This document shows, in pieces, positions 1 to 64,000 of a stretch of DNA of 64,000 nt. The notes beneath the pieces were generated by a model. The model was not told the origin of the DNA. It did no database searches and worked only from the letters and a program-made list of their open reading frames with translations. Source of the DNA: Chrysomallon squamiferum. Lineage: Eukaryota; Animalia; Mollusca. Both the position numbers and the translations under genes were made by a program. How positions within the stretch are numbered: the first letter of the stretch is position 1; the number at the start of each line of letters is the position of its first letter. The stretch spans positions 25,358,001-25,422,000 of the forward strand of contig CM022671.1 in the NCBI GenBank assembly GCA_012295275.1, read 5' to 3'.

Positions 1-461
1 CTTGTAATATTATCTGTTGAAAAGCAGAATTATCAGAAATAATCTAAAAGAAGTCATCCATTCACTTAAGGGAGTCAACTTGATACCTTTTTTTAAAAGA
101 AAATGTACACATGATACTTGGGTATTGACAGCTAGATTACACTATTTTAGAAAAAAAAAAAAATACATACAAACATCTTGGGTGTATTGAGAAATAATCA
201 GGTTATGTCAGAATTTACTTCACTGTAACTTGGTAAAATGCATCTATTTCTCACAATAACCAGTTTTTGTGAATATTTTGGATGTCCTCTTTGCAGTTAA
301 TGTTTTATGTGATGGTCTGTTATCTTTGTGCTTGGCCATTATGGATACACTTATTTTCCATAGAGTGAGGTTTGTGTGCTGGAGTTTTTTTTACATCAAC
401 AAAAACAATGCAGTGAATTCCCACTATTCGTAGCATAAGTGTTCCCCAATACTGATTTCAG

Positions 462-1908
462 AAATGGTGGCCTCCATGAAGAAAGTGGCAGAGCTCGATG
501 TTGAACTGAGTGTGGAGGAGAGAAACTTGCTGTCCGTTGCCTATAAAAATGTAATAGGAGCTAGGCGTGCTTCTTGGAGAATTATTAGCAGCATGGAGCA
601 GAAGGAAGACAGTAAATCAAGTGATAGTAAATTAGAAATGACAAAGAACTACAGGATGGAAGTAAGTATTGTTTGATCATATTTGAAATTGTTAAAGACT
701 AACATGGTTCAGAATAGCAAATCAAATGTGTAATTTGTTTTGATAAATACTCATTTTGGTTGTGATATACATCCTAAATTTAAAGCGAGAATATAAATTA
801 ATGAATTTAACTTTAAAAGAGTGTAGTGCACGCCAAAATTGGAGCATAAACATTAAGTGAAAACATACTTTATTCAGTTAAAATTGTTGGCATAATGATT
901 TTATCGTTTGCTATTGCAGATAGAATCTGAATTGAAAAATATATGCGGAGAAGTCCTGGATGTTTTGGATAAGCACCTGATCCCATCAGCTACAACGGGA
1001 GAATCAAAAGTTTTTTACTATAAAATGTATGTTGACACTATGTAAATGACTTTAAATGAATGTAATATTTCAGTTTCGCAGGCTGAATTTGTATTAACTT
1101 TTGTGGACTGATCTGATTAAAAATTATTTATTTTTATTTTTGTAAATACATTGCATTATATTTGTTATTGGATTTGGTTTACAGTGAAGTCACTATTGGA
1201 TTTTAGAATTTAATGTAATATTTTTCTTTTACAGGAAGGGTGATTACCATCGATACCTGGCTGAATTTGCGACAGGAACTGACAGGAAGGAGGCTGCTGA
1301 AAACAGTTTAGTAGCTTATAAAGCTGCTAGTGACACGGCAATGCATGATTTAGCACCTCCACATCCCATTCGTCTTGGTTTAGCCCTTAATTTCTCAGTA
1401 TTTTACTATGAGATCCTCAACTCACCAGACAGGGCGTGTCGACTAGCAAAGGCAGCATTTGATGATGCTATTGCAGAACTCGATACGTTATCAGAAGAAA
1501 GTTACAAGGATTCTACATTGATAATGCAGTTACTGAGAGACAATTTAACACTTTGGACATCTGACATGCAGGGTGAAGGTAAGTCCTTTTTTTACTTTTT
1601 TTTACTTTTTTTTATTATATATATATATATATTACTGGATGTTACAATATGTTGATATGAAAAAATAAATAATAATTTAAAGTTAACTATTTTTCTAGTT
1701 AAATTTGTAATGTAAATTATTAAATTATTCCCATATCAAAACTTTAATATTTTGAAAATAAGTAGTATTGTTGCCTCTATGCCTTTTTTTTTTTTAAAAG
1801 GTCTATTTCATTTTCAATAAATAAACCTTTTTGGATTTTTCAGAAGGAGATCAGCAAAAGGGAAGCGCTCTTCAGGATGTTGATGGGGAAGAAGATCAAG
1901 GGTCATAA
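462..1908 (+). CDS. YWHAE: 14-3-3 protein epsilon, partial (first coding exon lies upstream of the window)
   Basis: Exons 462-661, 920-1026, 1235-1578 and 1844-1908, all GT/AG with consistent phases. Signature peptides [52 protein letters not shown] and [25 protein letters not shown]. The C-terminus [21 protein letters not shown] is epsilon-type. Confidence 0.97.
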
Positions 1909-3462
1909 AAGCCACATGTACTTAGCACAACCTACATTAAAATATTTGTAATTTTCTTATCAAAATACTAAATGTTATGACCTGGCCCTGGAACTGCAGC
2001 TGTTTCTTGTCACTGACTGCGGCCACGATGGATATTGTAGTTGGACACTTGATATTTCTTCGTCTCTTGATTGCCGTCTCTTCCCACAGTTCTGTATAGT
2101 ATACCATTATGGTAATTGTATTTGCTGTATGTTATTTCTTATTTTGTAACATTGTCTTTGTATTTAACTTGTGTTCATGTATGTACGTAAGTATAGTAAT
2201 TAATACTTTACAATTTTGTGTTTTTCTTTATCCAAATTTTATTTTCTTTGTTGGGAATGACTGTTGACAAGGATTCAAGTTGCTTTGTTGTGTCGTGGCC
2301 ACTGCTGGTGACAAGGCAGATTTTATATGTAAGTTGTCCAAAGCTCATGTGTTTGAATGTCATAATTATTGCAAACTCTTTACCACCAGAAATATATCCT
2401 GGATATTTATAGCAACTGTGGACCAAGTGCTGAGTTCATCACAGTGTCCTACATCAAGACTATGAAAAGGATTTTTAACAGTAACAGGGAATAAAATTTG
2501 GAAATGAAAAAAAAAAAAAATTTAAAATAATTTACATTTGGAAGAAGAAGAAAAAAAAAACATTAAATATTTTTAAAAATTCCAGAGTTTGAGAGATTGC
2601 AAATTCAAGTTTTGAAGCACTGAAGGGAAAATTCATCAATTGATGGAAGTGTGCCTACAGTGCTAGGCTATTTGTGAAATTATTTCGATTTTCCAGACAT
2701 AATTGCTGTACCCTTATTCTGTCATCAGGAATTTGGCTGTGCTTGTACCAGTTGGATTTGAACTGTTGGGACTTTATTTAAGACTAGCAGACCCGATTTG
2801 GATACAAGTCATAGGATCATTTTTAAGTTATGTTTATTTTGCCCAAGTTAGAGCACTTGAAGTGTAGGTAGTTGTATTCAAATGTTGAACAAATGTTCTG
2901 TCAAATATGAAATATTATGGTATATTTACTTTTTATTATATTGTGAATGTTGCTATTAGGACTTGCCTTCTGGTGAGTTGTCTGTCTGCATGTCTGTCTT
3001 CCTTTGGTCTTTTTATTATTATTATTTTTTTTTTTCTGTCTTGACACCAATAAAGCCACTGTTTAAAATATTAAAATTCTTTAGGAAGCAAAATTTAATC
3101 TTTGTCATAAGAGCCAAAAATCTTCTGTTTAACTTGATGGAAATAAACTTTTTTAAAAGAAATTTGTTTAATATTTTCATTGGTAAACCTAGGTCATTCA
3201 TTTCCATTAATTTGGATGTAGGTTTATTGTTGTCAAATTTGCCATCCAAATTATGCATGTGATAGTGTCAATTTTTAAATAGTGGCCTGACATCAAGATG
3301 GTTGTGCTGTTGCCATGCCTATGTTGCTGCGCAGCCTGCTGTCTGTTGTGTTGTGATTATCACAGTTTGTATTTGCTGTTACAATATCCATTGTCTAGTG
3401 GGCTAGAGATATTCTAGGAAAATGTAACATCTTTATAAACTGATGTCATGCTTTTAACATCA

Positions 3463-3468
3463 ATTAAA
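3463..3468 (+). terminator. Probable distal poly(A) signal of 14-3-3 epsilon (3' UTR about 1.55 kb)
   Basis: ATTAAA followed by a GT/T-rich downstream element (gtgctgtctgtctttttctttc). A proximal AATAAA is at 2490-2495. Confidence 0.5.
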
Positions 3469-4556
3469 GTATATTCAAGTGCTGTCTGTCTTTTTCTTTC
3501 TTTCCCATTGATAATGTTGGAAAATGTTTACGTATATGTGTGATTCGCTTTTTTCATAATTTTCTAATGCATTGATAATTGAATAGATGTACTTTGGCCT
3601 GCACAAAACTGAACTGATTCTTAAATTAACAATGACAAGCACTTTTCAAAAAATAGTACGTTTGATTGTTTTTTGTGAGCATGACTTATGTTTTAGACTA
3701 AACCTCAAAGTAAAAAAAAAAAGCTTAAAGTGTTCATTATTTAATTAAGCAAATGATAGTCGAGCTTGCTAAAATTACTAGTATCTACTGAAATTAATGC
3801 ATTGTCCCTAAATAAAGTGCATCAAGTACTTAAATTTTAAAATTACTAATCTGCAGAGGTTGGATAATCAGAGCAGTTTTAGTTTTGGATTAGTTAAAAT
3901 AACTGAAATTTTGTTGTTTAAAATATCAAGGGTGGGGGGGATCGTAAATGGACTATTCTGCATCCTAAAATCCAAAATGATCTCGACAGAACATAGACTG
4001 TCTACTTTGTGTATTTGTAATGAAAACAGTCTACACAATTTGTAACGAGCACAATTTGAATGATACAAGTTCCAAAAGAGTTCACTTTTTCTTAACTTCT
4101 TAAACGTCTTTTGAGGGACACCAAGAAAACTGGATATAAACAAAGAACTTGATTGCATCATAATTGTCATTATCTCCCTTGATTATAAGAAATAAATTTT
4201 GCAAAAATAGTGGGACATTTTGACTTAACAACACAAGGTATCTGTTAAAATAATCCCAAAAGCCAAGAAAATTTATAAAATTTCAAATCTTGAATCTTAA
4301 TAATGTTCTTATGTGAGGGAAAGGCAGTGTTCTGAATTTCTGTAAATTTTAAACAAGATACCTACCACTTTGAATGGCTTTAAAATTAATACACAAATGA
4401 AAGCTAATTTATATTTTTCTTCTGGATTTTATTTTTCAAACTTAAAATTTCTTGTTTTTAGATGCAAATTATTTTATATTTAGATGTGAATAAATAGATT
4501 AATTTGGTAACTGATGCTGAATACTAGTATTAATCTTTGTAGATTGGTTTGATTAT

Positions 4557-4590
<34 letters not shown>

Positions 4591-4817
4591 AATAAACCCC
4601 TAGATAATGGAATTACTCACTCTTGTAAAATACTGATCCCTGATCAGGCATGTGAAATTTACAGAATATCACATTTTGAAATTGCTTTTTGTGAATAAAT
4701 TGCATTTTATTGGCTGTGTTCATGTTCCATAAATTTTATTTCACCATTTTCAAGCAATTCTCAATAATTAAGTCTTGGTTTAATCAGCTTTTAAAAAATT
4801 TATTGAGTTGAATCAGA

Positions 4818-7800
4818 TCATCTCTTTTTTCCAGAGCCCATTTTGTTGGTTTTCTTTTTGCCTTTGCTTTTGTCAATTTTTCTCATTTTGGCTCTGGTGT
4901 CTTTCTTCATTCGTCCATCAACTACTTTAAAATGTCCAGACACTCCAGATGGACGATGTACCTTTCTACCAATTCCTCGTTTTGCAACAACATATGTCAC
5001 TTCTTTTTTCTTCTGTTTTAATAAGCCAGCTTTTTTATAAATTCTGTAAAATAAATTGGAAGTCAGTAACTCACTAATACAGAAATGCATGCTTGGAAAC
5101 AGTAAATCAAATTTGAACAGGAAAATTAAGCTTCAAAATAATGCAAAACAATGTAAACAAATCAGAAGGAACAGATCCTTACTATCATATTTTAATTTAT
5201 TTTAAAATAAAGTCTCATAGTGTTTCTGTTAAACAGTAATAATTAAAATTTTCTATCGATCTATCATTACACATATATAAACCTAAAATAAAATATGTAT
5301 GTTTCATATGACTAAATTGAGCAGAATAAGTGTAACATGGACTATAACCAAGTAACACCTGTTGGTTTTATTCAATTGGTTATCTCAAAAGCCACACAAC
5401 ATGATGCAAGAAGTGGAAAAATACTGATTTTCTTCTGTTAAACAATGAATTACCCTTGATGCACTAATCTTAACTGGTATCGGTCAAACATTTCATGAAA
5501 GTACAAGAGGAAACTGCTGTTGCTATTAAAATATGTATTTCATTATTTTTTTAAATCATTTTTAATAACCATCTGCTAACTGTTTCATCAACATTTCAAT
5601 TATGATTCAATAAATCGCTAGTACTTACTGTTTAATCTGCTGCCATTTTTCTTTCTCTGAGACATCTATCGCATCAGACACCGACTCTGACTTCTTTCTG
5701 GCTTTTTCCATCCTCACCTTTTGCTAATAAATAAAAGAATTAAAGATAATTTATATGGATATACATTTTTTTTTCTTCTTTTGTTTTCTTCAAATTTCAC
5801 AAAGATTGTGATTTTCAGCACATAAAATACATAAAATAAATTTCAATTTTCAATCACTGAAATAATACAAGAGATGTGTATCTTGCTCAGTATATGAAAA
5901 GCAGATCTTTCACAACAAAATCACACAATATCGGTATAAACCAGATATTAACTAATAAATTGGTTAAATTTAAAATCTTTAAAATTGGAAAAACATCACT
6001 GTATTTTTCATTTGTATATTAAAACAAACATGCACGCACATGTTCAGAGTATTATAAACATTTTTTTGTAAAGTAATTAGAAACTTTGTCACAGAATCAA
6101 TCTGCTTACATAAAATAGTGTGACATTTAAAATTATTAACAGTGTTATGTAGGATCAGTGAACATGAATATTTTTTTCAGAGCTAAACTTATATTAGAAG
6201 GCAAAATTTATACTTGGTAGAGAGGTGCAAAAGCCAATTTTGACTTTCATATCATGAGTCATTACATGGATATATAACTTTAATAAGTCATTATTAAACC
6301 TCTTTTGCTAACCACCTCTGCATCTATCATTTAATAATTAGAAAAAGCAGCTCATTGGTATTTTTGTTTTGGCATTAAAAAGCATGCACTGGGATTTGTT
6401 TAAACTACAAGTATCATTAAATATTAACCGATAAGCCATGTTGATAATCTGCAGCATTATTGATTAATACACAGTGCCGAAACAAAAGTCACTGAAGAGA
6501 ACTGCAACAGCAGCAGCAGCATCTACAAAGAACCTAATATGAACGATACAGGAGATATTCATGCAGCTTTCCAAGGCTAATTAGTCAAGAGAGCAAAATA
6601 ATTAGTAGAAGGGAAAAATAAATCAATAACTGTTGCTACCTTATTGAGAAGAAAAGATGGGGTCACCAGAGACATGCTATTAATGGAAACAATAGTTATA
6701 TGGATTTTTTAATTTTTATTTTAAAGTGAGGCAAAAGTTCATGAAAGGTGTCAGAATTAATTAACAACTGATTTATACATAGAGAAGGGATGGATGAATG
6801 TTGAAAAAGATTATATATCATTAATATCTGCTGCAATAAATCTATTTTGTACATTTTGGAAAATAAAGAGTTGTAATAATAAAAAGGATCCATTAATACT
6901 TTGCCAAATGAAACTGTAATAACTAATTACCTACCGTTAGAAAATGTTAAAAAAATAAAATAAAATAAAATAAAATAAAAATTAATAATAAAAAATAATA
7001 AATAATAATAAAGAATGCTTATCTGAAGATAATGGGAGCTAAATTAACTGATTAAAATAATTTCATTGTTTTGCTAATTATGTATGAACACTTTGAAATT
7101 ATTCAAAATGATTAAGAGCAGTATTTGAGTAAGTCAGGATTACTGTGTGAGCCAGCATTAATGTCCTGATTTAATACGTTCTCTTGTTTGTTATTAAATC
7201 TCTGAAGTAAATAACATACATGCACGTATACAACTAGCAGCATATTGATTCTAATGCTATTGTGTTCTGTGTTCCACTACTGTGGTGGGGAATCAATTGT
7301 ACAGTCACAGTGTATATCCTATCAGGTTGGAAGAAAGGAACATTGATTTTCTGTTCAGCTGCAAGAAATTAACAGATCTATTTTTCTAACAAAATAGGAG
7401 GCACCATTCTGTGCTTGGTTCAAAATACAATCATTATTAAAATCATTTTTTATTTCTAATCTTCGTGTTCTCATTGGGAAAAATGTGGTGAAAAATACAT
7501 TAATCATATGACAAACACAACTATCTGAACCACAAATCCAGTCTAGTTTGGAACCTTGACCTTGTTAATAAATAACATCAAAAAACAAAAACAAAAACAA
7601 ATTCCTTTATTACTTTTATAAAAACAAATCAGAACAAATTATTATCATCCATGTTTATTATTCCCTCTTCATGCTACCAAATTATTAATATCCCTGCTTT
7701 ACAAATACCATGTTACAAGCGTGTGCTGTTTCTGCATGTAGCTGTGGTCTAAAAACAGCCATCAATAATGTCTTGATTTGCTATTTTGCTGTGTATTGAT

Positions 7801-10800
7801 TAAGATGATGTTGAACAATAGAAAATGTTATTTACACCTTTCACTACCACAGACAGATTTATTTCCCCACAGACTGTTTATATTTGTCAAGATACATGAC
7901 AAGTGAGAACATCAGAATTATGATAGCTGGCTTGGCACTAACGGGTTCAAGGAAATCGTGACAACAGAATATACATGACGTTGGTTTACACTGTTTTTTC
8001 AGTGAATGAAAGAATCTAGTTGTTTAATGTCCCTCAGCAGATTTTTGTTACAAATGGTTCTTCTACATAATGATGATAATAAGATATAAAAACCAACTGC
8101 ACTACTTTTAATCTACTGGCAAAAAATAGTCGTGACAGTATGTAACATCATAATGCCTAATTAACCAGTAATGTGACACTTGATTAAACAGGAAATGGAC
8201 GACTGACTGACATGCTCAGTGAGACTGATGCACAGGCTTACCAAGTATCAGGCCTTTATTAATAACTAATACAATATTATCTGCATGTGTCTGTTTATAA
8301 TAAGCTAACTAATCATATTAGAAATGAAAACAATCCACTGAAAGGATTTAAAAGAAGATCAAATTGAGAGACAATTCAAACTGGAGTATAATGGAACAGA
8401 ATTTTCTCTTTCTGAGATAGGGGGAGTAAAACAAGTTAAAATTAAAGAATTTATGATTCTCAAAATTTATTTTAAAAAACTGGGAAATTAGTATGAATGT
8501 TAATATAGATAAGAACCTTTGATAGAACAGTCACGGACTACTAAAACAGCCAAGTAGGCCTGTTTAGCAAAACAATAAATAATAATAATAAATAAATAAA
8601 TAAAGGTTAAATAGTGACTGAAGGGACTAACTTTCAAAATGGAAGCATAACATGTTTTATTTAATGACATATTCTTTAAACCAAATACAAGTTGATTACA
8701 AAACAAGAATCAAACAAAATGGTGTAACATTTTTATACACATTATAGACTTTAATCATATAAATGGACGCTGTATATTGTATTAACATTTGTTTACTATT
8801 AATATTTACAAAAAACTTATTATGAGATTTATAATGTAATATAATTATGAAAAGGACAACCTCCGTGTTTACCAAGGAAAGTTTATTTTGTAAAATACAT
8901 ATTGTAAACTACTTCTGTTAACATTTTGTACCATTCTTCCAATATGAAGCTCTAAAAAATTCAAATTAAGTACTTGCATAGATTAACTTCCTAAAATCCA
9001 TCCTTCTCTAATAGTGGCACTTTGTAGTCAGAAATTAAACAAAACAGAAAGACAGACAGTTAAATCAAAGTCATTACTGATTATGCTATCTCATTAAAAC
9101 AAGAAAAATATAGTAATCCCATGATTTTTTTAATAATTATGTTTTCTTATTTAAATAATTCTTTGTTTTGTTTTCTAATTTCTGAAGAATCAATCAGCGG
9201 TTCTGTACTATAACTAACAACACAGACAGATATAGTAATATTTACCCTTTTATGTTTCCTCGCTTTAGCTTCTGCTATTTTCTTTATGGGTCTAGCATCT
9301 ATACTTCTCTGCTTTAACTTGTATTCCTGAATGGCTTCCTGGTAAAAATAAAGAAACAAGAGATTGTATTTTTGTTTTCATGTATGAGAATCTTTTATAT
9401 TGTCAGAAATATCTCAAACATGCAAGAAACTGGACTGAAAAATAAAGAAATATTAAAAACTATAGACCATTACTTTTCTTTTGAAACTGATGTATAATGT
9501 TATTCCAGAGAAATCTCCAATATGTTTCTTATAGATCTTATTTATTGGCTAGCTTATATATGTGAAAACATTTTTTTGTTGGAAACATAAATCTCATTTT
9601 CAAAAATATAGGCATCACTGATGAAGAGCAATGGTATTTGAGCATGTGATAGAAATATGTGAGTTATTTACATATTCTAAAAGGTGAACAGAATGGCACA
9701 ATAAATCGATGTATAAATATTATCTTCACTTACAAAATATTATAAACTTCAGTTCGAACTCAATAGAATCTGACTGTTAAATAGTATTATTTTTATCTGA
9801 AAGTGCAGAAAATATTTTTTAAAGTTTCATTAATATTTACTTTTGTGACTGGCAGCTGTATTCTCTTGTGTTTTTTTTCATCCTTCATAAACCAGTCAGG
9901 CAGACCATCATCATCAAACATGTATCTGAAAATTCAAAACAGTTATTAATAAAACTGAAACAAAACTGAAAAAATAAATAATAATCACTATGGTAATTAC
10001 TATAGGAATTATGAAGCGAATATCACTAATGTAATTTCGAGTATACAGGTATAAGGGTATTCTGGACCATGCATCTGGGTTTTTTCATTTTCATTTTTCA
10101 TCTTGGAATTTATGAACAACAATTATAGTGATGAAAATAAATTGAACAATGTAAATATAATGTTTTAAAAATACTAAAGAGAGTGAACAGAACTAAAGAA
10201 GGTTGGAAAGGAAATTTTTTGTTATAAAGACCACACCTATGATAAGCTCCATCTATAATGTCCCTCTTCCGTTTCCGAGATTCAATCATTGCTTCTCCAA
10301 TAGCCAGACCAACTTCATCAAGTCTGCCAACTTTAAAACAACAATGTTTTGTTTTTAAATCTCGAAATTGTTAAAGCTAAATTTGAAATCAAACTGTCTA
10401 CTATAAGCCAGATTTGCATCTTCATTTTAAACTCTTGAAATTAACATTTCCATAAACAAATAATTGTTTTTCATTTCATTACCTCTTGTCGGCATCATTA
10501 CATTCTTTAAATAATTAATTCAGTTTGGGTGGAATGTCACAGCCCCATGAGCTAATGTTACTGAGTTCAGTACAAGAATTGTTAAATAAAAATTACAGTG
10601 TTTCATTCTGTTTTACAACATTCATATGTTTACGTCTGTCAGTAAAACATTATTTAGATTCTTGTTTCATTTTTTACAAACAATCCATCAGGAAATATAA
10701 AAAATATAGCTAAAATTTTAAAAGAAATCTTAAGCAGATTACCTGGTTCCTGAGGTGGGACAATTTCAAATCCATCTTTTGCACTTGTGTCGTTTCTCAA

Positions 10801-13800
10801 AGCTTTAAGCTTTTTCTTCTTTGAACTCTGAAGTATGTGGCGCTCGTCATAATCACTGATTTCTGATTCCGAAGATGAGCTACTCGACTCTTCTTCATTT
10901 CCAGACTGTTCTGACAGGCTCGAATGTCCTGAATCAGAATTGTAACTGACTTGTTTCTTTTCCTTCGACTTTGACTTTTTATCTGAGGCAGATTCATCAC
11001 CAGCAACATGGTTTTTTTCTTGAACAAGAAATAAATTATCTTAAGTTTTAATATTTCAAATTCTAATAATTAAAATAAAATATACAACTATTCAGAAAAA
11101 TTAATGTTTAACTTGTTGGCAACAGTATTAATATATTAGAAAGTAACACTGTTAATCAGGTTATGTTTCTTTTGTACCTAAAATTGTTCCTCCACGTCTT
11201 TCGTATTCTGCGGCCATTTTCGCAATCTCTAAATCTTCATTTTCATCTTCATTAAGATCAGCAAAAACATCCTGAAATAAATTAAAGATGACAAAATTAC
11301 CAAGAAAATTAATTAATTTTTAACAACATTTCACTTTATGGCATTAATTATCATTAAGATTTTATAATGACAAAAAATACGGAATTTGAAACACATTAAT
11401 GCAGATTGCATATGAAAATATGTATCAGAGGGTTTTAACAAACATTATCATTTTGGTAAACATACATAAATATATATAAAAACAAACAATTTGTCGTTTC
11501 TTCTTCCACTTTAACAGAACATAATTCAAAAAGGTTAATATTAAAAATATTTTGTTAACATATGCACAAGAATGATTTTAATTTTAAGATGTAACATATG
11601 TGAACAAACCTTGCTGAACCAAGCGTTCAGTTTGCGCTGTGTCTTCACGTCGGGAGTTTCCAAATCCACAACCAGTGGGTTCCTCTCTGTTTCATCTTCA
11701 TCATCACTGCACAAGTAGGTAATTAAAAAAATATAAAACTAGTTGTCAGTTTTTTAATTTCATTTAATTACAATTTATTACTAATTCTCTTTGATGGAAA
11801 AACATATAAAACATTTATCTCTTTTACTGATTTTCTTCTAGGTACAGATTAAATTAAACAGATAAAAATCACTTATAAAATAATAAATTTTTCTTGTAAC
11901 AAAATGTTTAATTTAAAAAAAAATACATTTTAGAAATCTTCATTCAGAATAGTTTTCTGTGGCAGATCTGCAGAGCAAAATATATACACATGTATTACTA
12001 ACTTACCTATCTTGAAACTGTCTTCTCCAAAATTTATGACATACAACGTAAGTGAGAAATGAAATTACACCTTAAAGATATACAGTATTCCCTCGCTATT
12101 CGCGGGGGTTACGTTCTTTACGTAAGTACAGGAGGACAGTAACACCGCATAGCATAGTTACCCATACAGTATTACTGTACCGTAAAGTCATATGTATTAG
12201 AATTGACAGAAAGTGGAACAAATTTAAAGGCAAACAGACAGATAAATATAGTACGCACAGTTCAGGTAATAATAATACAATTCAGTAATAATATGCAATT
12301 AAAAACATTATTAATACACAGTCACAAAAAATATGCACTGTACATACAGTGTATGCATTTATAAAAAAATACGTACTGTATTGCAATAATAATTGAAAAA
12401 ATTTGATATTGTTTGTGCGGTTTACCGAGCATTTGTTTTTATGACGTTATGACGCTAGCCTGGTATACCAGCATACGATGCGATAGGGTTAAGAGCCTAA
12501 CCCGCGAATATGTGGGGCCGCGAATGGGGTTCCGCGAACAGGTGAGGGTATACTGTAGGGTAGACAATAATGTTATTAGCAGTTTTAATGTGAATTAACT
12601 AACTTATCATTTTCCAAATACTGGTCTGATTCTTGGTCAAATTCAGGATCAGAATCAAACTCAATATCTGAGACTTCATCAGGATCAAGATAGTCCTTTG
12701 TGTCTCGCTCATAACTAACAGTTGCCTTCTTCAGTCTGACTGGAGCATCTTTTTCCAGTTCCTCTTGTTGCTTAGCCAGATCTGTGTCTAATAATGACTG
12801 ATCTCCTGTCTCTATGTTCTCAAGATCCTAACAACAGAGCAATATTAAAGATTATGAATGTGCAAAGTGTTGTACGTATGAGATTAAAGCTAGGTTCTAA
12901 CAGCGGAATTTACTTTTCTCTTGAAAAAGAAACAATTATATGTATCATGTAAGTTGTATATAGCAGTTTTCAAATAGATTTTTAACACAGTAAAATATAC
13001 ATGTTTAATTAAAAAGAGAGATTTGTGATATGTTTATTTTCCAATATGTTTGACACTGATGAAAATGATAAAAAAAATTATTTTAAAATATTAAATACAT
13101 ACATATAATTTCTGGCAGAAATCAGTTAATTAAAGACTAGTGAATAAAGGCTGCAATTCCTTGCAGTTTTTTTCAAAGTATTCTTAAATAATGAATACAA
13201 AACAAATATTGAGGTTTTATTTAATCATGTAACAATAATTAATTGGTTTATGAATGAGATGCATAAATTTAAAAAATACAAATTAATAAACATACCGTCA
13301 ACGTTCTGACTCTTTAATTATTATTTGAAACATTTGATAATATGAGGAACTGAAGATAAATGAAGAAAGAAAAAATAACTATTACGATATTGTTACATTT
13401 TACCTTTTTGCTTTTAATTTTTGTCAGATTAAACAGGGAAATATCATCAACAAAATCATACTTGTCATCAGGTATGACAAATTTCATATCCATCTTATGT
13501 CGCAGTTTTGACTTTTCTTTGCGAGTCTTTCTAAGTTTTCTACAAACAATAAAATTAGTGATCATTAACACAGACTGGTAGCTTGAAAAAATTTAATAAC
13601 ACCTGCAGAACAATAAATTATTTTGAATTTTGTTGTTTCTTATTTACAGTGACAGTTAATGTAAAAATCCAGTAATTTAAGAATTATGGATATTGATTTG
13701 ATTTTTCTTTTAAAATCTCTAAGAGAAAAAAATCAAGCTCCATGTTTCAACTATAAAAGACAATATAAGTAATCAGTAATTCCATGGAGGATGCCAAAAA

Positions 13801-16800
13801 ATTTGTTTAATTCTCCAAATTATTTTTTTCCCATGTAAACTTTATTCAAGTATTTGGCAATATTATATAAAATTCTTACTTGGAAACCAATTGCCAATGT
13901 AATTAGACTGGAATAAACTATCTTTTAGTTAAGCTTTTGCAATTGAAAATAAATCACCAGTGAAATTACAATGTGGACTTTTTCAATAGATGTTTTCACT
14001 GTTTTTAACTGAAGGAGTGTAGCAATATTACCTCCATTATTTGCAAATATGATGATGTAACATCACTTACCTTTTCAGTCGTCTTCTTTCCTCATCTTCC
14101 ACTTTAGCTAAAGTTTCCTCTATTTCTGCCTCTTCATCACTGCTTTCCTCTACTTCTTCAGCTCTGTGCACAATAAAAATAACTTTTTATCAGACATACA
14201 GAATTTTAATCAAATTTCCATGATACATACAATAATAACAAGACAGATTTATGTATTTATCTGTACAACTTTTACATTTCACTCATACAACTATTACTAC
14301 ATGGTAAATGATGGTTGCACTTCATTTGTAAGAAAAAAGAAATTACAATTTTTCCAGTTCATCGTCTTCTTCACTGTATACATCCTTGATAATCTTTTTT
14401 CTCCAACTAAGGATGCTCCTGTAAAAAAAAAGAAAAAAAAGAAAAAAAAAAGAACATATTAATAAGAACAACATATTTATTTATTATCTTTAGAAATTAA
14501 AATATGAAAGGTTAACAAAATATTCCAGGTATCTGTTAAACTTTATTATTTAAACATTTCCTTCCCCATGCCAAAAAAACTAAAAAATGATTTAACCTAA
14601 CAATGTTTTTTTTTATAATAATATGCTAGGAAACAATGTTGCAAATAAACAGTTTTCTTTCATTAAACTTGACCAAGTATCTGTTCTGAACTAATGTTTT
14701 AATACAGATATTGTAATAATACATTTTCATATAAATGGCTATTATAGCAAAACTACTTAAAATCCGATTTTCATTAAACTCTAAAATCAAATGATTTTCT
14801 TGGTTCTGTGATTTAACAAGCATTATTACTTAGTCCTCTTTTCAAGAATTTTGTTGTTCTTTATCAGATTTCTTTCTTGTTGTTTTTTCCTGTTTTGTTT
14901 TTCAATGGATGAGCTATTATTTTCAAATAACAGGTAAATGATCTTTCCACTGACAGAGGAAAAAAATCAGTTGTGTAGTATTGGCTGGAACCAGAATACA
15001 GCCATTGAAAGCGATGAAAAGATTTAATGCTTGATCCCATTATTATGCCTGTGCACCAACTTGAGTACAGCTCATTCATGCAGGAATACAACTGTTTTAA
15101 TATAGTCGTCAATTCAATCAATACAAACCTGATTTCCTTCTTTCCAAGAACTTTGATATCTTTGAGGCATTCCTTTAATTCCTGTGTTGTGGCAGGGTGT
15201 TCAACAACCTTAGGTTCATCTAGAACAATCTGTAGAAAATTGTAAATTGAGAGGAAAAACAAACATAATCTGGATAGCAGAGCCATCTTATATTTAAGGT
15301 ATTAAAGTTGATAATGGCCTAAATCTATTCACGATCTTCATGTTTTGTCTCAAATGTGTGCAGATCTCTCTATATAATGAGAATACTTGTCTTTTATAGG
15401 ATGACATCAAATTTTATTGGATGACACACACATAAATATCTTTTTAAGCATTAGACAGTTATTCAAAACTTGAATTCAGTGCACAGTTTACCTTCACTCA
15501 GTTCAGTCAATGTTACAATTATGACTACAAACTTCAAATATAAACAGCTTCACATTAACAATTATATGTTGGTGTTTTTTTTGGAGGGGATGTTAAATTA
15601 AAAAAATAATTAAAATTAAAAATGTAATAACTAAAAGAAATAATTCAATTTATTTACTGGATTATTAATATTAACATTTTAGTTATATCAAGCAAATTTT
15701 ATATGTTTTTTCTTTAATGCTGTCATTTAATAAAAAATGTTATTACAAACCTCTGAAGCATTAGCTAGTAGATCTATGAAATTTTCACTTTCCATAAACT
15801 TGGACACTTTGAGTGTATGAAACAGAGTGTAATCTCCTTCAGGATAACCCTCTCTATGTCTGAAATAATAAATATTTAAGTTCTATGACAATAGCAAAGA
15901 GCTCATTTCCGAGAATTTTTTTTTCATCTTTTCCTTTTTGTTCCCTCTTTTTTCAGATGCAAAAATGTGATTCAGAAAAATAGATTATAATTTCATTATT
16001 AATTAGATATTTTTATTTCCGTAAACTCAGTTTTTATCAAGTTTTTTTTTTTTTCATGGACTGCTTATGGTAAAAATAATTAAGGTAAAACAAAAGAGGT
16101 AATCTGAACATCAATACATCATTCCCTTTCTAATGAAACTGTTTTATTTTACTGCATCTGAAACTCTATTTTCTCCTCCAACTACACCACAAAACAAAGA
16201 ATTTTTATGTGCAGTGCAATTGTCCATTAAATGAAAAACCAGAGGAACTGAAAACTGAATATGTTTATCATCACCTAAGCAATTCACATTTCCAACAAGA
16301 GATCATATTGCCAAATTATTAATCACTGAAGTAGTAAAATGAACTAACCTTCTTTTTTTCTCAGGGTGAATAAGATCAATGCCCATATTGACTGGCTCAT
16401 CTTCATTTACTTCTTTAAACACAAATTTCGGGTTCAGAAATTTTGGATCGATTTTATCAGGTGCTGTGAAACCCTGGCACACGACAAATATTTCTGCCGA
16501 TTCATTTCTCGACGCCTTGGGTTTTGTGGCATGAACATTTCGAAACAGCTGCTGGAAAACCCACAACAAGGCGAAATAGTCTTTGGAACGGAAAACCTTT
16601 GACACAAACCATCCTCCTTTTTTCAGGAAATCTGTCGCCAGGCGTAAGGCATGCAGTGTCAGTTCAACTAAAATAAAATAAAATATATAGAACATTAAAG
16701 AAACTGCTGCAGAAATTATATCACGATTTCATTAAGGATATTTATCTCTCTAGGATAACTTTAATTCTTTTAAAAATGATATTTAGATAATCAACATTTT

Positions 16801-19101
16801 CACCATTTCTACAAAAATAATTAAATTATGTTAACTTCAAGAAAATAATTTCATAATATAGTTACATTATATTCTTTGTCTATATTTTCTTTTTGTCAAC
16901 ATCCCCACCCCCCCAAAAAAGGATAATAATAATAATGAATAAAGAAATTAAAAAAATGAAAATTTAAAAATAAAAATAAGTTTATAAAACTGCAGTTGTG
17001 AAAATAACAGACTAAAGAAAATTTAAAAAACAACAACAAAAAAAAAAAACATTTGTTTTATCCCATTTCTTTCTACAGAATTATTTGAAGGAAACAAAAT
17101 CTAACAAGATTTTTAACAAAATTACCCTGTTGATAAGCATCATGTAGCCAGTTCTTGCCAACATTGGGAGCTCCGTCATGAAGGAAACCATCAGCTTTCC
17201 ATGTTTTCAACTCTTGTCGCAATCTCTGATGAAACAAAAATTAAATACTGACTGGTGCTGATTCAATGGTGCCACAGTTGTACAAATAACAAGATTAATT
17301 TAATAGAAAAAGCTGAAAACCTCACTGATCTTGAACTCCCTCAAAACCAAACTATGTCTGTGATCTCATGAAATATCAAGCACCTAAATTTCAAACTTCA
17401 TTAAACTGAACATGCACCCCAAAATTAACTTTTCATCTGTTCCAAACACTGTCCAGTTTTGAGAAGTTTCAATCAGGATAATCAGTGTAATGTAAGAAAT
17501 TAAGTTATCTAATATGTCCTGGTATATTCATTTTCTTCATATCCAGTAATTAAAAGAATTTTTAAAAATGTATTTAATATTAGCATATACATTACAAATA
17601 ATTTCTGTCCTTTAACATTAAACTATATACTTGTAAATTCAAATACAACTTTAATACTTCCTGCTATTTAGTTTTTATGACTGATGTTCATTTGAGTAAA
17701 TGAATTTAACATTAAATATTACCTGTCGACATTTGTCTGTGGTAATATCTTCTTGGAGTGTGATACAATTATGGACTGGCCGAATACTGACCAAATCAAC
17801 TCCTGAAAGTTAAAGTCAGTTAAAAAATACAGACAGATTGATGATAAACATTTTTGTTAATTAAACACTTGATGAAAGAAAACATAGCCGAAAAAAACAG
17901 TTTAAAAGAATTTAAATATAAAAAAGATATTTATACATATATAAATATGTATAAAAGTACATTTCAGTGTTCCTCTGAAGCAACAAGCATCTAACTAAGT
18001 TATTTTCTTGATGAAGAAAAAATACTCTGATGTTCATTATGAAAAAAACGATGTTTTAAATCATGGTAATAGTTTAATTTTAGAGCTAGTGATTTCTCTG
18101 TACAAACCTATTATGAGACTGGACACTGGGGTGTTTTCTGCGACTACCTGAAGCCAGCCTCCTGGAGCAGCACACAGATCTACAACTACTCGAGACTTCT
18201 GAAGAAACTCAAACTTTCTGTTCAGCTGAATCAGCTTAAAAGCTGCTCGGGATCTATAACCTAAAGAATAACACAGCATGATAATTAGCTTGAAATAATA
18301 CTGAGTTATTAAGCCTTTCTAAATGACATATTCTATTTTACTATTTAGTGCTTCTTGAACTTGTAGGTGGTTATAAAAATAAAAAATTTAAATTTAAAAA
18401 AAAATATTTTAAAAGAAAGAGGAGAATATAGCTGCAAGAAGAGTATGAGAACAAAACTTAGTCTTTGACCTTTGACTGATTCACATTCTGATTCCAATTG
18501 TCTTAATATTCTTATATTGTTAAAATTGTAAGGATCTGCAAATCTGTATATTTATGTTTGTACATTTATATTAATTATGCTACTTAATTTGTTACTAATT
18601 CCCATTTGACATTTAATTGATACGACAAGAAAAGCATCTGCTATGTCATTCATAATTAAAGATAATAATAATAATCTAAAAAAATCCTTAATAAGTAAGT
18701 TATTAATAAATATTAATATCACATAATATGATAATGTTTCATAATTTTCTGATGATATGCATGCAATAAAATAGCTCAGTTGAATTCTTTGGGGATTTGG
18801 TGTTTTTAAAACATGTTTTATTTATTATTAATATGAAATATATTTATTTCAATATCTTTGTAAGATGAATAATAATAATAAATATAATATATCCAAAATT
18901 CAAAGGCGCACGCTCTGACACAAACACTTTTATAGAGGCAGAAATATTCGGTCTAACTATTAGTGTCAGTGTCGGCTGAGACGAATTTCAAACTGTTATG
19001 TCTTAGACGTAATCATTTCCATAACTATTAACTCCATAAGTTACTTTAGAAGTTTAGTCAGTTTAGAATCTTATTTGGAGCCGAATTTGTTGCAATTTAT
19101 C

Positions 19102-19136
<35 letters not shown>

Positions 19137-19207
19137 TTACCCGTTTCTTTTGCAAGTTGATAAAACTTGTCTTTTCGAGCTTTTCCAACTTTGGATTTTT
19201 TCCCCAT
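4818..19207 (-). CDS. FTSJ3: Pre-rRNA 2'-O-ribose methyltransferase FTSJ3/Spb1, 19 exons, about 837 aa
   Basis: Exons (+ coordinates): 19141-19207, 18108-18260, 17723-17802, 17126-17225, 16349-16667, 15751-15859, 15129-15229, 14347-14418, 14071-14163, 13404-13539, 12604-12827, 11610-11706, 11178-11271, 10743-11018, 10237-10330, 9841-9925, 9246-9338, 5629-5723, 4818-5043. They sum to 2514 nt with consistent phases. Motifs [80 protein letters not shown] and [13 protein letters not shown]. Confidence 0.97.
12083..12555. mobile_element. Non-autonomous DNA transposon (MITE), Tc1/mariner superfamily, pogo/Tigger-like, 473 bp, in an FTSJ3 intron
   Basis: Left end CAGTATTCCCTCGCTATTCGCGG; reverse complement of the right end CAGTATACCCTCACCTGTTCGCGG. 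TA flanks both sides (12081-82 and 12556-57). Subterminal CCGCGAA repeats, CpG-rich relative to the flanks, no transposase ORF. Confidence 0.88.
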
Positions 19208-19420
19208 ATTAATTAAATAAGATGTTTAACTCTAAATAATATTTATCATAACACAACACGTGTTGTTTTCATTTACTCCTTCTCGCGGAAAACGTCACAA
19301 AATTAGAATATCCGGTCTACGAGTTTACATAAATCGATGACGTAGAGCACGTGAAATGTCGAATTGCAGGTCCACATGGAAGAAGGCGCATTTGTTTCAT
19401 TGAATACTCAATAATTTAGC
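19208..19420. promoter_or_regulatory. Shared (bidirectional) promoter region of FTSJ3 and eIF3c
   Basis: CpG-enriched patch directly upstream of the FTSJ3 ATG, with E-boxes CACGTG at 19257-62 and 19348-53 and a CRE half-site TGACGT at 19338-43. The eIF3c ATG at 20330 follows a poly-T acceptor, which implies a non-coding first exon upstream (not located exactly). Confidence 0.6.
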
Positions 19421-20329
19421 ATTTAAGAAGATTGCTTTTTTATTTTGCAAATTGGATATATAACACAAGTCAGTTTTATTTTTATCTTTCTATTAATATG
19501 ATAATTTTAGCTTTCCGATTCTGTTAAGTTTTGACCATATTGCCTAACATTGTTATGATTGTAACTTTAATTTTTATGTAACAAACTTTGAAACTAAAAA
19601 AGCCAAAAAAATTTTAAGAATGAAAGTTTAATTAGAGTCTGAGCAGATTTTAGACTTCCCTAGTATTAAGTTTTTTGGATCAATTATTTCTGCGAGAAAA
19701 CTTCCCCGAAAGATACTGTTCAAGCTTAGTTGAAAATACTTAATAGATAAGAGAACTGCCATATTGTATAGATGTATATGATTATTATTATTATTATTAT
19801 TATTAGAAAGTATATAATGATAGCCCGATACGGCAATGGTGTAGGTAGTACTAGTGTTAATAGTAGGTAGGCTGCACTAGCAGTATACTGATGTCCATAA
19901 TCTAAATCTGTTAATAAGTGTATATATTACTTATTAGCATCAGTTTTATCTGTATATTTTATTATTTAGTGATAAAGGAACAGAATATGTAATTTATCTA
20001 GGATTTGTGGGAAATTATGCTGTTTACAGTGATTTCAGCCAGCATTTAATTTTATCCACTTGCATCATCTTCATTTATTATTATGTGAATACATAATGAA
20101 TTCATTACATGCATTTTCATGTAATTTCTTTGTTATAATGTACACCTACTCTGTGTTTCAGGTTTTGTAGAAATAAATGATAAATTATATACAGTAACTG
20201 TATTATTATTGTTAACACATCTGAAACAAAAAGTGAAAACGTATTCTTGATATTGCTATTTTCATTAATGCCCATATTTTTGGATGTCAAAATGATGAAG
20301 ACTTTTTTTTTTTTTTTTTAAGATAGAAA

Positions 20330-23243
20330 ATGTCTAGGTTCTTTCATGCAGGCTCTGATTCAGAGAGTGAAAGTGATTCCAGTGTTGAAGAACTGCAGCC
20401 TCATCGTCCAGCTGCAGCAAGGTATGTTTATCTGTTTTATTCTCATAACTTCATTAATTCTTATGCTATAGTTGTGTAACACTTCAGAAATAAAATTAAT
20501 ATAAGATTTTGCCTTTAAATAATTTCTCATTTACATAGTTGAAATATTTATTTACTTTTATTATTAATTTGTTTTCCCCAGGGCATACACTTTCAGTGAT
20601 GATGAAGAAGACACTAAAAGAATTGTGAGAAGTGAAAAAGACAAAAGGTAAGAAGTATCCGTGTTTTTCTTTTTCAGTAAGAGGTTTAAGTAAGACAGAT
20701 ATTACATATTTTCTAGTTGTTGTTTTTTTTGTTTTGTTTTTTAAATTTAAATATGGAAATCACAGCATATAATTCATGTACAGATTAGTAAAAATTCTTG
20801 AATTTTCTAATTTCTGTCTTAAATTTTATTTGCTAACCTATAAAACATAGAAAATTTAAATTATTTCATTAAATTTTTTTTTTTAATTATTATTATTACA
20901 TTTTGTTTTTGGAGATTTTCATTATAAAAAAAAATTGTCCTATTATTTTTGATTACAGATATGATGACATTCGTACAATTATCAAACAGATGAAAAATCA
21001 TAAGAACATCAAAGATATGCCAAAAGTTCTTACAGGTGATTTTTTATTTTACTGACTTTATAATAAGAATGGCTTTATATAAAGAACAAAAATGTGAAAG
21101 GATAAAACTTTCTTTTTAAAGTTTATCTTTTGTGAAGAAAGCATGTATATTTTATCCTTTGTACTCTTTCTTTAAATTAATTCCTGTGAATGCCTTTGCT
21201 GAAACATCCGTCATATTGCTTATGGTTATGCTTCTTAAGGATACTTTTATTATAACCCTGTTATTTTGTTTTTCTTTAATGATTAGAAAAGATTAATATA
21301 TTAACTGGTTACAGAATTTTAATTTGTTATTTTCTATAATGTTCTGATTTATATTTTAGATTTTGAAGCATTAGGAAAAGCTTATGAAAAAGCTCGAAAA
21401 GTTGTTGACAAAGAAGGCATCCCTAGATTTTTTCTTCAGTGTCTTTGTGAATTAGAGTACTTTGTAAATGAGGTAAGTTTAATTTTTAATCAATTTGTTA
21501 ACGTCATCTGTTGTATTAAGGTCATGTTAACAATTATAAGCTTTATATTTATCTAAAACTTTATAATGCTTATTTTACACAGACAGCTGAACATAATGAT
21601 AATTGTGCAGGATAAAAATATTTTTACAAAGTATCTATTTTTCTTAACTTAACCATTTCACAACTAAATGATAAAAAGATTTAACTATGAAAGAAGCGGG
21701 CAATACCTTAGATATCATGTTAGATCACTGAAAGTATAATGTGATACACTGAAGATTGTAGTTAACGTACTTCATACAGAAACTTGCCAAAAAACAACTG
21801 ATTTCATATTAGTGCATTGTGTTTTATTTTTACAGTGCTGGGAGGACAGGGAATGGAGAAAACAAATCAGCAAAAACAACTCCAAAGGTCTGACATCTCT
21901 GAGACAGAAGCTGAAGAAGTATAATCGTGAATTTGAAACGGAACTGGCAAATTATAGAGAGAACCCTGATGAAGAGGATGAGGAGAAAGAAACTGCTCCA
22001 GATGAAGAACATGTTGAGAAACATGAAGCTGCTGATAAACCCGACGTGGTCATCAAGAAGGAAGTAAAAGCAGCCAAGGAAACTGCGGTAATATATGTTT
22101 TACAATAATGATGTTTATAAATACCCTGGTCTCTTACTGTAACTTCATTTCTTTCAGTGACAGAATTTATCAAGATATATATTTAGGTTGTTAAAATGTT
22201 TTTCATAGGCATTTTCTCAGCATCTTTTCTTCCTGACTGTAAAGGATTTCAAACTGAATCTTGAATAGCAGTTCAAAATAAAATTCTTGATTATCAGTAT
22301 ACCTGTATCTATGTATGTATGTATGTATGTGAATTTCTTTCAGTGAATTGTTTATAAATAGATATTCCTACTACTTCAGATTATTTCATACTGGATCCTG
22401 TAGCAGATAAACTGTTCTTTGATAAGTACCAATTATGAATCAAGAATGAAAAATGAAAATTGTTTTTCAAAAGTATGTCCTGAATCAGTACGGGTATAAC
22501 AGCAGTAACTTTCTTTTACATACTGATTGATAAATGTAACATCTGTTACTTCAGGGATCTGATAATGAAGGCGATGAGAGCGATGACAGTGAATTCTGGG
22601 GATCTTCATCATCAGAAACAGAATCTGAGTCTGAGGATGAGCATCCAGAGGGTGGCAGACTGACAGCAGAATATTTCTTGAAAAAGTAAGCCTTTCATTA
22701 TATCAAAATACACCAGTGTTTTGAGAAATTGCTTTATTCAGTGACTCAGTGTATATGAAAATTAATATTAAGTGATCAAACTACTGGTATTGTACTTGAA
22801 CTCATTTGGTTATATATAAAAGTTTTTCGTTTCTTAAATATTTATTTATTTATTTATTTATTTATCATTATTATTATTAAAATTATTATTATTTTAATGT
22901 TGCCTTTGAAATAAATGTTCTTCACATTTTTTTCATTTTCGCATAAGAAATTTAATAGTTAGAAATTTAATAATTTAAGAGTTAGCAATCATTTTCTTAA
23001 TAACTAAGATAGTTTGAAAATGAGGTAGAAAACTAATTTTAAAAATTATTTTAGAACAACAGAGGCTGAAAGTCAGAGGAGAGAGGAACGCAAGAAGGAG
23101 AGAAAGAGGGAGAAAGAAATGAAGAAGAAGGCAAAGGAGGAAGAAGAAGGAGAATGGGAGGAAGTCAAAGGAGGAGCTCCGCTTGTAGTGGTAAATCTTT
23201 CCTTAAATTCTTTAGGTTTTTTTTTGGGGGGGGGTTGGATTTA

Positions 23244-23279
<36 letters not shown>

Positions 23280-26055
23280 CACATTTTGAAAGGTAAAGAG
23301 GCTTAAACATTTCTTTTGTAACTTCAGTTATCATTGTCTTTATTAGATTTATTAATCTTTACGTTCTGTTATTTCATTTTCAGGAGAAGCCCAAAATGTT
23401 CAGCAAGGAGCAGGAGATTAACCACGAAGCTGTGATGAAGAAACTGTTTGAGATCATCTCTGCTCGTGGTAAGAAAGGAACAGACAGATCTGAGCAGATA
23501 GAATTGCTGAAGGAATTGAAATCAGTAGCAGAAACGGCCAACCTTGGTCCTGCTATTGCTGTGAAAATCATGTTCAACATCATGGCTGCCATCTTTGATT
23601 ACAACCCAAACATAGCAACTTGCATGAGGAATGAGATGTGGACTTAGTGAGTAAATTCAGTTGTTGATTCTGAAAATGTTTTTCTTAGGATGAACATAAC
23701 ATTTTGACTTTAATGAATGACAACAAATTATAATTTCATTACTTAAAAAAAAAAAAAATTAACACTAATTTTTACATTTTCTCGTTTGCAAGTTTTTAGA
23801 GAAACAAGACATAAAGCATTGGATGCTTTGTATCTTATCAGACATATACGGTATCTGTAAAACAGATTTCTTAAACTTTTTTTTTTATCATTTTATTTTT
23901 TGATAAACATTTATAAATCTGGATTACATCTGTGTGAATTATTATTGGTAAAATAGTGTACAAATGTTGTGAAACTTTAATTAATTGTTAATCATGTCTT
24001 TGTTGTTTATTTTAGCTGTATGAATGCGATGAAAGAACTGCTTGACTTGTTGATAAACAACCCAGACATCACTGTTGGAGAACACATTGCAGATGACAGT
24101 GAAAATGTTGAGGTATGTGTCAGATAAACTACTAATTTAGACTGGAGGTACATTTCATTAGCTGACATAGCTGTAATAGATTATGATAATATTTATATGT
24201 TTTTAGTTAACTGTTCTCAAAGTTGCAGTTAATGAATACATTTTTAGATGTTTCAGTAGCTTTATAAGAGTATTCTTTTCACAGTGATTTTTGAAATGTT
24301 TGACAAATATTTTCTTCATCACATATTTAAACATCTATTTAAAGAGAATGATTTGATAACACAACACTTTAGATGTTAATGAACAAATTATTCTAGATCT
24401 CACCATTTGGTGATATATTTTTTTTTAATGAGAAAATTATCTTAGACGTCCCAATTTTGTGATTTTTTAAATGAGTGAATTAGTTAAGACTTTGCCATTT
24501 TGTGATACTTAATGAGTGTATTATTTAAGGCTTTACCATTTTGTGATACTTAATAAATAAATTAACTTCAGACTTCACCTTACCGAGTGCGAGGCTGTGT
24601 TCTGACCACGCTGGAGAGAATGGATGAAGAGTTTACAAAGATGCTGCAGGGCTGTGATGCACACAGCACCGAATATGTAGACAGGTAGCTGATTCAAAAA
24701 CACTGACTAGTGAACTGAATCTGTAAACTGTAGGACAGATAAAATTCATTGAATATTGACAAAATTAATTAATTCTGAAAACTGTTTAATACAGAAAACA
24801 GATAATGTGGATTACTGTTATAAAAGTAAAATGCTGCCCACTTATATGTTCTGCCGTGATGGTTGATAATTTTCACATATAAGAACAGAGTGCATCATAG
24901 ACATACAGTGCCTACATGATAATATGTAGAGAGTCAGGTAGCATACATTTATGATTATAATGATAAAAAACATGAATGAAAATCTGTTTTAACACTTAAT
25001 CTGCAGAAAATTATAACTGATAATCAAAAGTGACTTACATTTCCTCCTTTTGGAAAAAATAAAAGATGATGACGAAGAAAGATGTATTTGTTAAATTATG
25101 TGTTAATAACCATTCCTTTTTTATTGTAATGCTGTATCTGGTTATTTCATTGCTTCAGAGGTAGACAGTAACAGATTCAGAAAATCCCATTTTTATTTTC
25201 AGGTTACAAGATGAATATGAAATAAATGACATGACCAAACGACTTCAGGTTTATCTTGAACAGAGAGGCACATCAGAAGAATTGTGTCGTATTTATCTGA
25301 GAAGAATTGAACACATATATTACAAGGTAAATGTGATAACGTAATGGCTTGAAATACTTTTGTATGGTAATGCAGGTATGACCTTACATTAGATTAAAAT
25401 AATGTTACCTGAATGAGTGTTATAACCTGACAGACTAATTATTGTCAGGTGAAGTTCATTTGTGTTTATTTTTGTGATGGCTACTGAGAGTAAATTGTCT
25501 TTTGTGGAACAACTTTGTCTGTTCTGCATATTCATGATTAAACGTAACAGGTTTCTGAAATGTGTTGTTAGTGTTATTTCTCATCATGTATTTGTTATAA
25601 TGTACAAGGTAAGGTATTTAAATTTATTATTGTGTTCTGAGCCAGTTCCTTTTTTGATTTTACGTCACTTCATAAAACAATGTAATTGAGATTTTAAATC
25701 CTGAAGGCATTTTTTAAAAATAATTGGCAAATATGTCAATTTTCTGTTATGTGCATTGTGAACATCATCTGTATTCAGTCATTTGCTCTCCGTAAAGATA
25801 AATAGATACTTCATTTTAATGCACAATTTATTCATTTGATGTTATGTTTACTTCAATATATTTTTAAATCTAAACAGTGATGTCTACAGCTATTAGTCAT
25901 TTGATTATTATTAGTTAAAGTAGAATTTTATAATTGTTATTCCTAGTATCTTGAAGTATTTTATTTAATTGATAGTACAAAAGATTTCTTAAATTTCAGT
26001 TTGACCACAGATGCTTTGAACCAGAAAAAGCGGTATGACTTAAAATTCATTTATT

Positions 26056-26100
<45 letters not shown>

Positions 26101-29100
26101 TTGTAACTATTAATTTAGTTTGGCTTTTACTGCAGTAAAATGTTTTAAGACTTCAGTTTTGTTTTAATTACAAATATTATATATAAAGAAGAATGACAAA
26201 TAAAAATTCCTGTATTTTAAACCTTTTGTTCTGATAAATAATTATTATTAACTGCTAATGTTTATATAATGAATCAGCTGATTCTGTAAAAAATTTTAAT
26301 ATAAAATTAATACACCATTCACACTATTTTATTTAATTTTATTTTTTGATGATTATTTTAATTACAGTTTTTGATAATAAAAGAATCTTACAGAGAGGAT
26401 AAGATATAATTTTTATATAGGTGTAAACATATTTTTTTGTTTTAAAAGAAAAAATTTCAACAAAAGTGATATATAATATTAATAATGTTTGTTAAAAGAC
26501 TGATGGTGAACCATCATCTGAAGAAGACATGGACAAACTCTGCAAATATATTTATGCTAAGGACAGTACTGACCGACTGAGAACCCGTGCCATTCTGTGT
26601 CACATTTACCATCATGCACTGCACGATCGCTGGTTCCAGGCTCGGGACCTTATGTTGATGTCACATCTACAGGACTCAATTCAGCATTCAGACGTACCAA
26701 CTCAGGTTGGTGTTTTGAATCATAATCAATTTGTTTAATGTTTGTTTCATCTCTGTTTATATTATAAAATAAAAATCAGATATTTTTTTTTTTTAAATTT
26801 AAACTTTGTTGAAAATTAAAATTACTAATTGTGGTTGAAAAAAAAATAAAATAAAATAAACATGAAAAAGTAAGTTTTTAGTCTTATTTGTTCTCAGTAC
26901 TAAGACTCCAAAAATGTATAAACTGTAATCTTCTGAACATATTTTCTAATTTGAATCTGCATGTAAAAAGTAAGACGACGGTAATCTGTATGTTAGAAAT
27001 AAAATAAAGATATTCTATATGATGTTCAAGTTTTTGTTACATTGACACTGTTTTCAGATAATGTACAACAGAACGCTGGTACAGTTGGGTTTGTGTGCGT
27101 TCCGCCAGGGAATGATTCGCGACGCACACAATGCCCTCGTTGACATACAGAGCAGCAACAGAGCTAAGGAGCTGCTTGCTCAGGTAAAATTTTGTATTTT
27201 TATCATCCTCTTTATAAGAAATGGTTTTAGAAAATCAGTCAAAAGTGCTTTTTACACTTTTTATTATTAAAAGAAGCTCTTATTGGCATTACACTTTTAT
27301 TGCTCTTTTTTGTGTTTTTAAAAGAAACATTTTTTTAAAGGTATATTTAACAATTCTTGGCAGGATTATTTATCACAGAGGAATTAATTATCATCACAAA
27401 AATTATAATGAAACAAAATAAGTTTTTACCATCATGCCCTTATGATTACAAGATTACTTGTGATTTTTTTTCATAATCCAGTGACAACATTCAGATACAT
27501 AAAGAATTTTTTTTCTCATGTTTATTTGCTTGTAGAACAATTTGATATTTAATATTAAAACTTGTAACAATTAAAAATTATTTTTTATATTACAATATAT
27601 GAAACAAAATCTTATCTTTTTCATTCAGGGCCTACTGCCACAGAGACAACATGAAAGAACCCCAGAACAGGAAAAAATTGAAAAACGTAGACTATTTCCT
27701 TTCCACAAACACATAAACCTTGAACTGCTGGAGTGTGTGTATCTTGTCTCTGCAATGCTGCTCGAGATTCCATACATGGCAGGTAAAATCAGCTGTTAGA
27801 CAACCCAAAATACTCATTGTAACACATGTTTATAGTATCATACACTTCATTTAGCAACTTCATCTCTAATTTGTCTTTATTCTTTATGCATACCAGTAGA
27901 CCCAATATGGTGACTTGTACCAAATCTGGGGGGAAAGTGTATGCAACATAGTTTTGATGCAGGTTGAATTTAATCTGTGTCTGCCAATATGTTATGGCAG
28001 ATGTGTTTATTCACTGCTTACATAACTTTATTTAAACAAAAGCCTTTAGTCCATACCAGGAAATATATTTTTGTTGATCCAGTTAAACAAAAGATTTAAT
28101 TACAACTCTTTGCATCCAGCATTAAGACTGTAAGTATTCTAGGGACCAGTTTATTCAATTTCTGTCATTCAAGGCAGGTTTTAGGAAGGTAAGTACTCTG
28201 TATAATCTGAAATTTAATTACTAAATGTAATATCTTTACAGATCTTTTTATCTTTTCTGAGTTTTTTTTTTATCTTTGCATAATATATTTCAATGTATGG
28301 TAATTAATCATATTTAGTTTTTACTTTGCATACCAGTAGACCCAAAATGGTATACTTCATTATATTTTGGAGGGAAAGTGTGTGCAATATCATAGATGCA
28401 TTTGAATCAAATCTGTACAAACTAATATATAGTTTATTACATTTGAATCACTGATGACAACTCTTGCTTATTTCTGAACCATAAGACGGCTATTTTTCTG
28501 ATTTTATTAATTTCTGACTTTTAAACAGGTAAGTTCTATGTTTCACACATTTAACTACTTTTTTGCTTTAGTTCCAGTAAATGGAGCTAGTTTCAGGTAA
28601 TTCATTAAATGATAATGTGGTTACAAATTACTATATCACTGAATTGTATCTGGTTCTTTGACACAGTTTGTAAAATCTTTCATATTCAGTTTGGTTTTCC
28701 TTAATGCATACTTGTAGACCCAGTATTGTATTCTCTATATACTACTTCTGGGGGGAAAGTGTATGCAATATAATCCATGCAGATGGTTGTAAATTGTATC
28801 TGTCTGTTTATCATGACAAATATATTGATTCACTGCTGACAGTTCTTTTCCTAAATTACATCATTTATTCATAACTCAGTTATTTTTAATTATTTCAATT
28901 TACTTTTGTTAAAATAAACTAATATATTTTCTACAAATATCTGGCCTTTATTTAAATGAATTATTTAGTTATATTGTTAAATTGTGCACATCCAGAACTC
29001 ATTTTGCTGATCTTGTTGCAGTAGTTATAACAGTACAGTAATGGCAACCTGACAGATTTACAAAAAATATTACTTAGATGTAAAAAAAATGTTTAGGGTT

Positions 29101-32100
29101 AACTTGGCTTTTATTCAGTTTTAATTCCTAATGACTGCATATCTGTAGACCCAGAATGGTTCATACTACCATATTTGGGGGGAAAGTATATGCAATATTA
29201 TAAATGCTCTGAAATCAAAATTGTATTTGCTTTTGCTGTAATGCTAATACAGTATCTAACAGCTAACAGATTATTTTCCTTATAAAGTAACATTTTATAA
29301 ATCTATAGTTCCTTTGAGAATCCAATTTATTTTTGTTTAATTATTCTGTTTTCAAATTGAAATGTTCAGATTCTTTAAAAGTGACTTTTCAATATCAGTG
29401 ATTAATTATTATATATTTACAATGGATTTTTTATTATTATTATTATTATTTTTTTATTATTACCATTGTTTTATTAATTTCTTACACCTAACATCATTAA
29501 TGTTCATTTTATTGTTTATTTTAAAAAGATAGAGAGAAATACTGAAAGTGTTGTGATTGTCCATTTTAGCTCATGAACTTGACATTCGACGTCGAATGAT
29601 CAGCAAGAACTTCCATCACGTGATGAAAATGAGTGACAGACAGACTCTGACAGGTCCCTCCAGAGAGCATGAGGGAGCACGTAGTTTCCGCTTCCAAGGC
29701 AATGAAGATGGGAGACTGGAAAGCCTGCAAAAACTTCATCATCAATGAAAAGATGAATGCAAAGGTGATTTTGTATTTTAGGGTGTCTACAGACAGTAAT
29801 AAAAAATTCCTCTTGTTAAACTTTGAAAAAAAAACTCTTATTAAACTTTGAAAAAACCCATACATTTATGTGTATAATTGTGAAAAAACAGACATTTTTA
29901 GATATCTTGATAGATTTTTTAATAGGAAGTATTTTAACACTTGATATTCCATTCATATGTTTGGCTTGTGTTTGTGTGTCTATGTAGATCTGTAATCACA
30001 ATTTTAAAGTTGTTTCCTTTCTCATAAGAAAAGACCCAAATGTACATTTCTGTCATCTTAATTTGACAGATTGTTTCCTGATGCAGTTGCAGTGATTTAG
30101 CATTTTCCTAACTATAGATCTTACTTTTGCAGGTATGGGATCTGTTTTACCAGAAGGACAAGGTGCGAGATATGATAGTAAACAAGATACAGGAGGAGAG
30201 TTTGAGGACATACCTGTTTACATACAGCAGTGTTTACGACTCACTCATCATGGATCACCTCGCTGAAATGTTTGAACTGGACAAGTCTGTCGTCCACTCC
30301 ATCATCAGCAAGATGATCATCAATGAAGAGCTGATGGTAAAGTCTGAGAAATAATTCTGTCAAAATCTTGTCTCTGAATTTAATTTTAAAAATGTGACTG
30401 ATGATCATAACCTGTATTATAGATCAGTATATGAATCGTGATGTCATTGAAGAGCTGATGGTAAAATGTAAGAAATAATCATCATGAAAACGCCTTTCTG
30501 AATTTAATTTTAAAAATGTGATTTCATAAATAAACTATTTTGATATGATAGTTTAAATTTCAGTCTCAGGTAGGTAATTACATTTTATATAATCTCCAAT
30601 TTTTATAAAACATTCAGAATGAATTATAATAATAATAAGAATAACAGCAGTAACAACAACCAAATTAAATTTCATCATCTACAGCAGATCAACTTTGTAA
30701 TTATTTTACTTGATGTACTGATTTAAAAGAGATTTTATTACAATTACATTATGTGAATGTACTGATTTAAAAGAGGTTTTATAACAATTACATTATGTCA
30801 ATGTACTGATTTAACACGGAATGAGATAGAATGAATGTGTGGATGATTGCAGGCCTCGCTAGACCAGCCTACCCAGACAGTGAACATGCACAGGACAGAG
30901 CCAAGTCGACTGCAGTCCCTGGCTCTGCAGTTAGCAGAGAAAGTGTCCACTCTGGTGGAGAATAATGAACGCATCATGGAGATAAAACAGGGAAACTATT
31001 ATTTCCCAAAACAAGTAAGTCTTTCTTCTTGGTTTTTGTTCCATTTTTTTTTTTTTTTTAATTTTTTTAAATGATGTATGTAGCTTCTGCAGTTAAGAAA
31101 AAATTACTTTAAAAAAAGTTGTGGGAAAAAAAAAAAAAATAATTTTTGAAAAAAGTTGGATTGGAAAAAGATGTTTTGAAAAAAAGTTTTAAATAAAGTT
31201 TCAGTAGAATGAATAAAATTGATAATATTGCTGATTATTTCAAACAACAGTTGCATGGGTTGATGTTTATTGTCTTTTTGTAGTTTACATGATTTCACCC
31301 CTTTGTTTAACAATCTTTTTTATTTTTTAATAGTTTATCAACTTTTTTTTTTTTTTTTTAATGATTTTAAACAACTAACCTTTTTTGCTTTTAGAAGTTT
31401 TGTAGTGTGCTTTGTACTTACATTTTTAACTGTTTATTTTTTGTTCCCTTTGACAACATAATAACATAATAAAATTTCACTGGTGACCTTAGTAATGAAA
31501 AGCTTGTTATGCATTGTTTAGAATCTGCACTTCCATTACTGTCATATATAGATAATTTTAAAAAAATTAAAAATATATAACATTAAACAATAAAACATAC
31601 AAAAGGAGACTTTATTACACCATACAAATCAATCAACATTGATAATACAAATGTAATTCGCAATATTGTAAACTTTAAATTTCAAAGGTTTGATGGTTCT
31701 CTCTTTTAAAAAGCTTAATACCTTACTGAATTTGAGGAATTTATTCACTAAAGAAATTTCTTTAATAAGTAAAATTCTTTTCTGGAAAGATTCTTAATAA
31801 AAATATTAATAAAGAATGTCAGGCTGTTTTAATTTTACTGGTTTTATTTGGCCAGACGTGATCAAATGCATCTGTCATAGAACTAATTAATGCAGAAAAA
31901 TGCCAAAACCACAGTTAGTTTCTATTTGGAAACTATTGCTGTGAAAACACTGCAGAACTCACCAAACAGTTTTGAAAATAATGGAATGAAAATTTTCCAA
32001 ATGTAAATACGTGGGGAAAAACTCTTTACACCATTTCTGCAAACAATAATATAATTCAACAAATTTTATTCAGTTACTTTTTCAAACAAAGCTTAATTTT

Positions 32101-34530
32101 ATTTGTTTTGCGTTACGTTAAAATAGTGTTACTGTTAGAGTTCGTTTTTCTTTTTACTAACTGCATGATGACAACTCTTTTCACAGAAGCTGTGTTGTGA
32201 CTGGTAAGGCTTGACACAGATCTATATGTGGTGACTGGAATGGTGGTGGCACCTTCACTGTAATCCACAGAAATAAGCTTTAAATATCTCAAACTGATAA
32301 AAGAAAAAGAGAAAATTTTAATCAATGTTTTATAACATCATTTAATTTTAAAATATTTAAATATTTCAATTCCAGTACTTGTTTTAGGGAAGATAAATTA
32401 TGGATTTGAATTTGAATTTGAATTTTAATCATTTGTGTCAAGGAAATTACAGGCACATTTCATATTTTATAATATGTTAGTGTGACGATGAATTTATTTT
32501 ATTTTAACATGTACTGAGTGAATGTTAAAATAAAGCATTTCACTAACTTGTATCGTGAAAGTTATAGTTGTGTTTTGTTATGATTAGTACTGCACTTAAG
32601 TTTGTTTGTACACTGAATTTATCTGTCCTGTCACAGTGTAAAACTGTATAGATTAATAGTGTTTGTGATTTGATCAATTGTCAGGTGTGTACTTAAAAAT
32701 ATCAACGTCCAAATTTATGATAGATATATTAGGAACAGTTTAAAGAAATAATTTAAACATGTTTTCAAAAGGAAGCTATATTAATATTTTAAAATTTCTT
32801 GTTTTGTAAATTGTCAGTTTAATGTTTTTGGTTTCTTTGTGGTGAATGTGTAATTTAAAAACAATTGATTTTCTCTCTCTAACTGTTCTTTTACTTTTCC
32901 CTAAATAATCTGAAAAAAAGTGATTTGGTAATAATACTACACACATACATTACTTTATTTGTCACCAATCAGTCCGATAAAAATATAATCTCAGAATTCA
33001 TTACTACTAGCATTAAGATCTATTACATGACCCATAGCATTTTTGTTCAAGATATTCAACCATAATAATAAATTCACAAGTACATGGCTGAAACTGCAAC
33101 TACTCTATGTAGGGTAGAATTAAAACTTGGTATTCTTCATACGCTTTCTCAGTTCCTGCATGTTTCTCTGTAATTACTTTCTTCCAAAACTTTCACTCCT
33201 TTTCCCTGTTCTTCCTCTTTTATAATCATCATGATATATGTCAAAATCCTTGCTGCCGAGGTTTGAATATTTACCTGTCGTATATGTGTCATCGATACAT
33301 AATTTGGCCGTTTGCTCTTATTTTAATCTGATTATGCAAAAAGTTGGGTAAAAGATATTAACCTTTATCTTGCATGTTAATGTATTTTTCTGAAATGAAA
33401 TCTGTGCCTTCCTTACATTTAAAGTGGATCCATATGTCAATAAAGTTAACTGTCCATTTTATTAACAAAATTACCCAAATAAATCAATAAGATAAGATCA
33501 AATAAGGTCCTGTCTACCAATGGAAATTCTTCTGCTGTTTTTATTACCATATCATTTTTAGATGGTAAATGTAAAAAAATTATTCCACTATTTAATTATC
33601 TTGCTTTCAGAGTTTGAACTTTTGTGACAGCTGTTTATAATAGTTTATATAAATATTTGTGAATCTTCCAGTTAACAAAATAAGTACAGCGATAAACACT
33701 TTTTATGTAACAGTAAACAAAATGCAATTATTTATTGTTGATTTATTCACTAATTCACAGATAGACATTTTGAATATATAGATCTGTGAGTGTGTACATG
33801 TGTGTGTCTTAAGAAAAAAATAATCTTATGTGTTTTATTAAATTGTATTATATATATATATATATTGTCTTAATTTATACTTTAGTTATTATTAGATAGG
33901 TTTGCACATTTATTGTATTTACAACAGGAAGAAGAAGAATTTTTTTTCCTAAAAAACCTATAAAATCATAAGAAATCATTGTTAGAAAAGTATGTAGCAG
34001 TAGCAAGCTGTTAATTATTATAATTTGTTTTTCACACTGTATGTTATTGGACCTTGTGTCTTTCAGATCAACCACAGTACTATCAACAAAATCAAAGCCA
34101 AAACTGGAGTAAGTATACCTTTAGTTTTATTGTTAACATATACCTGTATTAGAAACTTAAATTTTACACTTAAATGCATGAAGGTTTGGATGTTCCTGAA
34201 CTGCTCAAACCATTGGAATAGAAAAACGGTGGTAAAGTATTACTGTAACAGTTAACAACTGAAATACTCTGATAATATGTCCTTAAAATAGATCTTAATT
34301 TTTGACAGTTTACAGCAAATATTAAAGATAAAAAATTGTGAAACCTTAAATTTTCTTGTTTTCAGAGTAAAATAGTATTAGACCTGTTCATCAAAAAAAA
34401 CAACCCAAAAACATGAATTTTAATAAACTGTTTTGGAAATACATTTAAAATGTATCACTGTAATAAGGTTATTGTGTTCAGTTTAATTTTTTAAAATTAC
34501 TTTCTGCAATTTTAACCTTTTTTTCTTCTT

Positions 34531-34570
<40 letters not shown>

Positions 34571-37188
34571 GCCCCTCAGATCGTGGAGATCAAGGAAGAC
34601 AAGGTGGTTGGAGTAAGTATCTAATAAATTCTGCCTTCGAAATGAACAGCAAACAATCTGCAAATCAAATTTTTAATATTAAAGTTGCAAAAAAGTCCAC
34701 TTCAAAATAACAGTTTCTTACCATAAGTTTCAGATTTCAATAAAAACCAAATCAGAGCAATAATTATGATAGCTAAAAACAACAGCAACCAAAAAAAAAA
34801 AAAAATGGTTGGGAATGTAATTAAAAAAAAAAAAAAAAAAAAAAAAATCCCTAGCAAAAAAAAAAATTGCAATACAAAAAGATGGTTGAGATAGCTGGGG
34901 GAAAATGCTCACAGAATTTTAAATATGCAAATATTACATATCTAAAATATTGATTGAAAGCTGTGTTTGCTGCTTATTTTGAAAGCCATCATTGTATTAT
35001 TCTTTAGTTATTATTTTATAATTTTTTGTTTGTTTTGTTTAGTTTTCTTCTTGTTTTGTTTTTTTTGTGTTTTTTTGTGGTTTGTTTTGTTACTGTACAG
35101 AATTTGAACAGACTGGTCATTAAGATGTATTTTTTCTCTCCCTGTCTTCACCCTGTTTTTTTATTATTAAGAAGAAATTCTCCTGCACCATTATGGAAAC
35201 AAACTTTCTCTTGATTGCACATAAAATTTCTGGATTTGTCTATTCACTTGGCCCACTGGTGTTAATTTTAAACCATTTCTTTGTTTAGATCGAGGAGAGG
35301 GGAGACAAGGGGGCTGGAGTAAGTATCACAGAGGAGAACATGCATCTTTTATTTGGTGGATTTTTAGTAAATTCTGCTTATATATGTCAGTTTGACAAGA
35401 CTTGAATTTTCTTTTCTGTGTTGTGACAGTTTTTGCATGATTATTGCAGGATAAATAATTGTACGCCTTGTAAGATACCTAATATCCAGTTTTATACATT
35501 TTCTATTGCAATGACTTTGTTTGATAAATGATATGTTGATCTCTGATTTTGCAATGCAAAAGTCCAGTTTACTTTCACATATATTTTATTTAAGTTGATC
35601 TTTCGGCATACTCATCTTCATCATCTGATGGTGATCATGTTTTGTCTGTGTTCATGTTATTCACTAGAGTTTTGTATGTATTTTTATTGTGGCTGTTGTA
35701 ACACAGTGGCAGTTAGTGTTGTATTCAGCTTTACGACAAAATAATGCTCAGGTAACCATAATGCTTTTGAAACTTGTCTTCATAAACTGGTGTCACAATT
35801 ATGATGGCGGCTATGCTTTTTTTAATTTATTTTATTTTTCAGTGTTGCACCTTTCATATTTTGCAAACATTTTAAGATCATTTAAAGTGCCATTGGTAGG
35901 ATGGGTCTTGCTGTCAATGACCAAATCGTTTTTCCTTCGCCCACCATTTAGACATTTTACATCTGCAGATTAATTTATCCATATAGAAATGATTATATAA
36001 TAACAAATCCTCTCCAGCATCAGCATAAGAGAAAAAAATGGACACATCCAAGAAATAAAGCTGCCATATTAGATTCATGTGCTAACTGTAGCTAAAACTT
36101 TGAAAGGAGTAATCACTGAATAATGTTTAAAAATGTCCCAATATTAATATATTAATATTGAGGCATCATTAAACATTATTCAGTTGATTGCTCATTTCAA
36201 AGTTTTGGCTACAGTTAGTACATGAATCTAATATGGCAGCTATTTGGCATGTTAAATTATTGTGAATTTATTGATGGCATATAAGATTGACCAGGTTTCA
36301 TTTAACAGTGTTTGCCCATTGGGTCCTAATTTTAAACCATTTCTTTTAGATCGTGGAGAGGGCAGACAAGGGGGATGGAGTAAGTATAAAGACAGTGAAA
36401 TCTGTTTTATAACTGTTCATAAATAATAATGTTTGATTGTTTTGCAAGTTACATTTTCACCTATTTTTGTAAGATTTGTTAAAATGTCCTTTGTCCAGAT
36501 AAGAAAATGAAGGCAGAATGGAAAGTATGTAGTTTTTTTTTTTTTTTGGTTCCCCATTTGTTGTTGTATGCATTTCCATGATCATTTGCATTGGTCATTG
36601 ATTTTAGAAACTGGGTGGATAGACAGATGTTTCTTATTTTGCATAATAATAACTCTTTATTCTTCAGGTTTGATGTATTGTTTTGAAATTCAGTTTATTT
36701 GACTGACATGTTTATTTTCAGATCGGGACAGAGATCAGGATAGATGGAGCCAGAATCAGGGTTGGGGTAGGTACCTTATCGAATTAACAGTGATAAGTCT
36801 TTTTATTATTCATTTGTAAAATTTAAAGTGTTAAAATTTTTGTTTCTTTAATAAAATGAAGTAAAACTTAGTTTAAAATAAAATGCAAAGGCTCTCTGTG
36901 ATGACTGTTAGTTCAGTTTAAAAGAAGTAAATAAATGATATATATAATGATATATATTATTTGTATTTGGAATAAATCGGCACAAATTTGGATATATCAT
37001 GTTTTCACTGGTTCTTCATGGCACTGTTTGTTTCTATTAGTTTTTACCTTTACATGGTTTACTGCCATCTGTTAAAAATAACTGAAAAATATTGTCCTTT
37101 AATTATTAAAGAATATTCAAATTTATTATTTTTATTTATGTTTACAGGGCGACGAGGAAACAGGGACAACAGACAGAGGAATTACTGA
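20330..37188 (+). CDS. EIF3C: Eukaryotic translation initiation factor 3 subunit C (one internal +1 frameshift and one phase mismatch as assembled)
   Basis: Exons 20330-20421, 20582-20647, 20959-21035, 21360-21472, 21836-22087, 22555-22685, 23055-23190, 23384-23646, 24016-24112, 24572-24684, 25203-25326, 26000-26032, 26499-26705, 27058-27183, 27629-27782, 29570-29764, 30133-30336, 30853-31014, 34067-34108, 34580-34612, 35289-35318, 36350-36379, 36722-36766, 37148-37188. Motifs [68 protein letters not shown] and the PCI-domain segment [19 protein letters not shown]. Confidence 0.96.
23245..23275. repeat. (AC)n microsatellite in an eIF3c intron
   Basis: About 15 uninterrupted AC units. Confidence 0.95.
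24378..24580 (+). repeat. Degenerate ~41-49 bp tandem repeat (about 5 units) whose last unit supplies the acceptor and start of eIF3c exon 24572
   Basis: Units follow the pattern aatga.t.aatta.ttaAGacttt.ccattttgtgatactt. The final unit, aataaataaattaacttcAG|acttcacct, is the real exon junction. Confidence 0.7.
27886..28025 (+). ncRNA. SNORA58: Box H/ACA snoRNA, SNORA58 (ACA58)-like, copy 1
   Basis: 5' hairpin TGCATAC-CAGTAGA-CCCA...TGGG-GGGAAA-GTGTATGCA, degenerate H box ACATAG, 3' hairpin with a TGTCTGCCA/TGGCAGATG stem, and ACA 3 nt from the end; 140 nt long. Matches the vertebrate SNORA58 pattern as I recall it (GCATAC..GTAGACC...GGGGGGACAGTGTATGCA). Confidence 0.85.
28326..28462 (+). 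ncRNA. SNORA58: Box H/ACA snoRNA, SNORA58-like, copy 2
   Basis: TGCATACCAGTAGACCCA...TGGAGGGAAAGTGTGTGCA, H box ATATCA, ACA at 28457-59. Confidence 0.85.
28704..28844 (+). ncRNA. SNORA58: Box H/ACA snoRNA, SNORA58-like, copy 3
   Basis: TGCATACTTGTAGACCCAG...CTGGGGGGAAAGTGTATGCA, H box ATATAA, 3' hairpin closed by GCAG/CTGC, ACA at 28839-41. Confidence 0.88.
29135..29271 (+). ncRNA. SNORA58: Box H/ACA snoRNA, SNORA58-like, copy 4
   Basis: TGCATATCTGTAGACCCAG...TTGGGGGGAAAGTATATGCA (compensated basal stem TGCATAT/ATATGCA), H box ATATTA, ACA at 29266-68. Confidence 0.85.
30444..30522 (+). repeat. Local tandem duplication of an eIF3c exon end plus its 5' splice site
   Basis: TGAAGAGCTGATG|GTAAA...TCTGAATTTAATTTTAAAAATGTGA occurs at about 30325-30397 and again 124 nt downstream. 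Confidence 0.85.
30713..30814. repeat. 44 bp tandem repeat, about 2.3 copies
   Basis: atgtactgatttaaaagag(a/g)ttttat(t/a)acaattacattatgt(g/c)a at 30713 and 30757, with a partial copy at 30801. Confidence 0.9.
36059..36241. repeat. 183 bp near-perfect palindrome (foldback element) in an eIF3c intron
   Basis: Left arm AGCTGCCATATTAGATTCATGTGCTAACTGTAGCTAAAACTTTGAAA...; right arm ...TTTCAAAGTTTTGGCTACAGTTAGTACATGAATCTAATATGGCAGCT. Pairing continues to the centre (CAATATTAATATATTAATATTG). Confidence 0.93.
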
Positions 37189-38271
37189 TCTCAGCAGAAT
37201 TACCTTGACCTTCACATACATGCTTGTTGTATTAGTACTACAATAACATTTTTGTTCTTTGTGAATCAGTCACAATCAAGTCTGACTTATTTTGGAAATG
37301 TTTGTAATTTAAATTATGGTGTACAGATAAAATAACAAACTTTTTTTTTTCCTGCATTAAATTTTGCTCTTTTGTCAAGTAATCTGGTTTTCAGTTGCTT
37401 ACGTTTAATAAAAATTTAAAAGTTATTTTTAAAAGATAAATAATATTGAGTTTGTAAAGTTTTTTTTTTGAAATATGTACTGAAATATAAATAACTTCAA
37501 AGAATTTTTAAAATTGAATTTTTTTTTTTTTTTACTTCACTGTACATTTTGATGTTACCAAGATTATAAACTGGCATGACTTTCCTCATTCTTGTAATAT
37601 CAAAACTTTGATTCAGATTAAAATAATTTTTGATCAGTTGGTCTTGTTCGAAGTTTTTTTTTTTTTCAGTGTTTAGTTTTGTACATACACTATTAAATAT
37701 TGTTTTCATGTAGTTTCTTGTCCAGTATGATTCTGGATGCCATTTATTTTACCAATTTATAGCCAATACACTACCTGTAATTAGAATTCTTTTGAATCTG
37801 ACTAAACTGTTAAATGGATGGGTAGAATATTACTAATTCCCAGTATTGGTAAAGGAGAATAGTTTTACTTTCCAAACTCATTCACTATAGGATAGAAGAT
37901 CATCTTAATTTTATCTATAGAAAACATCTTTCTGTGTCTTATTTTATTGCTAACTGGCAGTACTGTGCATGCTGACAGTTATTTAAAATTGTGAAACAGA
38001 CTTGCAAAAGGGTTATAAATATTAACATGATTCTGTGAATGGCCCTTTGCCTATAAAAATGGATGCAATGAAGTTAAAATGCCATCTTTAAAAGTCAACT
38101 GAGAAGAGGAAAATTTATTCCAGTTGTTACTACACTAACAAAGAGACTTGTTTTCCAATTTAGTTGCAAAAAATAAAATAAAACGAGATTATTAAAAAGC
38201 ACCAAAAAAGAAAAAATCCAGTTTTCCCATTTCATTTTGTTTTTATTATTTTGAGTTCAGAAATTACACAT

Positions 38272-40772
38272 TCAGAAGATCATATTGTGAGGATACTGCC
38301 TATTTTTCAGTGAAAACATTGCTCCAAGGTATCCAAAAATTAATTTTTTCTCCGGATGTTGTCTGATAATATCTAGAATTTGTTTATCAACTGCAACTTG
38401 ATCTTCTTTTCTTTCATCTGATACAGTATACACCTGAAAACAATATAATTTGTTTTTTTGAAATAGGGTAACAAGCAGAATGACAATGGAACATAAAATT
38501 ATCCCAAATCAGTATTTTATGATGTTGATTTGGTTAATTTCATTTGTTAAGTTAGTCATGAATTCAAAATTAAATTAAGGATATAAATCCAATACTGTGT
38601 TGTTTTATTAAAAAAAAAAAAAAAAAAATACATATTAGTCTTTATGTGACATCATGCCCACAGGTTATTTTTCTTATATGCAGAGACATTCCATTAGTTC
38701 TGTTTTGAACTGCTGCTAATAAACCTATATATATATATATGCTCGACAGTTCTATTAATTTCCTGATTACATATGTGAAATGTATCCATTATGGAAGAAA
38801 ATTCATGAATATGAAACAAAAAACTACTGTTTGCTGTGTTAATAGATACAAACTGTGGATGTAAAACTACTGTTGTGCACTGCAAATTTTAAGAGATAAT
38901 ACAAACTGATATACCTGTGAAAATAAGCAGCAGATCTAAACCACTACAAACAGAAGACATTAATATTTTGAAAGATGACACAGGGAAACAAGTCATCCAT
39001 CTGAAATGCTCACCTCTTTCTTGGTGTCAAAGATTTCACCTTCTGTGTGTTTTGGTTTACGAAGTTTCTTTCTGCGGAAGTAATCGTCATTCAGCCTGTC
39101 TGGCATCTTTACACCTTTGATATCAAGACGTGTTTTAGTCGCAATCACATATCTCTGGTTGATTCTTCTCAGCGGGCATCCATTTAAGTGGAACGGACCT
39201 GTCAAAATAGAGTAAATTCAGATAATTTAAATTATACCAAACACAACAAGCAAAATAGTTTCTCTGATGTCAGTATTTTTTTTTTTTTTTTTTTAAACAA
39301 CCCTGATCTCTACAATGAATGATTTTTCACAAAGTCAGTTTTGTATAAATTAACAGCATGAATAGTTTTGTAATGAGCTCATGTCTGAATACATTTTAAT
39401 ATTAATGGTTTATTTGTATAATTGCAAAATCTGGGAAAACAAAATTGATGTCATATGCAAATCCTACTAGATGTAATGTCATTTTTTACTAGGATCATAC
39501 CAAAATCTTGAACAAACAGCAGAGCACTTATGTGGCAGAACCCATTGCAAATACATAAAGTAATGAATGTATACTCCAACATGCAAAGATTTGGATGTCA
39601 TTTGGTTGTGTGTGGGATAATCATTATCTGTGAGGATATCAATGTGTTTTTTAAATACTGAAAGACATGATCAATGGTCTCCAAAACTTTTAATTTACTC
39701 TTATTTGTCATAGTAAATTAACTTCAAATTTAATCAAAATCTTCTCTCAATCGAAGTATTAAAATCAATGTTCTTGGTTAATATTCATACAAATTAAAAT
39801 ATTCTTAAATTTTACTGTTACAGTCTGTGAAGGCATGTCGCAACAAATCAAACTAACCTGTAACCAGCAGTAAGCCAGTCCCCAGCTGCTTCAGAAAAAC
39901 AACCCTCTGAAAAAAAAAAAAACTTTACTGCTTTATCAAACATTTTTGTTTTCTCAGCAAGAAGTCCAAACAATTATCAGTTTATAGTAAAAGAAGTATA
40001 ATTTTAAACATACAAATAAAGGTACTGTCCATATCTGCACAGAAGGCCCATATTCACATTAAAACATTTACAAGATGAAACAACTTATTTTGTAACATCT
40101 TTTTATAGTTAGTTTTAAATTGACACAATGAAAATGAAAAAACAAGTTTATCCAAAGAAGACCATATGCATTTGTAGTTAAATTTGGGTTCCTATCTAAA
40201 TTTACCTTTCCCTTATGTCTGCCAGCCACAATAATGAGAATGGTTCCAGAAGAGATGGTTGGTCTTAGCTTGTGTGTGTGTTTGCAGAAAGGCTTCTTAC
40301 GTGGCTTCAACCTTCGAGGTTTATCTTCTGTTGGGTAAAACCGAGGCTGAAATATAAATCATTGCAACATCTATACTGTGGCCAAATGTATCAACAGTAA
40401 GGTAAATTATAAATTTTTATGTCACTAATAATATTTTATTGTTTATCAGATCTGTGCATTTTCAAGTTAGAAATATCAAAAAAGTGAAAATACATTTTTA
40501 CAGTAAACCTCAATGCAAAAAATCCATTAACTTACTGGTCTTGTAATTCGAACTAAACGTTTGCCTCCGTTTTTGTCACCTCCAATATCCTTTTCTATCA
40601 TGCGTTTTGGGGCAACCGCCTTTTTAGGCAAAGTATGTTTTCGTCTCTTGCGTCTTTTTTCCATTTTACCTTTAGTGTCAGTCTTCGTTTTGGCTGAAGG
40701 CTTGGCTGAAGGCTTGGTTGAAGGCTTCGCCGAAGCCTTGGCTGCAGGTTTGGCTGCATTTTTTGGAGCCAT
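38272..40772 (-). CDS. RPL6: 60S ribosomal protein L6 (eL6), about 257 aa
   Basis: Coding exons 40536-40772, 40206-40346, 39858-39906, 39014-39198 and 38272-38433, in phase. Motifs [66 protein letters not shown] and YPHNMIF*. Confidence 0.97.
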
Positions 40773-41457
40773 CTGCAAAATTAAAACATGCTAAATAACA
40801 AAGATGCTTGTTTGCTTATTGTAAATAATTATTTGGATATAATGATATGTCCCAAAGTTTTGTACTGGTCCTTGATTATGTGTTTTACAAATAAAAATGA
40901 ATTTTAAAACATTTCTGTTATCTTTAAAAGGCAGATACCTTTATGAAACAGACATTACTAAAATAAGAAAGTGGTATAATTTATCACAAGTAAACAGTGA
41001 GTCTTTAATAAACAACAAACTGAACTTTTAGATTTACTATTCTCTGGGAATGTTATTATTGTTAAGGTGCAACGAATGGTAATTTCTTCGTTATATTAAT
41101 TATTATTTATACAATTTTTACAACCATTACAGAATTACTGTTCATACAAAAATTTCAGTATTTAATTTATTCTATGAGAATTCCTTTTTTTTCCCCGCTA
41201 TCTGACACTGTAAAACTAATTTTTTCAAATTTTGGTTGTACAGTAATATTATAACCAACATATCGAAAAACAAGTACTGCTATATTTTATTATGAGAATT
41301 ATCCTAACTAAGAAAAATAATTTGCTATTAATAAATTGGGTTTTAAATAAAGAAATACTTGTATCTGTATTTTTAAATCTAATATGAAAAGATGTCTTTA
41401 CTGTTACAAGATATTTTCAGATTAACATCAAGAGCTCTACAAAAAGCATTGACATAC

Positions 41458-41490
41458 ATTTGTCGGTCTGCAGTAAAAGGAAGAGGAAAT
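41458..41490 (-). promoter_or_regulatory. RPL6 TCT initiator / 5'TOP and non-coding first exon
   Basis: The minus strand reads TTTCCTCTTCCTTTTACTGCAGACCGACAAAT|GTATGT. This fits the TCT motif YC(+1)TYTYY with +1 near 41485 and a donor at 41457. The next exon begins AG|ATG. Confidence 0.85.
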
Positions 41491-41597
41491 GACGATCTAG
41501 AACTACCAAAGGGAGATAACTGTGTATTTTATCTATATTATTGAAAAACATTTTTTGAAAACTTTCAGTATTTATTCTAAAATATTATTTGTAACGC

Positions 41598-43214
41598 ATG
41601 ATGATGCCAGTTGCCGGTAAATATGATAATACTATGTAATTCTGTTTTCACTAACGAAAGACAATTTAAATCGTGGAAAATTACCTAGGGCCTTATAAGA
41701 AAATTTGACTAAGAAACAAATACTGTATTCTAATCACTAAATCAGTTTATATTTATTCATTATTGCATCTGCACTATGCTTAATCTATAAATATAATATA
41801 GAGGTGCATGCAAATGTTTTAGCAATTCATGAATAGAAACACAAAGTAATGAAGTAGTTTGACAAAAAGAAAGTAGTTGACAAAAGTCGTACAAAAAAAA
41901 TTGAAACGATTTAAATTACATATAATACATTATATTTATATATATTTTACGAAGATAAAATGTACGCTCGCTGTATAAATTTGTGGGCCGCAGTTTTGCT
42001 TGTAAAGGGCCTACAACGTATTATACAGTTTACTGTTAGACTAATTTGCTAAATCTTAAAAGGGTATAACTTTAAGTAAGTTTATTACTTATCAAGTTAA
42101 CACTGACAACAGTGAAAAAGCAACCGTTGAATAATATTTGAAATTGCATTTTCGTTTCTTGAAATCAACAGCAATAAATATCTTTTGTGGAACAAGTTCC
42201 AGTAATTTTGAACATCACATATCAAACATATAATAAGAATAAAATAGTAAGAAAAGGTGTTTTTTGAAGGTTTTTTTAATATATATACTTTCTTTATGGA
42301 AATTACAATTCTTATTTCTTTTCTATGATTTGATGCAAAATATAAAATATTCTTTTATAACTGTAACGAGATAATGAAAACAGAACAATAGATATTATCC
42401 CTTATTGATAATTGAAACATGTAGTCCATTTTCTCAGAAGACAATAAGTAAACCACATATGTCTGTCATGAAATAATAGTGATTTAAAAAAAATAATAAT
42501 GATTGTTCTAATGGTGTTTTTAAAACAACACAAATGTTTACATAACTAATGTATTAACTCTCAGTGTAAAATGATTATATGTGTACAAATTTTAATATAA
42601 TTCATATATTTGAAGGTTCTGTTTTACAACAGAGTATTTATTTATTGAAGTAATTAAATTGCTGTTCATTGAAATATTTCTAATACAAGCCTAAGAGGTA
42701 CAACTTACTGTTTTAACCGTTAGAAAGTAAATGATTTATCCTTTTTTTTTTTTTTTTTTTTTTTTAATTTTTAATTTTTCTTTTTCTAAATTCATTACTG
42801 CAAAAGAAAATAGAAGGAAAAAATAATGACAAAAATTAATTAATTAATTAATTAATATATAATAATAATAAAATAAATTCATTACGATAGAATAACATGA
42901 GGATTAGCAGATATTAAATTTTATTTATATGGGATTTTTCACAGAAAGTTTTCAAGAACATCAGATTGACTACAAACAGAAATATAAAACTTTGAAGAAA
43001 AAACTCAGACTGCTTGTTTATGTATGTATTTATAAACTCTTTGACACATACATTGCAAGAAAGATTCAATTAGTACTGAATGAATTTTTACATATATATT
43101 TTATTATTATTATTTGATGTGTTCCTTTTACATATTTAAAATTTTCATTAAATATAAAGAACATCTGTCTTAATATGTATAAATGAGAAAGAGGGAGAAA
43201 GAGAGAGAGGTTAA

Positions 43215-43247
<33 letters not shown>

Positions 43248-46200
43248 TTGACGCGCATGCAGTCAGTCATATGTTAATTACATCCTGAATAACTGGAAGA
43301 ATCAGGAGAAAAATGCTTGTTAATTTATTTGAGATGTGCTGATCTGTTAACCTTAATTTGGTTCACGAATTATGAATCTCAGAAATGATTCCACTTTCAG
43401 GAACAGGAATGTTTCTTAGAAGAACTTAGAAAAGCTCAAAGAAAACTTCTCAAAGTTACCAGAGACCGAAGGTAATGTTTCACTCTAAACTGGATTTTAA
43501 CCAGTTCTTGTCCAGAAGACCATGTACTTACACTGCTATTAATGATGTAGAGTGTCTAATATTTAAGGTTTTAAATTGTTTTATGATACTACTTTGACTT
43601 CAAAAGGTGAAAACAGAATCATGATCAAAAGTCCGTCTGTAAATAAAAATATTGCTTCCCATTGCAGATTTCAGATAACACATACACTGTTTACATTATT
43701 TATATTTAATATCACTTAATGTATGTGTTAATTATTTTGCAGAAATAATTTAATTTAATTTATTTATTCTACACTTTGTTTCCTAATTTATTGAAAGAGT
43801 AAATAAAATATAACTATTACTATGCAATAAGACAAAGATGATTAGCACACTGGTACTAACAACTACAGCATTGCACTTCAAAACTGTAGTACTTTCTGTG
43901 TTTTGATACTTTATCACATTAGATTTAATAGATCATTTTATATGGAAGAAATAATATCAATTACACAAATGATTATTAAAGGCATACAGTGTCTGATTTT
44001 CTTATATTTAAACAGTTATCAACATTGCAAAATTTTGTGGTTATTTATGTCCTGATTTAAGTAGTCTGATTTGTCTGAATTTGTGTTCTGTTTCAGTTTT
44101 CTGCTCGATCGTTTGTTGCAGTATGAGAAGGTGACTGATTCATCGGGTGACAGTGATGCCACTGCTTCCAGTGACAGTGATGCTGATGGACATAAAGATG
44201 GCATTGCTAGCAAAAAGTAATTCTCTGGTTTAATTAATAAATAAATAGTAATAATAGTGTGATATGCTTATAAGGAAAGAAATATAAGGAATGAAGAATG
44301 TATTTAATATTAAAGAAAGTAAAAGTTATCTTGAAGGATTTTAAAATGGCACTATTAACAGTCATTTACATTTTAAAATTTTATTTTATAAATAATATAG
44401 AAAAGGTAATACAAAAAAAATATATAAATTAATAATAATAAATAAATAAATAAAATATAAGTAAACTAACAAACAAACCAACAAATAAATAATAATAATT
44501 TTTAAAAAGAGAGAGAAAATGATATTTGTTAATGTTTAAAATAAACTCAAGATAACAAATTAATAATGTATGACCTCTGAAAATATTTAATATGAAATAA
44601 GTGTATAAATAAAATAAATGACATAATATTTTAAATCTTTCTGATATTTGATTATTATAAGTGAAATAGAAAATGCCTAATAAATTATAATTTCAATTTG
44701 TATTAAATTGTATTAAAATTTTTTATTTTTCAGGAGAAAGTTGGGTGGTTCTTTGGCTGGAGACCTAGGACACACAACACCAGGTGCAGGGAGACTGGTG
44801 AGTTTAACATGTGACGTATCAGTGTTAGTCAGCATACTGCTGGCTGTTGAAGTCAGTGTATAGACTTATCATTTACTGATACTGTATTAGATTCTTCGTC
44901 AATATATTAATTAAGCAAATATTGTTGAAATACAGGTCTTTGTTGCTGACCTGAAAATTTTAGGTAAATATCTAGACATGACAGTATTTAAAAATAATTT
45001 TCACATCATTGAAAATATAATTCTGTATAATATTTTAAAATAATTTTCTTTAATGCATAAGACATTTCTTCCTTCCATCATTTTCTTGTTATCATTACTT
45101 TTCTTTTTTTTTCTTCTTTTTTTTAAGTCTTCAGGCAGCCATGATGGTGTAAAGAAGAAAAAATCTTCACTTAAGAAATCCAATAAAGGTAAAGAAAATA
45201 TCACACAGTTTATGTAAATTATTTTCCAGTGAATAAAATGAATTTGAAACAAAAGAACTGTGTTGAAAGTGATAGTTAGGTTAATGTTACAAAATAAAAC
45301 AAATCTATTAATTAATATGTTTCATACAGTGCCAAGCTGATTTTAATTAAACTAGCTGGTAATATATTTAATTATATTTAAAATAATAATAATAATAATA
45401 AAATAAAAATTAATGTATTGAAATTAAGTATGTAATCCTAGGAAAAAGTTGCATGAAGCCTTTAAAAATATTATTACTCATTACCAAATCATTTTGAAAA
45501 AAAAAAATTAGAATTCCTATTACCCATATGTAACAAAAATCACTTAAAACAATTTTTTTTTTTTTTTTTATATATATAAATATGTACAGCAGGTCACAAG
45601 ACTGGGGGTGAAAGTAACAATCCTGGGGGTCAGATGACTAGGGAGGAGCTGGAGAGACATCTTGAGTCCAGACAACATTCATTTGGTATTGAGAAGACCC
45701 CAACACTGCTGCCAATGGAAATCTTCAGTAATGACAACTCCAATCCAGACAGGTTTGTGATGTGATTAACAGTCACAATGACTCTTTTATTTCATTTTTA
45801 CTTTTACTTTTACTTTTACTTTAATTACTTTAGAAATAATCTCTGGACATTTTGGAATTTTGGAATTTATATTGAAATAAAAATCACCATTAGTGATGAT
45901 AAAATTTTATTTATAAAATACTGGCGGTGAAACATTTGGTACATCTGCATTGTTAAAATACACTTTGTAAGTTAGTTGCTGTTTTTCAGTATTAAAAATA
46001 GCAGTTTTGTGTCCAGTAACAAATAAGTATTTCAATTCTGGCTTTGACAGAAAGTAGATGCTGATGTTATTTTTCAGTTTCAATCTCTGATTAGATTCTG
46101 CTGAGATACAAGATTGCTTTGACATACTATTTAACACAAAAGTCAATATATTAAAATTGTTTTTTTTTGTTGTTTTTTTTACAGTATGAGTGATGTTGTT

Positions 46201-46248
46201 GGTGCAGAAGAAGAAGACACAGACCTAGTCATTGATGTTCCACATTGA
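41598..46248 (+). CDS. INO80E: INO80 complex subunit E (CCDC95), about 212 aa
   Basis: Exons 41598-41616, 42945-43021, 43401-43471, 44097-44216, 44734-44797, 45128-45188, 45590-45752 and 46185-46248 (639 nt, phases consistent). Motifs [67 protein letters not shown] and C-terminal DLVIDVPH*. The first exon is inferred from phase. Confidence 0.92.
43216..43245. repeat. (TG)n microsatellite in an INO80E intron
   Basis: About 15 TG units following a short GA tract. Confidence 0.95.
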
Positions 46249-49242
46249 TCATAATTATTAACCACAGAGCAAGAAAGTATTCAGAATTTTTTTTTTTTCT
46301 GTTCATAGAACTGTCAAATGTGGTGGACATTTAATAGATTTAATGAAAACAGAAATCAGAAAAAGTAGTTTGAAAAAAGAGTTGAGTTGAACTTGGTGGA
46401 ATAAAATGTATCAGAACTGAGACGCCCGATTAAATGTGTGGTTTATTCTTTTTTTATGGATTTGTTTTTAAATTGGGCATTTTATATCATTACTCAAAGA
46501 TGTGAATGTAATTATGATTGACAGTGAAAATCTCAAAATAAAGTGACAATCAAGTTTGGCGATTTTTGTTTCTCACCCAAAATACAACAGCCACTTTCAT
46601 CTGTATTCATTTATTTAAAATGTGTGATGAATCTGGTTAAAGTTGCTGCATAAACTACACATTTGATGTGCATGGTTATTTTCACATTTTCAGGCACACA
46701 ACAGCACACAGGTCTATCAAATATTGAATGTAATACCACAATGTTCAAATAACCCTTTGTACCACAAGTATATACATGTTAACAATTGTTTTTTTGTACC
46801 ACATAGGTGAGGTTTCAAAGATTTGCGTGATTACTTATTTGTTGCATACTTTTGTCAAAGAGAAAAATAACCTAAGTGTGAATGTTACTAAACCACAAGG
46901 GCAAAAATAACTTTTGAATCATTTATCATCAATATTCATAATTATTTATACATTCTTTTAATCACAATTTCCATTTGCTATGTTTTGTTCACCAAACTGT
47001 AGAAAAAAAAATCAGATAAATCAAAAAATATATACAAGTGAATAAGCATTGTTTCATATACATTGTGCACTGTGGTACAGTCACCAGTTCTCTGTATATT
47101 TAATATACATTGTGTAGAATTACATGAAATTTTATATATATATAGATATAGATGTAGTTTACTTCAGATCTTTGCCTATGCTATTCTTAATTAATGTTAC
47201 ACAAATAGTATTAATTGAATATTGTAAATTAACACCAATAAATTTCTGTCTTTTGTTACAGTGAAATTATTACTGAGTTTTTGTTTTTTCTTCATTGAAA
47301 CTAACATTTGACACATATATAAACTTAATACTGGTTACAATTTTCTGTTAATTCCAGTTGGTTACCTGTCTTTTACAGCTGATGCAGTGAAGTTTTTTGT
47401 CCCCAATTTCAGGTTTTTTAAAAAGACAGTTTATTGCAGTTATAATGTTTATATTGGACTAAGAAAGTTCAAAACATTTAATTGGTTTCTGTGAAAGTTG
47501 ATAATATTTTGCTAATAAGTTATTTAAGCCACAATTTTACCATGTTTAACTGACAACAATAGCTGCTGCATTTTTCATGTTCTCTATCCAATTCCAAACA
47601 TTTAAGAACAGGACATTTATGATGTGTGCTGATTGCATTTATTTTTCTTGTATAACATCTGAACCCAAGAAATGTCATCAAATAGGTGAAACCTTTATAG
47701 ACTGTGAAATATTTTAAAATTACTTCTTTATTATATTGGCCTTGCCTTGTTCAGACATTGTTGGCCAACACATACCACTAATTCTTACCATATTTTGAAA
47801 TCTTTAAACTCACAGAAAAAAAATGAGATGAGCTAGTGACAGTTCATTAAGAGAACTCCTTAAACATTTTAGATCAAAAATAATCAAAAACCAATTTATT
47901 AATATAATTTTAGCAAATTACAGAGCAACAGTGAAATAGTAGCAGAGTCATGTAGCAAAATACTGTCAATTCCATTGTAAACATGACACAATTTTTTTTT
48001 TTTTTTAATATATTATATCTGAAGAAAAAACATTTTATGAAAAACTATATATCAATTCTGCACAGAAAAGAATTCAAGAACAGTTTAATGTAAGTTTGTT
48101 TATATAACAACTACTGCAAGAAAGATGTCAAGTTAATAAAGAAAGCAAAATTAAACATTTTTTTTTTACATCAAATCTGTAACAGGAAAATTAACTTTGA
48201 TTTCAATTCAAAATTTTTCATGGATTCAATTTCTTTTTTCCATTGAAAAATGTAATTAGCATACAAATGGATTTTTAAACAACCATTATTTTCACAGACT
48301 CTTAAAAAGGAATAAAACTGTTAAAAATGTTAATAATGAAATGGCACCATTCCACTTTATCTATCAAAAGTATTGTTTAAATTTCACGTTTTAAGAATAA
48401 TAAAACAATTTGTCAATTATTGAGATAAAATTTTTATTTTTTAACCAACATCAAACAATGTTATGAGTCTTCAAGCAATAATCATTTCATTCGTGCACAT
48501 TAAATAGTGTGTTAAATTAATTTAAAATGCTGATCATGTAAGCACAGTTCTAGTATTAATGAAGTCTACAATTTTCAATGTTGCAATGTAACAATGTAAC
48601 CATTTTAAAAGTTTTTTTTGTCCAATGACAATTTAACTTTATTAAATGTGCCAGTATTTTACAGTCTTGGTCACATATTATAAAAACTATAATATGAGAA
48701 TGGAACTAAAATATTTATTTTCTTAGCTGATTCTACTTAAAAGAAATTTGTAAATTAAACTGAATACTTTAAAATGCTTCATATATATTAGTAATGATCA
48801 TTTTCAAGTAAACTCTTTAAATATTTACTGAGTCATTTCTCCAACATAATGTAAAAATTGTTAAACATGCATGGCACATATGGATAAAAAGATGTATTCA
48901 TTTCACTTCAATTCACTTCACTTTCAGGTGGGCTTCTTGGGGAAAAGTTTTTGTGGTAAAGAGTTAGGGTTGAATAAATATTTAATTCCAACATTTAATG
49001 TTTACATTTTCTACATATATTCTTCTTAACTCCTTTCTTCATTTTACCAAAAATGTAAAACAAAAGTAAAAAAAAATATTACTAGTCATTTCTGCAAAGC
49101 TTAAGTTAATTTCTTTTTTTATTCTGAAATTTTTTTTTATTCCTGAATTGTGATCAGAGATGCTGAAAGTTGATTTCATTAACAAGCACTGTTTTCTGGA
49201 TGTGGTGATGATTTGCATTAACCTGAACAAAAATTGATTGTG

Positions 49243-52200
49243 CTACCTTTTACATTTTTTTTTACTTTTTGGTTCACAAGATAACTGATCACTTTCATCC
49301 ATTTCGACGGCAATGCCTAAACCATTGTCATGAGAGTTACCCAGCTCACTGGTTTCAATTTTAATAGTATGAGAATGTACATTCACGTCTTCAGCACCAC
49401 TGACCAGCGAAGAGGCCATCACCATGGATACATTTATCTGATCATCTTGAGTTGACGTGGAAACCACCATTTCCTCCTCTGTCATTCCGTTGCTGCTACT
49501 GGAATTAGTGACCACTTCAACATTTTTTTCCATTACAACTCCTTCGACAATGTTATTTCTTACAACCTCCTCTTTTAGTTCTTGCTGTGTCTGCACCTCC
49601 CTGTTTGTGGCAATGCCTACTTGTAGGACTGTGGCGGAGTTTGGCCCACCCTTGGCCAGCTGAGTTATGTATGCTGTCCTCAGCTGACTGAGCTGAGCCT
49701 GAATTAGCTCCCTGTGTTGAGTTTCCAGTCTGGTCATCAGTCCTTGCAAGTTGATAGAGGAGTTTGCATTCAGCTGCTGCAACAGTTCCGTTTCTCGTTT
49801 CTTGTAACTGTTGATCTCAGTACACAATATCTGTGACTGTTTTTAATTAAGAAGATAAAAAAAAAAGCTTTAAAGCATACAATAACAAATTTGCTGATTA
49901 ACTGCCAAAACTATGTAATATAATTTTATATATACACCCATACATACAAAAATATAAAGATAATGTTTTAACTGTTGAATGATTACATATATTGTTTATT
50001 TCAATGAAGTATATGTTATTTGAAATTAATGAAAAGTTGATTGTTAAAAGGATATATCACACAAGTGTAATAAACTCTGGAATCACAAGAGAAGTATTTA
50101 CTCTTTTTTTACAGTTGAAAGTAAAAAATGAAACTAGTTATACACATTTATTATCTATGCAATCATTAAGTTGCCATAATATATAATAAAGAATTTGCTT
50201 TTATTATAATTTACATTGCCTTCTTTTTCCCCTCTTTTTATTATTTATGTATTTAATGCAAATTATTAGCTAAATTAAAAAAAAAAATTTGACAATGTAT
50301 TTCTTACCTGCAGTTTTAATCTGTCTACTTCAGCTAACAAAAGTTCATTTTCCTTTTCAAGTTTACTGCAGTGAGTCTCAAGCATAGCACATTTTTTTCC
50401 ACAGATCTTTTCAGTTTTCAGCTGAAGATGAAACAACCCAATTCAATTTTTTTCAACAAGAAAAAGAAATTATAAAAATAAAAACTGATATTAAGACATT
50501 TATTTTCTCAAATTAAATTAACACAGAATCTACCACAGTGGATGCATTATTATTATAATATTAATCAGCTTCCATTTTTGCAGAATTACAATTCTTCAGT
50601 AGTCTTAATCAATCAATCAATCAATCAATAAATCAGAACCAAAGAGGACATTTTCTTGGTACTACACAAATGTTTTACACCAGTGCTTCATAAACACTAA
50701 AAAGTAAATGAACTAAAGGGAGAATAACACAAAACTAAAAAAAAAAAAAAAAGCAAGAAAAGAAATCTAATGTGAGAATTAAATTCTTTTGTAAAGACAT
50801 TTAGGATCACTTAGATAAATTTTAGAATCAAGTGCTGTTACCTCTGTACTGACAATCTGTTTATCTGTACCAATGATCTGAACATCAAGCGGACTGTCTA
50901 GCTGTGCTGCCTCCAGCTGTTCTTCTGATATAATCATGATGGTCTGGCCATCAGCTGTGTTGATTGTTTCATTGGCAGCTATAGAAACATGAAATCCTCC
51001 GTCTGACAGAACTTTATCACTGTATTCTGACTCGCTGTTGCAGACTGAAAAGTAAGAAACAAAAATTCCACTAATTTCACCATGGAAAGGTTTTTGATAA
51101 CTAACAGTGTCTGAGATTTGTGATTTAGTGGGGGATATTAAATTTCTCTTAGCAATGACCGGGATAAATCTTTCAGTTTAAAATAATTTACTTGATTGCA
51201 ACAGCTTTCAATCATATGAAAGCATCAGTTAAATTATTTATGATTTTGGATTAGTAGTTCATTAATATAACATGTTGAAACTGTTACTACATTCACCTTG
51301 ATCTGGTGATGCCAGACAAGCTGCCTCTGTTAGCACTGGGTGGATGACGCCTTCGTCCTGAATGTTTGACGATGCCTCATGATTCTCCACTTCATCTGTT
51401 GGAGGCTGAGTGACATCCTGAAATTATACATATAAAATGTTCCAGTTATCCAGATCATGAGGCTCTTGGCAGCAACAACAAAAAAACAACAACAACATTA
51501 AAGTGCAGAATGTTCTCAAAAAAAGTAACATTAATGTGTAATGGTAATAATAACATGATTATACAAATAATAAATTGCATCACTACAATTGATTTAAAAA
51601 AAAAAAAAAAATAATAAGAAGAAAATAAGAAAAGCAAGGGGTTTATAAGATTAGATATATAGAAAACTGATTCAATACAAAGTCCAGCCATAAGTTAAAA
51701 CATTTTTGTTTGTAAAAAAAATAAATTCTCCTTTTTTTGTTTTTTAAATAAATTACCTGTGCTATCTGGATTTGAAATGTGGTCTGTGGATTTCTAAAAT
51801 GTGTTCTGTAGTGTTTCAGAGCTTCATCACGTCTGTTGAATCCATTCCTACATTTATAGCAATGCCAGTGAGCACCTTTGAATTTTTTTTCACCTTTGAT
51901 GATCCCAACTATGTCACAGTGATCACAACAACGAAGAATTTTTAGAGCTGTGTAAATGAAACAAAACAATTTTAAAATTATTTATTCTGACTGACATTTT
52001 CAGAATCATAGATTTTAGTATTAATTGACAATAATCAAATAAATTTAGAAACTAATATACATAACACTGTTACCTGCAAATTCAATTCCTTTGTCAACAT
52101 GTTTCACTCTGTAGTGAGCCTTCAAAATTACAGGGTCTTGATAAAATTCTGTTTTCACACAGAAAGGACAATGCATATGAGGTACTTTGGTGGAACATTC

Positions 52201-52781
52201 TGGATCAGTACAAACAGTGGGTGTGTAGTTATTTTCTGCACCTTTAATTCGAATGCTGGGATGAGTCTGAAAAATAATTACCCATAATATACATCATTTT
52301 CTAAACAAAACCTTGAAACTGAAATCGATTTTGTATGTTCTAATGAATCTACAGTTAAATTCATTTTAATTTTTGACTGTCATTTGTTACTGAAAAATGT
52401 CCAAGAAGTCTCGATACTGATACTGTCATATCAGTATACTGTATATATACTATATAGAATATACTCTATAGTACTAGTAGCTATCAACTTTCAGTATCGT
52501 ACATTAAACGATTCATAATTCATAATCTAAAATTATATATGTTCACATAAAACCGTATTTCTTTTAAACATGATATTAATTAATAAATGCATTATTATAA
52601 TAATATAAAGTAAAATGTAAAATAAAATTAATAAATAATAATAATTTAAAAATAATGAAAAAAGCGTCTGCTAGAAATTAAAAGTAATTTTTTGTTAACT
52701 TGACAAGAAAACAATATGGCGCGTTTCTCGGTAACAGCCAACACAAAAAGATTTTCATACCATAAAGGCTAGTGGATTCAT
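49243..52781 (-). CDS. Uncharacterised ~476 aa protein with two N-terminal Cys/His zinc-finger-like modules, a central/C-terminal coiled coil and a basic C-terminal tail
   Basis: Exons 52761-52781, 52074-52266, 51757-51947, 51297-51417, 50842-51044, 50308-50421 and 49243-49830 (1431 nt, open, phases consistent). Modules CTDPEC..VPHMHCPFC..LKAHYRVKH and CCDHC..AHWHCYKCRNGFNRRDEALKHYRTH; heptad-like LEKENELLLAEVDRLKLQ; ends PKSKKKCKR*. Confidence 0.85.
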
Positions 52782-53161
52782 CGTTTCTTATAGTTGCATT
52801 GAAAGTTAATAATAATGTTTGTAAACATTAAAATATCTAAGTGCACAGACAACTTCTACGATAAACATGTAAAAAACGTCATGAAAATTGGGAAACAAAC
52901 GATGGCGATTTCAATGACGTCACGTCACATCCTGTTCTTTACGTTTGCTAGAGGTCAGCACCGTTAAATCTATTCCAACGGAAATAACCGAGTATATGCA
53001 ATAAAATACGACAGGAGCCGATTGTTTCAAGTTAATTCGCCTTTTTTATTTGGGAAATTAAGCAGACTGAGACTGTTGTTTGATTTTAATAAATAAATAA
53101 ACGTTTAGACATTTAGTTTTATTTGGGTTAAAATAAAACTTTTAGACTAGTTATGGTTTCA
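52782..53161. promoter_or_regulatory. Bidirectional promoter of the zinc-finger gene and ADAT2, with a probable non-coding first exon of ADAT2
   Basis: CpG-enriched. Perfect CRE TGACGTCA at 52915-22 with an overlapping ACGTCA, and a YY1-like ATGGCG at about 52902. Donor GTAAGT at 53162 and acceptor TTTTCAG ending 53416, six bases before the ADAT2 ATG. Confidence 0.65.
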
Positions 53162-53356
53162 GTAAGTTTTGAAAAGGTATTTGTACTCGCTAAGTTTAAT
53201 TACGGATACTGGGATAGTCCACAAAATAGTTATGAGCAACATTTTATTCCGGTTTAGTTTATTGTACTTGAATACAAATACAAGGAATTGTTTATTTTCT
53301 CAAAACTGTTAATAATAAATCATACCTGTTATATTTTATTTGTCATAATTATGTGA

Positions 53357-53950
<594 letters not shown>

Positions 53951-55606
53951 CAAACAACATAAAATTGGTAAAATAAGGAGAAAAAAGGTTTAACCTAGTG
54001 ATTCAAGAGTACTAGTCAAACTGTTCATCTCAGCATCAGTACTTCTGCACTAACTGGGTTATTTCTGGTACCAATTATTTTTGTGTACTTTATCAAAAGT
54101 CATGGTATTAACATTCCTATATACATGAAGGTGTATATATTCAATTCCTTACTGCTGGTCAGTGAGTAGATCACAGTTTTTGACAGCAGGTCTGCTCTCT
54201 CAAGATGTAATATGTGGGTTATAAAAATATACGGTTGACACCTAATGACTGATACTGTGATAATAAAATAAAATAGTTTGAAATGTAGATATATATTCAT
54301 TCTATTTTGATTGTTTGATTTTTGAAAAACAATAAGATAATTTTACAATTTATTATTTTTTTTTATCTCTAATTTCTAATTCCCATTTGCCCTGATAAAT
54401 ACATTTAGAAACTTTTTTTTTTTTTTAATGTGCTGAAAAAATATGAAGATGTATCATGCATAAGAACCTGTTTCTTCTTATTAGTTGTGAAGGTTTTTTT
54501 TAATAATTAATTTTTTTTTTTTTTGTGAAATGTAATCCTATTAAATACAAGTAATTCAAATATTTATCAGTTTTATGCTCTAGAATTCGAAATCTTTATC
54601 AATTAATAAATTTTAACTTTTAAATAATTTTGTTGAAACCATACTGAAGAACATTTTTTTTTTCCTACTATATTAATTATTTAATATTTATAATATTTGC
54701 ATAAACAAAACTTCAAATATCCATTCTGATAGCAACAGTGAAGTTTAAATTCAACACAAACGTCAGTGGTATCATAGTTACATCAAAGTTTATTAGGCAG
54801 TATCTAATGTATACAGTAACACAAATTTTACATCTCACAATACATAACAAAAAAACCCATTGATTTGCTTTTCTGTTTTTAACTATTTGAAAATACCCAA
54901 ATCTTTTCCTTAAACAAATGACAACATTACATCTACAATTAATTATTTTTAATGTGATTTTTTAAAAGGATGATGCATGGTTAAACATTGTGAAAAAACC
55001 ATAGAGATTTCTTGGTTTTCTGTAATTCACATGCTCAAACATTAGGGTTTGAAGTAAAAGCAATGCATCTGTTAATAATACTTTAAAATCATTTACTGCA
55101 GACATAATGTATATAGATAAACTGATCTTCAGAAAAGTCACCTCACATGCACAAACTATCTGTTTAGCATCCTTTATTAAATAAACATTAATGGAATGTA
55201 CAGACTGAATGATGCACTGACTAAAGCTCACAACAGAAAGTACTACTACATTTTTTAACAGAATCCAGATACATATTACTGTTAAATGACACAACCTTTA
55301 AAATGTGTTTCAAAAAAAAAAAAAAATGCAAATATTATAACTCATGAATGTCAGATGCTCAGTACCTCTGATAAAGAGTTCTATGACAAAAAATCAAAAG
55401 TTTTTTTTTTAATATCTCTACATAAAGGTTTTATTTTTAAATACATTATGAAAACATTTGTTAAATACACCAGAATTTATCAAAAGAAATAAATTCAGTG
55501 AGTTATATAATTAACTTTTCTAGGAACTAATTTTTTTTTTTTTGTCAAGCCTTATTTTCCATTTTGTTTAATTAAGAATATTGTCTTTAACTCAAATAAC
55601 AGCTAA

Positions 55607-58600
55607 CTAGTTGTGGAGAATGATCTCATAAGCTTGTTGTACCCCACTGTAAACATCCAGAGCTCGACACTTCAAAGATAACTGTTGAAAAGAAGGAAAA
55701 CAATTAGATATAATTTTCTTCAAACATCAAGGTTGGAATGCATAAAGTTTATTTTATTTTATTTATTATTATTAATTTTGTATGTGTGTGTTTAAATAAA
55801 TCAAAACTATTCATAATTAATTCTAAAACTGATAGTTGATGACTTGATCAATATTGTGGAATGTTCAATTTATATTTTTCCTTTTTAACCAAATAAACTG
55901 AATATTAAATATCAGTAGTAAAATATTAAACAATAACTTACAGTGAAGTTGGGATTTCCTGGTTGTATCTTTAATTCAGCTAGCACTTTTATGCCATTTG
56001 TCAGTTTGAGGGACTGGTACAGCATGTCTTGTCCTTCCACGTTACGCTTGGCAATTGTAAAGATGTTATTATTTTTTAGTTTCTGTGAAACAGTATCTGC
56101 AAAAGAGCATAACAGAAAATTTCAGTTGATACAAATTATTTATTTAAATAATGCTGTTATATTACATTTTTCAGCTTAAAAAGCACAAAACTTCAGTTAG
56201 CTTCTTTTTTATTGGTTACATTAATTAAAAAAAAAAAAAAAGAATAATAGTAAAACCCCTCCAAGCTAATGCAATTTCATTATTCATCAAAACTTTAAAA
56301 ATGATTTATTATTCAAGAGTTTTAATTTATCTCATAAACAATTGTCAAAATAATTTATAAAATTAAAATACTTTTAAATGAAAGATAAACCAACAATTCT
56401 ACAAACAATTTACAAACACATTATTCATCAAAACTACAACATTAGAAATGAAACCCACCTGCATTATGTTGCACATTGGCAATGGTATACTGTACTTCAT
56501 TGGTGGATGGGATGTCTTTCCATGTGGCCAGGAATTCCTTCTTATCCATTTCACCATCCTCAACAAACAGAACATGCATTGGAATGGTCACACTGAAGTA
56601 AAACACACTTATGTTGTTCTTAACAGCTATCTGTAAAAAAAATAATTTAAAAAGTAGAATCCAACATGCTTAACTTAAATATGATAACTGCAAACAGAAA
56701 TATCATGTATCAAGAGTTCAACCCCAACAAATCAGATGACAAATACCTGTTTGAAAACTTGTATTCATAAATTTTCTTCATCACAGCCAAACCTGTAACT
56801 GGGTATCTCAAAAAGACAATAATTACAAAGATAATTCTTTATGATTTATCATAACAAGTTTATTGCAATTGTAAACAGAAACATGATGTTCACTGTAAGC
56901 TTACTTATTTCTTAACATTAAAAATCACCAAGATCTTTTCAAATTTCAATCAAAACAGTTCTCAAAAACAACTAAATTAAATAACTTGGGATGAAACTGA
57001 ATAATGAATATATGAAACCTTTAGCAAAAGAACAACAGTTATTTTTATGCCATAATATTATAGCCTACATTTAACGTTTCTGTTCACCACTAACCTGAAG
57101 AGAAAGGAGAGGGTCCATCTTCTGAACAGCTCCTAATGTATTCAAAGGTAGAGAAGTACTTGCTGATCCATTAGGAACAAGAGGACTTGGAATCTGTATG
57201 GGTTGGGCTTGCTGAATTCCAAAACTGCATTTACAAAAGGTATCGAAATCAAAATATGTTTTAAAGAAAAAAAACTCATGTTTTTAATGCCATAATTATA
57301 TTTTACTAATGATGAATTATAAAAAAATTTTGATATGAAGTTACAGTTTCCTGTTTCAAAATTATTTTTTTTCTTTTCTTTTTTCTCTTGAATAAGGTGA
57401 ATTTGCAAGTTTGTTACTTAAGTTGTTTCACCTATTTTTGTTAAACTGAATTGCAAATCCTGCCATAGCTTGCATGGCTTTGTTCATAAAAGTTAATTCC
57501 ATAAATATCTGTCCATTTCTTCTGGCAAATGTTCCTGTGATTTCTAAACCTTTTCCTTTAGCAGCTGTAAGCCAGACCTAAAAATAATGTAAAATGAATT
57601 TTTTATTTATCTTTACATCAGTACAAAAAACGAAAATATCCTTGAAAGATACAAAAACAAATCAGAGCATTAATTTATTTATTTTTATTATTTTTTTTTA
57701 ATACAATTAATTATTCAATTTTCTTTAAATGTCAACATGAAATCTAAACTTTGCATTATTCCCCCAACACTAATAATTTCTAGGTAAATATTAAATATTT
57801 TACCTTGAATACATGTTGGACTCATTTGATTCCACTGTTAATTAACATCCCTTTTATTTTCTGAGTTCATCTATGATGAAATTTACAAAACACTTTTTAA
57901 TAAATGCCAATGGTTTTACCTCCTGTGGTGGCACATAGGACTGAGATGTTGTTCCAAATATATCACCCAGACCTCCAAGACTATCTCCTGCAGATATTCC
58001 ACCTCCACCAAGCTGTTGAGGTAACAGAAAAGATTAAAATAAACATGCCAGTAATATTAATAATTTGTTTTATTCATGTACAAACAGAACAGCTGAAAAG
58101 TAATTCCTAACAGTGTGATATCCTTGCCTAACATGGATTATTTTATTGCTTATGTATGAAAAAATATAATAAAGGGGGATACATGTTTGTTATTTGTCAT
58201 ATTTTGTTATTACCAAAGATACAAAACAAAAACTTGGATATATATACATGATATAAATAGATATATACATACATAGACAGATTTGTTAGGATCATTAAAG
58301 ATGTATTTTAATAACATCTTTGTTATAAATGGTGTAATTTCACAACCTAAAATCATAATTTTTACAGTGAATTGCAAAATGAGAAATGAAATAAAGAAAC
58401 CAATGTTATTACCAAACTGTCCAGCCCTTCTCCCAGGAAATCCATTCCTGCAGACTGCTGTAAAGGTTGTGCAGATGGTGTAGTGAACACCTGCTGCTGC
58501 TGTTGCTGGAATGGAGTGGGTCCTCCCAGATCAATGTCGAGCAGGTCTCCAATAAGTGAATCTGCACCTGGTATCACTGTGGCCTGTGGAACATTTGGCT

Positions 58601-61600
58601 GAGTTTGAAGTCCTTCTGCTGGTACATCATCCAAAACATTTCCTCTGAAAGTCAGAAAGTAGAAGTTTTAGCAATTAGCTTCTGTTTCTGTTTTCTCTGA
58701 CCAACCAGATACTCAATACAATGTATCTGAGTTATCACTAGAGAAGGGAGATATAATAAGTTAAAATGTATAAAAATATTTGCTTTAGGAAAACAGCATT
58801 CTGATATGAATATAACATGAACTTTGAGCTAACAATTGATGTATTCAGTTATGATTACAGAAAATAAAATAAAATTAATCAGTCCCACCATGCAAGGAAT
58901 GAATGAGTAATACAGTATTTGAATACTGAATTAGATTAAACGGAAAATTTTTTTTTTTTTTTTACAATACTTACGACTGTGACCTTGGTGGCAAGGACTT
59001 TCTGTAACCTCCACGACCTTCAACAAAATTGTTTGGTGGTCTATGATACACAGAGGCCAGACTAGAGATGTGACAGATGAGCTCATCAAGAAGAGTGGGC
59101 TCTATTGAGATCAGTCTCTTCAGAAATCAGTGGTTTTTCTGCAAGCACAACTTCTTTTGCAGCAGCTGGGGCTGTGGACAGAAGTCTCCAGTAGATGTAG
59201 CCTCTATCTCGCAGATCTGGATTGTCACTGTCCTAGAAAAAAAACATTTACATTCTGCATTAACAAATCTTGTACATTTTTCAACTTTTAAAATATTAAC
59301 TGTTTGAAAAAAGAAAATTAAAATTATTATCTGTGTGTTTGTCTCTATGTGTGCGTGTGTGCCTGTGCGTGTGTGTAAAGATAAAGACAAACAACATACC
59401 TGTGTTGCTAAGCTAAGCACTTGCTGTACCAGCTCTTGAGTATCTGTTGGTCTTTTCAAAAACAATTTAACAATGGCTGTAAGAAGCTGCAGCTGAACCT
59501 AAACAAGAGAATGTATTGTGAATAGGGTGTTTTCTATAAAAATATAACCATTTTACAATAAACAAAAGATAGTAAAATAACTGCAATAAACCACTGTTCC
59601 ACTCCAGTCTAACAAATAATTTAACTTTTCAAGAAAGAGTGATAAAGAACCCCAATAACAATCAAATACAATTTAAAAAAATAATAAAATAAAATGTTTA
59701 ATAATAAAATTTATAATAGTAATTTTTATAACAGTATTAGTTACATAAATATTTTGTTCCTAAGGTGCTGGAATGCATTATCAACTCTCAACTTTTATAA
59801 ATCTGTTTACCTGGGAATTTTCATCCTGAAATCCTTCAAGAAAGCTCTCAAGAAGTTCATCAGCATTGTCAATTCTCTCTGCATATTCTCCAATGATCCA
59901 AATCATTGATGCTCTGTTATGTAAAAATATTTAATTTAACTTTTGCTTAAATATCAATCCTAACTTCAAATTATAAATATTAAGCTCCACAAAAGGCACA
60001 ATGTTTCTTTTACATTGTATGCATTTTTTATCTAAAGCAATCATAAATGGTAACTGCATTATTATATTAAAACAAAATGCTAAATGTTTACTAAAATCAA
60101 TAATACCTCTAATAAAATCAGAAATAAGTTTTGCATAAAATAAATGTCAATTATTTCTACTATCAATTATTTCTACTGCAGATGCATGAATGAAAACCTA
60201 TATACATACATTTATACAGATGAATGTTTTTATTAAATTGTTGTTTTTACCTTGCTTCTGGTTCATCCAAAGTGTCCAGATTCTCACACAGGGTTGCTAT
60301 GATGCTTTCGTATTTGTTTGGGTATTTCCGGAAAATATCCTGCAAAATCACATTTCCGGATCTGTATAAAATCTTAATGCACCTGGAGCATTCTAACAAC
60401 AAAACCTTTTCAGGAATATTGTGTGAATAATATTCTGTAATGGCAGTTATAGAGATTTAATGACCAAAGACGAGCTTATCAATAAATGATGAGAGTTGCA
60501 AATTAAACTATATTTTTTTTTCTCCTTTTCTTTTAAATTCATAAATAGATGTTTACAAAAAATAAAAAAATAATTAAAAAAATAAACAAACAAATAAATA
60601 TAGAACTAAGAAATTCTATTTTAAGAGAAAGAAAAAAATATATATACATAAATACATATATATATATATATATATATATTTAAAAATTATCAGTTTTTTT
60701 TAATTACCTTGATTACTACAATAGCCTCTTGAACAACATAGTTGACTTTTGTTTGGATGAGGTCAAGCAGAGTGCTCACACACCTTTCTGCTGCCTGTTC
60801 TACTTTAATGGCACATCTTCCTATAGCTCGGACAGATTTTCTCACAAAGTCAACATCAACTTCCGTGGCATACCTTAAATGAAAACAAAATTCTATAATT
60901 AACTTGAAAACTTAAAGCAATAGTTCATCTGAATGAAACTAAATAAATCATGAACCTTTGTTTTTTTAATCCTGTACTAATATAAATTATCTACAATAAA
61001 TGTAAGTTGAAAGCCAAATATACATTATGATATAATTTTTGAAAAAAGGAACAGATTTCAGGATTACATATTTAAAGATTTTTTGTTACGCTACATAAAA
61101 TGAAGAACATCACACTTACTCTTTTAGTTCAGCCAAAACCTGTGCAATGTTTCCTTGGTTTGTAAGACGAATCATAATGTCCAGTTTCTCTAACTTCACA
61201 TAAATTGGGTCATTGTATTTCACAAAAAACACTTTCATTTCATTTTTCAAAATGTCCTGTCTGAAAAACAAATTCATAAACATTTCAGGTAAAAGAATAC
61301 TGATAAAATAATTAGAATCTTATTAACAAAAGTATGCTAATTACATATTACTGAAGCAGATGTCAAAAACTTAATTACTTGTCAAAAGCAAAATGACTGA
61401 ATAACATATTTTTACAATTGGAAATTAATTATAAATAATTTATTACATGATGATAAACTGTCACATTTTAAGTATATAATTAACAATTTATAGAAAATAA
61501 AATGTATCTTTAAAATGTTTCCATTCAAAAATATTTTTCCTTTCTGCTGGCCGTCACTGTTAAAAATGAACACAAAACCTGACTTACTTCTTTTGCACAA

Positions 61601-63928
61601 TAAGATTGATGTTTCTCAGAGCAACATACTGGATCTCTGGTTCTGCAGACAGAAGAGTTACCAGAGGAGGAGATAACTTCTTAATGAGGACTGAGACATA
61701 GTCACTGTTAGGGTCCAGCATCTCTATGTACTTCATAATCACTTTAACAGCTGACAGAACAACGGCTGCATTAGCATGGGCCAAACGAGGTGACACACGT
61801 TCACAAACACTGCAACACAAATATATTTAAAATTTAAAGATCTAAAACAACTAGTTAATTGTTATTCTCTTTACCTGATGAGAAACTGCTAACTGGTTTA
61901 CTACTTACTGTTACTTATATGCATTTTTAAGATATTATTGAAACAAAATATAAAAAAATATTTTGAACTTTAAAATGAAATAAAAAAAAGGCAAAGAAAT
62001 TATTTGTTAAACAAGGCAGATTTTATTTCAACCAGAATCAGGTTTTACCAGAAATGTATATTTTGAATGAAACATTTTACTCAGAAAATAACAATATCTT
62101 ATAACACTTTTAATAATAGTAAGAAGATTAAAAATATAAAAACAGGAAATTATTTTACCTCTGAGCCTCTTTGTCATCCTTTGGCATGTAATTGGAAATA
62201 GAATCCAGAATAAATACTTGACCCCATCTGTAAATAAATGAAGACCTCTTCAATCCATATAAAATACTGTCACTCATATTAGATATCGTAACAGTATCAC
62301 ACTATCATAAATAATTATTAATACTTCATACTGCACTGTAAAATAGGAAATAGCACAAAAGTTCTAGCAGCTTCAAGAAATAGGTGCTTTACAGAATGTA
62401 TGAAGGAAGTATACAGAATACCTGAAGCATGTGGAAATATATGATATAATTTTTTATTAAATATTATTTGAATAATTTATTTCGTTACTTACTCTGTGCA
62501 TTCATTGAGAGCTGTCAGCAGTTTGTTAATGGTGCTGGAATTCATTTCTAACACTTGCTGGGCTGTTGGTGATGCATCAAGAATTTCAGTGATAGCTGCC
62601 ACAGCATTAGCCACAACCTGTCAAAAGTCACAAATTAAAATATCTAAACAAATAATTTAATGCATGTGAAAAAAGATAATAAATCAATTATGAAAGACTG
62701 TTAATACGAAGCAACAATGGAATAGAGTGTAAATTAAAAATTACTTTTTATTAGTGTTGTACATTTCTTTATTAAGAAAAGAAATAGTAATAATACTATG
62801 TGAGTACACTATTCTTACTTAACTGCTTTTCTTTTTTTTAAATTCTTAATTCACAAACACAAATACATGCACAGATACACACATACACACACAATTATCC
62901 TTACGTTAAAAAAAAAAAAAAAAAATTATAATAATAATAAAATGAAGTGATAGAGAACACATACTGAGTAAAATTAAGTGGGACATATAAAATTTAAGAT
63001 CAGTAAATATTTTCCAGCAAAATAAAAGTGAACAACACAAACCATGGGATTGGAGTCTGACAACAAATCACGAAGCAGATCCAGAAAACCTTGATCTTCC
63101 ACTAGCTGAGCATTGATGTCATGCAGTTTGGCCACACAAACAGCTGCAGTTTTCCTCACATATGGATCCTCATCTTTCAGACATTTGCGCAGAGGTTCAC
63201 AGAGATATTCAGTGATTTTATCCACACGAATGCAGCCCATAGTTCTAACTGCTAAAGCTCTGATTAAAGGATTGGAATCTTCACAATCCTGTAAAATTTA
63301 AATAAATATAACTACAGAGTGATAGATAATGTGGAATAACTAAACAAGCAAAATTAGTGAAAGTTCATTTTTTTTCTCTTATATGAAAATATCAAAATAG
63401 CATTCCTTATTTTAGTGTTTACAGAAAATGAAGAAAAAATATGAATGAAACACCTGTCCATAAACAATTAATTAAAATCATGAATGGTTCTTTTTGCAAC
63501 ATTTTTTTTTTTCAGATCATATTACTTTGGAATCATATTTCAAAATATTTTTTGATGTTGAATAGTAAATATTATTTTTATAGATGCTTCACAGTGCTTT
63601 TTAATATCACTTCTAATCTTTATTGATTGGGTGACTGTTTTGGTTTGGGGATATTTGTTTCTACAAAATTGCTTTCATGTACTGCAGAAAAAATATTCAG
63701 TCACTTTTTTTTATATATTCAGTTATTTTATCTATCAAACAAAAGAAATCAAAATCAGGATGAATTTGTTAAAATAAAAGATGTTTACAAACCTTGACAA
63801 ACGTGTTCACTGCCATGATAGCCATATCAGGCTGACTTTTGGCATAGTTCATCAGATAAAGATAAACAAGTTTCTTCAACTCAAGATTGTCTGTTTGCAT
63901 ACAGTTAACAACATCTGGAAACAGCGCA
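55607..63928 (-). CDS. AP1B1: AP-1/AP-2 complex subunit beta (beta-adaptin), partial at the 5' end; one +1 frameshift as assembled
   Basis: Exons 63793-63928, 63043-63288, 62493-62617, 62159-62227, 61588-61809, 61120-61260, 60708-60873, 60251-60339, 59811-59913, 59400-59498, 58975-59232, 58413-58644, 57920-58012, 57432-57577, 57095-57224, 56459-56630, 55942-56096, 55607-55681. Motifs [88 protein letters not shown], hinge clathrin box LLDID and C-terminal LSLKCRA..ILHN*. Invertebrates typically have one gene co-orthologous to AP1B1 and AP2B1. Confidence 0.95.
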
Positions 63929-64000
63929 CTAAAAAAACAAAGAAATGCAATTAGGAATTAAAAACAATAATATATACAAAAATGTTAAAAATATTAAAAA

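Follow-up and report, generated by a model that had tools for sequence, protein, structure and literature searches.

Strong donor-like splice sites between tandem SNORA58-type snoRNA copies in an eIF3c intron of Chrysomallon squamiferum and a candidate stepwise splicing route

An intron of the eIF3c gene of Chrysomallon squamiferum carries four tandem copies of a SNORA58-type H/ACA snoRNA (Table 1), and two of the three spacers between them, spacers 1 and 2, contain splice donor motifs stronger than the authentic donor of the intron. The anomaly of the spacers is on the donor side, the acceptor side being background. Spacers 1 and 2 are better read as holding one candidate cryptic exon of 68-69 nt each than as ratchet points, and we judge the chances evenly balanced that these spacers let part of the transcripts be spliced stepwise, with copies 1 and 2 each in a lariat of its own and copies 3 and 4 together in a third. 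Here we present the evidence from the window, i.e. the whole 64-kb stretch of DNA that was analysed.

Table 1. Features of the eIF3c host intron and its flanking exons
Feature	Position	Strand	Remarks
Upstream eIF3c coding exon	27629..27782	+	tblastn with G. aegis eIF3c; ends CAG
Host intron	27783..29569	+	1,787 nt; between eIF3c coding exons
SNORA58-type copy 1	27886..28025	+	Rfam RF00418 E 1.8e-5, 39.6 bits
Candidate cryptic exon 1	28120..28188	+	69 nt; motif scores, putative use
SNORA58-type copy 2	28326..28462	+	RF00418 E 1.6e-4; H box AUAUCA; ACA 28457
Candidate cryptic RS-type exon 2	28529..28596	+	68 nt; motif scores, putative use
SNORA58-type copy 3	28704..28844	+	RF00418 E 7.4e-6; H box AUAUAA; ACA 28839
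Spacer 3	28845..29134	+	acceptor-like 29021, donor-like 29038/29098, all background
SNORA58-type copy 4	29135..29271	+	RF00418 E 1.9e-3; H box AUAUUA; ACA 29266
Downstream eIF3c coding exon	29570..29764	+	tblastn

The host gene was located by tblastn with the eIF3c protein of the vent snail Gigantopelta aegis (query P0002), the nearest named protein. The downstream exon shows an apparent +1 frameshift in the present sequence, around 29650-29665. Donor and acceptor matrices were built from 44 introns whose boundaries were placed by homology or visually; on these matrices the authentic donor of the host intron (27783) scores 9.0, and its acceptor is the third weakest among the 44 true acceptors (leave-one-out score 1.8). 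The usual intron size in the C. squamiferum genome is 459 nt (median).

RF00418 is the top Rfam family for all four copies, with E values from 7.4e-6 to 1.9e-3 and scores of 31-41 bits that lie under the gathering score of 75, zero matches being obtained at gathering level. The consensus across the copies has two hairpins in the hairpin-hinge-hairpin-tail architecture of H/ACA snoRNAs; the ACA stands 3 nt from the 3' end in every copy, and an ANANNA H box is present in three of four, the hinge of copy 1 (ACAUAG, with ACA at 28020) departing from it. Two-sided changes occur in 5 of 25 pairs of the consensus fold, with a covariation term of only -0.12, and the copies share only 66-75% identity. 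Compared with SNORA58/ACA58 (RF00418), the first hairpin and the guide pocket, the part that in this family pairs with the 28S rRNA target, are kept, whereas the snail has four copies sharing one intron and sub-gathering scores. Neither a fifth copy nor a second Rfam-detectable snoRNA cluster was found in the 64-kb window; a custom fold filter recovered the four copies together with six weaker candidates.

The initial annotation had described splice motifs between the copies, and every motif that it quoted was found where it had been placed: three GTAAGT (28130, 28189 and 28529), each of them lying in a spacer rather than within a copy; an AG at 28527-28 followed by GT 28529, 66 nt past the end of copy 2 (28462); TTTCAG/GTAATT at 28596/97; the 10-nt stretch 28120-29 and GT 28189; and the 16-nt stretch 29022-37. 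The claim of splice sites between the copies holds for the strong donors between copies 1 and 2 and between copies 2 and 3, with none within a copy, but fails for spacer 3. AAG/GTAAGT at 28189 scores 12.4, at or above 98% of the 44 true donors, and CAG/GTAAGT at 28529 scores 13.3, at or above 100% of them; both beat the authentic donor and all donor-like sites in 23.3 kb of control intron, where the best score is 10.9. The interior of the host intron (1,747 nt) contains three GTAAGT, as many as all 43 control introns together, which total 23,305 nt (binomial p 0.006). MAGGTAAGT was found four times across both strands of the window (128 kb; 1.0 expected), twice as coding-exon donors and twice in spacers 1 and 2, the latter pair within 340 nt. 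Only five sites on both window strands score at least 12, namely three coding-exon donors plus 28189 and 28529. At high donor thresholds, picked post hoc once the sites were known, at least two of three spacers carried a donor in 0 of 4,000 shuffles (score at least 12) and in 16 of 4,000 (at least 10), compared with 335 of 4,000 at the median-true-donor threshold. The excess likewise weakens when the motif is loosened (GTAAG, p 0.13) or the median-true-donor score is used (3 vs 16, p 0.14).

A duplication may link spacers 1 and 2: their similarity, for one pair of ten compared, was reached in 3 of 200 shuffles; by part, the stretch after the donor was matched in 8 of 500 shuffles and the module itself in 60 of 500. 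The two strong donors are for this reason perhaps not independent. An origin of the sites as copies of the real exon end was rejected, none of four pairs between the upstream region and the spacers being significantly similar.

On the acceptor side, the site at 28528/29, previously taken as a textbook zero-length-exon site, has an acceptor (CAG 28528, score 0.6) in the bottom 2% of the 44 true acceptors, with AA at -6/-5, a pairing that occurs in 0 of 44. The combined score of this AG/GT site is equalled by 7 of 51 control AG/GT sites, and any consensus donor MAG/GT reads as AG/GT. AAG 28188 has AG at -5/-6 and scores under all 44 true acceptors; 28596 has TT at -5/-6, yet only 6 of 16 pyrimidines. 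An acceptor as good as the best one of spacer 1 is present in 57% of control windows, the corresponding figures being 54% for spacer 2 and 88% for spacer 3, and a test for micro-exon pairs gave Fisher p 0.059. With weak acceptors, and spacer 1 without a usable zero-length acceptor, the spacer sites do not qualify as textbook ratchet points. In spacer 3 no splice signal rises above background, 28 of 80 control windows being equally good. Spacer 3 has a single AATAAA, at 28913, but controls contain 2.5 per kb, and it was rejected as evidence that the transcript is cut there at a polyadenylation signal.

Candidate exon 1 is preceded by acceptor CAG 28119 (4.8), with a branch-like TTAAT about 21 nt upstream, and has a weak inner donor (28130, 5.3) ahead of the strong one at its end; an in-frame stop can be read from its sequence. 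Candidate exon 2 begins with its strongest donor and ends with a weaker one (CAG/GTAATT 28597, 10.0). A three-part score of acceptor, inner donor and end donor, also picked post hoc, was equalled in 0 of 77 control windows for spacer 1 and 1 of 96 for spacer 2. The two spacers are laid out in parallel, with the acceptor 94 and 66 nt past the copy, exons of 69 and 68 nt, and 137 and 107 nt from end donor to next copy. The predicted intron pieces of 337 and 340-399 nt are in line with the usual intron size of the genome. The expectation that retained mini-exons bring premature stops was borne out, as all nine inserts and extensions tested run into a stop no later than 13 codons in, with the two extended forms of the upstream exon stopping after 5 codons.

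In the stepwise route that we favour, donor 27783 would be joined to 28120, giving a lariat with copy 1, and 28130 or 28189 would then be joined to 28529, releasing copy 2. Because the upstream exon ends in CAG, any GTAAGT joined to it would regenerate a perfect donor; the regenerated CAG/GTAAGT would outcompete 28597 and be joined to 29570, releasing copies 3 and 4. The spacer-2 step could be traceless, like that of a fly RS-exon. In spacer 1, an insert of 10 or 69 nt would remain, bringing a premature stop and probably NMD. Given this stop, the stepwise route is probably alternative rather than constitutive, with out-of-frame by-products, and normal eIF3c mRNA would derive either from direct splicing of 27783 to 29570 or from a path that uses only spacer 2. 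Each copy had been assigned its own lariat, which is not supported: with no signal in spacer 3, copies 3 and 4 would not be separated. A lariat that carries two snoRNAs is described as yielding a joined sno-lncRNA unless cut (PMC11028025), so that copies in one intron need a separating step, a point in favour of the stepwise route. Copies 3 and 4 would require a further cut, or else a two-snoRNA remnant would persist.

All six G. aegis eIF3c isoforms in the cluster are continuous across the host-intron junction, which is neutral evidence because decay-bound forms would not appear as listed proteins. Among the best 80 of 528 eIF3c relatives, mostly spliced transcripts, neither an intron-sized gap at the junction nor a snoRNA copy was found; the junction is gapless in 70 of these 80, and the 3-6 nt offsets in the other 10, at 40-51% identity, are read as alignment noise. 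A pattern scan of metagenomes gave 0 matches, and neither search yielded an orthologous intron. Contigs with part of the stretch exist for five sequencing runs, four of them RNA, and are given no weight as evidence.

The motifs might instead be unused, one chance donor-like site having been copied with its spacer during tandem duplication; exonucleases, aided by an endonucleolytic cut, would then free the four copies from a single lariat, or maturation would be limited to some of them. We regard this as unlikely, though it accommodates the background-level acceptors, the control AG/GT sites that are as good, the empty spacer 3, the weak homology of spacers 1 and 2 and the p of 0.14 at the median-donor threshold, and multi-snoRNA introns are reported as common in flies (PMC6619189). 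It is countered by the clustering of two of the four MAGGTAAGT of the window in these spacers, by the two top donors differing from the best-aligning pair between the spacers, and by the identity of only 66-75% between copies, at which unselected motifs should have decayed. Much less probable is the full model of the initial annotation, in which the intron is always removed piecewise, every one of the four copies has its own lariat and no endonuclease takes part. AG and GT are indeed juxtaposed at 28188/89, 28528/29 and 28596/97, the resulting pieces are of normal size, there is fungal precedent, and weak acceptors are able to function here, given that three of the 44 true ones score below 2. 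Passing spacer 1 without leaving a trace would, however, require AAG 28188, which scores under every true acceptor, spacer 3 has no usable pair, and constitutive use in an essential gene would be hard to reconcile with the stops produced by all non-zero inserts tested.

Slightly more doubtful still is that the donors lead to no productive joining of exons and bind U1 as decoys that slow intron removal, or that they serve only as alternative 5' splice sites joined directly to 29570; in the latter form copy 1, or copies 1-2, would be left in an extended exon, and the stop would trigger decay and free the snoRNA ends. Such a role would suit a signal confined to donors and the early stops in both upstream-exon extensions, and decoy 5' splice sites are reported to regulate retention of introns >1 kb in human cells (PMC7373989), but it leaves unexplained why acceptor and end donor are spaced so alike in the two spacers (69 and 68 nt).

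The system had been proposed as undescribed, whereas recursive or nested splicing between clustered snoRNAs is already published for yeasts and filamentous fungi, and the snail is at most a variant of it in an animal protein-coding intron. The fungal polycistrons with complex introns (snR57-55-61 cluster II of Candida/Lodderomyces; cluster III of Debaryomyces and Euascomycetes) resemble the snail intron, according to the accounts drawn on here, in splice sites between neighbouring snoRNAs, exons of zero or few nt, and separate lariats (PMC5033589, PMC3596301). They differ in that their hosts are non-coding and carry different C/D snoRNAs, each with a full intron (own donor, branch point and acceptor), as shown by EST, RT-PCR or RNA-seq (PMC5033589, PMC3596301), whereas eIF3c is coding, its four H/ACA copies are paralogous, and signals predicted from sequence occupy two of three gaps. 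Fly RS-exons are described as about 50 nt long with a regenerated donor stronger than the end donor (PMC8605326). Spacer 2 is similar, with AG/GT, then a short cryptic exon that is out of frame, and a weaker end donor (68 nt, 13.3 vs 10.0), and AG/GT with a strong regenerated donor occurs at both 28528/29 (13.3) and 28596/97 (10.0); spacer 1 is the reverse of this pattern (inner donor 5.3, end donor 12.4). Recursive introns of flies are given as at least 11,341 nt, with segments of at least 2,596 nt, a prominent pyrimidine tract and TT at -5/-6 in 196 of 197 sites (bioRxiv 10.1101/006163), as opposed to 1,787 nt and the AA of 28528 in the snail. The cited portions of both fly accounts make no link to snoRNAs (bioRxiv 10.1101/006163, PMC8605326). 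In the fly Uhg genes and the 3' part of Nop60B/mfl, short non-coding exons keep tandem snoRNA copies in an intron each, within a gene that also encodes protein, as in the snail (PMC1821038, PMC3396368); those exons lie in non-coding transcripts or 3' UTRs, whereas the snail exons would break the frame and be skipped, respliced or degraded. The literature covered, mainly open-access, held no account of splice sites between snoRNA copies in an animal coding intron.

Animal snoRNAs are described as mostly one per intron, since lariat trimming frees outer ends only (PMC11028025). Flies, in which several snoRNAs frequently share an intron (PMC6619189, whose consulted part does not mention a splicing route), and C. 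squamiferum depart from this pattern; the fly case weighs against the stepwise route. As a tentative and rather unlikely generalization, animals may separate same-intron snoRNAs by recursive splicing via cryptic RS-exons, in clusters of flies and other invertebrates as well, with the traceless path leading to mRNA, the 10- and 69-nt paths to decay, and snoRNA and protein output tuned apart. If hidden splice sites divide multi-snoRNA introns, the one-per-intron rule would hold after all, and recursive splicing would gain a concrete purpose outside giant introns.

The four tandem SNORA58-type H/ACA snoRNA copies lie in a 1,787-nt intron of eIF3c. The exon map of this gene was built by tblastn; the Gigantopelta aegis protein is 97% identical to one exon and those of other named molluscs 71-81%. 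The names eIF3c and FTSJ3 were assigned by database comparison; the neighbours are presumably 14-3-3-like, RPL6-like and AP-beta-like genes, judging from their translations. SNORA58 is the top Rfam family for the four related repeats (E 7.4e-6 to 1.9e-3; 31-41 bits, under the gathering score of 75), which share 66-75% pairwise identity, fold into two hairpins and end in ACA, with a proper H box in three of the four. No fifth copy was found in the window. All six G. aegis eIF3c isoforms are continuous across the host-intron junction, which is neutral for stepwise splicing; these isoforms vary in the number of RG-rich repeats. Homologues read GPPESM at a short C-rich stretch of the exon after the host intron, where the snail sequence has one surplus base; this is probably an error of the assembly.

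Donor and acceptor matrices were derived from 44 introns of three window genes: homology placed 23 in eIF3c and 17 in FTSJ3, and the 4 of the RPL6-like gene were delimited by eye. The control sequence, 23,305 nt, came from the interiors of the 43 introns other than the host intron. Every motif quoted in the initial annotation was located where it had been placed, and the true signal of the spacers (1 to 3, between successive copies) is on the donor side. Donors 28529 (13.3) and 28189 (12.4) score at least as high as 100% and 98% of the 44 true donors, respectively, and both exceed the authentic host-intron donor (9.0); the highest donor-like score in control introns is 10.9. Further donor-like sites are 28597 (10.0) and the weak 28130 (5.3) and 29038 (2.7). 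On both strands of the window only five sites score at least 12, namely three coding-exon donors, 28189 and 28529. MAGGTAAGT occurs four times in the window (1.0 expected), twice within spacers 1 and 2, and GTAAGT three times in 1,747 nt of host-intron interior versus three times in the control (p 0.006). At least two spacers held such donors in 0, 16 and 335 of 4,000 shuffles at scores of 12, 10 and 8, the high thresholds having been chosen post hoc. Sites at the median true-donor score number 3 versus 16 (p 0.14), and the looser GTAAG gives p 0.13.

The spacer acceptors are at background level: control windows contain an acceptor as good as the best one of the spacer in 57% of cases for spacer 1, 54% for spacer 2 and 88% for spacer 3. 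Site 28188 is outscored by each of the 44 true acceptors. Since any consensus donor reads AG|GT, a zero-length exon depends on the acceptor alone. The site 28528/29, initially called textbook, was not confirmed as such: its acceptor scores 0.6 (bottom 2% of true acceptors), has AA at -6/-5 (true acceptors: TT in 29 of 44, AA in none), and its combined score is equalled by 7 of 51 control AG|GT sites. The authentic acceptor 29569 is also weak (third from bottom of 44). Acceptor-donor pairs enclosing exons of 0-30 nt gave a Fisher p of 0.059.

A better parse takes the paired sites of each spacer as the two ends of a single cryptic exon. When the scores of the acceptor, the inner donor and the end donor were added up, a measure devised after the data were seen, the total was equalled by 0 of 77 control windows for spacer 1 and 1 of 96 for spacer 2; for spacer 3 and the stretch following copy 4, the figures were 28 of 80 and 69 of 86. 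Spacer 2 resembles the fly RS-exon, a cryptic exon at a recursive splice site (PMC8605326, available part), in being short, out of frame and closed by a donor weaker than the regenerated one, whereas spacer 1, where the end donor is the stronger, has the appearance of a poison exon. Nine of nine tested inserts or extensions reach a stop within 13 codons; for the 69-nt insert, outside these nine, the stop was read directly from the sequence.

Coordinates of the features in the window
Feature	Position	Strand	Remark
Gene order	438-64000		14-3-3-like (+), FTSJ3 (-), eIF3c (+), RPL6-like (-), AP-beta-like (-)
Host intron	27783-29569	+	within eIF3c
Candidate cryptic exon, spacer 1	28120-28188	+	69 nt; GTAAGT at or near start
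Candidate cryptic exon, spacer 2	28529-28596	+	68 nt; GTAAGT at or near start
Extra base	29654-29661	+	C-rich run
Duplicated eIF3c exon end and donor	30320-30397, 30444-30521	+	78 nt, 81% identity; second in next intron
Tandem-duplicated micro-exons	34580-34612, 35289-35318, 36350-36379	+	eIF3c C-terminus, RG-rich repeats
Tandem arrays	24378-24551, 30713-30800	+	just upstream of eIF3c acceptors; four units of about 41 nt and two of 44 nt
AG|GT	36667-36668	+	top control site; possible alternative to the eIF3c acceptor mapped at 36721, 53 nt downstream
AG|GT	38914-38915	-	strong acceptor; combined 18.5, second best of 51; last RPL6-like intron, no snoRNA there by Rfam
GC-richer insert, inverted ends	12006-12557	-	FTSJ3 intron; presumably MITE-like; followed by top control donor TAG|GTAAGT (12006)

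The most probable reading, to which we give even chances, is that splicing through these sites proceeds stepwise in part of the transcripts, as an alternative to direct removal of the intron. Separate lariats would then carry copy 1, copy 2, and copies 3 and 4 together; the predicted pieces measure 337, 340-399 and 973-1,041 nt (median intron here, 459 nt); the spacer-2 step could leave no trace, and the spacer-1 step would leave a stop and lead to NMD. Complete and constitutive piecewise splicing, as initially proposed, is improbable; the motif positions behind it stand, the textbook acceptor does not. That the motifs are unused, arising by chance or duplication, is rather unlikely. One of spacers 1 and 2 may be a copy of the other, which would make their signals less independent: among ten pairs compared, theirs had a similarity that 3 of 200 shuffles reached, and by part the counts were 8 of 500 after the donor and 60 of 500 for the module, with ambiguous alignment registers. 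A donor-only role, as decoy or alternative 5' site, is also improbable; decoy 5' splice sites are described, in the part of the source available, as controlling retention of human introns above 1 kb (PMC7373989). No orthologous host intron was found by a metagenome pattern scan or among the best 80 of 528 eIF3c relatives, mostly spliced transcripts.

As far as the available parts of the following sources go, the clustered snoRNAs of Candida, Lodderomyces and Debaryomyces are separated by nested splicing and by recursive splicing with a zero exon (PMC5033589), and those of Euascomycetes by stepwise 'intron-intron-intron' removal (PMC3596301); Neurospora snoRNA hosts are alternatively spliced (PMC2780460), and fission yeast processes mixed clusters by RNase III cleavage (PMC12508059). 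Animals mostly have one snoRNA per intron, two in the same intron giving a joined sno-lncRNA (PMC11028025); flies often have several (PMC6619189), and in fly Nop60B non-coding exons separate tandem copies (PMC1821038, PMC3396368). Fly ratchet points require long introns and TT at -5/-6 (bioRxiv 10.1101/006163, available part); the snail spacer sites depart from this and are therefore not classed with them. Our literature search, of incomplete coverage and excluding supplements, returned no animal coding-intron case of splicing between snoRNA copies. That animals in general divide multi-snoRNA introns by recursive splicing through cryptic RS-exons between copies is a tentative and somewhat doubtful extension. 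If the snail sites are used, they would represent a variant of the splicing between clustered snoRNAs already described in fungi.
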